In this document: one piece after another, positions 1-64,000 of the stretch | Position numbering within the stretch: position 1 is the first letter of the stretch | Layout of the letters: the number at the start of each line of letters is the position of its first letter | Source: Octopus vulgaris | Taxonomy: Eukaryota | Length of the DNA stretch: 64,000 bases | Direction: 5' to 3' | Assembly (NCBI GenBank): GCA_951406725.2 | Contig: OX597817.1 | Span: 95,728,001-95,792,000 of the forward strand | Notes under the pieces: generated by a model | Told to the model about the DNA's origin: nothing | Seen by the model: the letters and a program-made list of their open reading frames with translations, nothing else | Databases searched by the model: none | Program-made: the position numbers and the translations under genes

Positions 1-119
1 ATAGGTCTAAGTTTTAGGTCTTTTGGATGTAATAATTTTATGTACTCACTTTCTTGTTCTTTTACTGCCTGTTGAATGTTTTTTGATTTGTGTATTTTTG
101 GTAAGCCGTAGAAGTTGCT
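1..119 (-). pseudogene. Penelope-like RT N-terminal segment, inverted relative to the downstream ORF (continues off the window)
   Basis: Minus strand translates to SNFYGLPKIHKSKNIQQAVKEQESEYIKLLHPKDLKLRPI, containing the YGLPKIHK...LRPI motif of PLE reverse transcriptases. Confidence 0.85.
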
Positions 120-136
120 GGGTTTTGGTTGCTGGA

Positions 137-1216
137 TTTAGAAAGTATATTGAAAAGGCATGGAAGAGATACCTAGACGACTGTTTCATAATCTGGACAG
201 AATCTCTAAATACTCTGGAAGAGTTCAATATCCTCCTGAACAACCTACACCCATCTCTCAAATTTACAAAGGAGATGAGTAGTACCAAATTACCATTCCT
301 GGATATAATGGTAATTAAAAAAGACACCACCATCACCACAGATATATACTATAAACACACAGACACACATCAATACCTAAATTTTAAGTCGTGCCATCCA
401 CCACATACAAAACGTAACATCCCATACTGCCTAGCCAGAAGAATTTGTACTATTGTAGAAGATGCAAATATCAGGAACAAACGCCTAATAGAACTAAGAG
501 AATTTTTGCTCAAACAAAAATACCCATCTCTACTTATAGAAAATGGCATACAGCGGGCTATAAAAATACCTATACAACAACTTAGGACAACCCAAGGAAG
601 AGGAAAACAAGAACAAGTCATACCATTCATAGTGACACACAACCCATGTCACCAGAATATCTTCAACATTGCCAAAGCAAACCTACCAATCATTGCCCAA
701 AGTAATGAATTAAAAGACATAATCAAGGATCGAGCTATGGTGCTTAGTAAAAGACAGCCTAAAAACTTGAAAACATTACTAACAAAGGCAAAATTTGACC
801 TCAGCAACAAAGACCAAACATTCACGGTATCTAAATGCAATGATAGCCGATGTGGCACATGCCAATTCATACATACCGGTCAATATATAAACACAAAAAC
901 CGGGAAAATATTCACAAACGCGAATATGAACTGCAAAAGCAGAAATTTAATTTACTGCATCAAATGCCCAAATTGTGAAGAAATATATGTAGGTCAGACG
1001 GGAAACGCACTATTAGAACGCTCACGTGTACACCGGCAACAGATTAGAGACCCAGAGGTCCGTCAGATACCTTTGAGTAACCACCTAGCAACATGTGGTC
1101 GGAAAATATATATAATATTTCCATTCTACAAATTACACAGCCCAAGTGAAATCGAGAGGAAAATCAGAGAAAAGAATTTTATTGATAAATTCGAACCCAA
1201 GCTAAATAAGCAATAA
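137..1216 (+). CDS. Penelope-like element ORF, C-terminal half of RT plus GIY-YIG endonuclease (5'-truncated)
   Basis: Open frame with RYLDDCF, LPFLDI, YLNFKSCHP, Cys-rich linker CNDSRCGTC and LIYCIKCPNCEEIYVGQT...PKLN; the first ~38 aa of the track ORF are the inverted segment read antisense. Confidence 0.92.
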   Translation, partial: FRKYIEKAWKRYLDDCFIIWTESLNTLEEFNILLNNLHPSLKFTKEMSSTKLPFLDIMVIKKDTTITTDIYYKHTDTHQYLNFKSCHPPHTKRNIPYCLARRICTIVEDANIRNKRLIELREFLLKQKYPSLLIENGIQRAIKIPIQQLRTTQGRGKQEQVIPFIVTHNPCHQNIFNIAKANLPIIAQSNELKDIIKDRAMVLSKRQPKNLKTLLTKAKFDLSNKDQTFTVSKCNDSRCGTCQFIHTGQYINTKTGKIFTNANMNCKSRNLIYCIKCPNCEEIYVGQTGNALLERSRVHRQQIRDPEVRQIPLSNHLATCGRKIYIIFPFYKLHSPSEIERKIREKNFIDKFEPKLNKQ

Positions 1217-1900
1217 TAATAATACTTAGAGGTATTACTTCCACTGCTACGACCATGACCACTAACAACAACAACAATACTAAAGGTGATCAAGACGAAG
1301 ATAGCAGGAAAATTATCTTATTTAGGGTTAAAAGTTCTATTGCCACCACCATCACCACTAGCAACAATAATTAAGGTGCTGACAATGATGATGATGACAA
1401 TTGAAATATAAAAATATAAAAATCTCTGACAAAGGATATTTACAACATTTCTAAAAATAACCCAACAATTGCTGCTTCGGCCAGGGTCAAGATACAGGAC
1501 TCTTGACCTGTCCAACAAAGCGTGATGCCTAAACCAATCAGCTCAACCAACCAATCAGCTTAAGTAATTGAGTGATACTACACACTGATTGGTCAGAATA
1601 CAGTTTGCAAAACCTAGCACTCTGGAGCCTACCCAGCTGTATTTATAGCACAGAATCACTCATCTTGCTACAGTCAAAAATTGTGAAGCATGACTGTCAA
1701 CACTACTACATGAACCCGAAGATTGCAGAATTCAATGCATGAAAGTACTAGTTCAATCAGAATGAATATTTAACATTCTACTATTTCATTTTATTTTATT
1801 CAATTATAATATATTATCTTATAATATATCATTATAAGATTGTAAATAAAACGTGAAAATCAGACAAGGTTGGAATTCTTTTTATTAATATATTCTTCTA
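1217..1900 (+). mobile_element. Penelope-like element 3' region / pseudo-LTR
   Basis: Non-coding sequence following the PLE ORF, contains a hammerhead motif and an AATAAA, and ends at a (CA)/(TA) microsatellite. Confidence 0.65.
1711..1755 (+). ncRNA. Minimal type I hammerhead ribozyme
   Basis: UGAAC-CCGAAGA-U-UGCA-gaauucaa-UGCA-U-GAAA-GUAC-UA-GUUCA: stem I UGAAC/GUUCA, stem II UGCA/UGCA, palindromic AGUACU stem III; U4C core variant. Confidence 0.75.
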
Positions 1901-1956
1901 TACACAATCACACACACCCATATATATATATATCTATATATATATGTATATATATA

Positions 1957-2170
1957 TCTTTTACTCTCTTTTACTTGTTTCAGTCATTTGACTGTGGCCA
2001 TGCCGGAGCACCGACTTTAGTCGAGTAAATCGACCCCAGGACTTATTCTTTATAAGCCTATTCTATCGGTCCCTGTTTCCGAACCGCTAAGTTACAGGAA
2101 CGTAAACACACCATCATCGTTTGTCAAGCGATGTTGGGGTGACAAACACAGACACACAAACATATGCACA

Positions 2171-2237
<67 letters not shown>

Positions 2238-2431
2238 GCACACACACACATATATATATATACATATATACGACGGGCATCATTCAGTTTCCGTCTACCA
2301 AATCCAACCACAAGGCTTTTGGTCGACCCGAGGCTATAGTAGAAGACACTTGACCAAGGTGCCACGCAGTGGGACTGAACACGGAACCATGTGGTTCGTA
2401 AGCAAGCTACTTACCACACACCCACTCCTAC
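1957..2431 (-). mobile_element. tRNA-derived SINE family 1 (CORE-like) with internal (TA)n/(TG)n tract
   Basis: Minus strand has A/B-box-like head (GTGTGGTAAG...GTTCAGTCCC) and GGCACCTTGGTCAAGTGTC core; near-identical to copies at 18.6 kb and 53.4 kb. Confidence 0.85.
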
Positions 2432-2483
2432 ACATATGAATATGTTCATATATATATATATAACATGTATGTGTAGATGTACA

Positions 2484-2516
<33 letters not shown>

Positions 2517-3145
2517 CGTATTGATACAATGGAAGCAATGGTCCCATGCATAACCATTTTGATATAACATATAAAAGTGAGTGCAAATTTAACGGCGTAG
2601 CCACTTATAGTTTTAAAGTGATTTGTCATTGCAGGTAGGCTAATCCCCCTTTCATCTGTGTTATGTTTAAAGATGAAAAGGATTAAGGTCGAATTCTCCT
2701 TAAAATTCGTCAATCTGTGTATGTATGTATGTATGTATGTATGTACGTGAAAATACACACACACACACACACACGCACAAACACATATATTTACATACAT
2801 ATATGTATGCACACGCACATACATGTACGTGCCGTGAATGTGTCTATGATACTTGTAAACATTCCACAGAATTGTAGAACAAGATGAATCAATAGAAATA
2901 TGACAAAGATACATTGTAGCTGAAAATCGCTTTTGTTTGCACAGAATTGTCAAAGTATTACCATGTCAATGCCGAAATCTAAATTAGCATACAATATACT
3001 TCTTGAACAATTTAGTCGTTTATAATCCGCCTCTTACAATCTTACATGTCATGATGTTTTCTACGTCGCACTCTCTTTCTCTACTTCTTTGATTGCCTGT
3101 TTGTTTGCTTCTTTCTTTCCTTCTTTCTTTTATTCTTTCTTTCGT

Positions 3146-3180
<35 letters not shown>

Positions 3181-3652
3181 CTCTCTCTCTCTCTCTCCCT
3201 CTCTATTTATCTCACTCGTTGTAATTAGGGCTACATTCTATCATATTATATTACATTATACTATATTATCTCACTCTCTTTCCCATCTCTCATTCTCGTT
3301 TCCCTTTATTGAATGACTATATTTCAGTTATTTCTGTCAATGTAGTTTTATTTTATTTTAAAATGGTTTACTTTCACTATATAAATCATGTTCAATTTTA
3401 AATGCTACTCTTCATGTTTGTAATTGCATGTAAAGCATGCATGTTTAAATTGTCTGTTTGGGCTATTCACTGCTTTATACAAATTGCTGGTTTAATGTAA
3501 ATTTCTCAATCTGGAAGTTGGCTACAGTTTCCCTTAGTTTCCCTTTCGCCATCTTTGTACATAGACGAGCTACTACATTGGTATATACATACATACATAC
3601 ATACATACATACATACATACATACATACATACATACATACATACATACACAC

Positions 3653-5068
3653 ATCTCCTATATCTGACGAGGAATGTTACAGGTATCTAGGGGTGGATGA
3701 AAACATATCTTACAATGGCATTTGTAACAAAACCTGCATCACTAAAGAGTATTATAGCCGAATAAAAAAAAAAATGGACCTCAGAACTTTCTGCAGTGAA
3801 TAAAACAGTGGCCCACAATGCGTTTGCTATGCCAGTACTCATACCGACATTTGGGCTGCTTGATTGGGCGCTTGATGAAATCTGAGCCATTGGTATGGAA
3901 ACTCGAAAGATTTTAACAAGCACACAGAATTTCTACATAAACAGTGATGTAGACTGCCTCTACATAAAACGAAAACAAGGCGGCAGGGGCTTGACATCGA
4001 TCCAAAATGCCTTTGAATGTCGTATCATATCCTTTCGGCAACATCTTTTAACCAGCAAGTGTCGAAGTGCATCCCTTGACCAACTTTGTAAACATGAAGT
4101 TGATAACATCATCAGACTTGGAAGGCAGCAACTTGAGCCACATTCTTTGACTGATAACCTAGAATAGTGCTCAAAGAAGTTACACGACTCTACCGCAACG
4201 TATCATCACATGAAAGGATGAGTCTATATGAGCAGAAGACTATGCAGCCCAAATGTCGGTATGAGTTAGTAGAAAGCACCGTGATGATAGTACCATCGAT
4301 CATCAAAGCAGTTTATCATGGACCAATAGCCGGATTACTACGTCCCACTTTGAAAGGTATGCGTTTGCAATCCAGGGACAGGAAGTATCAACGAAGTACC
4401 TGATGCACAAAAAGGACAGAGATGTAAGGAAAAGCAATAAAATGTGGCAACCAATGCAAACTTTGTGGAGTTAACACCGAAGATATCATCCACTTTATAT
4501 GCAGTAGTCCAAAAATATCACCACGGTGAGACATGATGTTATAACTAGGACAGACAACTCCGAGGACAAAGAAATGTGAGCCCACAGTACGGTACAAGCC
4601 ATAGCCACTCATAATAAAATGGAATACTGCTGGAATGTTTCAGTGAAAACCTCAATAAAATGTGAGCACAACAGACCTGATATAATGATTTAGGACAGAG
4701 AAGAGAAACTGTTGTGGAAATTAGCTGCTCAGCGGATGTTAACAAAGCTGAAGATCAGTGAAAAAGGGAATTCCTACGCTGAACTATTACTCTAACCAGA
4801 TTACAAGTTCAGGTTTATACCTGTAATTATTGGGGCCTTGGGATATGTAACACACTGCCTAAATACCTATCTTGAGAAATTGGGCTTCTCAAAACAAGAA
4901 AAGAGAAAGCTAATTCGAAGGCTACAAATCTAAACCATCACTGGAACTGTAAAAATCTGTAAAACTTTCCAGAAGTTTATCATTTAAATATATATGTGCT
5001 TATCTAGATATGAAACTATATGCATGAGAATACATACAAAAAAGCAAAACATACAAATCTGCGCATAT
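3653..5068 (+). mobile_element. 5'-truncated R4/Dong-like RLE LINE (RT C-terminus, CCHC, RLE), decayed
   Basis: YRYLGVDE, DCLYIKRKQGGRGL, CKLCGVNTEDIIH, HNRPD and FIPVIIGALG motifs with stops and frameshifts; flanked by (TACA)n and (TAGA)n. Confidence 0.85.
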
Positions 5069-5070
5069 AC

Positions 5071-5113
<43 letters not shown>

Positions 5114-5172
5114 CAAAAATACATACATACATACATACATACATACATACATACATACATACATACATACAT

Positions 5173-5785
5173 AACAGTCACTTTGAAGCATATGCGTTTG
5201 CAATCCAGGAACAGGGAATAGCAACCAAATACCTGTTGCACAAAAGGGACAAAAATGCGGGAAAAACACCAAAATGGATAACCGATGACTTTGTGGAATT
5301 AACAATGAAGATGTCACCCATATAACAAGTAGTTGTCAAAAAATGTCATTACATTATTTTCTACTGATGAAACATGATGTTGTTGCCAAGATACTGTATA
5401 ATATGATCCAGCGAAAGGATAATCCTGAGGCCCAAAAGTTACGAACCTACAGTATGCTAAAGGTCATAGCCACTCATAATCTGAACGAGTACAGGTGGAA
5501 TGTCCCATTGAAAACCTCAATAAAGTGTCAACAAAATAAACCAGACATAGTGAGTTGAGACAAGAAATAAAAATAATGTACAGTAGTGAATCTCAGTATC
5601 TCAGCGGATGTTAACATAAAGCTAAAGATGAGCGAAAAAGAAAACATCTACGCTGAACTATTGGGGAACGTACCTGGATTACAGGTTCAGGTTTATACTT
5701 GTAATTATTGGGGCACTGGAATATGTAACACACTGCCTAAGTACCAATCTTGAGAAATTAAGTTACTTAAAACCAAAACCTGTAT
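5173..5785 (+). mobile_element. R4/Dong-like LINE fragment (second copy, related to 3653-5068)
   Basis: AYAFAIQEQ, KHDVVAK, NKPDIV and VIIGALEYV motifs; begins right after a (TACA)n tract. Confidence 0.8.
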
Positions 5786-5789
5786 CAAT

Positions 5790-8730
5790 TCTATAAAAAA
5801 AGCTAGGAAATATCCCTCGACAAGAATAATAGCCTCTCCTGCCCCTGTAATAAATACATCACATCTCCCCTTAAAGTCTATCGAAGAGCAGGATATAGTC
5901 ACTAAATACCTCATCAACAAAAGTGATACAGAGGCCTATAAACCCTAATACTGTGATGCAATATGTCGGTTATGCCATGCCAGAGTGAAAGGACTCACTC
6001 ATTTCATCAGTAGCTACCCCAAAATAACTATAAAATACTCCTTCCCATGAGACACGACATCATTACCAAAATTAATTAGAATGCCATACACAAGCAAGAA
6101 AGATTGTCCTGACGGCTATGCCGAAGGTACACGAGTACCAGAACCAATGAATATCTACGACTTTAAACATAAAGAGTACTGGTGGAAGATACCAATAAAA
6201 AGAGCGACTTGATTTAAGCACAACAGGTCAGATGTGTTTGCATTGGACAGGGAGCAAAAGTCACGTATTGTTCTAGAGATCAGCTTCCAAGTAAATGTGA
6301 ATATCTCTCCAAAAATCATGGGAGAAGAGAACATCTATAGAGAATTGATAAGAAATTTACAGCTCTTATAGCCAGGCTACAGACTTTCATTTGTTCCAAT
6401 TACACTGGTTTACAGAGAGATTGAGGCAAGCATATAAATAGTCGTTGTAACCTAATTTTGGGGTGCATATTTCAGATACAAAACCAGTTTTCACTCATCA
6501 CCTATAGTTTTTGAGATATACATTATTATCATTTTGCGACAATTTTTATTTTGTTTTCCAGATTTTAGTGATACATATTATACATATCTCTACAATGGCT
6601 TCAAGCACTTCAAAACACCGAGGATGCATCAGCAAGGCAAATTCATTTTTCTGAATGTGTGGAGGGATTTCACGACAGTTGCATAACGCCAAGCAATTAC
6701 TTCCCGCTTGAGAACTGCTTTCATTATTTTGACTGTAAAATTGGACAAATCCTGGGTCCCACACATCTGTTGCAAACCCTGCTACAGTGGACTAACTGTA
6801 TGGTTTAACGGCAAGAAAGCAGCCTCCAGCTTTGCTGTCTCGATGGTCTGGAGAGAGTCATGAAGCCACGTAAATGATTGTTATTTTTATCTAACAAATA
6901 TAACAGATTTCAATGTTTCTTCTAGAAAAAAGATCAAACATCCCAACCTTCCCTCAGCTATGAGACCTGTTCCCCACTCAGATGATCTCCCTGTCCCTAC
7001 AACCCCGGCAAATAAGGATCTTCTTTCTTCATCAGATAAAGAAATGCCTTCAGGGGAAGATTCTACCAAGTCGATCGCTTCTGAAGACAACGTCTCTATT
7101 TATTCAGGAGTAAGTAGCAATGAGCCCCACTGGATCACGCAGGAAGACCTGAATGACTTTGCCCGTGTTTTGTATCTATCTAAGCAGCAGTCAGAGCTCC
7201 TGACATCCCGGCTTAAGCAGTGGAACCTGGTCAAAGCAGATGTAAGGATCGTCAGTTTCAGGACACGGAACCAGGACCTTACTTCATTCTTCGAAATGGA
7301 AAACAGGTTGTGCTACTGCACAAATGTCTCTGGCTTGTTCACCTTTCTTGGTTTCCCACACAATCCCTCAGACTGGCGTCTTTTCATAGACTCTTCCAAG
7401 CGAAGTCTGAAGGCTGTGTTCCTGCACAATGGGAATAAATACCCCAGCAGTCCTATTGCCTACTCCATCTGAAGAAGTACGACAATATAGAGCACCTTTT
7501 GTAAGCTGTCAAGTACAAGTACCAGTAGAGTCTCTGCAGGGACCTCAAGATCATAGAGCCCCTTATGGATATGCAAGCGGGCTTCACAAAGTACTGTTGT
7601 TTTCTCTGTTTCTGGGAACAGTCGTGCTGTGTCCAAGCATTACAAGCAGAAGGGCAAGGGATCTAGGAACACTTTGGTGACTGGTGAACACAGTGTTCGA
7701 GAAAATTCTCTGGTAGATATGAAGAAGGTGCTTCTTTCTTCTCTTCATATCAAGTTTGGTTTAATGAAGAATTTTTTGAAGGCCTGGACAAAAATGGCGC
7801 TGCCTTCCAACACTTGCGCTCTGAGTTCTGCTTGGCTCAAGGAGAGCATCTTCACCGGATCTCAGATTCGAGAGTTGCTGAAGGACAAGGACTTTGAGGA
7901 GCTTCTTACCATAAAGGAAATGAGATCATGGGAAACATTTAAGTGTGTCTGCCATGGCTTCCTTGATAACACATGGGTACTAGATTACCAAGAGTGTATC
8001 GAGAAATCGTTGCAGTCTTATGAGGATACGGGATGCCGAATGTCACTCAAAATTCACTTTTTCCACTCCCACCTCAACTTCTTCCCTCCGAACTCAGAGC
8101 AGTGAGTGATGAGCATTGAGGAAGGTCCCACAAAGATATTACTTAGATGGACAACAACTACCAAGGCAAATGGAACCACAGTATAAGTGGGGTACTTTTG
8201 CTGCATGCTCTTGCGTGACATCTTCACAAGATCGTCCAAAAAAACTCACTTCTAACTGTCTGCTGTACTATGATTTGTGTGTATTGTATTATCCCAGTAA
8301 TTTAGTTCCATGAATGTTCTGTGTCTATGCTGTTTTTTCTGTAACATGCTTTTGTAACGAATGAAATAAACACATTTTATTCCGAATTTACATGCAGTAT
8401 AATTAAAACGGCATATGGTGAAAGCAAACAAACTAGAGGTGATAGAGCAAACCTGTTCAGAAAATCGAATTCACCACATGAAAATTAGTAAACAATTCCC
8501 TATTCATATCCTTGCTTCAAAGTAGAAAAAAATTCATGTAAGTAAACCAGTGTTGTTATCGATGCACTGGGCTACATAACGACAGATCTGCGAAGAGATC
8601 TAGAAATGCTTGAGTTTCGCTCCCACCCAAGAGAGTAAACTGATTTGCATTCTTCAGATACAATCGAACAGAAGAACTGTAAAACTTTGTAAAATACATC
8701 AGGGATTTTCCATTTGAGGAACCTGAGTAA
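5790..8730 (+). mobile_element. R4/Dong-like LINE RLE fragment split by a Chapaev3 insertion (parts 5790-6402 and 8553-8730)
   Basis: CRLCHARVKGLTHFISSYP and KHNRSDV motifs; removing the insertion restores FVP-IVIDALGYIT. Confidence 0.75.
6403..8552 (+). mobile_element. Chapaev3-like DNA transposon with decayed transposase
   Basis: Terminal inverted repeats CACTGGTTTAC (6403-6413) / GTAAACCAGTG (8542-8552); flanks TTA/TTG; motifs WVPHICCKPC, SAMRPVPH, LNDFARVLYLSKQQSELLTSRL, WRLFIDSS, LHIKFGLMKNF, MSLKIHFFHSH. Confidence 0.85.
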
Positions 8731-9885
8731 ACAGACACACACACCTACATATACATGTACACACATTAAAAGTGATGAAACATACAGACTTGTGTTCTTT
8801 TTTGACGCACTCACACACATATCCTAGGCGCAAACAACAAACTAGAGTATATCTTTCATGTTATGTTTTTAATAAATATCTTTACAAGCTTAACTTAAGA
8901 GCATTTACTACATCTATCATACTTTTCATAAATAGTGAGCAACATTTCTTCTTCGGAGAATGCAATATTCTTCGGTGTGGGGGTAGAATAAGGGATGCCC
9001 TACTTGACGACTAATATGCTATAAAAACGTTGTTCTTATGCTATTTAACTATGGGATGTTATCCAGAATAAGACGTTTTCCCGTTTTCTCTTATGCTTAC
9101 GAATGTGCAGGAAAATTTACGCTCATGAGGGCAAGAAAATGTAATATCCTTTTTACATTTTATGCAGGTACCCGGGTGTAGAAAATTCTTTTGTATGATC
9201 CTTTTTATTTTTCGGTCAGACATAGCCTGCACCTCCGTCTGTTGTACAGCTTACACTTTTCAGTATCCTTCACTTGATGCGTTAATGCGCAGAGTTTTCC
9301 TTCTATGTCCATATATGCCCCACTCGAGATGAGACATTTCACCTCTTACTATTAAACGAGGACTTGCGGTTGTTAATCCTGATGCTGAGGACACCCTCTA
9401 TCGCACCTACATGCATTTCATTTCAGCACGTCCGTCGCTCCAGTGGAATCCTTTGAAGCTACTCCTGCCTTATGCATGAGTTTCAGCTTGCAATGGCCGT
9501 TAAGTGGACATGTGATGTTCTGCATGAGCGGTCTACCTCTATTTCAGCTTTGGGCCTACTAAAAGAGACTCTCAGGCAGCGTTCATTAAATGTTTTTCTG
9601 TATCTACGTGTTTGGGTAAAGTGTTTAACGATTAAGTGAAGGAATATTTTTTACAACCGCCTTAAGTCCCAACAAACCGGATATGGCTCTTCCAAACTTC
9701 CAGTGGCAAAGAGCTAACGGTTTTTTCGAGGTAGGAAGCAGGACAGCATTGATCTTGTCCTGAAACAAGAGTTCAGATCCAGAGGAAGCCACCACATGAA
9801 CCCTACAAAGCAGGATTTGTGGGTAAAGTTATAAATATGATTAGGAGTATCAGATTCAAACTTTACCTACAATAGAATAATTAAC

Positions 9886-9940
9886 AGGCGTGGCTGTATG
9901 GTAAGAAGTTTGTTTCCCAACCACATGGTTCTAGGTTCAG
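9886..9940 (+). mobile_element. SINE family 1 head fragment
   Basis: AGGCGTGGCTGTATGGTAAGAAGTTTG...CAACCACATGGTTCTAGGTTCAGT matches the heads of the full copies. Confidence 0.65.
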
Positions 9941-10148
9941 TATGCATAATATGTTTTCTTTGTTGATAGTGTTCGATCGAAGTAGACTAATTGCAAATTT
10001 ATTACTCAATACAAGTGTAAAAGCTATCTAGTTTATTCAAGATATTATCCGATGATCGTTTTTACATATGTCTCTGTGTGCTTGTGTGTGTGTGTTTGTG
10101 TACGTGTGTGTGCGTGTGAGTGTGTGATTGTTTGTATATATGTATATA

Positions 10149-10310
10149 CTAGGTTGGCCAAAAAGTTCGCTTGTTTTTTTCTAGGGAAATATAGAACTTA
10201 TTACATATGAAACGACTTATTCAATCAATTATATAATTGCCGTTTAGTTTCAATACCTTCAGCCATCTTACTGACTAATCCATTCTTCTCTCCCTAAAGA
10301 ATCTCCTCTC
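10149..10310 (-). mobile_element. Mariner transposon 3' end fragment
   Basis: Minus strand encodes RWLKVLKLNGNYIID*, a mariner C-terminus, followed by a TIR-like end next to TA. Confidence 0.55.
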
Positions 10311-10946
10311 TTTAGGGTGATTTCAAGCACACAAACTACAACCTGTCTAGTCACAAGTTTGTATCGAACTACATTAGTGTATCAGGTATCTCACGAGTAG
10401 GTATGTGAAAAAGACAAAAGCGAAAGCTATCAAGTATCTAATGAGTACGGTGCGCAAAGGAATGAGTATAATTTTTAAACTGCGCCCGGTAGTGGGGCTC
10501 TGGTACGGGAGTTCCAGGGTTTTGAGGAGTGGGGAACCATCTCTTAGCCACTATTCCAAGTCTTCTCTAACCTGGAGTAGTTGCACCCATTTGGGCTCCA
10601 ACTATGGATTAACTAGCATGAGAATGAAGGACCTTTTAGTTCCCGTTCGAACTTCCTTTTAGAAGAAGGTAAAACTCGTAAAAAAAAAAAACCTGAAGTG
10701 CAGTTAGTTTCTGTTCATCTTAACCTTTGTTGTGCCAGTGGCGTTATAAATGATTGCGTTGAAAAGTGAGTTCAGTAGAGTACAGTACTGTCTGCACTGA
10801 AAACAAATTCACGCACAAGGATTTCTTAAACTCTTGTAAAATTTGCATGAACTTACTCAGTTTAGGAGGTGTTTACTTGGTCACGAATTGACTTCTGTAA
10901 CATATATAAATGCATACATACATACATACATACATACATACATACA

Positions 10947-10978
<32 letters not shown>

Positions 10979-11010
10979 AACATACATACACACACATCTC
11001 TCTCTCTCTC

Positions 11011-11066
<56 letters not shown>

Positions 11067-11687
11067 CTAGACTACCCGTGAACCGTTGGGTCAACGGGAA
11101 ACTCTAAGTTTGCCTGCAACGGAGTTTTGTTTTGTGCGTTTCGTTTTTACTTTTCCAGGTTATTTCGCATACTTTCAACGAATGACATCGAAATCATGCG
11201 TAAAAGGAAGGATTTGGCTGTTATTCCATGCACGCCCTGCTACCAGGTAACAAGTATTTCAGGTCCTTTGTCACAAATAGCTGTTGCGTAGCAGCAGGGC
11301 GTGCTAGAAATAGCACCCAAATCTTTGCAGCTGAGACACATTGAATGTACTCGAAAAACCTCTGGATGAAAACTATTTCACATCGAGGTTACGAACAGGT
11401 CCTTTACGAAATAGATACCGTTTTTAGAAGTAATTTTCACTTAAAAATATTTTTTAAATATGCCAAAAAATTTTTTATAATGATATTCACTTGAAAATAA
11501 TAAAAAAAAACATTAAAATATTGTCTGTTTAAAGAAAGTGTGAGTATATGTGTATATATATATATATGAGTGAGTATATGTGCGTGTACAAGGGAAGTAT
11601 GTGATTGCATGTGAGATTATTATGTACCTTATTTATATATAAAATACTACAATTAGCCGTCATTTTTTATGGCACGGGGTCAACTAG
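11067..11687. mobile_element. Segment bounded by two outward-facing Helitron-like 3' termini
   Basis: Left, minus strand: CCCGT...ACGGG hairpin then TAGTCTAG|T. Right, plus strand: CCGT...ACGG hairpin then CTAG|T. Confidence 0.45.
11210..11324. repeat. Small inverted repeat / MITE-like hairpin
   Basis: GATTTGGCTGTTATTCCATGCACGCCCTGCT ... AGCAGGGCGTGCTAGAAATAGCACCCAAATC; the TAGAAATAGCAG motif recurs near 14200 and 52347. Confidence 0.55.
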
Positions 11688-11932
11688 TTTATTGCAAAGA
11701 ACGAATTGTATTTTTCGTCAATTCACTGTGTCTACTCGAAAGATAAGAGTTTCTTCCCTTTCAGGATAAAGATTATTTTCGGAGAATTTTCCTATTATGC
11801 ACCGTTTTGGGCATTTATTCGGCGAAAATGCCTAACATCTTCACAAACATTTTGCGCCTGTTTGGCTGAGTAGCATTGCAAGCGAGCAAGATTCCATCTG
11901 AATTTTAATAGTATATATATATATATATATAT

Positions 11933-12145
11933 AACGGGAAGCTTTATGAAAATAAACAAAAGACGAAGGCATGTGGAATATAAACAAACAATTGTATTAG
12001 TATGGCGCTCAAGAATATAAATAAAACAAGTCTTTTACGTTTCGAGCCTACGCTCTTCAACAGAAAGATACACAGAAAAGAAACACAGAAAGAAACAAGG
12101 AGAGAAAAAAAATGCGTGCAGAAGCTAGCGAATCAACATGGCGAA
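11933..12145 (-). mobile_element. Hammerhead-bearing short repeat in (TA)n, probable PLE pLTR remnant
   Basis: About 210 bp of unique sequence between (TA)n tracts, carrying a minimal hammerhead. Confidence 0.55.
12031..12068 (-). ncRNA. Minimal type I hammerhead ribozyme motif (A6U variant)
   Basis: UCUUU-CUGUUGA-A-GAGC-guag-GCUC-GAAA-CG-UA-AAAGA: stem I 5 bp, stem II 4 bp, palindromic ACGU stem III. Confidence 0.7.
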
Positions 12146-12284
12146 TATATATATATATATATATATTATACTCACACACACACACATATGTATATGTGTA
12201 TATATACATACACACACGCATATATGTATATATACACACACACATATATGTATATATGTATACAAACACACACACACACACATA

Positions 12285-12550
12285 TATGATGATTGCCTCA
12301 TTTTAACAGTGATAGCCATCCCATTAAAACACATACCATACCCCATCACACAACGCAATCACTCCGTTGATGAGCCGTCAGATGACTTTTAAGACCAGCT
12401 GCTGACTGACAGGGTTTAAAACACAAGTGGCAGATATTATTCAAGTTTCTTCTATATCTTTGCCCTTTGGAATCTGATTCTGAAGGAATGTTTTTGTCAA
12501 CTAGCATATGTCTTTTAAGCGCAGATATTGTCTTACAACTTTTGGGATAT
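12285..12550 (-). mobile_element. RTE-like LINE 3' end with C2H2 zinc fingers
   Basis: [14 protein letters not shown] and [21 protein letters not shown] followed by a stop, short UTR and ATC-repeat tail. Confidence 0.55.
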
Positions 12551-12623
12551 ACGTACGTACATCCATCCATCCATCCATCCATCCATCCATCCATCCATCC
12601 ATCCATCCATCCATCCATCCATC

Positions 12624-12655
<32 letters not shown>

Positions 12656-15468
12656 CATACATACATGCATATATACATACATACATGTATGTATGAATGC
12701 GTGCGTATGTGTGTGTACGTGTGACAGAAGTGGGGCGAGCACCTGACATTACTCGGGTTCATGCAATCAGAAAAAGTTAAGTGACCTTATCCCTTCGACT
12801 ACCTAGGGGCAAAACAATGGCCTCCAACATGGAACATTGATAATCACGTATATACATACGTTTGAATTCTTTGAGTTTTTGAAAAATTCTTTGAAAAAAA
12901 GATTTGTTGTTTGTCCGAGAATGTTGCATAACGCTTCATAAGATTGTTCAAGTTAGCATTTAAAAAAATGTGTAAATGAATAAAGGAGTAAATATAATTA
13001 CTAAAGCAAAAGACCTTACACCTTTCACGAATATAATAAATACGTATGATCCAGAAACAAATACAACGTAAAAAGAAATCAATAGAAATTTGTAAATTGC
13101 TTCAAATATATTCTATTTCCAATATCTATTGCCGCTGTTGAATGAATACAATATTAAAAGTACCAGGGAATGCATGTATGTGTATGTGAGCATGTGTGTA
13201 TATGCGTGTGTATGTGCATGTGTGCATGTATACATGTATACATGTATATATGTATACGTGTGTATATGTATTCGTCACAATACCCATTATCGTGTTATCA
13301 GCTCAGACTGTATATCAACGTCTATTTTAAAAAATGAATACATTATTTTAATGTACCTGTTCTGTAATAACATATAGTTTGACCTGTGTATGTGTGTGTG
13401 GAGGGATGCAGCAATTACTTATTTTATTCTTTCTGCAGCTTTTTTTTCTGCCTCGCTGTTATACTGTCTCTCCTGTGTCGCTTTTTGTCTTCTCCTTTGC
13501 TTTATCTCTCTAGAACTGTCTGTCTCTCCCTCATCTCACTGTGACATCAGCATTAATTCAGCAATCCTAAGTTGTACACACCCACACAGACAATTACAAT
13601 TGTAAAATAGATATCATCTTGCGGAAACGGATTAGGCTTCGATTACTGGAAATTAATTAGTAAAGCTATTAGTAAAGAACCAAAGGCTGAAATGTTCTCC
13701 ATTTGGGAGCACTTCTCCCAAATAGTAACAATATTAGCAATAGTCTCTGTGAATCCACGGTATGCTAGCAGTAACAGCAATTGTACAGAAAAGGAGAAAA
13801 CTTAATAGAAATGAAAAAAGTAGAGTCCCCTATTTGCCACAGATGAGGCTTCATATTACGAAATTTTCTCTAAACACTAAATCTAATACCATTCATATGA
13901 CATGGAGATGTATCAAATTTTTAATGGCTGTTTAATGCTGCTGCCGGTGTTATTGTTGTTTTTGTTTAGTTATGACTGAAGAAATGTACGATGGAAAGCA
14001 TTCGTACCGTGATCAACGAATCGTTTAAAATGTACCTAGGAAGTCTGTAGGGTTGGGACTTCAGAGAGATTTTAAGGATATATTCTGATCCATCGACTCG
14101 TCTGTTGAATATGGTCTAAAGTTTTCCATAGGAGACTGACGACCACTTAATTCGGCAGAAAGCAACTTTGAGATAATCTTTACAGGATTGACCAAACTGC
14201 TAGAAATAGCAGCGAAATTACATCCTTCAGTCTTAAGCGTTGATGCACATATAATCTGGTTCTGGATGGACACCGCTTGAAAAAAAAAATTAATTGGCCA
14301 AGGCCTTAACGCCTTTGATCATAAGGCTGACTTGGTTTAAATAACAGAGAGTACTTTCTTCTAAATCTTACAGTTGTTCAAAAGGGTAAGAGGAGGTGAG
14401 AAAAAGATGCAGCCTTTCTAACATATCAAAGAGAAGTAACCTGTCTTGAAAGTGACAATTTCACCTATATACATCAACAGAATGAAATACTCGTATTAAG
14501 CTAGATAGAATTAGAAATCTGCAAAAGAAGCTTTGGAGAAAATTGAACCTTCCAAGTGACATTTAATATATTTGACTACTCTCAGGAATGCGCAGAAATC
14601 AAACTCTGCGCAAATACCAACATTTTTTCCTTATTTTTCTTTTCCTCTTTTTCTTTGGGAAATAGAATTACATTATGTATTTATATTGAATTAAAAAAAT
14701 TGTGGTTGTAATGTCCAGCAACTTATCAACGTTTTCTGAAACTTTATTCTTATTCATTCTTTAATACAAATATCTACCTGCAGCGGCTAGAAATTGAAAA
14801 CAAGTACGTGCTATTAGAGAAACGTGTTTTTCGCTGGTGTGGGTGGGAAGTATAAGGAAGAAAAGAAAGATCAGGATAAGAATGAATTCCTCCTATCAAT
14901 AGCTTCTTAACTGACACCCATTCAGCTCATAAAAAGTCAACAGTGGGTGGATAGACCGACAAAGTAGTTGGCAAAGAGAACGGGTGGGTGGCAAAACGGC
15001 TCTTATCACTAAACATTCACCGACAGACTGACTGATTGTTGAAATTATTGTTGCTCACTAAAAATTCACAATAAACACAACAACAACAACAACAACAGCT
15101 AAAACTTTCCCACGTTTTAATAAGTAATACAAAGCAAGGTGACGTAGTTTACTATTTGTATGACTTAACCTGACAATAAACATCAGTGATACAAAAGTTG
15201 TTTTACACATACTAAGTATTAAATTCAACATCTTAAACATAGTAGTAAGAACAGTAGAAACAGATTCTAGTTTTAGTAGTTTTTTTTTTGTACATATAAC
15301 TAAAAAACTCCCAAGCTCTCATAGTTACTCCTTTTTCTTTTTCCTCCACCATATTCGATGTCGGAAAATATGGCACAGAAAAGAACACTAATCTATTGTT
15401 GGATATTAACATTTGTGTCACTGGTGGTAAGTATCTGTTGTATTAGTTTTAATTAGTGAGTGAGAGAG

Positions 15469-15501
<33 letters not shown>

Positions 15502-16916
15502 AGAATAGAGAAGAGAAGAGAAAGAAGGAGAAAAAGAGATTAGACAGACAAGATAAAGACATATAGACTCTTATAGCATTTGTCATTGAGTGTTCGAAGC
15601 TAATCTCAATTTAGACGAGAATGTTTTAATAAACAAGACGAACGAAAAGAATGCACTCGCTTTTTAGATAAAAATATACATGAAAAATTATCAGTGGCCT
15701 GTCAAAAAATAGGATATAGTTTTCATCTAAGTTTGTAAATAAACAGGTCGATCTGTATAAACATTATATAAACGAATTTAATGTATAAGTGTAAATGTTG
15801 CTTAGCGCGTGAGAGTTATAGAAACAGTTTTTAGTTAATTCAGTCAACGACGCAGTTTCGATTCTCTGTTGTAACAATTTCATTTCATATGAGCGGAAAA
15901 TACACTTCTTGAAAAATTTGCACGTAATTCATTTCCATTTTCCTCTTTCCTGAAAGAGTTGGCGTTTGTGTCTGGTCAAAACAGATCAATATTGTTGTCA
16001 AACTAATTACAGACCCTCGTGATCTTACATTGTTCGATGCGCACAAAGCTTCCTTATTCTTTCGATCTCTTTTAGAAAATGCACGTATATTGCATATTTT
16101 CATTTTTCTATACATTTTATAAAATTTTTGAGTACGCTTTATAAAAACTATAATGTTAGCTGTTCATTTTAGCAATTTATGTACAGAGTTCATTTGCTGC
16201 ATCAATTAATGTTGTCATCAATATCATGTTATTGATTCCATATCGCAATTAGTTACAGTTCTTAATAACGTTAAGCTGAATGACCGCGGTAGGAAGGTAC
16301 CAACTTAAGTGAGTTACAGTATGTAGTTTCTTTCCTCTACGCTCTCTGTGCAACCCCAACTCGAATCGACTTTGCAACTGATCTGTGTAACTATAATAAA
16401 TACCAGTAATATTCTGTGGTAGACTTAATCGCTTATAATTTTTCCATTTAAAAATAACTTTTGTCGGTTACTTCATTGCGTCCCAACTTATTGTAGTGAT
16501 AATACAATTGTCGGGACTTCTAATTGAAAATTTTGCGTTTACATGAGTAAATTGAAACCCTAATATCAAAATATACCATATCCACAGCATATGTAATACT
16601 TCTGTCTTCATTCTCCTCCTCTTACTACTACCAGATCCTCTACTACTGTGCGTTACGACCCATTAAAATGTGGTACAGGCTAAGTAGGGAGAGACAAACT
16701 GTCTACGCCGTGAATTTTCTGATTAAACGCTGTGTTGTTGACAATAATGATTACAACGAAAAATGATTACATCAGAAATTTGATAATGATGACGATGACG
16801 ATGATGATGATGTGTAAAACTTCCTGACAGCTAATAGAACGTATTAACGAATGCCAGCACTCAAACGTTTCATTAAGGTATGTATCTGTTTGTGTGTATG
16901 CGTTCTGCATGTGAAT

Positions 16917-17844
<928 letters not shown>

Positions 17845-17996
17845 TATAATATATATATACATATGCATACGTACACATACACAGAGAAACACCGCTCACA
17901 CATACATACAATATTAGATGAGACATTTAGGTATAGGCCCTCCCACGGGACTCAATAGCTATATCTATCGCATTCCAGGCGACCACATTTGCAGTT

Positions 17997-18046
<50 letters not shown>

Positions 18047-18605
18047 TATGCATGGAGTTGGTATTTTTTAATAAATCAAGACAGGAAATGAATATTATCT
18101 GGAAAAAAAATGACTAACAAACTAAAGTGTAAACATTTTATTAGAAATGTATACTGTGTTTGTCTCTTATTCATATATGCAAATACGCGCGCCCGCTCGC
18201 TCGCTTGTACACACACAAACATATACGCATTGGTGCATACCGATAATGTCCTCGAGTAGGCCACTTACCTTCTTATTACACCGGTCTATTCAAATGGATA
18301 GAGGCATAAAATATACTCACAGAAATAGGTAAATTTTAGATAATTTTATGTACATAAGAGTATACAGAGAGGCATATGATGAATCACTATATAAACAACT
18401 ATTTATATGCATACGGGAAATTTAGGTAGAATATGTACGCTAATGCAGACTGTACATTTGAGGAACCGCAAACTATGAGTGCATTCCATTTTATAGCAGA
18501 ATCAGCTGTAAGCAAATGAACTTCATTATATAATAGCTTGTTCCCTTGTCATTTATATAATCTCTCTCTCTCTCTCTCTCACTCACTCTCTCTCTATATA
18601 TACAT

Positions 18606-18818
18606 TTTACATTTTACGTTTTTACTTGTTTCAGTCATTTAACTGCGGCCATGCTGGAGCACCGCCTTTTAGTCGAGCAAATCGACACCAGAACTTATTC
18701 TTTGTAAGCCTAGTACTTATTCTGTCGGTCTCTTTTGCCGAACCGCTTAGTAACGGGGACGTAAACATACCAGCATCGGTTGTCAAGCGATGTTGGGGGG
18801 ACAAATACAGACACACAA

Positions 18819-18875
<57 letters not shown>

Positions 18876-19036
18876 CGACAGGCTTCTTTCAGTTTCCGTC
18901 TACCAAATCCACTCACAAGGCTTTGGTCGGCCCGAGGCTATAGTAGAAGACACTTTTCCAAGGTGCCACGCAGTGGGACTGAACCCGGAACCATTTGGCT
19001 GGTAAGCAAGCTACTTACCACACAGCCATTCCTGTG

Positions 19037-19038
<2 letters not shown>
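18606..19038 (-). mobile_element. tRNA-derived SINE family 1
   Basis: Full-length match to the other copies. Confidence 0.85.
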
Positions 19039-19095
<57 letters not shown>

Positions 19096-19101
19096 GTAAT
19101 C

Positions 19102-19773
19102 CAGAGGGTACCCAAAGGAAACCGTAATTTTGCAATATTATTTTATATGTTTACACTTTTATCGCCTTCAAAGTATTCTTCATTTGAAGCAATGCACCGG
19201 TCCAGGCGCGTTTGCTAATGTTCAAAGCAGTGCTGGATCTCTTGCGGAGTGGTGTCTCTTAACGCCTCCGTCGTTTTTTTCTTCACCTCTTTCACATCTG
19301 CAAATTCCATAGCACCAGCTTTCGTCACCAGGGATGACCTTCGAAAAATGGTCTGGATCAACTTCCAACTTTTCTTTCAGTTCGTGATATGTATTCAATC
19401 GTGACTGCTTTACATAGGTGACCATTTAGACAGGTGACCATTCCTAAAGCGTGAAAACTACTCGTAAGCTCATGGCAGCGTCCTTGTAAACTTTTTGAAG
19501 CATGACAACTGTTTCGGCCGCCGTTTCTTCGGCAGAAAACAGAATTTCACGAAGGCACGCTGTTCTTTCGTTTCAGCCATCGTAAAAATCGACGAACGAG
19601 GAAGAAGCACTGCAAAACAAAGACGCACAACGTGGCAGTAGGACACAACGCGAAGACGCAGGTTGACAGGCTGATGCCTGAGGGTCGCATCAAGTGGCTT
19701 CTTGCGGCGAAAGTTTGAAATACAAAGGGTTTGTCTCAGAGAACATTTCTGGTTACTTTTGGGTACCTCCTCG
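19102..19773 (-). mobile_element. Internally deleted mariner element
   Basis: Imperfect TIRs (GAGGGTACCCAAAGGAAACC / GGTTACTTTTGGGTACCTCCTCG|TA); transposase remnant DHFSKVIPGDESWCYG. Confidence 0.7.
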
Positions 19774-19781
19774 TATATATA

Positions 19782-20971
19782 CAGAGTGCGATGGGTAAAC
19801 TATCGCCCTTTTTATTTCGAGCATGCTCATTGTTTGTTTTTGATTTTGTTGACTACACAGTATAGTAGGTCCCGTTGGGCACAGTCTGTGAGAAAAACAT
19901 CACCATGATGCAATTCACTCTGTCAGAAATTTGGAAACGACTTGCTGTACTGCTTGGCATTCGCACCGGAAGTTCCTGTACGAACATTTCAGTGTTTGGA
20001 TGTCAATCTGAGGAGTGTGCTGAGGATTCGGAAAGAGTTGGGTGATTACGAAGGTACAGCATCTCGGAAAACTCACTCTGATCGTCCTGATAAGAAAAGA
20101 ACTCCTGAATTTGTTGGTGAGATCCAGGCCTTGATTGACAACGATCCCTCTAAGTCAATCACGTCAATCGCCGGGGACATGGGAATGTCTGAGTTTCTTA
20201 TTAAGCATGAAGACATTCAGTATTCCTCATGCAAGATGAGAAAAGGCCAAATTTTATCTCAAGCCATCAAGGACAAGAGAGAAGACTGCCATACGAAGTC
20301 TTTGAACAAAATCAAGCATCCCTTCCAACCGCACATACTTTGGTTTTTCTCAGACGAGAAAAAATTCTGCCAGGATCAGATAGTGAACATACAGAACAAC
20401 CGTTGGCTTACCGTGTCCCCAAAACATGTACCGAGAGTGGGGACGTTATGCCTCCATTCATCTTCCCACACGATCTCAGACTCAACACGGTGGAGTCTTA
20501 CGTCAAGTGCCTGGAGGAAGTGGTGCTGGAAGATCCTATGTCTGGCAACAGGACTCTGCATCAAGCCACACAAGCAGAACTCAGTCATGGCTATCAGACA
20601 ATTTCTGAAACCACACCACCCCTAACATCTGGTCACATAACTCCCCAGATTGCAACCCCTTTTGATTATTATGTGTGGGGCACAGTTGACCGAGAGACCA
20701 AAAAAACTTCTTGTAACACCAAAGATGAACTGAAGGCAAGGATTATGGCAGCATTCACTAACTTAAACAAGGAGATCATCTAGAAGAGTTGCAAGAGATT
20801 CTGAAGTCGTCTGGAGACTGTGGTTGGAGCCAATGTCGATTTTATTGAATAAATTCACTCTTTAGTATTTCAAGATATTTTTATGTAATTTTGGTAAATA
20901 TATCTGTTAAAATGAGATGTCAATGTTATTGTAATTTTTGCGTAATTTAGACGACAATGTATTCACCGCAC

Positions 20972-20975
<4 letters not shown>
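19782..20975 (+). mobile_element. Tc1/mariner-superfamily element, maT/DD37D-like, decayed
   Basis: TA|CAGAGTGCG...CGCACTCTG|TA termini; FFSDEKKF, QQDSASSH and NSPDCNP.DYYVWG motifs with frameshifts. Confidence 0.8.
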
Positions 20976-21029
<54 letters not shown>

Positions 21030-21033
<4 letters not shown>

Positions 21034-21343
21034 GGTATGTAGAAAAATACAACATGGACAAGAACGTATAACTCTTAGAAGACGACACAATAAACACGGA
21101 CAGGACATTCGAAACCCTCAGTCTTCAGTCAAGAACCGGATCATCGTAGTAATTTCGGCTGATTAATCTTGAGATTACTAGATCACGGCCAGCCCTCCAA
21201 GAAAAACTAAGCAACGAGCATTAGAAAAACTAAGCTGGAAGCGTAGATTTCCTGGAAGAAGGATCGAATGCATACGAACACCAGGACAGCAAAAGGGACA
21301 GATATAAAAAAACAAAAAACAATAATGGAATACAGAAACATGA

Positions 21344-21345
<2 letters not shown>
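21030..21345 (-). mobile_element. (TA)n-flanked ~315-bp non-coding repeat (family A) carrying a permuted hammerhead
   Basis: Unique segment between long TA tracts; ribozyme-like motif; sequence downstream of the motif resembles family B. Confidence 0.6.
21113..21180 (-). ncRNA. Candidate non-circularly permuted hammerhead ribozyme (family A)
   Basis: UAGUAAU-C^UCAAGA-uuaa-UCAGCC-GAA-AUUACUA-(12 nt)-UCUUGA-CUGAAGA-CUGA-GGGUU; stem III 7 bp and stem I 6 bp perfect; stem II register ambiguous. Confidence 0.6.
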
Positions 21346-21405
<60 letters not shown>

Positions 21406-21523
21406 GCATATATGGGTACAGGACGTCACCAACGGTTCAAACAACATGAAGTACGTAAATAAGCGAGTTAAATACGTAAACAACGAGACAAATGGAGACA
21501 GGACAAGTAAACACAGACAAAGG

Positions 21524-21588
21524 ACCCTTCATCAGTTATCGCTTGTCTATCTACGACTCATTTCGAGCATTCAATGACAATATGAGTC
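21524..21588 (-). ncRNA. Candidate non-circularly permuted hammerhead ribozyme (family B, left arm, core intact)
   Basis: GACUCAU-A^UUGUCA-uugaau-GCUC-GAA-AUGAGUC-(13 nt)-CGAUAA-CUGAUGA-A-GGGU. Confidence 0.7.
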
Positions 21589-21895
21589 TTCAAAGGCAGT
21601 TGCTCCCATAAATTCTAAAATGAAATTTAGGATTTATGGAGGGTCAAAGTTGAAAGCAAAACATGACAGTGGAGACATACAAGGAATCCGAACGAAAACA
21701 AACATAGAGGCTCTTTTGAAAAAAATATTTCTCACAGCGTTCAATATTTTCCTCTCGTTCTGGTCTAACGACCCTCCATGTTTGTTTTCATTCGGTTTCC
21801 TTGTATTTCCCCGCTGTCATATTTTTGTTCCCAGCTTTGATCTTCTATAAATCCTAAATTTTATTTTAGAATTTATGGGAGCAACTGTCATTGAA

Positions 21896-21960
21896 GACTC
21901 CTATTGTCGTTGAATACTCGAAATAAGGAGTAGATAGACAGCCGACAATTGATGAAGGGT
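21896..21960 (+). ncRNA. Degenerate permuted hammerhead (family B, right arm)
   Basis: Stem I UUGUCG/CGACAA perfect and stem II ACUC/GGGU, but core reads UUGAUGA and stem III is disrupted. Confidence 0.5.
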
Positions 21961-22081
21961 CCTTTCTCTGTGTTTACTTATCCTGTTCTCCATTTTTTCT
22001 CGTTGTTTACGTATCTAACTCGTTTGTTTACATATTTCATGTTGTTTGAACCGTCGGTGACGTCCTGTACCCTTGTATGCA

Positions 22082-22124
<43 letters not shown>

Positions 22125-22229
22125 ATGTATATATATCTATATCTATATATATAATATATATATTATATATATATAATATATTATATATTATTTAACTGAG
22201 CACCACGCATACGCATCCATCTCCAAGTA

Positions 22230-22267
<38 letters not shown>

Positions 22268-22278
22268 TATATGTATAA

Positions 22279-22438
22279 GCGCAAGCGGGGATGTGTGATA
22301 AAACGTTTGCTTCTCAGCACATGGTTCCGGGTTTAGTCTTGCTGTGTGGCACCTTGGGCAGGTGTCTTCTACTACAGCCTTGGGTCGATCAAAGCTTTAT
22401 AAGTAAATTCGGTTGATGGAAACTGCAAGAAGCCCATA

Positions 22439-22440
<2 letters not shown>
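22279..22440 (+). mobile_element. SINE family 1, 5' half
   Basis: Head plus GGCACCTTGGGCAGGTGTCTTCTAC core, ending in the internal microsatellite. Confidence 0.75.
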
Positions 22441-22492
<52 letters not shown>

Positions 22493-22522
22493 GTGTGTGT
22501 GTGTGCACGTGTACTAAATACT

Positions 22523-22713
22523 GATTTCAAATTTTGGCACAAGGTCAGCAATATCGGGGAACCTAGTACTGAACAGGTACTTTCTTTATCAACCTCGAAA
22601 GGATGAAAGGCAAAGTCACCCCCGACGGAATTTGAACTCAGAACGTAAAGAGGGACGTAATGCTGCTAAGAATTTTGCCCGGCGTGGTAACGATTCTGCC
22701 AGCTCACCGCCTT
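22523..22713 (-). mobile_element. tRNA-derived SINE family 2
   Basis: Minus strand GGCGGTGAGCTGGCAGAATCGTT...GAGTTCAAATTCC...CTTTGCCTTTCATCCTTTC, repeated many times in the window. Confidence 0.8.
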
Positions 22714-23199
22714 AGGTGTCTACTAAATTTTTGACAAATATGCTCAGCACACCATTATTAGAAAATCTAAGAAAATCTCTTCGTATATAAAATCATAAGA
22801 GAGATTCTCCTGACAGGACATATGGTGTCCTCTCATCCCTCTGTCTGATAGAAAAAAAAAACGAATGAAATTAAATCAACAAACCATAACCTGGCTATAA
22901 TAGCTAGCCTCATTTGCATATTGCGCGCTAGTTAGTGACATGATTAAATGATAAACACAGCTTTCATTAGGAAAGCTAAGATAGTTTAGCTACTTTACTT
23001 TTCTTTATATGAAAAAAATAGCTAGATATTTTCATATCTCTTTAAAGTTCCCCCGTAACAGACATTAAAAACCGCTGCTTAACTACTTGAAATTTATGTT
23101 TTAACTTTTCAAATTTATCTTGGCTTAAGGAAGTCACACTGAGGATTGCAGTAGCTTTCATGAAATTTTCGATATCAGCCGTTGTAACTTTCTGAAACA

Positions 23200-23990
23200 T
23201 TTACGTCTTAGGGCCAAATTGTTTCCTTTTTCTATGAGAAAAACTGACAGTATATTTTTAAATGCCATATGCGCTTTTGACTTCTTAATAGGATCGGTTA
23301 CACCGCAAACAAAATGAGCATGAGCAAATATCTCCAAAGGAAAAAAAGTGCAGATGTTATAACAGCTCCAGCAGTCAAGGAAACTAGCTAACTATAAACA
23401 TATACAAAACTTTAAAAGCATTTGCAAAGATCTCCCAAAATTAAGTGAAGCTATCAAATAAATTATCCAAGAAACACGATCACCAGTGAATGAAGCAAGA
23501 ATCTCAGAGAAAACATATGTCGACGGTTGTAAGCCTTGTTTGGTGAACCAGCAACCGCAGTTATTTTAACTTGATTGAAATCATAATGAAATGGAATCGT
23601 GATTTAATGCTAATGACCAAGACATACTGTCAGATGCTTGTTGCATCTCATTGTAATATTTATCTGGTTCTCCTATGTAGAAAACAGAAGTTCGTCACGG
23701 GCCATGTGCAATTGCGGCTGATGTTAAAACTATTTACAAGTATTCATGGCATAGTGCTAGTTTCCAGAGAAATTGATTGTAACTTCTATTAAATCCTGCT
23801 CTGGTGAGAGCTCTTTCAGTAGCCTCAAGTGAGTGGGGACATATTTACAGAGTACAATGGATTAAGTATGCCTAAATTAATTTTGTCAAAAATACTAACC
23901 AAATAATTAGCATTTTTTCTGCAAAGGAAGTTAGACAGCAGTATTGCAAAAGACGCAGAACAGTTAGATTTTTACCATGTTTTTTGTCGA
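23200..23990 (+). pseudogene. Decayed hAT (Tip100/ZMYM1-like) transposase C-terminal fragment
   Basis: MSKYLQRK and SCSGESSFSSLK*VGTYLQSTM (~23794-23859), resembling the hAT dimerisation motif S.ERSFS.LKR.KTYLRSTM. Confidence 0.6.
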
Positions 23991-24091
23991 TTGATGGAAA
24001 GGTGCTCTATTAGAAATTGGCGTTTGTATTTTCATTTAAGCAAAATTTCGAGTAAATCCTACCTCTGGTGCCTTAAGCTTAACGTCTCTCT

Positions 24092-24126
<35 letters not shown>

Positions 24127-25853
24127 AACACACTCACACATATATCTAGATTTATACGTATATATATATCTATATGTACACATGAACATTTGTAACAGTT
24201 TACTATGATATTATCACTCTAGTCTTTGGACATAATACCTTCCTACATTACTTGATTGTATTGTACGCTTGTATGTGTGCGTGTGTATGGATATATATAT
24301 ATAAAGTAAGAAAATGGAGAGATTTAATGGATAAAATTAATTTATTAACATTCAATTCACACTCAGTACAAATTACAAAATATATATGATAAAATAAGTT
24401 TGTATTTTGAAGATTTTGAATGAAATATCATTAGGGCGAAAGGACATTAAGGAAAGTACATGTTGATCGGTTGAGATATTCAAACAGTCTAAGTAGATGA
24501 AAGTATGTTTAGTTATTTGCATGTGTGTACGTGTGCGTTAATATTTTTCTTAAAATAAAATAAAATAAAATATTAAAATATTAAAAAATATTAAAATATT
24601 AAAAAAAAAAAAAAAAAATGTAATATGCACAATTAAAAATAAAATGAAAAATATATAATATATAATATAAATATATGTGTGGAAGATAAAGAATAATAAA
24701 TATAATAGTAAGTAAAAATAAGAATAAAAATGAAAGTAAAAATGAAATAGAAATGAAATAAAGATTCAAATTCAAATAAAAGGTTTTATTTTTGTATGTA
24801 CCTGTTTTTGAATAGTGTTATTGGGTTTGAAATAGCACAATAGTTAACCAATGTTTAGAATTCCACGTTATTCCTTGTACACTCACATTTCAATCAAATA
24901 CTGAACGTTCTTCGACTTTAGTTTGGTATCATATATGCTTGAAAAATTCACAGAGCTTACATTCGATATCAGAAGAAAACGGGAGCGTTTGTGTAAATGT
25001 TTTTATTAATCGTATGCGTGTTTCAGTAGCAAATTCTGTAGTGTGCGATAATTGTTACGTAAGCGATTGTATAATACGGGTAGAAATACCAGATTTTCAA
25101 AAAGATTCTGTAATTTATTTATGTATTATATAACAACATAAGTTGGTTGACAGTGAAAATACAACTATATGCAATCTTGACAGAAAATTCTTTCTATAGC
25201 AATTAAGAAAAGGAGTGTGTAGTTTTACATTATTAGCGAAATTAGAGAGAAACAAAAAAGGAAAAGTAGAAATATGTAGTCTTTATATCTCAGAATAAAA
25301 GAAAGTCAACTATTCAAGCTATTATAGATCAAAGAGATCACTAAGTTAATCATGAGAAATGGTTTTAAAGGTGGGTGTTGTAAGATACGGTGAAAACAGG
25401 TTGAACACATACATACACTTACGCAAACGCACTTGAGCACGCACTCACAGAGAAGCACACATGCACGCACAACAAACATAATATTTTATCTATCAACACC
25501 CTTCCGTATGTATATATACATTTACATACGTATAATCATGTACATATACGAAAGGCCATATAAGTTCAAATACACAAACACACACATACACGAACGCACA
25601 CACACGTATATTTACACGAACAGTTACCTATCTTCACATACTCTACAAATATACACACACAATCCCGATTCTAAACAAGAAATCAAGCTGCAAGTTTCTA
25701 GATGGTTATCGAGTCAGGTTGGAAAATGAAATTAAAAAAACTTAGTCATTTGGTTTTAAGATATGACAAGTATATGAATATATGAATATCAGTCTAGTTC
25801 GTGAAATTAAATTCTACAACAACAACAACTACTACTACTACTACTACTACTAA

Positions 25854-25929
<76 letters not shown>

Positions 25930-25963
25930 GTAATAATAATAATAATAATAATGATAATAATAA

Positions 25964-26460
25964 TCGAACCATCAAAGCCAATAAACCGGATATTGTTGTG
26001 AAAGACCAAAACAATAAAGTTTGCTTATTGATCGACATGAGCATCCCCTGTGATCATAATATCTCGGCGAAAGAGTTTGACAAGCTCAGAAAATATAAAG
26101 ACCTGCTCATTGAAATTGAGAAAATGTGGCATCTCAAGGCGGTTACAATACCAGTGATCGTAGGAGCACTAGGAATGATCAAGAAGGGAACCGAAAATTA
26201 TATGAGAATGATCCCTGGCTTACCATCCCTGCAAGAAGTGCAAAAGATTGTCTTAACTGGTACATCACACGTATTCAGAAGAGCATTGTCGATGTGAGAA
26301 CTATTACTACCCATGTATTCTAATTTAACTTAAAAATAAAATGAACGAACTAGTGAGTTTAGTTTAATGGCCTACCAATGTATACTATGGGTTTCTTTGC
26401 CCTAGGAGTCGGGAAGACACTCGGCAAGAAATGGAAGCAAATTTGAAAGAAGAAGAAAAA
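25964..26460 (+). mobile_element. R4/Dong-like LINE 3' fragment (RLE domain) in (TAA)n
   Basis: NKPDIVVKD...LIDMSIP...KLRKYKDL...IPVIVGALG; TAA tracts on both sides. Confidence 0.85.
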
Positions 26461-26468
26461 AAGATAAC

Positions 26469-26527
<59 letters not shown>

Positions 26528-26547
26528 TAATAATAATAATAATAATG

Positions 26548-27068
26548 GGAACTTCATTCAAACTAACAGAAAGATAGATGCGAATAGGCCAGACATCATA
26601 TTGAAAGACTTCAAACAAAAATCATGCCTCCTTATTGATATGACTGTCCCAATCGATATAAACGTATGTCAAAACCTACCAAAAACTGAGCAAATATAAA
26701 GATCTTGAAATAAAAATTAGCAAAATGTGGAACCTGAAGACTAAAACAATACCTGTTATCATAGGTGCCCTGGGAATGATAGCAAAAGGGGCTGATTGCT
26801 ACCTAGCTCAGATACCAGGAAACCCCAAAATGGCAGAAATTCAAAAGATAGTACTCATGGGAACTGCCCATATCCTACGCAAAATACTTTCTATGTAATC
26901 TCAAGTTTTAAAACAAACATAATTTTCTTATGGTTTCTTAAACATTCTCTAGAACAACACTGTGTACAAAACCAAATATATGGCACCCTAGGTATACACC
27001 AACATGAACTTCCAACTTGTTGTCTCTTGAGCCAACTTGTACAAATGTAAAACAAAAGTCAAACATAA
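26548..27068 (+). mobile_element. R4/Dong-like LINE 3' fragment (RLE domain) in (TAA)n
   Basis: ANRPDIILKD...LIDMTVP...IPVIIGALG; flanked by TAA/TGA tracts. Confidence 0.85.
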
Positions 27069-27102
27069 AATGATGATGATGATAATAATAATAATAATAA
27101 TA

Positions 27103-27184
<82 letters not shown>

Positions 27185-27201
27185 TGATGATGATGATGAT
27201 G

Positions 27202-27259
<58 letters not shown>

Positions 27260-27479
27260 CAACAACCACAATCATAATGATTAAATTGCACATGAATCAT
27301 TTTTATGGAGAGGACAAGGTAATGCTATTCGACAGTCATTTGAAAAGTCTTTATATATGTATCGTAGAGTTGTAGCTTGCTCACTATGTTTATTAGTATC
27401 AAAATTTGAGTCTCTTGAGAGCGTAGACTCTACTATTATTTACCGAATCTCTATAGAATTCTTTCGTAAAATTTAAACT

Positions 27480-27875
27480 TCAGAATTCTATGTTTACAGC
27501 AGAAAAAAAAACATTCATTTTTTTAAGGTGAAATATCAGCGATTCAGTAGACCGTAGTTCATATTCTTTCCTACTAATACTGTAAGAAGGATCTGTTGCT
27601 ATGATGTTCTAAAGTAGTTCATCCTTAGTATTCGAAGAGTTAAGCTTAAAAATGTAATTAGCAGGTCTAGTCGAATTACGTAAATTTTATTGCCAAAGCC
27701 ATGTGTGTGTATGTTAAAGTGATGTTTAAAAGAACTCAATGTAGATCCTATATAATAACAAGTATCTGTTGATGTAATGACACTACTTGTAGATCTTGAG
27801 TGACAAGCAACTACCTTAAAGGGGACAATTTTAAGTCATTAAGTCATTCTATAAATACAGTTTAAGAAATTATTT
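27480..27875 (-). pseudogene. Decayed PLE-type GIY-YIG endonuclease
   Basis: Frameshifted NCPL*GSCL...YYIGSTLSSFKHHFNIH...RNSTRPANYIFKL...NII...KKNE...CKH. Confidence 0.65.
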
Positions 27876-28799
27876 TGTGAAGTTGATTTCTACTTATATG
27901 AACATGAATTGTCATCGTTACTATTTGTTTTTATGCTATTTAGATTATTAGTCATTATTTACTTTCTATTCTTGTTTGTATTTTATTTCACATTTTTCAT
28001 TAGATTTTATAACGCTATATACAACAGAGGATTGAAAGCAATTTGGATTCTGGTGTATTAGGTTACTTTTGCTATTAGTAGGATTAGAATTACCAGTGTT
28101 AATTTCAATCCTTATTTTGTTCACTTGGTGTATGGAATTATTATGTTCATTTATTGTTACCTGTATTTTTATGTCAGGTGTGAGTACACAAGCGTCATGG
28201 AGGTTTGTTTTAGATTCAGAGTTCTTTTCATCTGGTTTTTGGAATCTCACCTGTTTAAGATGAGGAGAGTTTGTATTATTTTATGTGTTATACTTATTTA
28301 TTTCACAGACATTATAATATTCAATAATATTAGCAAGATTAGGAGTGTAAAGTCAGAAAATCTAACAGTGTATTTATTAAAAATTGTGATATTTGTGACT
28401 TTTGGGCTAGTTCCTTTTTATTTGAAAAAATGTTTTGCGTATTTGTTATGTCTATTATTTTCAAGTATGGTAATTATTTTTTGGTGGAGATTTATTATAA
28501 TTATCCATTGTGGGTTTATCAGAGGATGTGTTGCTAGAGTATTCAGGACTATATATGTCATGTGGATTATGTTATTTCTTATCCTACATTTTAAGCTGGT
28601 ATTTGTAACATTTGTATTATGTCGTGGCATTTGGATTCAACTTTTATTCAATTTTTGAATATCTTTTATGTTATTACTGTTTTAAACTCCGTGGTTATGT
28701 GCGTATTCATACAACAGAAATTTTATTTTGTTAAACTTGTAAGATTTATTATAGTTTTCTGCGATGACATCTCATATAGACTCGTGGTGCATATTTCTT

Positions 28800-30400
28800 A
28801 TGCTAAACCTACTCGAGGAATGTTTCTTGTCTACAAGAAGATAAGCAATTGGAAAGCAGCTGAACCTGGAAATGTTCAAGAGTATTAGATACAGAAGCTG
28901 CCAAGCTGCCATAAAAGAATAGCAGAACAGCTTAATGCACTGATCAGCGGCAATGAAGAGATTCCTGTGACGGTAACTACCAGATGAACAATACTACGAT
29001 TAAAGGATGCTTAAAAATGGAATACTGTGGTTAATTAAAGATCTATATTATATCTCACACTGATGTGGAAGGTGTTCACAAGAATAATCAGTGATGAAAT
29101 ATATACATTTCTTGATAACAAAATTATCCTTATTGAGGTGAAGGACTGTAAACGGAATTGCAAGGAACTAAATGCCACTTGCTAACAGATAAAGCTCAAG
29201 TCTTCTTTAGTTAACACAGATCGTTGCTTTAGCAAGGACATCAAAATGAAATTTGTTCTACAAGAAATGTGATATATTCCTGACGAGAGGGCAAGCCAAC
29301 AGATATGAAGGTAAAGAACTATTATCAGGGGAAATCATGAAAATGATTGATGATGCTGGGTAAAAAAAAACTGAGCATATTGGAAGTGAATGAAGTGATG
29401 GAAGAAGAAATGAAGAAAAACTTTACGCAAGAGGATCACCGAAAAGTTAGACTGGTGCTGCACTTAAAAACAATTAATACACAGGCGATTGCATCATCGA
29501 AGTATAATATAGGTATTCTCAACTGGAGAGAATAGGAGTTACAGAGGCTCGACCGGAAATCGAGAAAACTACTCACAATGCACCGAGTATTCCAACCAAG
29601 GATGCTGTTGACAGGCTATATCTAACCAAGCACAAAAGTGGGCGAGGGCTAATCCACTGTGAAAGTTGCATATGTACAGAAGAAAATAGCTTACATGTGG
29701 TATATTAAGAGTGCTATAGAGCCCCTGCTGGTTCAGGTGAGAATATTTGTTAGAGTCAGGACAACTGCTTGCGTGGAGACAGAAGAGTACAAAGAAACAA
29801 AGAGTCGAGAAGACAAAAGAAAATGGAATATGGAAACAGCAAATAAAATTGACTGATTGCCATAAAGGACATTTCGCCTCCGAGTAAGTTCAGAGTTACC
29901 TCACTTGGTATCTGGAGCTGAAAAGAACTGAAGAGCTCGAAATGCAGCCATTAGTCAAAGAGAGAATGCACTGAGCTGTCTATGTACTCTTATACATTTT
30001 TGGCTTAATTGAAAATTGTTTCTCCACAACAAACTGCAATGAAAACCCGTTATAGATTTTAAAATCCTTCAAACATATTTGAACTGATCTTAAAATTGTT
30101 TACTTCGCACATCTACTCACTATCTTGTTCCGCGCTGGCAACAGGTCAGTCAATTTCTCATAAAGAATGCATTGCTTCCTAATCAGTTCAGCGTTATGAT
30201 GCAATGGCCGCTTGGTGCCAGCATACAACGGAAAAGGTAATGGATGGAATCAGGAAGGCAAACATCCTACGAGACTTTGAATGCCAGACAGACAGGGTGT
30301 TGGACGCCGGAGGCCGGATAAAGTAGCCTTTAGGAGGAACAAACAGGAGTGCCTTATAATTGACGTGGCGGTGACAGGAGATCAATATATTACTTTTACA
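28800..30400 (+). mobile_element. Decayed R4/Dong-like LINE (RT and RLE pieces)
   Basis: ISNWKAAEPGNVQ, VDRLYL..GRGL and ILRDFECQTDR motifs with many stops. Confidence 0.7.
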
Positions 30401-30834
30401 CAGTGACAGGAGATCAATATATTACTTTTACAGTTACAATTAGTAGATAAATACACTTCAAATCATGACCTGCCATCTGAAGAAATAAAGGATACATCAA
30501 AATATGTAGCCCTCAATCATTGGTTCCCAAACGGTGCACCTTGTACTTTTCAAAGTTTAAGTTTTTGAAAATTCATATTGAAACATGAGCGTACTACCCT
30601 TCCTCTATGATTAAACTATGAAAAGATTCACAGCTTTGACCGTAATTTTCACCAATGAGAGCTTTTGTTCCCTTATGTTTTAGTTCACATACCTTAACTT
30701 GACAGTAACCTTTGGGATCAGGATCGAGAATGTTGTCTGAAGCCAATCTTGCTATAGTTATTTTCAGTAATACTGTCCTCTAAAAGGTCAATTCTAGATG
30801 TTCACTCAGTATTTCCTCTGTAAATATTCTTGCT

Positions 30835-31050
30835 GGCAGTGAGCTAGCAGAATCGTTAGCGCGTGGAACAAAATTCTCGTTGTGTTTCTTCTGGTTCTTT
30901 AAGTTCTGAGTTTAAATTCCTCCAAGGTCGACTTTGCCTTTCATTCTTTCGGAATCGATAAAATAAAGTACCAATCTCGTACGGCTGTCGTTGCATTCAA
31001 CAAACCTACATCCTTTGAAATTGCCGAACTTGTACCAAAATTTGAAACTA
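30835..31050 (+). mobile_element. SINE family 2
   Basis: Matches the family 2 copies; ends in an (ACT)n tail. Confidence 0.75.
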
Positions 31051-31223
31051 CTACTACTACTACTACTACTACTGTCTATTGCATCCAAATATTGAGAAGC
31101 TCATTATCACATATGAATCGCAAATATCAAAAATCTGTTGTTTTAAAATAGATCTCTGATATAGAAATGCTATACATAGGATAAACAACACGCTCTTTAT
31201 TCCCAGCGTTATTCACTAGTGTG

Positions 31224-31540
31224 AAGGCGCGTGGCTTAGTGGGTAGGGTATTTGGCTCAGGATCATAAGGCTGTGAGTTTGAAAACCGGCGTCGCGTTGT
31301 ATCCTTGAGTAAGACACTTTATTTATATTGCTCCAGTCTACTCAGCTGGTAAAATGAGTAGTATCTGTAATTCAAAGGGCCAGCCTTGTCACATTCTGTG
31401 TAAAGTTGAATCTCCCGGAGAACTATGTTAACAGTATGTGTGTCTGTAGAGGGCTCAACCAATTGCACTTTAATTTCATGAAAAGGCTGTTCCGTTGATC
31501 GGATCAACTGGGACCCTGGTCTTCGTAATCGACGGAGTAA
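31224..31540 (+). mobile_element. tRNA-derived SINE family 3
   Basis: GGCGCGTGGCTTAGTGG A-box head followed by a TCCTTGAGTAAGACACTTT...CCAGTCTACTCAGCTG body. Confidence 0.6.
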
Positions 31541-34500
31541 TTGCCGGTTACTCACTGGACCCGTCAGTTTTACAAACTTTACAAGTGGTCAAAATTCCTG
31601 TTGATCGATATGCGTAGATTAGGTAGAATGCAAAGTATGAACTATACCAGATATTTTCCAATGTCACTTAACTAACCAGTTGTATTTACCATACCTCTAT
31701 AAATCTATGAACATTTGAAAGATCCACAATTTCAGTGCATATCAGCATGATATCCTGATACATACCATGTTTAATAAAATTCAGAAAAAATCCTCATAAA
31801 AACTATTGCTATTTAGGCGATCGACTTTATGAAAAGCCTAAAGAAATCAGTTCTTTATAAAAACTAGAATTAACCGCCATCTCGTTATTGTAGCTTACAA
31901 GTTGAAGATTGTTTCGTATAGCTCTCTTTGAAACAATGTATGCTGACGTATGTACCACAACAACACCCGTGACAAGCATCTTGTTTATGTTTTAGCAGCA
32001 GAATTAAGGATGAAAAATTATCTTCAAATATTTTACTCATGCAACTGTTTTCTTGAAAATATACATTATGCTGTATATTGTATTACTATTTCTGTATTCT
32101 AATGCTCTATTTTCACCCTTTTTAACTGGAATTCTTCTGCTTAATTACGTTCCAGAGCTGGACATATGTTTTGGGAAATAAGATATACTAACGCATCACT
32201 TTTTGAAGTAAAATTGCAATGACCTACTTTATAGTAAGCCTACATTTTATGCAGTACGTTATTGACTTGAACAGCTTATAAATGATGTTAGACTTTTAAA
32301 TTCTTGTGAAATCAAAATAGATATAGTATATTTAAATAATTATTAAGTGTTAGTGGCTTACATTTTACTTTTTGTGTTCATTTACACATCTTTTTCGTTT
32401 TGCATAATCTTTTTCGCAGCTAGTTCTAAACGATTATTTTGAACAGAATGTATTGCTCGTAACAAACATGATATCTTAAAATCAAGAAATATGCATTGAA
32501 ATGAGAAATAAAGTTTTCGAAGTTTTAATTGAAATGTTTCGCCTTATATTTTTTTATAAATATGCAAACTAAAAAAAGGTTATATACATGTAGTAGATAT
32601 GGTCAGCGTGTATTGACAGTTGTTCCTTTCGTGCATTCCAGTGCTTATTTTTTTAAACAAATGAATTAAAATTTGATTTCATGCCTACTCTGATGTCTTT
32701 GATATTTGTACAATACATCAACTTGTAAATGTGCAGAAAATGTAAGGGTCTTCGATTCATTTCATTCCCATCAAATATTTAATTCATATTTTTGCATATT
32801 ACATTCCATCAGAAACACATTTAAATATTTACTTATAAATTACATTATAAGAGATGCATTTGTATTACGTTTTATCATTATAGTCATAAAATTATTAAGA
32901 AATAATCTTAATAAGTTCTTTTAGCAAGTGAAGGTCAGAAAGCACGATAAAAGACTTTGCATCTTAACTTCCTGATGCTGAGAACTCAGCAGCCAATTAA
33001 ATCTATATCTAAGTGTCTTAGCAGAGTACACCTCTGTAAAAAACACAAGCAAACAAACAAAACAAAGAAAGCTAACAAAAGCGAGTGTTTCATTAATCTA
33101 TTTTGATAAACTCAAGACTTCGAATGAGTATGATAATGATAATGAGAAACTACTTTCAGTAACTTCTTGAACCATTGCATGTTGCATAACCCTACTGGTG
33201 ACCAGTTGAAATTATAACTAGTGTTGTAAGCGTCAGCTCAGCAATACAGTTTATCTGGTCATTCATTCCTTTCCGCCGCCCGTATGTGTCGTGTGGAAGG
33301 AGTCTGCAGGCATCTCCTCTATAGATTCGTATCAGAAAAAAATAAAAGCATCATTAAACTTTCTTGCTGGATGCTCAAGCGCAGCCAACTGAGACTATGA
33401 TTATTATGTATACATCTCTCTCGTAGTCTACTCTAGGTCTAATGCTAGTTGGCTCGGCTTGAAAAATCCGTTTTGCGATATTTTTCTGTTGTATTCTAAC
33501 CATATGTTTATAGTACCGGAGCCGCAACCTCTCCATGCGGAAAAGTAGCAGCTCAACCTGATTTCAGAGTTACACACCCTGACGAGTAACGTTATTCAAA
33601 AGACTCTTCAGAGGAACCCCATTCCGATTGCTTGTATTCGTGGTCCTACTCTTTCAGTGATTACCCAATATTAATTACCATAGATGAGGATATGCATAAC
33701 ACCGAATTCAAGGTAGCGCATTACTGTACCGCTAACAGCAATTCTAGCATTCAATTTAGCTGTCTACTTTCCATCACTCGTGAAAACGGCTTCGAGATAT
33801 TTAAACTTCTCAGTGATGTTCTAAACATGCAGAGTCATTGGGAAAACGTTTTTAGAGAACCAATGTTTCAATCTTCGCAACGCTTATTCTTATAAGCGAA
33901 CTCATTTCGTACATACCAAGTATCACCAATTCGTCTGCAAATATCAGCCGACCAATTATATACACATCGATTGTGATGCCACTGCCATTGCGTATGTGCT
34001 TCTCAATCCAGTTCATATTGTCACATTTCCTTTGAGAAGTGACACTATGCATCTCTCTGACGAAGACCAACACCTATGTTGAAAATCTTTGACTTTTCCG
34101 AAGCTTTGACGTTTTACCCAAACTCAAATATTTGGTCACTTGTATAGGAACTTCACGGCAACTAGAAATTACCCACTGATTTCATACTCCCGCAAAAAAC
34201 CTTCCCCATTTTATATCCTGCAGCACGCGTCCATATGCCTTTCCGCGGTCTACTAAGCAAGCATATACCAGTTGACAATATTCACCCGATTTCTCGATGA
34301 TTTGCCATAGATTGAATATTTGCTGCCTCCAGTACAAAATCCACACTTTTCTTCAGTTAGCTTGGTTCAACAATGTCCCTACATTCCATTTCCAGACATC
34401 TGGCGTAGTCTTTCCTGGGGAGGTTCAACGGTGTTTCAGCTATAATTAGAGCTCTTGCTTTCTCTTGAACTTTAAAAAATTGGGATTACTATTCCCGAAT

Positions 34501-34657
34501 TGTCGTTGCTTTTTGCTTTTCCAGAAGTCCATGCTACCTGGAATACACGAGTAAACCTGATTAATAACTCCTCTATTTAAGGCTTCTAACGTCTCAGACC
34601 GAATCAAAGCCTCCTCAGCGTCCTTGTCACATTTGAGCTTAGTCTTAGTCTCTAGAT

Positions 34658-37652
34658 CAGTGCTTTTCAACCTTTTTGCTGGAGCGGAACCCCAAGGAAA
34701 TATTCCACTGGCTCGAGGAACCCCTGTGCAATAATTTAATTGTCTTATGCAAAAAAACAGCATTTAATTAATGAAATGAAAATACTCATGTTCAGATTTA
34801 TTTACAATAAAATCACAAGCTGTAAAAAAATTGTCACGTACATATGCAATTTTATTCTTACATCTACAGTTATTATTAAAACATGTATTAAAAAAAACTT
34901 TAGTTTGAATAGATTACATTTATTCTCATCAAAAAGTCAATGAGAAACTTGAGCCTGGTTTTTCTAGCACAACTCTTTAAGATTGGGTCGTGTTTTTGAT
35001 AGAAACACATGAAGTTCATCTTCCACAGACAGCAATTGTGCTCGCTTCTTGTGCTTGATAGTTGTTAGGGCTGAAAATCCAAATTCACAGAAGTAGGAGG
35101 TTGAAAACTGTACAAGAAGTCGCAGCGCTTTCTAGGCGATTGCAGGATATGCCTTTTCAACCAGCAACCAAAATGCATTCAGGTGAAGCTCAGAATGCTT
35201 CAACTTTAATGTTCTGTCATTTAAAACACTGGCAAGTTCTTCTTCTTCTGTTAATGTGAACTGTTCTTCAAATGGCTCAAATTCCACAAACGGGTTTCTA
35301 ATCCAGTCATACTGGTCAACAGATATCGATGGAAAATATTTGTCAAGATTTGTTAACAAAGTGTGCAAATGGTTCAAAATCAGTAGCGCAGTTTCTTGAC
35401 AATTCCTTATAAAAACACTTGGAAACATTTCCAAATTTCCTGCAGCTATGCGTTTCTTCCGTATTGTCAATTTCTTCTGAAAAGCATTTATTTTGTCAGT
35501 ATAAGACAAGATATTTTCGTTCCTGTCCTGCATGCCATTGTTCAAGAGGCCTAGCTCATGAAATATATCGGCAAGATATGCTAACTTGGAACACCAATGG
35601 TCATCACTCAAACATTCTACAAAGTCTTTCAGGTTTTCCTGCTAACAAAAGGTCAATAACTCTTCTCTTAATTCGTAAAAACGAGACAATACTTTTCCCC
35701 TTGACAACCATTGTATTTCTGTGTGCTAGATTAAGGTGGAATGGTCTGCTTCCATACCCACACAAATTTTTGCAAACTGTCGACATTTAAGTGGCCTCAT
35801 TTTGAAGTAATTATTTATTTTCACTACCATATCCAATGCAGATTTTAGTTCAGGTCCAAGATGTTTAGCAACTAGTGCTTCACTATGAATGAAACAATGA
35901 GTATGAATAATATTTGGATATTGTTTTTGTGCGATTGGGACAAAGCCTTTAAGACATCCTGTCATTGCAGGGGCACCATCTGTACAAATACCAACACATT
36001 TTTTCCAGTTCAATCCACAATACTCTAAGTATAAATTTAAAACATCAAATACATCTTGTCCTTTTCTTGTTTCTGGCAACTCTTTGCAACACAGGACGTC
36101 TTCTACAATAGCTTCATCATTAATAAAACGAACAGATACAAAGAGCTGTGATTTACTAGTGATGCCTGTACTCTCATCAACTTGAAGTGCAAACAACTTA
36201 TGTTTCAGTATTTTTTACTTAATATTGCACTCAATGTCTCCCGACATGTTTTGAATGCGCCTACTTATTATGTTGTCAGAAAGTGGAATTTTATTTAGCT
36301 CTGATACAGCATCCTCTCCAAACATTATCCTCACTATTTCCTGGCATGCAGTTAAAATTACAGTTTCAGCGATGGTATGAGATTTCATTTTTCTTGCAAC
36401 TATCTCTGCCACAGCATAACTTGCTTCTTGTCCTTTGTCACTCAACTTGAACTTTTTGGCAAACATAGAAACTTGCCTTTTATTAAATGCCGATTCTCTT
36501 TTAAAATATTGTTCATTTTTGCCTGACGACTCTGGATGTTTAGTCGTTAAGTGTCGTTTCAGTTTGGCTGGTGCCATAGCACTATTAGCCAGCTTCTCCC
36601 CAGAAACAGTACACAAAGGTGAAGGGCAGTCTGGCTTTTCAGTCCAAGTAAATCCCAGAGCTATGTAGTTTTCACAATATTGACGAACTTTTAGTTGCAG
36701 GTTAATTCTATCATTTCTTGGTAATTTCGACGATGCAGCATCACTGGCAGTAGCTGCAGCTTCAACAGACTGCCTCAGACCCTGCGTCTCTCCATCTGTA
36801 TCTAACTTACGTTTTTTTCAGAAATCTATCCATACTTGTAAGGCTGTAAGCAGAATTGTATATATATATAAAAGCAAACCTAATAGTGGCAGGACAAAAT
36901 GATCTTTAAAGTGTAGCGAGTTTAATGATGTAAAATTTAGCTTTTTTTATTAATGTTTTTTAGTAATAGGTATTTGATTATATTTAAACAATATGCATAT
37001 AATAATAAAATAGATTTTCGGATTTGAATTTAAAATTTTATTTATTTGTTCATTGTTCTAATTCATAAATTTGTAAGGAATTAATATTTATGCATATTTA
37101 CATATCTTATAATTTAGTGTCAGTTTCCCTATTTCTTATTTTGTTCTACATAAGTAATTCAACTCTCTTTCGAATTTTTTAATCTTAACATTTGACCAAA
37201 TATTAATAGACGTCATACAAGAAAAAGAGTTTACAAAAACGCCTTTTAAAAAGCTAAAGATCTTTTAAAAAGCATATTAACAACAACACCTAAATGGCTT
37301 ATGCAGTTAAAACGTTTCTTTCAAATATAGTCACTCGTATTTTACAAAAGAAACTAAACCATCATCTAAGCTGGCATGCAACTCGTAGATGTGCACGTAC
37401 ATGTACACACCAAGGATCAGGGTCATCTACGCTGGCGAGTAACTCGTAGTTGTACACGTCGTAGGCCTACATATACACACCAAGGATCAGGGTCATCTAC
37501 GCTGGCGTGCAAATCGTAGATGTACACATAGGCCTAACATGTACACACATATCTGCACAGGAGAATTAAAAATTACTGTCGAGTTTAGCATTTATGTAGC
37601 TTCTTGCGGAACCCCTGGACTGTACTGGCGGAACCCTGGCTGAAAACCACTG
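34658..37652 (-). mobile_element. hAT-Buster DNA transposon, full length
   Basis: TIRs CAGTGCTTTTCAACC / GGCTGAAAACCACTG; perfect 8-bp TSD CTCTAGAT with central TA; subterminal tandem repeats at ~37365-37530. Confidence 0.95.
34937..36833 (-). pseudogene. Buster-family transposase (frameshifted)
   Basis: KLKRHLTTKH (BED finger), FALQVDEST, CTDGAPAM, HCFIH, LAYLADIF, WIRNPF and C-terminal QAQVSH*. Confidence 0.9.
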
Positions 37653-38260
37653 CTCTAGATGCATCGAATGTGTCTACGAGATTTTATTGTAGCCGGATCT
37701 AGATGAACAAAGTAGTCTCTCTGTCTTAAGTGTGTTCTTTTCTGTGAAGAGATGAACCCCAATCGAATTCGTAATGGCAGGGAGGGTATCTCGTTACGAG
37801 GTCGACGGTAGTAAAATTGATGTAATTTCTATTCGCTAACTCCACTTTCCTATTTCCGAAAAACGATACGGTCTTTTGAAAAATCGACATTTGTGCCCTG
37901 TACAGCAAGATATAGAAAGATTATTCTCGTCTTTATTTTTCTTACATCTGGGCAAGTTCAAACGCAAATTAAGGTGGTTAAAGTAGTGTACGTCATGGGA
38001 GAACAGCTCCTCTCTTCTACCACGATAGTGTCCAACACACTCGGCTGACAGTCGCATGAGATTTTGTCAAAATACCGATGTCTCAGAATCCCGTATGCTA
38101 TTGAGCCGAGAGTGTTCTATATACTGACGTTATTCTCCCCATGGCTTACACAACAGCAATCAGCATACTTTGGACTGAAGCTACTGAGATGTACTAAGAA
38201 TATATACGCGAATAATCGTTTAATACAGTATTTTGTATAAAATAAAAAGAAAACTCTCGC

Positions 38261-38346
<86 letters not shown>

Positions 38347-38486
38347 CGTGCGTGCGAGTGTATATGTGTGTGCGCGCCAGCGTGTGTGAGCGAGAGAGAG
38401 CAATATTACTGCTTGACTGCCTTGAATTTACCAATTAAACCAGAAGATCACTTTTTGATGGCATGTGGAAAGCAAAAGATATATTC

Positions 38487-39870
38487 GTAGGAGTTTGATT
38501 CTCAACCGCATGTGAGCAAGTGTCTCCTACTGTAGACTCGGGTCGACCAAAGCATTGTGAGTGGATTTGGTAGACGGAAAGGGAAAGACGACCGTTGTAT
38601 GTACGAGGAACGGCCGAAAAGTTGACCGAGATACTTTCATGGAATGTGAACAAATGAGGTTTATTTTTCAACGCAGTTCCCCTTGCGGTTCACACACGTC
38701 TTCCATCAGTATGCAATGCTTGGATCCTATTGGTGAAAAAGCTTTAAACCTGTTGATCAAAAAACTCATCAACAGCAGATATGACGTCATCAACACTGTA
38801 ATGTTGGTTCATAGCAAAGTGTCTTTTTTCCTGTTGGAGAAAAGATGTTAGTCAAATGGGGCCAAATCTGGAGAATAGGGACAGTTATCAACCAGTTGAA
38901 TTCCAAGATCACGCACAGCAGCCGTTGAAACCAAGGACTTGTGTGCTGGAGCATTGTCCTAATGAAATAAGAGCCATTTCGTCATTTTTTCTGAGCGTTT
39001 GGTCTTGATAGTCTTTCATAACTCAAGGAAAGCAGCTGGATCTGCCCCAGACAATGTTAGATTTTCCCGTGGTGCGCTTTTACTTAGGTGTCAAAAGACG
39101 TGGCACCCATCGAGCAGAGACCTTCGTCATGCCAACTTCATTGAGCAAAATATTCTCAACTCTCTCACGGAATATGCTAATAGCATTCGATATTTGATTT
39201 ATAGTCCATCATCTATCATATATAATAATGTGGTGAACACGATCACTGTTTTTCTCGGGTGTAGTTGTAGGACGTCCCGATCTTGGGTCATCTTCAAGAC
39301 TCTCCCTTCTCTTCCTAAATTTAACTACCCGCATATGCACTGTTGGTAAAGCTAAAGCATCATGCCTTAATGTAGCAACCATGACAGTATAAATGTCTTT
39401 GGGAGCTAAACTCTTTTTTTTACTGCTGGCAATTCATAATCCGACAATTCCAAATTTTGTCGATTTTCAAAAGAAATCGTTAACAGTTACATTTGAAGCC
39501 TTTACTGAACAGTCAAATATCAGTTTACCTGGAGAGAAACAATGCAGTTGTTAATAGCAGGGGTTGAAATTGATGTATGCACGATTTCATATATCTAGCA
39601 TCACTCCTTCATAGTTAGCCTATGAACTTTTCAGCCCAATCTCGTATGTATATGCGCGCGTGTATTTTTTCCCACCTCATTGCTTGATAACCGATGTTGG
39701 TGTGTTTGTAACACCGTAGCAGTTCAGCAACGATGGCAGATACAATAAGTACCAGGATTTAAAAAGTACGTAGTGGGGTCGATTCGTTCAACGGAAATTC
39801 TTTATGGCAGTGTCCCAGCATGGCCGCAGTCTAATGATTGAAAGAAGTAAAAGAGTAAAAAGAATAAAAG
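38487..39870 (+). mobile_element. SINE family 1 split by a mariner insertion (parts 38487-38603 and 39645-39870)
   Basis: 5' half ends in GTATGTA; 3' half resumes after the mariner. Confidence 0.7.
38604..39644 (-). mobile_element. Decayed mariner element
   Basis: TA|CGAGGAACGGCCGAAAAGTT ... AACTTTTCAGCCCAATCTCG|TA; minus-strand DNAPAHKS and YSPDLAPFD remnants. Confidence 0.7.
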
Positions 39871-40322
39871 AATATGCACACACACAGACACACAAACACA
39901 CATGCACACAAAAACATAAATACAGGCACGCACACACACGCGCGCAATATTACAGTATTTTGTTATTTCTGCATATCCTTTAATTTTCATATAATCATTA
40001 AAAATATGTACAATACTACGTACACATAAGCTTGGACACCATAACGTATTAAAAAACTCAATCGCTTAATGTAAATTCCTCGAAATCGTCTTGTATTCAG
40101 ATATTTAATTTAATGAGTTTAAAAAGTCTAATTGGAAACACTTATGAGGAAGCTAAACTGATGAAGAAAAACTAACATTAGCTTCGATAAGTATTGTTCT
40201 AATAATTGCATCAAATACAAATTTCAATCTTAGCGGCACAAAAATTGCATTTAGCAAAGTAGGGATAAAAAAAATCGCGAAATAGACGAAATTGCGCACA
40301 AAATGTGTGAAACTCACATAAC

Positions 40323-40387
<65 letters not shown>

Positions 40388-40389
<2 letters not shown>

Positions 40390-41429
40390 CTAAAACTTGT
40401 TGAAAAACATGAAAGACCGAAAAAATTTCACTCTATTCTGAAAGGGAGCAAAAAATTCGCTAATGATATCTTAGATACCTATCAGATTGATCAGGTTGAA
40501 GGAAATGCGCCAACTGCTGCTGCAAAGAAAATGAAATTAATTGCTAAGACATGAAAAATTAGCTAGCAGATGGGAACAGAAACCTCTGCATGTCAAGTGT
40601 GCGGCCCGTAGTAAACAAGCTGATGTCAACCAGAAACACACGCAGTAATGGTTACAAAGCTCAGGGCTAAAAGCAGAGAGTGAAGGTTTCATATTAGCCT
40701 TGTGATAAAAAATGGAGCTGACCAAAAATGCCGATTCTGTAACGATGAGATTGAAACTATATACCACCTAATCTCAGGGTGTAGAGTCGTAGCACCTGTA
40801 GAATATAAAGCAAGACATGACAGAGACGGCCACTGGACAATATGTCGGCATTATAAAATGAAAACCGCTGACACCATCCTGAAGCTGTGACAGAGGGAGA
40901 AAATGTGTCGATTCTCTGGGACTTCCCCGTACATACCGACAGAACTATAAAAGCTAATAAACCGGATATCATTATAAAAGATCCGACAAAAAAGGTGTGT
41001 TTATTAATTGACATGAGTATTTCTTGCGATCACAATATAGCGGCGAAAGAATTTGACAAGATCAGTAAATATAAAGACTTGCAAATAGAAACTGAAAAAA
41101 TGCGGCATCTCAAGGCGACTACAGTACCAGTAATTGTAGGATCTCTAGGAATGATAAAAATAGGTACTGAAACCTATTTGAAGATGATACCAAGCTTACC
41201 ATCCCTACAGGAAGTGCAAAAAATCGTGTTAACTGGAATGACTCATGTACTGAAAAGAGCATTACCGCTGTGAAAACAACATCCATTCATGAATTTATTT
41301 ATTTATTAATTTTACCTGTGAATTTGCGTGTAATCTGGGAATGCATACAATGAGCTTCTCTGCCCTAGGTGTACGGAAAACACTCGGCGAGAAATGGAAG
41401 AAAATTTGAAGAGAGAAGGAAAAAAGAAC

Positions 41430-41430
<1 letters not shown>
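40388..41430 (+). mobile_element. R4/Dong-like LINE 3' part (CCHC plus RLE) in (TAA)n
   Basis: CRFCNDEIETIYHLISGC, ILWDFPVHTDRTIKANKPDI, LIDMSI, KYKDL. Confidence 0.9.
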
Positions 41431-41483
<53 letters not shown>

Positions 41484-41484
<1 letters not shown>

Positions 41485-41685
41485 GTTTCTACTATAGGTA
41501 GCAGGCCTGAAATTTGGGGGGAGGGGTAAAGTCGATTACATGGACTCCAGTACGTGACAGGTACTTAATTCATCGACCCCAAAAGGATGAAAGGCAAAGT
41601 CGACCTCGGCGGAATTTGAACTAGGAACGTAAAGACGGACGAAATACTGCGAAGCATTTTGACCGGCGTGCTAACGACTCTGCCA
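41484..41685 (-). mobile_element. SINE family 2
   Basis: Match to the other family 2 copies. Confidence 0.8.
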
Positions 41686-41691
41686 ATAATA

Positions 41692-41960
41692 ATATGCGAC
41701 CAGTAAAGGTCATGCCTATCATAATTTGGGCGCTGGGATCAGTAAGCCAAGATATAGACAAATGGCTGAAGGAGATTGAAATGTAATACTCGGTAGAGCT
41801 CCTGTAGAAAGTTTGTCTCTTTGGACAGCAAGGATTATCAGGAGGATCCTAAGCACTTGTAAGACTGCCTAAAACTTGTGGATACCTAAAATTACAGGTA
41901 GTAACCCGCTATCCACATAATCCCTACCAGGAATAAGACCGAATCTGAGACAAACCAAAA
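41692..41960 (+). mobile_element. R4/Dong-like LINE terminal fragment
   Basis: VKVMPIIIWALGSV...LFGTARIIRRIL plus 3' UTR and TAA tail. Confidence 0.7.
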
Positions 41961-41977
41961 TGATAATGATAATAATA

Positions 41978-42167
41978 ATCCCTTCTTCTAAAGGCGCAAA
42001 GCCTGAAAATTTGGGAGAGGGAACTAGTCGATTAAATCAGCCCCAGTGTTTCACCGGTTCTTAATTTATCGACCCCGAAAGGCAAAGTCGACCTCGGTGA
42101 ATTCAGAACTTAAAGATGGACGAAATACTGCTCAGCATTATGCCTCGCGCACTAACTATTCCGCCTC
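41978..42167 (-). mobile_element. SINE family 2
   Basis: Match to the other family 2 copies. Confidence 0.75.
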
Positions 42168-42192
42168 GATGATGATGATGATGATGATGATG

Positions 42193-42267
<75 letters not shown>

Positions 42268-42270
<3 letters not shown>

Positions 42271-42825
42271 GCCCTGATATAGTACCGGCCAGTGGCTCGT
42301 ATGACTTTTGATCTTAACTGATTGGAAGTGTCATTATGTAAATTGTTTTGTCTTGGTATAAAAAGACGGGATACAGCAAATATTCTGCTCAATACCACAA
42401 ATTTGCTTGTCAATTGTTTAACCTTAACCAGTTGAGAATGTCCTTTGTGGCTGACTATATGTGCATCTCTGATCATGAGCAAAGAAGCTGGGGAGAAGCT
42501 TAGCCATGTGTTGAGAGGAATTCTTTGGGGCTTGGATAATTCACCTCTGGAAACGTGGGCGTTTTGTTTAACATCCTTAAACAACCCTTATTCAGGGATC
42601 TTTTGAGCGGGATGTGCTACTCAGTCTTAAGAAAACTCTAACTGGGCCCCACCTGCAAGGTCATGCCCTGTTTATCTTGATATGAGATCACTATGTCCCG
42701 CATATTTGTTTATGATTCTTGTGCCTGGTGTACACTTATCAGACGGGTAGTCATGATGAGTATATTTGGCTTCGTATATTTGTACCCCAGTTTCACTTTG
42801 ATCGCATGCGCTGCTCTTTTACTCA
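42268..42825. repeat. ~560-bp non-coding insert inside a (TAA)n tract
   Basis: Complex sequence sharply bounded by TAA repeats; no recognisable ORF or tRNA head. Confidence 0.5.
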
Positions 42826-42849
42826 ATAATAATAATGATAATAATAATA

Positions 42850-43230
42850 ATCCTTTCTACTATAGGAACAGGGCCTGAAATTTTAGAGGAGGGGCCACTT
42901 TATTAGACTCCAGTACGCAACTGGCACTTAATTTATCGACTCCAAAAGAATGAAAGGCAATGTCAACCTCGGTGGATTTTGAACTCTGAATGTAAAAGCA
43001 GATGAAATGCTGCTAAGCATTTTGCCCGGCAAGCTAACGATTCTACCAGCTCACCGCCTTAATAATCCTTTCTACTATTGGCACAAGGCCTGAAATTTTC
43101 TTTTTTTCGATGTCGGGGATAGTCGATTACATCGACCCCAGTTTTTCACTGGTAATTTCATCCAAAAGGATGAAAGGCAAAGTCGACCTCGGCGGAATTT
43201 GAACTCAGAACGTAGCGACAGGTGAAATAC
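42850..43230 (-). mobile_element. Two tandem SINE family 2 copies
   Basis: 42850-43060 and 43065-43230 both match family 2. Confidence 0.8.
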
Positions 43231-43340
43231 CTATTTCTTTACTACCCGCACAATTTAACAGCACAATTAAATGTACGATAAAAAAAAATTAAGGAGGTAA
43301 GCACCTGCCAATGTATACAAACTGCACAATTGCAAAAACT

Positions 43341-44231
43341 GGATCTTTTCAATTCTGAAGCCAGTTTTTTCAAATTTTTCCTATTGAACCAAACAATTTG
43401 AAACTTCGTATACTGGTAGAATGTGTCAAAAGTAAACTTAATTGTAAACCAGAATGAAAACGGAATTGTAACTTCTAAGTTTAACGTTGTTTAATAATTA
43501 GAATTTTAACCAATGATATTCCGTCATTCGGCTTTATTTTATTTACTCCGTCTCGACCACCAATTTGGTGACGTATTAAACATCTTAAATGTAAACAGAC
43601 CGCATGTCTCCGTGAAATCTCCTTCTAATTATTTAACGTACTCATGTTTCCAGGATCCTATAGTCAGCCACCTTCTAATAACAATATTTAAAACTAGTTA
43701 ATAAGCCACATGTATTAAATTGAAAATGTTTCCATTCTGTTAGTACTTGCTTTCGTTTGCTATTAAGAAGTGGCATCTCAGTGACGAGGCTTCTAACAAG
43801 ATTTCGTTTCTAAGCTAATGCGTTTCATTTCACTTATTGTATTTATTTGTGCAAAAGGCAAGAAATTTAATATTAAAAAAGCAAAGAGCTGGCAGAAACG
43901 TTAGCACGCCGGGCGAAATGCGTAGCCGTATTTCGTCTGCCGTTACGTTCTGTGTTTGTTTACAGTTTTCAAACGAACGTTAGTACGTCACAAAAGCGCT
44001 TTCTACGTCACACTAATAGAATGCAGTCAAGTTTTACACATGAAAACAAACAATCTGATTGGTTAAAATTCGCAGTTTTAATCTACGATTAAAGTCATAA
44101 AATAGATTTTTCTCAAATAAACTAGTTCCAACCTGTGTCTTGTTTTGCTAGACTCTATCAGCATACGAAGTTTCAGATTATTTAGTTAAGTAGAAAGATC
44201 TGTGGTCCTGGCTTCAGAATTGAAAAGATCC
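43341..44231. mobile_element. Non-autonomous long-TIR DNA element (GGATC termini; Merlin- or MULE-like)
   Basis: GGATCTTTTCAATTCTGAAGCCAG / CTGGCTTCAGAATTGAAAAGATCC; 8-bp TSD CAAAAACT. Confidence 0.85.
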
Positions 44232-44638
44232 CAAAAACTGTAAACCACAGCAAAACTTATAAAAAGAAAAGAAATTCAAAAATTCAACTATGTTGATCAG
44301 TATATATATATATATATAATTATTTTTTGTATTAGTAATTAAAAATAGAACAAAGTGAATTGGTTCTTTTCAAGGCCAAGGTCAGCGCTCTCATTGATCG
44401 CTAGTAGTAGTAAACACACTTGACCTCTGCTGACCTCAAGGGTGTGAGGCCTCTTTTGTCTCCTTATCGCACAGGAATGCCAATTGCTGATCTCATCACC
44501 ATCCGCTAAGTCTATTTACAGACCTGTAGAATTTAATCTGTTCACCAAACTACTTCTCTTACTCCTACTATTCCCTAAACCCTCACATATTTATTATTAT
44601 CTCAAGTACAAGACAAAAGTTGAAACTAAACAACGTTT

Positions 44639-45536
44639 AACTAGAAAAGCACTCGGAGAGCGCAGACCTCCGCCAAGCAGCTCATTTCCACCCGTGTACA
44701 CCTGTCTTTATTCATAAAGAAGAATGTTTCAAAATGTGCCCAATTCTAATTTATTCGATACAGAAACGGCTTTGTCTAGACTGAAATTAAATATAAGTAA
44801 ATTCTAGATTTACTTTGAAACTAGAAAAGCACTCGGAGAGCGCAGACCTCCGCCAAGTAGCTCATTTCCACCCATATACACGCATGCTAAAAATCGCCCA
44901 ATTTCCCAAACCAACGCCGGCAAAAACATAATTTTCTTGGCGAGGTTAAAAAAAAGAAATAGCTCAGCCATATGATTTTTTAAAAAATCCTTTAAAAACA
45001 AGAGTCATCTGAAGCAGTTATAATACATCAATGGCAACAATAAGCTAGTTTCACAGCGGCGGTGAAGGGAGCAAAGCCTGAGATTTTTGAGTCGATCCCA
45101 ATAATCAAGGTTTGTCATGTCATCCTCCGCAGACCTCCGCCAAACAGCTCATTTTAAGATAGATACGCGAGTAAAATTACTAATAGAGAAAGGAAAATAA
45201 ACTTTGGAAACAGCAACGCCACCATAGGTTAAGTGGAAACGATGAACGTGTTTTCAAAGTAGATAAAGAACGTAAAATTGTAATACTTCATGTAAAGTAA
45301 ATGTAACAAATGAAAAATCATTCAAGAATCTGTAAAATTCCCAGATCACTACCAAAATTTCATCCTCTGTTCCTTGTGTCATTTCATACTCTGTTCCTTG
45401 TGTCATTACCAACTTTTCCTGCAAGTTTCATCAAATACCGTTCGCAACTTTTTGAGTTATTTTGCACACAGTCGGACAGACAGACAAACCAATGCCGACG
45501 AAAACATAACATCCTTCCTTGGCGGAGGTAATAATA
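44639..45536 (-). mobile_element. Helentron-associated (DINE-1/HINE-like) non-autonomous element with repeated 3' ends
   Basis: 5' TTATTACCTCCGCCAAGG subTIR, GTCT microsatellite, 3' CTTGGCGGAGGT plus GCGCTCTCCGAGTGC hairpin plus CTAGTT at 44639 and 44819, partial copy at ~45128. Confidence 0.75.
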
Positions 45537-46718
45537 CCTTTTAATAATAAATGGAAATAATAATAATAATGATGGCAATAATAGTGATAATAATGATAAT
45601 GATAATAATTATAATTTAGCCAAAACTCATACCGGATCAGAGGAAATATTAACAATGACAAATTGTAAAAAAATGAAAATAATATCAGTGATGATAATAA
45701 TAATAATGAAAGAAAGCGGTTGGAATCTCCCCATGTCCTGATTGATGATACATCTAGTGATGGTGTCACAATAAAAACACCGGTAACAGTGCAACCTGAT
45801 AATCGTTACCTCATATGAGTGACAACGAAAAAGCAAAATATTATGAATAAAAGTGGTAATGAAACTGAAGCCCTCGATGGTGCTAGTGTTGCACTCGGCA
45901 GGCTCAGAGACACTGGTCAGACTCCAGCCTATCGTTATCCAGCAAGGGACCAGCACACATGACATAGTTAGAACAAATAAGTCAATGCTGTGGCCATGGA
46001 GTGTTACTACATGAACAACCCCGTAGACGAAAATGGTGTTCATCTTAGGGGATACCGACAACGTATGTATGATCAATGGAAAGAAAGAGGATTGTTTCAA
46101 AAATCGTCGGTTCAAAGAAGTAGAGCTCGAAGCTATCAAAAGACGGGTATTGGAAAATAGCAGCAGAGGAAACGATGAAAATACAATTCATACCCATAAG
46201 AGTAATCTCATAGTAGAAAACAGAAGTGAAATCTCTAATAAACCACAGGAAAGGAACAATGATAGCTTACTCGATGAGAGATTATAGATAGTTTGGAAGA
46301 CAATAAAACTAATGGTGACATGACAGCTGGGCAGAAAGCAATCAATCTACGACAGAATAACAGCAAGACTACAGGAGAACGATAGCGACATTATTTGCAA
46401 CCTTAAAAAGGTTGATCGGTGGGAATTGAACCAAGAAAAGAAAAATGTCAATGATATTCTGAAATACATCAGAACAAACAACATCACAGAAACAAATAAT
46501 TTGATCAAGGCAGCAAGTATTGTTGCGGTAGAAAATGTGGGTGTTAATTTCAAGGAAAAGAAATATAATGGGAGTGACAAATGAAAATATCAATGGTGGA
46601 AAAGAAGAATACATGCGGGGTTAGGTATGCTCTCGAAAGACATTTCTGTGTTAGACCGAAAAGAGAAGGGGGAGGTCAAAAGCGAACACAAATACAGAGC
46701 ACTGAACAAGAAAATTGA

Positions 46719-47115
46719 TATTCAGTGCGACAATGAGATAGAGATTAGTAAACCAGACATAGTGTTGAGAAAGAATGCAAACCATGCTGGATCCTAAATA
46801 TAGCATGCCCAGCTGACAAGAAGGTATGCGATAAGGGAGAAAGAAAAGTCGATAGATATGACAAGTTAGCTTGAGAGGTTAAGCAGTTGTGGACGATGAA
46901 AAAGGTGGTAGTAGTACCAGTAATTGTCGGATCCCGGGGAATAGTGAGTAAAAATCTTGAGAAGTACATGGAACAAATAGGGGCTCTAATAAAAATGGAG
47001 CACTTGCATAAAACAGCACTGGTTAGAACCACTCGAATACTCCGGAAAGTACTCGAAAAGTAGTGAACAGCTGGCACCGTAGTACGTCTCCAACGTTAGA
47101 AGCTGTGTAAAGTCA
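46719..47115 (+). mobile_element. 5'-truncated R4/Dong RLE fragment of the same family as 50940-51362
   Basis: IQCDNEI..KPDIV...ACPADKKVCDK, clearly similar to the downstream tail. Confidence 0.8.
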
Positions 47116-47175
47116 ATAGATAACAACAACAACAACAACAACAATAATAATAATAATAATTATTATTATTATTAG

Positions 47176-48545
47176 CAAGGCCTCCCGGTAGCACTCCAAG
47201 CGAGGGATTTCTAGCGAGGGATTTCTAGCAGTCCTCCAGAACAGACTGGTCAGTTCGAATTCGTCGACGTCCAGTGCCTCTCCGAGTGCATCATCACACT
47301 TTCCCACTACTAACCCTCTATTGAATTTGAGAGTGGATTTTCCACTGAACTATTTTCCCGCCTGGTAGAGGGCAGTGAGCGCCTGGCAAGATTCCAGATG
47401 CCGGTCACCCTGCCTAGGTTTCTTCTTGACTCAAGACTGCAGCTCAGTTAAGCAGACGAGCTGGAGAAAGGCCGCTTTAACAAATGGTGACCACACCTGT
47501 TCACCGTTTAGGCAGAATATCTGGAGATGCTGCAGCCTCAGCGCGTGTCTACGCATTATTAGCCACTGCATGTCCAGCCCTGCACGTAGAGGGTGCTAGC
47601 AGCAGTGGACCGCCTCACCAACGGAACCTGTCCCCTCCACAAGAATTTGAAGAGGAGTTGCTCCAACTTGGCAAGGCGCAAACGGGAGCAAGGCATGACG
47701 GTCAGGCGGTAGTAAATGATAGACGCAATGTACGCATAAGCCACTTCTGCCCGACCTTTCAGTGACAGTTTCCTCGCAGCCTATTTCTGGGTGAAACTGG
47801 CTACTCTGTTCGTCACCTCATTCAAATTGTTATCCACCTGGAGGTCTGGTCCGAACCAATCTCCAAGCAACTTTACCGGTCCGTCCGTCCGTTAGACGGC
47901 ATGGACTTGCCTCTTCAGGTGCCGAGCTGCAAGCCCACCGACTTATCCGTGTTAAGTTTTCCTCCTGTCAACTTTTCATATTCCTCCAATGATGTGCCAA
48001 CCACCTCGATTCCTGAAGTGTTCGACACTATCACGGTGATGTCATCCGCACAAGCCGACATAGTCCTTCTGCGTCCCGGTTCAAGTGGGATACCCTGCAG
48101 CAGCTCCAGCTTCCGCAGTAGATGCTCAAGAATCAATACATACAGAAAGGAGGAGAGAGGGCACCCTTGACGGACCGATCGGGAGATCTGAAATGGTTCC
48201 GAGAGGTGGCCATTAACTTTGACCACCGAGCAGATGCCACAGTGTATTGCAGTGATCCAGCCTCTGAAGACGGGGCCGAAGCCAGCTGCCTTGAGGACAA
48301 CTCCATGTACCGATGGTCAACCCTATCGAATGCTTTCGAGTGATCTAAACTGATCAGAGACCCACCGAAACCAGGTTTTCACCCTACCCTTTCTATGATG
48401 TATCACATGATGTATCACCATAGGAGGTTGTCGTGTATGGACCTGGTGGGGATTGCTTAGGTTTGCGCCTCCCTAACCAAATACTTGACGATAAGCGAAA
48501 GCCTCTTCGCTAATAATACCTTGGCCAAAATCTTTAAAAGATTTA
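47176..48545 (-). mobile_element. Tx1/L1-clade LINE RT fragment
   Basis: SVRQGCPLS, ACADDITV, DKSVGLQLGTW, FKFLWRG. Confidence 0.85.
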
Positions 48546-48599
48546 ACTTGTGATCTGACTAGGCAACTGTTTTCAAAAGTGGATATCCTACACTATTAC

Positions 48600-49600
48600 T
48601 GTCTATTTTCCTAGTGAAAATCCTGTCTATATACGACATAGATAACCCCATGCGGTTGGGTACCGGACGATCGACCTTTCCTCGAGATCTAGGTCGTTCC
48701 TAATCAGCACTGCCACCTCCCATTCCTGGCCTACTAACAGATGCAAAGATCTGATAGTCGTCGAAAATGGCGTTTGCTGACAGCAATTACATCCAGTTCT
48801 AAAGACCTGAGGTCGTTGGGCAGACGCTCCTGCTCCCAGGTCGATCCCAGGCCTCAAATATTTAAACTTCTTACTCTTAATATGGCTATGGTGACGGGCT
48901 AATAAGACAGAGAGGAAAGGTTTCCTTACCTCCTGATGTCTTGTGTAGGTTGGGTGGTTCGACTTCCCTAACTGGTGGGGTTATTTTTTTTTTGGGGGGG
49001 GACTCCTTTAAAAGTCTCCATATGCATTCTGATTTCAGGGTTCCCACGTCCCGACGAAAGTTCTCTTGAATTCTTGTAAAAGAATCGAGCGGCATTCGCA
49101 CCAGAAACAAATCTGGTACGTGAAAAGCACTCGATTCAATTTCAGTGCTTTGTATTACGAGGGCTTTGTTGGCCCTTCTGATAACTGCGAAGTTGAATTT
49201 TTTTGTTGGTGTGGTTTTATTTGTTTGTTTGACTGTGCTGGTGATGATTTTGACGGTGTTGTTTCAGTCTGTGTTTGCTATGAGTGAAGTATCTGCGTTT
49301 GCAGATGTTTGTCAGTGTTGGTCTTGTGTCTGTTTAGGTTGTTTGCATTTGGGGGATTTTGGTGCTGGTGCTGGTGTTGGTTGTGTTGGTGTTGGTGTTA
49401 TTGGGGAGGTGTTTGTGAGCCATTTTGACTATATTCACCCACTTTTCAGCAAATTTACTGGGTTAGGGAAGCATCACTTCTCTCTCCATTCTTATCTCCC
49501 TTTCCAAGTGAAACTTGAATAAGTTGATGAGAGATTGGCCGAAGAGAAAAGTGTCTGTCTTCAGTCTTTTCAACCGGGTGCATCATACAAGCTTTTTCGT
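48600..49600 (-). mobile_element. Tx1/L1-clade ORF1 / endonuclease fragments
   Basis: VAVLIRNDLD fragment and a Pro/Thr-rich ORF1-like region adjoining the RT fragment. Confidence 0.45.
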
Positions 49601-49612
49601 AATAATAATAAT

Positions 49613-49670
<58 letters not shown>

Positions 49671-51378
49671 TGAAAGAAATGGCCTGAAAGTAATAGTGGA
49701 GGAACTAAAACAGCGCCTCATTGCATAGAAAGCAAAGATGGTAAGATACGACCAAAGAATGAAGGGTTACCACCAGAATAGCTTATTCAGAGTAGATCAG
49801 AAGAGATTCTACAAAGAAATAAATGGAGAGTGTACAGATGAAAAGTTGATACTAGATAACATTGAAAGTCAAAGATTTTGGAGTGACATCTGGAGCAAAA
49901 ACAAAGAACACAAGAAGGATGCTGAGTAGTTGCAAGAACTGAAACAAATAGTAGTCTGTTCAAAACAGGCAGAACTAGTCATTTGAGTTAAGGAAATGAA
50001 GGAATTCAGCAAAAAAATGGGCAACTGGAAGGCCCCGGGACCAGATGGAGTTGAAGGCTACTGGATGCAAGATTTGCTGAATGTCATGCACGAATAGATG
50101 CGCAACTCAACACCTTGTTAAATGCTGACCAAGTAATAGAAGAGTGGTTGACATTGGGTAGGACAGTAGTGTGCTTGAAAAACATCGAAAAAGGCAATAC
50201 GCTAGGCAATTACAGGCCGATATCTTTTTTGCCACTTATGTGGAAGTTATTGATTGGAATACTCCCAGAGTCCTGCCACATGAGCAGAAGGGTTGCAAGC
50301 GTGAGTGCAGAGGCACCAAGGATCAACTCCTGATAGACAAAATTATATTTAGAGACTTCAAGGGGAGGAAAACTAACTTAGCCATGTCATGGATCGACTA
50401 TCGTAAATCGTCCGATATGATCCCGCATTCTTGGATTATGGAGTGTATGAACCTATTTGGTATTGCATCGAATGTTGAGCGATTGATTGGAAAAAGTATG
50501 GCGAATTGGAGGACGGATATGGCAGCATGAAGGAAACTGAAAATAGGTGGGTAAAGAAAAGAATGCATGGTCAATTTCATAGGGATGTTGAAGATAAGAC
50601 AAGACAGAGAAAAAAGGTGGCTGTGGATGATTAAAAGTGATTTAAAACCGGAAACGGAGGATCTAATCTGTGCTGCCCAGGTGCAAGCACTAACAACAAA
50701 CTACATAAAATACAGAATAGACAACACAGCAGAAAGTGATAAGTGCAGAAACTATGGGGAAAAACGGTGAAGCCAATGTACGCCACTAGCCCAGAAGGAA
50801 TATGAGAGACGTTACGACAATATAGCAAGGATTGTCCATTGGACAATTTGCAACAAGTTTGGACTTGACAGAGCAAAAAATTGGTACGACCACAACCCTG
50901 AAGGCATCGTCGAAAACAGAAATGCAAAGATCCTATTTTACGATTCAGTACGACTATAAGATAGAGAATAGGAAGCCGGGCACAGTCTTAATTGAGAAAG
51001 AAAGCAAATTATGCTGGATTATAGATATAGCATGCCCAGCTGACAACAAAGTATGCGATAAGGAAGAAAGAAAAGTCGAGAGATATGACAGGTTAGCTTG
51101 AGAAGTTAAGCAGTTGTGGTCGATGAAAAGGTAGCAGTAGTACCCATAATTGTCGGAGCCCTGAGAACAGTGCGCAAAAGTCTCGAGAAATACTTGGAAC
51201 AAATAGGGGCTGCAATAAGGGTGGAGCACTTCCAGAAAACAACACTGTTTGGAACCGCTCGAATACTCCGGAATGCGCTCGAAAAATAAGAGGTGTCACC
51301 TTTGTTCACTGGTAGTGAACAGCTGACACTGAAGTACATCTCCAGCGTTAGAAGCTTTGCAAAAACAATAACAATAAC

Positions 51379-51425
<47 letters not shown>

Positions 51426-51429
51426 TAAA

Positions 51430-51644
51430 GGTCTCAAATTTTGCCACAAAGACAGCAATTTCAAGGGAAGGGATGAGTTGATTACATCCGCTCAAGCGTT
51501 CGACTGGTACTTATTTTATCGACCCCGAAAGTATGAAAGGCAAAGTCGACCTCGGTAGAATTTGAACTCAGAATGTAGCGACGGGCCAAATGCCGGTAAG
51601 CATTTCGTCAAGCGCGCTAACGATTCTACCAGTTCACCATCACC

Positions 51645-51723
<79 letters not shown>

Positions 51724-51841
51724 CTGGTACATCACACGTATTGAGAAGAGCATTGTCGATGTGAGAACTGTTGCTGCTCATGTATTTTAATTTAACTTAA
51801 TTTAACAAGAAATGGAAGCAAATTTGAAAGAAGAAAAAAAA

Positions 51842-51877
<36 letters not shown>

Positions 51878-52090
51878 GTTTCAAATTTTGCTACAAGGGC
51901 AGCCATTTTGATGGAAGGGTTATGTCGATTTCATTGAGCCCAGTGTTTCATTGGTACTTAATTTATCGACCCCGATAGGATGAAAAGCAGTGTCGACCTC
52001 GGCGGAATTTGAACTCAGCACGTAAAGGCGGAAGTAATGCCGCTAAGCATTTCGCTCTGCGTGTTAACGATTCTGCCAGTGTCCAGCCTT
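51430..52090 (-). mobile_element. Two SINE family 2 copies (51430-51643, 51877-52090) around a + strand Dong 3' tail (51722-51842)
   Basis: Family matches; the tail matches parts of 26255-26460. Confidence 0.8.
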
Positions 52091-52618
52091 ATTATTATTG
52101 GGAGTGTACAAACTCTTCCCGGTACAGTATTGTGTTGATTTTTTCGTTTGTTGCGTTACTGCTTCTACTATGTGTTGAGTGTGTAATGCCTTGGTTTATC
52201 AATTTAATAATAAATTTTACCAAGTAGTTTCGGTATGGAAAAGAACCATATTCGTTAAAAAATCTTATACAAGAAGTTTTTTTATATATAATTATAACAA
52301 TAATTAAGGGTTTAGCAACAAGTTGCTTCACCACATACAGAAAATTTAGAAATAGCAGCCAAAAGACCGTTATTTCTTTTCACTACAAAATATGACTCCA
52401 CATATAACAATATCTGTAACTCGCGTAAGTAAAAAGAAGGAAAAACAATGAAATCAAACGGTCTTCGATTAATTACGGACGCGTTTCTGGATTAGAATTA
52501 TAAAAAAATTCCTTTCTTTTGTCAACATAATATTTCGAGAATTATAAATTTCAAATTTCAAACTACTTGGTAAAATTTATTATTAAATTAATAATTTTTT
52601 AACCCTATATCTATAATG

Positions 52619-52656
<38 letters not shown>

Positions 52657-52772
52657 TAGATAGATATATATACACACATGCATGCTTGCATACATACATA
52701 CCCACACATGTATGTATGTATGTATGTATGTATGTATGTATGTATGTATGTGTGTATATATATATATATATA

Positions 52773-53350
52773 TGTAGCGGAATGTATACCCAAGCTGTTG
52801 TTGATGTAGCAGATGAGGATAGGCGTGTTAACGACATCCAAGTTAAACAAAGAGGAAAGTATCGGATTGTAGTTTAAATATTTTATTTGATCCACACTTA
52901 CATTTACATATTGGATACACAGAGTTTGATTCACAATATCAATGAAGGCTGCTAAATGAAGTTACCAACTGCTTCGAGTTGGCGAAGTAAAAAGGAACAA
53001 CAGAAGAAATATTGTGTCGATGTGATGAGGTAGAACCAGGCATGTTTTGTGTCTGTGTGTGCGTTGGTCGTTTGATAGGGTCACTAGTTGTCTGCCTACC
53101 TGTCGTGTGTCTGACTGTATTTATAATGGTCATCCTAGGTAGAAGATCATAGAAGTAATTGCGCCTGCTGTCTACTTGAACCCTTAGTGACACAACCCAG
53201 GTCGGATGTCGAATGGAAATCCATCATCACTTTTTGACAGAACAAAGAAATTTCTTTCGCGCCTGTTCGGCCAGTAGTGAATCAGGCGAGTGAGAATCCT
53301 TAGATTCGGTTTCGAATCTCAACTCGGAAAAGGAAATGTTAGCTTTTACA
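52773..53350 (-). mobile_element. Candidate solo LTR
   Basis: TGTA...TACA termini flanked by TATA; minus-strand TATAAAT (~53120) upstream of AATAAA (~52885). Confidence 0.35.
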
Positions 53351-53440
53351 TATATATTGTATAACTGCAACAAGTTTAACCCTTTAACATAAGTAGAAAA
53401 AAAAATTAATTCTTCGTGTTTATATGTATGGAGAATATAT

Positions 53441-53849
53441 TCTTTTATTCTTTTACTTGTTTCAGTCATTTGACTGCGACCATGCTGGAGCACCGCCTCT
53501 AGTCGAGCAAATCGACCCCAGGACTTATTCTTTGTAAGCCTAGTACTTATTCTATCGGTCTCTTTTTCCGAACCGCTAAGTTACAGGGACGTAAACACAC
53601 CAGCATCGGCTGTCAAGCGATGTTGGGGGGACAAACACAGACACTCGAACACACACACACACTTATATATACATATACATATATATGACGGGCTTCTTTC
53701 AGTTTCCGTCTACCAAATCCACTCACAAGGCTTTGGTCGGCGCGAGGCTATAGTAGAAGACACTTGCCCAAGGTGCCATGCAGAGGGCTTGAAACCCGGA
53801 CCCATGTTGTTGGTAAGCAAGCTACTTACCACACAGCCACTCCTGCGCC
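53441..53849 (-). mobile_element. tRNA-derived SINE family 1
   Basis: Full-length copy starting GGCGCAGGAGTGGCTGTGTGGTAAG on the minus strand. Confidence 0.85.
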
Positions 53850-54264
53850 TAGATATAAAGATATTTTTTCACAGAGTGTATGTTCATAGTTCACCTGAAA
53901 TCATATTGGTATAGATATTCGTAAGGTGAGTTTAGCATAAATAATTTATAAAAACATATATAATAAAAACGAGAAGGATGGAAGGGAACAAAGAAAAATA
54001 AGGAATCACATGTTGCTTACAGTCTTTTGAATAGAAAAAAGGTATTAGTATATGCATTTTTTAGTTTGGCGGCTAAAAAGGATTTTTTTTTTTTGTGTGT
54101 GTAATAAAGGAAAAAGTCATATGACCTCAATCGAGTTTCGATGATTTCAGCTTTTTAAAGTTTTATCTAATCGATTTCTATTTTTATAAGAAGGGTGTTA
54201 TCTATTTCCAGAGAGTGTCAGTCCATTTTTTGTGGGGGTATTGTCGCTATTATTTGTGTTGGTG

Positions 54265-55232
54265 GGATCTTTTCATTTTGAAGGCCAGATTTTTCAGATT
54301 TTTCTAGTTAACTAAATAATTTTAAACTTCGTATACTGGTAGAATGTGTCAAAAGAAAACATTAATTTCAACTAGTTTTTTTAAGAAAAATGTATTTTAT
54401 AAGTTTAAACGTAGTTTAAATCTGCGAATTTTAACCAATCGTATTGTCTGTTTTCATTTGAAAGCATTAACTGCATAGTGTTACTGTGACGTAGACAGCT
54501 ATTTTGTGAAATTTTTAAACAGCGTGGGTAAGCAGTAAGCAAACAGCTGTGGTAGATGTGGTTATCATGGCAGTGGTGGTGGTGGTGTAGTGGTGACAGT
54601 GGATGTGTATGATGGCAGCAATTATAGTGTTGGTGTTTTTGTAGAGGTGGTGGTGGCGGCAGTGGATGATGATAGTAGTAGTGGCATTGATTATGTTAGG
54701 ATGTCTCAGTGGTGGTTGTGAAGATGATTCTGATATTGATAGTCTTTGCATTGAGGTGGCGGCAGAGTCAGAGTAAATAATAAGAGCCCAGTTATCACAA
54801 GATTCTTAAATTTCGGAGATCATAAGATAGAGAGCAAGAAGTTAAAAGTTCCAATACTGGCCCAATTCCTACACCCCAGATTCTTCAACTATTTTATAAG
54901 AAAGGGGTTAATGGCAGGATAGGGATTCAGCTTAAAAATAAATTGTATAACAAAAAATACATAAATAAATTACTCCTCCAACGATGTAATTTTAGTATGT
55001 GTGTATGTATGTATGTGTGTGTGTGTGTGTGTGTATGTATGGATCAAAACAGTTTGATTCAAATTCTGTGGTACTTATATATTTATACATACATATACAT
55101 GTAGATGTATATAACATATATATATATTGTATGTAAACATCTTTTATATATATATAATGTATGCATCTATAATACACACACATTATAAATATATACACAT
55201 ATATGCATATGCATTAGAATATGTGTGTATAG

Positions 55233-55285
<53 letters not shown>

Positions 55286-55857
55286 TATGTTTGTATACAT
55301 GTGTGTGTAGCTATTTAGGATCTACACAAATTTTATATATACTCCACGAAGTTTGAAAGTGTTTGGTTAGAAAAAATTATTTTTTAAATCTGTAGGTCAA
55401 AAGGTAAAGATCCGGTATTTTAAATTTTTGTTGCATTTCTAATCTTTCTGATGTCTAAGGATGGATATTTATGCGTATGAATCTTTTTCTTTTTATTTAG
55501 TTTCAAATATAATTCTAGGGAACTGAAAAAGCTGTGTACGATGCCAAGCGAATTTAGCTGTTTACGATAAGCGGATGTTTACATTTTAGCTATTTACATG
55601 TTTACGTTAACTACGTCACAAAATAGCTGTTTACGTCACAGTAACAATATTTTGAGAGGCAGTAAATGATATGAGGTCGAAAGAAAGAATACCATTGGTT
55701 AAAATTCGAATTATTAAACAACGTTAAACTTAGAAATTACAATTCCGTTTTCATTTTGGTTTACAATTATGTTTTCTTTTGACACATTCTACCAGTATAC
55801 GAAGTTTCAAATTGTTTAGTTAACTAGGAAAATCTGGCCTTCAAAATGAAAAGATCC
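54265..55857. mobile_element. Non-autonomous long-TIR DNA element, same family as 43341-44231
   Basis: GGATCTTTTTCATTTTGAAGGCCAG / CTGGCCTTCAAAATGAAAAGATCC; 9-bp TSD GTGTTGGTG. Confidence 0.85.
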
Positions 55858-56076
55858 GTGTTGGTGTTGCTGTTCATATTACAAGTCTGAATCTAGTGCA
55901 ACGAAGTGGACCTCTCCAATGTTTACAATTCTGTTTTGGTCCACATGCGTATTCATTGAGGTATACTCATATATAAACATTTATATACACATACGCACAT
56001 ACATACATGCACACATACATACACACACATGCACGCGCACGTACACATGCATATAAAAAATATGAGGGGATAAGTA

Positions 56077-57367
56077 CGAGGGGCGTTCAATAAGTAATGC
56101 CCCTGACCCACTTCCCATACCAGTAGAGCAACGGAACTTGGCACAGTTATTGGTCTTTTTCTACATAGGAACCACTCAGAGTTACGCATTTCTCCCATCG
56201 TTTGATCCAGCTCTGGAGACCGTTTTTGTAAAAGACCCCAGCTTGGTCCTCCATCCACGACGTGACTTTAGAAATCAAGGCTGCATCATCTGGAAAATGC
56301 TTTCCTTTCAAAAACAATTTCATGGCTGGGAAGAGGTGAAAATCAGAGGGTGCAAGGTCAGGAGAGTAGGGGGTGGGGGAGGAGTTCATAGCCGCACGCC
56401 TGTGCTTCTGATCTGGCGACACGCGAGTTGTGGACCGGAGCGTTGTCCTGCAGGAGGAGGATGCCTTCGCTGATCTTGCCCCGCCTCTTGATTTTGATAG
56501 CTTCTCTTAATTTCCTCAAAAGTGAAGCATAATAGGCTCCTGTAATTGTGGTACTCTTTGCCAGGAAATCTATCATCACTACTCCGTCCTGGTCCCAGAA
56601 GACTGTGAGCATGACCTTGCCAGCAGAGGGCTGCACCCTTGCCTTCTTTGGAGGAGGTGAGTCACGGTGCTTCCGCTGCATTGACTGGGCTTTGGTCTCT
56701 GGATCATAGTGATGGACCCAGGTTTCATCCTGTGTAATCAGTCTTTTGAAAAAGTTTGACTCATCTTCTTGGTACGTCTCCAAATTCATCCTCGAGCACT
56801 CAACGCGTTCTTGCTTCTGGAAAGGTGTGAGCAACCTGGGAATCCATGTGGCAGACACCTTTTGCATATGCAAATGGTCATGAATGATAGTTTCCACTGA
56901 CCCGGTACTAATCTTGACCTCATGGGCTATTTGGCGAATAGTTATGCGTCGATCTTCCAAAATGGCAGCCTCAACTTGACGGACAGATGCCTCATCAATG
57001 GCAGAAGGTGGTCGACCAGATCTGGGAGCTGTTTCCACAGAGTTCCGACCATGTTTGAATTCACAATGCCAGCGTTTTACAAGGTCATATGATGGGGCAT
57101 CATCACCATAAGTTACTTTCATTTCATCAAAAGTCTCCCGTGGTGTGCGTCCTTTCAAATACAAAAACCAGACCACTGCTCGACACTCAACAGGCTCCAT
57201 TTCACACTTGACTCAGTTCAAACACCTGTAAATCAGAAACCACAATTAGTTCAGAGCTGTAATTTGCCACTTAATATATAGAGATATAAATAATTGCACA
57301 TGCAAAATTTCAACTAGATCACACACCTGGAAGTGGTTCAGAGGCATTACTTATTGAACGTCCCTCG
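56077..57367 (-). mobile_element. Full-length mariner transposon
   Basis: TA|CGAGGGGCGTTCAATAAGTAATGCC ... GGCATTACTTATTGAACGTCCCTCG|TA. Confidence 0.95.
56147..57200 (-). pseudogene. Mariner DD34D transposase with one frameshift near 56370
   Basis: WIPRLL, TQDETW, LQDNAP and YSPDLAPSDFHLF in two overlapping frames. Confidence 0.92.
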
Positions 57368-57547
57368 TATGATCCAGGCCATCATCTCGTTAGGTTCATG
57401 TAAGAATCTAGTTAGCGTAGAATTCAGTTACCTGAATAAATATCAAACTCCCATAGATTATAAAGAAGAGCACTTCGTAAATCCAAGGTATAGTGCAATA
57501 GGCATAAAATAGAAAGCACAAAGTGATTGCAGGTTCACACACACACA

Positions 57548-57580
<33 letters not shown>

Positions 57581-58244
57581 GGATAATAGCGGGAAATGAC
57601 TATGGTTTGACAGGCTTGGTATCGTTCGATTGTTGAAGTGACTTATGTGATAAAAGTACTTTATAAGTATGATAAGAGTATTCTGCATATTAGTGAAACT
57701 TGAGATTAAGACTGAAGCATTGTTGAAACAATAATGACAACTGGATAAAGATAGCGACAAATGTACATAAAATTTATGAAATTTACTACATTTGGTTGGC
57801 AACAAGTCTGAATAGATGAACACACATTAAACACGATATATTCATAAATACATTGGTCCCACATACCCCGCATATACCTTTTTGGAATGAATTGGGACCG
57901 TAAATAGGAAATGCGTCAACCCCAAAACAAAACAGACATGCTAGTTAGACTCAAGAACAAATACTTTGCAGTACATTACTCACAATACATACATATAGCA
58001 TTACGTAGCTGTAGTATTAACATAGTATGTATATTTCGTATGTTAGTGAATCTTACTCTATATTGAACTGTATCTAAAGTATGTTATTAAAAAAAAACCT
58101 TCAGTGCATCGGATCGTAATTTCAGGTTTGCTCTTGTGAAGTGTAACACAATTTGGTATCTCGCATTGACTTTCTCCACTCTGTCTATTTTTATATATGT
58201 ATATACAGTATATACAATAATATATACATATAATAATAATACAG

Positions 58245-58312
58245 CACTAAAGGCGGTGCTCCAGCATGGCCGCAATCTAATGACTGGAACAGGTAAAAGA
58301 ATAAAAGAATAC
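58245..58312 (+). mobile_element. SINE family 1 3' tail fragment
   Basis: CTAAAGGCGGTGCTCCAGCATGGCCGCA...AAAAGAATAAAAGAA. Confidence 0.65.
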
Positions 58313-58323
58313 ATATACTAACA

Positions 58324-58361
<38 letters not shown>

Positions 58362-58849
58362 AACTTCGTTTTTGTATCTGGTTTGCAAGATTCTTTATGT
58401 GAATTCGTGTGTTGAAACAAATTTTGTTGTGTCTAGGGAGAGTCATTACGCCGATATAATTAACACATGCACTGTTTCAATTCCACTCCTTTATTATTAG
58501 TTAATTCGTTAAATATTCAACTAACTAATTTGTTTTGTTGCTGTCAGCGTTGCTTGTGCTTGTGTATGTACGTATGTACATATGTATGTATGTATGCTGC
58601 ATATTCATGTGTTTGTGAGTATGCATGTGTACCTGTTGTGTATGCATGTGTGTCTATATATGCTTTTGTGTGTTGTGCGTGTGTGAAATGTGTGTGTATA
58701 TGTGCTTCTGTCTCCTTACCCGTGAGTGTGTGTGTTAGCTTGTCTGTCTGTATTACCTATGTACCTACCTACCAATCTATCTATCTATCTATCTCTTTCT
58801 CCTTATATATATATTTCCTTATATATGTATTTCCTACCTACTATAGGTA

Positions 58850-61800
58850 ACGTTTCATTTATGAAGACGTACCCATGTATTTAAGTGATGGCTCCATTGG
58901 ATACTTAGACAAAATGCAGATGTCAGTTCCCCCAAGTGTGCCGCCATATTGGTCTTTGACATGTTGATAGTGTATGGAGAATTGTTTCTTGTCATTATAT
59001 TATCTCGAGTGTCCATTTAGTCGTGTCCCCTATACTCCTAGAAGTCGTGTTTTTGTCCTTACAAACTCCTTCTATGCACCATATGCTGTAGACTACGTTT
59101 CTAGTTTTACAGTTAATACCAGGGTTAATCTTACATACTACAAAGATCTCATTAGTGCATGTGGTATTCTCAAAGATCTCATTAGTGCATGTGGTATGTC
59201 CTACATAATTGTGATCTGATGGGGCTCCCTGGCTTCTCAACAATTTTAATGTTGAGTTGGGTGCCGTTCATAGCCTTCCTAAATCTACTGCTAATTCCCA
59301 TGAGGTATGGCCTCTACAAACGTCACTCCACTAAGTTCGTTGAGAAGCCAGGGAGCTCATGTTTCTTGTCAACCGAAACTAGTGTACCTTGGAAGCATCC
59401 GTTTCGCAAGTGGAGACCACACCCGTTCACCATCGAGGAGAAGCCAGAGGTGCCTCAACTTCAGCGAATGCTTGTGCATCAACAGCCAAGACATCCTTAG
59501 TTCTCCTTTCAATGGCTTCTGACAAGTGGAGTCGAGCCCTTCCACAAAAAGCGGAAGATCTGTCTCTCCAACTTGCTCAACCACGAATCAGGACAGGAAA
59601 CGACGTTTAAACTGTAAATAATGACCAATGCGATAAACAAACACATTGGCCACCTCCACCCTCCTTTTCAAGGATAGCCACTGCCAAGATCAGGTCTTGA
59701 TTATGAGGGTCACCTTGCTCGATACCTCTGCCCAGTTCTTTTCTACCTGTAGGTCTGGGTCAAACCAGACTCCTAGCAATTTAACCGGACCCTCCATCCA
59801 ACGTCCCACGATGCTATTAGAAGGCACCGACTTGCCCCTCCAGGTGCCGAGTTGCAAGCCGACTGATTTTTCCCGGTTAATCTCTGCTCCTGCCACCGTC
59901 TCGTAAACCTCAATGGTTTCGCCTACCCTATGTAGGTGTTCCATCTTGGTCACGATGATGGTGATGTCGTCCGCGTATGCTGAGACCGATTCTCCGTCAA
60001 CTGGTTCCCTCGGGATGCCACACAACTTTCGCAGTAACGGCTCCAGAGCCATTACATACAGAATCAGTTAGAGTGAACATCCTTGGCGAACCGAGTGCAT
60101 GATACAGAACGGCTTAGAAAGAAAGCAGTTCACCCGAACGATCGAATCGATGTCATATAACTGTGTGATCCACCTGAGGAAGCCAAGACTGAGCCCGAAC
60201 TGCGCGATAACGGACACCAGGTAGCGATGGTCAACCCTATCGAATGCTTTAGATTGGTCTAACTGGACCAGAGCCCCACCCTTGACAGAATCATTACCTT
60301 CTAAGGTGTAATGTATAAGATGGAGATTATCCTGGATGCTTCTGCCGGAGACAGTACAAGTCTGTGTCTTGCCGATTAGACCATCCGCGACAAGCACCAA
60401 TCTTTTTGCTAGCACCTTGGCCAAAATCTTCAACTCTGTATTTAACAGAGTGATGGGCCTAAAATTATCTATTCTATCCCCCTTGTCCAGTTCCTTTCTG
60501 ACCAGAGTCATCACTCCCCGGCGCACAGACATGACAATCATTCCGTTCTGCTGCCAGTTCGTATAAAACCCGGCCAGTAGGTGCCCGAACACGTCTGGCA
60601 AACTTTTATATAATTCGTAAGGTAGACCATCAAGACCCGGCGCCCTACCAACGCCGCAACCTGCTATAGCCTCTATCACTTCCTCAGATGTGATCGACCC
60701 TTCACAGCACTCCGCATCCCGCCTCGAGAGATGCGGCAGCCCAGCGAGGAAGTCCGTAAGATCCAACCTACTATTCGGTCCATCGCTCCCCACGAAAAGC
60801 TGGGCGAAATGCTCCTGAATAGTCTTACACATCTCCTCGGGTTCATTTATCAACTCACCTTGTAGGTTCTCCACATATCGAACTGTAGAATTATTTCCAC
60901 GTTGGGCTTCCACCACTCGGGCCCATCCAGCGGTCTGATCCTCTCGCAGCTCATTGCACGAAGTCTAGCCTTGACAATATACCCCATGTGCTTGGCTTCG
61001 AGGTGCTGGTTTAGTTCCAGTCTCTTCACCTTCATCTTAGATGCACAGCCAGCCACCATGCCTTCTTCTAGAGCCTTACCTAGTTCTTCTTCCCTCCTAC
61101 GTTCTCTAGCCACTAAATCTATTCTATATCATCTAATAGTCTCAAATTTAATGGCTCTTTTGCGGGCATACTACAATTTCTTGTTAATAATGGTATCTGT
61201 CAATGCCCTCTGTATCAACAACTTAATCTTGTTCCTGTACTCTTCAATCGCCAAAAGGGACTTGTTGAGTTTCCAATAGCCGGAGCTTTTACCAAGTAAC
61301 TTATCTAGGTTCAGCTAACAAGTGACAAACTTGTGATCACTGTAGCTGACCGGGTGAAACTGTGGACACTTAGCTACGTCCTTGTATATTTTTCTAATTA
61401 GGATCCTATATATGTACGACCCTGAAGACCCGTCGCCACTTAACCACGTCCACAATGGGGCATTCAAGAATTCTAGTCTGTATGGATCTACTAGCTGAAA
61501 GCGACTTAGTAGATCTCGGAAGCCAGGATGCGATCTCCTATTCGTACTCGAGCCAACACTATCCATGCGTGCATCGTGAATAGTGAAAAGTCTCCTAACA
61601 AGACTAACGGATGCGTGTACCAAGAAACTTCTCTAGGTCTCTAAAATACTCAGTCATCCAGAATTGGGGGCGTAAATTGCCACCAGTTTGATTTTCTTAC
61701 CATAACTGAAAGTCAAATCTAAGACGACCAGCCTACCTTCTGGGTCAGCAAAAATCCATCTTTTCTCTGAAACCCGGTTTCTTTTTAGTAGGACCAACAT

Positions 61801-63480
61801 CCCACCTCCGCCAGCAGGCCTGTCTGGAGAAGTAAATTTCTCGTAACTGTCCAGCAGCGGGAGCAGACCTCTTGGTCCTTTTAACCATATTTCAGTAGGA
61901 ACAATAACGTCTAACTTTCTTGACCTAACATCATTTAAGAAATGCCCTTGTTTCCAACTTGACGTCAGGCCACGCACATTTAAACATCCTACGTGAACAG
62001 CCATAAATCTTACCTTAGTTAATCAGATAGTTCATCGCTTTGAGGCGGAAGTGGGGAATCCGCCTCCTTTTCTTTTTCTCGGTCTCGTGGAGTTGGAGTG
62101 TGTATGCCCTCGTACATTTGAGGTGATATATCCCATGTCAAAGGGCCTACATCATCTCTAAAGTCATTTACAAATATATTATAAGTTTTTCGATCAACCT
62201 TGTATATCTCACACCTGTCTCTCACATCTTCGTTCTCTATTTTTTAAATATTTTTTATACATTCCAGGCGCTTTACCAGCCTCCTTTGAGAAACTCTCAC
62301 CGCCATATACAATTCCTCCTATTTTTTCTGGCTTTTTCACCTTTTTTACAGTTTCTTGGGTCTTTTCTGGGGAGGTTGGTTTCATTTTTCTTTTGTTTTT
62401 TACGATTGCCCAGTCCTCCCCTTCTTTGTTATTCTTTGGCGCTCTGCTTTTTGTTCTTCTGCTTTGTTTTCTTCTTTCTCACCTTCCTCTTCTTTTCCTT
62501 CCTGGGAGGTTTTACATTCTGACCTAATGTGGCCTTTCATGCCACACTTCCAGGGTTAGTGTCTCCGCTTGAATCAACATCTTCACTGTTTGACTCGTCC
62601 ATTTCTTTTCTTCTTTAACTTTTGCTAATAACAGCGTTATTTTCTCTTCCAAATCCAGCATTATTGCCGCTACTAGCCATTCAGCATTGACCTCCGGCGG
62701 TATATTGCCAATTTTAATCCTCGAGGTTCTCCTCCCCATGTATATGGGCATGAGTACCACCTCCTCCGTTCTCAATGGTTCGACTGAGTGAAGTTTTGTT
62801 TTCTCGGCCGACTCCATCCTCACATCAATGGTTGCATATCTTTTTCCTCTCGTTAAGTGTTTGATCTCTCTCCATATGGGCTTCAAACATTTTTCTATAT
62901 ATTTTTCTTGAACATATTCTATTTTTCTCTTTTACATTACATGATTTGTATATAATCGTCTTTTGCAACATATCTGTTGCAATATCTTGTGGAGGGACCA
63001 CTTTAATTTCGGTCCCCTCCCTTGACAATAAATTCCTATGTTCCTTCAACTTTTCAGTGTTAATTCTTTTTGTCTTGCTCCCGGCTGCTGCCGCAAAGTT
63101 CATCTCTATTGTATTACTTTGCGCTTCACCAGTTGCAAGACTAAGTACTGCTATGTTCTTCCTTACAATTCGTAACTAAAGCATTTCCATTCTAGATGTT
63201 TTAGTTGTACTAGGCTCATGCTGGTTGTTCTTCGGTGAGTCTTCCCTTTGGCACTTCTTCGGTGAGTTTTGGTTTGGAGAGCCGCTCTCCAAAGACAATC
63301 ATTTTGGTGTATTTACTTGTTTCATTTCAAAATGGCAACACACAAAAATTCGCGCAGAAAATTATTATAAACAACAATTTGCTTTACAATAAAGCAATAA
63401 ACGCTTCTCTTTTTAAAACAAATATCAACAACAACAACAATTTTCTCACCTTCAGTAATAACACAACCAAACAATGTTCT
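58850..63480 (-). mobile_element. Near full-length Tx1/L1-clade LINE, decayed (ORF1, APE endonuclease, RT)
   Basis: ORF1 pieces 62019-63180; CLNVRGL...AIYAPN...SDHKFV; APGLDGLPYE, FRPITLLNTELKILAK, LDQSKAFDRVDH, VRQGC, AYADDITI; ends approximate. Confidence 0.88.
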
Positions 63481-64000
63481 AAGAAATTTCTTTCTTTCTT
63501 GCCCACAAGGGGCCAACGAAGAGGGGACAATACAGAACATATGGGGACATATAACATATGAAGATGAATGATATTTGTACAAATGAAGATGAGACGGCCA
63601 CCCCGGCTCCACTCTGTGTTTGTTTTACCTGGTTTCTTCCTTTTCCTTTTCTTACCGGCTGCTTCCCATTCTCCTGATTCACCTTCTTTTTCTTCTGTTT
63701 CTACTGGTGGTGGTAGAGGTGGTGGTGTTACTTCTGTTTTTCTTGCTTGTTCTTCCTCCTTTTTGTCTTGTAGAGGTCAGTTTGTCTAATGGTGGCCTGG
63801 AGAACCGCTATCTCTTCCTCATTATCGAGTAAGACAGGGGCTGCTATCCAGGCTGCGTCAACCTCTGGTGGGATTCCTTCCATACTGACCTTTACCGAGC
63901 GTCTTCCATGGTACGTAGGAAACAACATCACTTCGTCGCTCTTTAAAATAATTGCCGTATTCATCCTTGCGAAGTCCGCATCTTTAAATCTTACTTCTAT
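63481..64000 (-). mobile_element. Second Tx1/L1-clade ORF1 fragment
   Basis: LFPTYHGRRSVKVSMEGIPPEVDAAWIAA parallels LMPIYMGRRTSRIKIGNIPPEVNAEWLVAA of the downstream ORF1. Confidence 0.7.

Follow-up and report, generated by a model that had tools for sequence, protein, structure and literature searches.

Three repeat copies in a 64,000-nucleotide stretch of Octopus vulgaris DNA (contig OX597817.1, positions 95,728,001 to 95,792,000; hereafter the window) are probably truncated, non-coding repeats of Penelope-like elements (PLEs). For their RNA, a hammerhead fold with a split core is predicted, and the RNA is likely to cut itself after an NUH triplet. The motif is likely a hammerhead in its working, not one of type SGC, and a new structural variant in PLE-type repeats, with its cleavage presumed. 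In the proposed wiring, the strands would follow one another in the order IV - hairpin V - II' - P4 - [III-UH-I] - [II-GAAA-III'] - P4' - [I'-CUGANGA] - IV'. A9 would thus not be joined to G10.1, and the core would be split inside block C. Helix IV and hairpin V would tie the two free ends so that the usual core forms. The split motif may be the ribozyme thought to be missing from Naiad retrotransposons.

Repeat families in (TA)n runs

The three copies lie between (TA)n runs. The family A copy (21030..21345, minus strand) is a 5'-truncated piece of a young non-coding tandem unit of ~845-863 bp, with 1,282 exact 35-mer matches (control 0). The (TA)n run at 20978..21030 is the target at its 3' end, and a second run at 21346..21402 separates it from B1, a copy of family B (21410..21720, minus strand). 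Another copy of family B, B2 (21745..22075, plus strand), is inverted relative to B1 and 86% identical to it. The initial annotation described elements of about 300 bp, which turn out to be truncated pieces of head-to-tail units of 0.7-0.86 kb. Its proposal of a PLE-pLTR- or retrozyme-like host that targets (TA)n agrees with the tandem non-coding units found in such runs.

Family A is young: 40/40 scored matches are ~100% identical, often at the unit spacing of ~843-864 bp. Its 3' end is fixed ~144 nt after the predicted cut, and its 5' ends vary. Family B is older, with 87-90% identity between copies. Families A, B and C (a third family) consist of pyrimidine-rich units set head to tail, with one ribozyme motif per unit and no linked coding frame. 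As is typical of PLE insertions, the copies end at a fixed 3' position, are truncated to varying extents on the 5' side, form partial tandems, include inverted copies at the 5' end and sit in a microsatellite. Longer copies might have been expected to adjoin PLE ORFs; none is attached at the A, B or C loci. At six loci with tblastn matches, inspected in part, no continuity was found between the ORF and an A, B or C unit. A PLE ORF lying 0.6 kb upstream of a family C copy was considered as a partner and rejected as a separate insertion, with (TA)n between the two. With regard to the circular monomer RNAs of retrozymes, a contig of unit length (869 nt) occurs in one sequencing run, which is only guessed to be RNA.

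Different families of this kind stand back to back in one (TA)n run, like A and B, at loci L132, L069, L118, L065, L078 and L147. A CACGTGA palindrome is found in the pyrimidine-rich body of several unrelated unit families (L002, L293, L118, L071, L124); it is present in 6 of the 9 loci checked and lies outside the unit in L327. Elsewhere in the window, positions 11-1213 (plus strand) carry the 3' part of a PLE ORF (RT thumb, GIY-YIG), and no hammerhead was recognised in the 750 nt that follow. A canonical minimal type-I hammerhead-like motif from another PLE family is located at ~12063 (minus strand), and motifs of the same kind occur in L038, L058 and L188. The segments at 19909-20978, 35135-36817, 56361-57212 and 59693-62931 are presumably Tc1/mariner-like, hAT-like and LINE-like remnants.

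Block order and core of the motif

The initial annotation reported three motifs with the hammerhead blocks in a non-circular order. Core letters and the S-G-C order are recognisable in A, B1 and B2; the letters CUGANGA, GAAA and UH are intact in A and B1, and B2 is decayed (C3 changed to U, stem III broken, a mismatch in stem II; U16.1 at 21902). In A, read on the minus strand, block S (21167..21180) consists of a stem III strand, an AUC triplet with the predicted cut at 21173^21172 and a stem I strand, and block G (21147..21162) of the 11.x strand, GAAA and the stem III' strand. The segment at 21122..21145 contains the 3' strand of P4, stem I' and CUGAAGA. The core letters are U16.1 at 21174, GAAA at 21156-21153 and CUGAAGA at 21128-21122. 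Their counterparts in B1 (minus strand) are U16.1 at 21582, GAAA at 21564-21561 and CUGAUGA at 21535-21529, with the predicted cut at 21581^21580. Stems I and III, which flank the cut and include A15.1-U16.1, are as originally drawn, except that the 7-bp stem III given for family B results from a private deletion in B1, most copies having 5 bp.

The order exceeds chance, as had been claimed. An SGC descriptor gives one strict and two relaxed matches in the window, whereas 40 shuffled versions average 0 and 0.05. A corrected descriptor, in which stem II is placed upstream, finds two matches (A and B1) and none in 50 shuffles; B2 does not fit it. Pattern searches covered the 2.8-Gb assembly (227 contigs). 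The spacing pattern, which represents the geometry common to A and B and was built to leave out both families, has 2,268 matches from many families genome-wide against 279 in the reversed control; it imposes the core letters and favours copies truncated into TA runs. Neither descriptor fits any of 120 viral loci that share this core spacing. From the fetched loci, 98 motif rows were taken, which represent many families with differing stem sequences; 10 of the first 100 pattern matches came from one (TA)n-truncated family, and only one of these was included. Intact copies mostly have C or A at H17, and the U at position 1.1, which the pattern did not demand, is 94% conserved. The expectation that standard searches would miss the motif was borne out, with no hammerhead family from Rfam among the window matches listed (150 of 160) or in four motif loci. 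The octopus units were also considered as carriers of type I hammerheads, and the Rfam and descriptor results show otherwise.

Position of stem II

Stem II had been drawn between the GAAA side and the strand that adjoins CUGANGA. Across 62 aligned copies, chosen from the 98 rows by upstream homology and not by pairing, this helix is 24% paired in register, and 431/500 shuffles are as high. Short adjacent pairings do exist in A and B. The one in A needs a 2-nt bulge before GAAA, and its duplex is predicted at -2.0 kcal/mol, compared to -8.3 kcal/mol with an upstream partner; in B, two of the four pairs are G-U, and the values are -1.5 and -5.4 kcal/mol. The GAAA-side strand forms at least four Watson-Crick pairs with an upstream strand in 35/98 rows and with the strand after CUGANGA in 1/98. 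The upstream strand sits 18-26 nt 5' of the cut (at offset -20 in 18 of the 35 rows), and its 35 rows include 24 distinct strand pairs and compare to a mean of 10 and a maximum of 18 in a swap control. In A, this 10.x strand, GGCUG, is located at 21189..21194, and in B1 it is located at 21605-21601 (both minus strand).

The covariation check that the initial annotation had called for was made in the same 62-copy alignment, in which stem I is 89% paired, stem III 87%, P4 69% and upstream stem II 65%. Together, these four helices show 306 double changes, a count inflated by kinship among copies; none of 500 shuffles matches them, and slid registers give 22-46%. Upstream stem II, the helix next to G12, has 58 double changes by itself, which 0/500 shuffles equal, and the G10.1-C11.1 pair is found in 37/62 copies. 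Both the 65% and the 37/62 are partly due to decay and to a 1-nt register shift in some families. Covariation across families thus argues, at the level of sequence, for stems I, II, III and P4. A covariation scan at fixed offsets recovered stems I and III and missed stem II because the offsets vary; its rows had been pre-selected on stems I or III, so no support for those two stems is taken from it.

The adjacent helix does better with one extra base, a feature that De la Pena and Flores are said to have described at the 9/10.1 junction in 2001. In this form it is 42% paired (0/500 shuffles), with 14 double changes that 23/500 shuffles reach. This small signal is probably due to the purine-rich helix IV strand. 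In an unrelated family from a metagenome, the adjacent stem II has 0-1 bp in 19/19 core-bearing copies; the long copies of that family were selected by the II' motif, which makes their upstream pairing circular. Type SGC is defined by a stem II that begins within 1-2 nt of CUGANGA; here stem II is not made by the sequence following CUGANGA, so the motif falls outside that type.

P4, helix IV and hairpin V

P4 links the strand after II' with the strand before I' and thus bridges the distal ends of stems I and II, where type SGC has its I-II helix. In A, its 5' strand at 21181..21188 pairs with 21145-21136 (minus strand). Double changes occur in 6/6 of its pairs. With P4 in the I-II position of SGC and stem II upstream, the wiring corresponds to the cyclic order of SGC and CSG with its opening at A9/G10.1.

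In A, a predicted hairpin V (21195..21257, minus strand, -21.6 kcal/mol) adjoins the stem II partner, and the hairpin abuts II' in 35/39 folds. A hairpin V at or below -5 kcal/mol is found in 29/37 rows against 18/38 in the control, a weak separation, as stable hairpins are common in control sequence. The predicted helix IV of A pairs its 5' strand at 21258..21270 with 21119-21106; the 3' strand (21106..21119, minus strand) follows A9 directly and contains a conserved CGAAU, whose conservation 3' of the core helix IV explains. In B1, the minus-strand positions are 21645-21640 with 21528-21523 for helix IV and 21639-21606 for hairpin V. The strand after A9 pairs next to hairpin V in 21/37 rows, compared to a mean of 3.0 (maximum 9) in shuffles and 11 (maximum 17) in swaps; this stricter row test replaced a free-folding test that was too loose, its controls giving 18-28 of 39. 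All helices can form inside a single unit, with stems of 5-7 bp.

5' ends at the predicted cut

Tandem transcripts would be cut to give RNAs with a defined 5' end, and these would be copied in trans, from their fixed 3' end into (TA)n, by the reverse transcriptase of a PLE. Many insertions should therefore begin at or just after the cut. As the spacing pattern is biased towards TA-truncated copies, copies for end mapping were gathered by anchors 3' of the site, which leaves the upstream sequence unselected. For family A, 79 arrays found by BLAST became 78 after correction by eye, which concerned one mis-picked array, three shifted ones and a duplicate flank that was dropped. The start falls 0 to +16 after the predicted cut in 37/78 arrays, exactly at 0 in six, and in the preceding 17 nt in one. 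By eye, starts after and before the site number 8 and 1 in family B (n=30) and 9 and 0 in family C (n=30), and the step pooled over A, B and C has p ~4e-14. A uniform automated end-caller gives 33 after and 5 before for A, and 9 and 5 for B; its extra upstream calls are mostly long copies with indels or TA micro-matches.

The metagenome family, found with the coral Naiad consensus motif and coming mostly from one assembly among the rows listed, has 113 mapped starts. Of these, 65 are located at 0 to +10, nine at -2 to -1, four at -13 to -3 and eight at -42 to -14; 27 copies are longer. The 5'-end step is thus seen at the predicted site in four families of differing sequence. The frequent starts directly at the predicted cut are indirect evidence that the RNA likely cuts itself in vivo; most simply, a large part of the templates is likely the 3' product of this presumed cleavage. 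An internal start site is a possible alternative source of the 5' ends.

None of the sequencing runs that contain the repeats is registered as RNA. In their contigs, depth rises 3' of the site, although it sums related families, and contigs of 31-32 nt that end near the site fit transcribed truncated copies; neither observation is counted towards cleavage. A loose end at window position 21052 in one run matches a template-switching adapter and presumably indicates a cDNA library that contains family A.

Relation to Naiad elements

In the part of Craig et al. 2021 (PMC8557442) available to us, no canonical hammerhead is reported for Naiads, and their 3' ends are flagged 'HHR_half_core' or 'HHR_core'. 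The supplement of that paper gives 52 consensus ends of ~350 nt each, which were read by eye. Split wiring was recognised in eight of them (Obim, Ovul, Esco, Amil, Aacu, Anas, 2_Movir and Bfor), with one mismatch in Esco and a very short stem I in Bfor; the hosts are octopus, squid, three corals, box jelly and a ctenophore. Six nematode ends (Naiad-1/-2/-3_Nbra, Hcon, Hpol, Asuum) appear by eye to be of type CSG with a long I-II helix. These nematode hammerheads are clean, and type CSG was previously known, as far as the accessible literature goes, from two metagenome sequences only. The remaining ends have neither wiring within the ~350 nt displayed. Several oyster, other bivalve, hemichordate and hydrozoan Naiads without a visible hammerhead carry a conserved G/C-rich motif of ~60 nt near the 3' end in these consensus sequences, which is a candidate for another structured RNA or ribozyme.

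A Naiad-type motif has 145 matches in the O. vulgaris genome and none in the control; 7/12 of its loci fit the corrected descriptor, and 6 of the 10 best matches for a Naiad-type RT C-terminus are followed downstream by the motif. The Naiad label here is a by-eye match to a published consensus, Pfam having no match for a 78-aa piece. Naiads in this genome are broken remnants with a longest open frame of 263 aa; family A is young. In families A and B, no ORF with N-terminal GIY-YIG and C-terminal RT was found upstream of the motif. The two families share the fold and have no such ORF, and thus they cannot be filed as Naiads. The shared fold alone suggests that their motif may descend from the 3' ribozyme of Naiad PLEs.

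The enzyme that mobilises A and B could be supplied in trans. At 30 GIY-YIG loci, no split motif was found within 1.5 kb, including those of an intact family with a 781-aa frame and C-terminal GIY-YIG, whose protein is a possible trans-acting enzyme. This PLE family is young and has many matches with the 781-aa frame; a copy at L280:2745-5087 (plus strand) combines RT and C-terminal GIY-YIG with pLTRs and a 359-aa frame further upstream. Only a degenerate type-I-like core is seen at the 3' end of the family.

Discussion

In the most far-reaching reading, the motif would be a natural hammerhead opened at A9/G10.1 and rebuilt as a five-helix junction. It would represent an ancient Naiad ribozyme, found from ctenophores and corals to cephalopods, with the related CSG order in nematodes; it would be active in vivo, and its cut would fix where about half of the young insertions begin. 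This reading is reasonably probable.

The octopus motif shares with type SGC (HRIMA-1 and variants; Eckert et al. 2023, PMC10085705, in the sections available) the S-G-C order, the full core, a short linker between stems I and II and a helix that connects their far ends; the suspicion that its non-circular order had been published before was thus correct. In the account given there, type SGC is known from metatranscriptomes only and not from genomes of known organisms, and block C is assumed to be indivisible, with CUGANGA staying joined to stems I and II. In type SGC, CUGANGA runs straight into stem II, whereas in the octopus motif A9 leads into helix IV and the 10.x strand is placed upstream of the cut. 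The octopus motif is also found in an animal genome, with thousands of pattern matches. Hammerhead core variants and insertions are known from the accessible part of PMC3088659. The closest parallel for the replacement of helix II by a strand from elsewhere is the pseudoknot-containing (PK) hammerhead, which is reported as fully active (Zhan et al. 2024, PMC11300833, available part). There, A9-G12 is one strand in a circular order; the octopus motif has a non-circular order and no direct link from A9 to G10.1. In the literature searched, where subscription journals are thinly covered, we found no description of a hammerhead split at A9/G10.1 and no report of animal genomes or Naiads that contain non-circular hammerheads.

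The host elements resemble Naiads, as far as these are described in the consulted part of PMC8557442: both target (TA)n, are truncated at the 5' end and occur as partial tandems and inverted copies. Similar to the non-LTR retrozymes and PLE pLTR hammerheads in the available texts of PMC7229834, PMC4209133 and bioRxiv 10.64898/2026.07.22.740005, they are non-coding head-to-tail units with one ribozyme each and, like non-LTR retrozymes, are likely non-autonomous PLE derivatives. Unlike those elements, which have type I hammerheads in units of 150-450 bp, the octopus units have the split non-circular form and are 0.7-0.86 kb long.

Three other readings have to be weighed. The fold might be a conserved, hammerhead-derived structure that binds the PLE protein and no longer cuts, with the 5' ends coming from an internal start of transcription or an RT stop. 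The hammerhead of the anole Poseidon element, as described in the accessible part of PMC11167929, needed protein, was dispensable for insertion in vitro, where ribozyme mutants still inserted, and had no RNA reads ending at its site; in addition, a break at A9/G10.1 is outside what the available sections of Eckert 2023 (PMC10085705) took as possible. Against loss of cutting, the 5'-end step falls at the predicted site in all four families, and H17 and U1.1 have kept their identities; an RT stop would be expected to stall at the 3' edge of the structure and not inside it. We therefore consider a non-cutting fold unlikely. Alternatively, the same fold might need the PLE protein, or a partner unit in the tandem transcript, to assemble its split core. 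Cleavage of the Poseidon hammerhead is protein-assisted (PMC11167929, same part), minimal PLE hammerheads have weak activity and work as dimers according to the consulted sections of PMC4209133, and the octopus units do occur in tandem. Unlike minimal PLE hammerheads, they can form every helix within one unit, with stems of 5-7 bp, which makes such dependence quite improbable. That these are type-SGC hammerheads of the usual kind, in which CUGANGA is followed at once by stem II, as first drawn, is very improbable, since the adjacent duplexes are much weaker than the upstream ones and nearly absent from both the 98 rows and the metagenome copies.

If this far-reaching reading is right, it would overturn two statements, that Naiads lack hammerheads and that block C cannot be split. 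Its wiring falls outside the six permutations considered in print and brings non-circular hammerheads into animal genomes. The open A9/G10.1 junction offers a new attachment point for domains in engineered ribozymes. With insertion starts piling up at the cut, an in vivo role of PLE ribozymes becomes directly testable, which is of interest given that the Poseidon cut is dispensable in vitro. For the Naiads, a very abundant clade, the split motif offers an answer to the apparent absence of a ribozyme.

Follow-up and report, generated by a model that had tools for sequence, protein, structure and literature searches.

The present analysis covered a 64,000-nucleotide stretch of the Octopus vulgaris genome (hereafter the window). 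We are fairly confident that it contains a predicted hammerhead ribozyme of block order S-G-C whose chain likely has its opening between A9 and G10.1. The ribozyme is carried close to the 3′ end of a (TA)n-targeted repeat, likely a non-autonomous one of the Naiad type (family B). The letters of the core, six complementary helices, a high copy number and an inverted and tandem layout are directly observed, and the same helices are found with different letters in other families. The predicted ribozyme represents a variant of the non-circular hammerheads in which a strand of stem II is split from CUGAnGA, and RNA with this fold likely cuts.

Revised fold of the predicted hammerhead

A sequence-only reading had drawn a hammerhead with an intact core on the minus strand between 21588 and 21524. 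Its transcription matches the letters, and our descriptor scan recovered the non-circular core (CUGAUGA and GAAA), a stem III of 7 bp, a stem I of 5 bp (one G-U), a UH site, the A15.1-U16.1 pair (U16.1 = 21582, A17 = 21581) and the predicted cut at 21581/21580. The feature is real and the hammerhead reading holds. The earlier interpretation is partly supported overall; its boundaries, its stem II and its choice of copy need correction. The revised fold comprises the following elements, all on the minus strand:

21523..21645: whole predicted split-core hammerhead, in the left arm of a family B insertion
21640..21645: 5′ strand of helix P5, GACCCU, partner of 21528-21523; 86% Watson-Crick cells (57 copies), duplex -10.2 kcal/mol
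21606..21639: hairpin P6 with an 8-bp base stem, immediately 5′ of G10.1; 93% Watson-Crick cells
21601..21605: 5′ strand of stem II, GAGCA (G10.1 = 21605), placed by descriptor, energies and cross-family pairing
21594..21599: 5′ strand of helix P4, which lengthens stem III past an internal loop; 89% Watson-Crick in the family
21575..21588: block S, with the stem III 3′ strand, A17 (21581), the predicted cut 21581/21580 and the stem I 3′ strand
21555..21569: block G, with the stem II 3′ strand UGCUC, GAAA and the stem III 5′ strand
21543..21548: 3′ strand of P4; a private G-to-A at 21543 makes GACAA a rival of stem I
21529..21541: CUGAUGA core (C3 = 21535, A9 = 21529), preceded by the 5′ strand of stem I
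21523..21528: 3′ strand of P5, AGGGUC, previously read as an extra A plus a strand of stem II

The main correction concerns stem II, which had been placed in GGGU/GCUC after one extra A. These four pairs (two of them G-U) can indeed form but are not supported as stem II. The descriptor, which sought a partner on both sides of the core, found beside them a 5-bp, entirely Watson-Crick partner upstream, GAGCA (21605-21601). Duplex energies are -7.8 kcal/mol for the upstream stem II against -3.4 kcal/mol for GGGU/GCUC, and GGGU itself is occupied by the 6-bp helix P5 (-10.2 kcal/mol). The block order is S-G-C and the chain likely opens at the A9/G10.1 step. Nested folding gave the P6 hairpin a pair probability of 0.97 and the upstream stem II 0.10 in the left-arm copy and 0.00 in another copy (L004), with a program that cannot fold pseudoknots. 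By eye, the internal loop between P4 and stem III presumably forms a kink-turn, canonical-looking in family N and in the old form of family Y (both described below) and irregular in family B.

The earlier 7/5/4 pattern of stems III, I and II occurs six times in 11,162 window shuffles (both strands), whereas the full six-helix pattern, with the requirement for P4 dropped, occurs in none of 11,162. An Rfam search returned no hammerhead family at gathering score and none at E<=10 (48 weak matches inspected), a silence that is expected because the block order is rearranged.

Comparison across families

The fold was compared between six representatives (family B, young Y, old Y, N, N-sub and a metagenome locus, L167) that fall into four unrelated sequence groups. 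Since no alignable similarity exists between these groups, alignment was uninformative and the helices were compared by their position from the core. Stems III, I and the upstream stem II are paired at 30/30 positions each, with up to four pair types, P5 at 29/30 and P6 at 24/24. Only the A15.1-U16.1 and G10.1-C11.1 pairs are invariant and the other letters change, so that the three core helices covary across the six representatives. By contrast, when stem II is placed after A9 with an insert of 0, 1 or 2 nucleotides, it pairs at 6, 12 or 13 positions of 24, respectively, and the upstream partner alone survives across families. These counts lean towards the split-core model, since the representatives were picked for passing the descriptor and the registers of P5 and P6 were chosen by script for the best score.

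A pattern search of metagenomes found the full fold in one of 80 loci, L167, and one more weak partial match; a metagenome search with a fragment of the Naiad reverse transcriptase (RT) gave 167 pattern matches and no relatives. The L167 contig carries a perfect split-core fold and resembles a coral Naiad end. A further family, with the same order and with its stem II 5′ strand lying farther from the cut block, was noticed at about 600-800 (plus strand) of locus L034.

Relation to known hammerheads and to Naiads

Types I, II and III have the circular order C-G-S and no pseudoknots, whereas the order found here is S-G-C. Among the closest described forms is type SGC (HRIMA-1 and variants; PMC10085705), with which the split-core form shares the order of S, G and C, a short linker between stems I and II, a full core and crossing helices. 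It differs by a stem II strand located about 70 nt upstream and by the two helices that enter at A9/G10.1. Eckert et al. 2023 (PMC10085705) assume that at most 1-2 nt separate CUGAnGA from its stem II strand; here a stem II 5′ strand 0-2 nt after CUGAnGA is weakly possible in family B and is not supported across the representatives. With type CSG, as presented there, the split-core form has in common a stem II 5′ strand upstream of S, and S then G, but in that type the core and the stem II strand stay together, whereas here the core lies at the far 3′ end. Our search of the open literature found no description of the split form.

Naiads, according to PMC8557442, carry no canonical hammerhead, and only "core" or "half core" are noted. 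We inspected by eye, with no program, the last ~450 nt of 49 of the 54 Naiad consensus sequences in its supplement. Ten of these 49 3′ ends display the split form together with P5 and P6 (Bfor, 3_Chem, Amil, Aacu with two mismatches, Anas, 2_Movir, Plae, EuTe, Obim and Ovul); their hosts are a ctenophore, cnidarians, an acanthocephalan, a crustacean and octopuses. Six other ends, all from nematodes, carry clean type CSG hammerheads, one spider end looks like the plain SGC form, and in the remaining ones the part inspected holds a different motif or none (PMC8557442 supplement, by eye). Overall, Naiads seem to swap ribozymes at this 3′ position. Several bivalve, hemichordate and Clytia ends may be HDV-like, and two cnidarian ends may be twister-like.

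The octopus Naiad 3′ end, which family N matches, has 554 exact 14-mer matches in the genome against 14 for the control. In two of ten genome stretches, remnants of a Naiad endonuclease lie upstream of the family N motif; two other long Naiad stretches proved to be fragments devoid of the 3′ motif. In loci L083 and L084, (TA)n is followed immediately by two tandem family N copies whose start coincides with the predicted cut.

Would the 65 nt drawn earlier suffice, as a plain type SGC hammerhead with GGGU/GCUC as stem II after one extra A? We regard this as improbable. The four pairs are possible in 92% of family B cells (46% Watson-Crick, 46% G-U), the spider Naiad end looks by eye like this form, and type SGC cleaves in vitro (PMC10085705). 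Furthermore, the plus-strand hammerhead of CChMVd tolerates an extra A10 between A9 and G10.1 (PMC3705267), an insertion point that it has in common with the present fold, although the insertion there is one nucleotide and here a two-helix junction with the chain ends. However, GGGU/GCUC is weaker than both of the helices that compete with it, such a stem II is paired at only 6-13 of 24 positions whichever insert length is taken, and in several of the Naiad ends examined the base after A9 cannot pair with C11.1. We retain the split-core fold, with stem II upstream.

The family B repeat and its copies

The predicted hammerhead lies in an insertion made of two 5′-truncated arms placed head to head, together with a short tail:

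21401..21719, minus strand: left arm, a 5′-truncated inverted family B copy that ends in (TA)n
21711..22084, plus strand: right arm of the same insertion, motif at about 21839-21961
22190..22236, plus strand: "tail" on the far side of a microsatellite, a short segment that matches the beginning of the family B unit

In the right-arm motif, U replaces C3, and stems II and III both contain mismatches. The family B unit is about 650 bp, non-coding and pyrimidine-rich (longest ATG frame, 132 aa), carries the motif near its 3′ end, ends in (TA)n and forms partial tandems and inversions. A search of the genome (2.8 Gb, 227 contigs) with the motif gave 2,859 first-look candidates, 40 of which were scored (91-95% identity), and a 30-nt core piece has 173 exact copies. 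Among 71 fetched copies, 57 span the whole fold region; they give Watson-Crick fractions of 0.92 for stem III, 0.79 for stem I, 0.86 for the upstream stem II, 0.89 for P4, 0.86 for P5, 0.93 for P6 and 0.46 for the stem II drawn earlier, counts that are biased to intact copies since the fetched copies were the best-scoring ones. Within family B the helices decay without covariation, so that its copies alone cannot decide between the two versions of stem II. Contigs from four sequencing runs confirmed the majority letters of family B and nothing more.

The left-arm copy had been put forward as the best one for bench work. It differs from the family majority at eight sites between 21645 and 21523: two break P4 (at 21596 and 21543, leaving a duplex of -0.1), two weaken stem I and one creates the GACAA rival, which does outscore stem I as had been suspected (UUGUC/GACAA -5.3 against -3.2 kcal/mol). 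At two sites, what is a tandem mismatch in the family has become the additional pairing of the "7-bp" stem III; these outer 2 bp are a private feature of the left-arm copy (in the 57 family copies, 92% of 102 cells are mismatched). This copy is old and likely cuts poorly or not at all. L004 and L020 are the only fetched copies that retain all six helices at full length, and the young family Y nearby, with 40 of 40 scored copies 100% identical over 161 nt, is a better test target. The transcript proposed earlier (21510-21600) is devoid of the stem II 5′ strand, the P5 5′ strand and P6; since three helices are missing there, a negative result obtained with it would not refute the ribozyme. A construct needs a 5′ boundary about 50 nt farther out and should be based on another copy.

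The insertion has the Naiad/PLE layout (5′-truncated, tandem and inverted copies, a tail and a (TA)n target), as presented by Craig et al. 2021 (PMC8557442); with Naiads, family B has in common the (TA)n target, the inverted 5′ copy and the tail. It differs from them in being non-coding, without the N-terminal GIY-YIG and RT ORF, and shares no alignable sequence with family N. Family B is likely a non-autonomous Naiad-type Penelope-like element. Non-LTR retrozymes (bioRxiv 10.64898/2026.07.22.740005) are also non-coding units arranged in tandem, each with a single ribozyme, and presumably dependent on PLE enzymes and on circular RNA. Their hammerheads, like the minimal ones of Penelope elements, are of type I, whereas the tandem units found here, of 650-860 bp, carry the split-core form.

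No ORF-bearing partner was found for family B or Y, no reverse transcriptase could be tied to family B, and no HERO ORF was present at the one locus inspected. A young Penelope-like element (L135-L138), considered as a partner of family B, has no 3′ end in common with it. In its own right, this element has an intact 784-aa frame (RT, then a C-terminal GIY-YIG), many copies and a (TA)n target, and its end looks by eye like a small type I hammerhead in which C3-G8 appears as U3-A8. Elsewhere in the window, a look-alike of the small type I hammerheads of Penelope elements, carrying U in place of C3, lies at about 12070-12020 (minus strand), and 47827-48366 and 59736-60280 are related at 64% identity and are probably retroelement coding remnants.

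The young family Y and possible traces of the predicted cut

Another family lies about 400 nt from the family B motif and is unrelated to it in sequence:

21023..21347, minus strand: family Y copy, same fold at about 21270-21105, predicted cut 21173/21172

Family Y forms tandem units of about 860 bp. Its junctions with (TA)n, counted at three sites only, number 108 at the predicted cut, two at 10 nt before it and 80 at 10 nt after it; the 80 junctions after the cut make this signal a step and not a single-base peak. The step looks as if the template began at the cut, and a polymerase stall at a helix could look similar. In 29 of 30 loci, the three longest matches include the same 3′ end, which lies 150 nt beyond the predicted cut. 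The 5′ ends of the arrays vary and many arrays read through the cut for more than one unit, which, together with the shared 3′ end, fits a circular or multimeric template. In one sequencing run, guessed to be RNA, the depth of family Y falls near the predicted cut and an older subfamily diverges there, in contigs, which cannot show ends; the other three of the four runs examined gave no family Y coverage, and we set this signal aside.

The fold might instead be kept for the binding of a protein, or as a primer or stop signal for reverse transcriptase, without any cutting. Many family Y arrays do pass intact through the cut site, and family B junctions are not in excess there (six at the predicted cut against four at a control site). 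Nevertheless, the letters of the catalytic core and the UH site are all retained while the stems change, and H17 is A or C and never G in the representatives, which makes a non-cutting role improbable.

Proposed mechanism

The helices are supported by comparison; the cutting, the circles and the enzyme of the following scheme are what we infer. P5 and P6 would stack where the chain is open and keep A9 in contact with G10.1, thereby substituting for the missing backbone link. The RNA would then cut itself after AUA, a triplet that a natural hammerhead uses and that is the slowest of the triplets compared in PMC1636495. This cut would trim read-through, multimeric transcripts to unit length, and the resulting RNAs would likely be closed into circles. 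Such circles would likely be copied by a borrowed reverse transcriptase of the PLE type, with priming at one constant 3′ position within (TA)n DNA.

Use of both pairings, either as a switch with the short form as a weak fallback or by a dimer strand swap as in small Penelope hammerheads (whose dimer cleavage is named in the title of reference 58 of PMC10085705), would agree with the ability of family B, and in part of family N, to form either stem II, but family Y and L167 have no downstream partner and a single molecule can form all helices, so that we consider it the least probable of the readings.

Returning to the split-core fold, we lean, less firmly than for the fold itself, towards a broader reading. 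It would be a hammerhead topology beyond the six proposed permutations, opened in the core and braced by two helices; it would also be the missing ribozyme of Naiads across animal phyla and would drive their copying through a self-cut, re-closed RNA.

Significance

If true, the CUGAnGA strand and stem II could no longer be assumed to be inseparable, and non-circularly permuted hammerheads would be present in animal genomes at thousands of copies. It would also account for the fact that standard searches found only "half cores" in Naiads. Furthermore, the role of hammerheads in Penelope-like elements would become testable in a young family that is still spreading.
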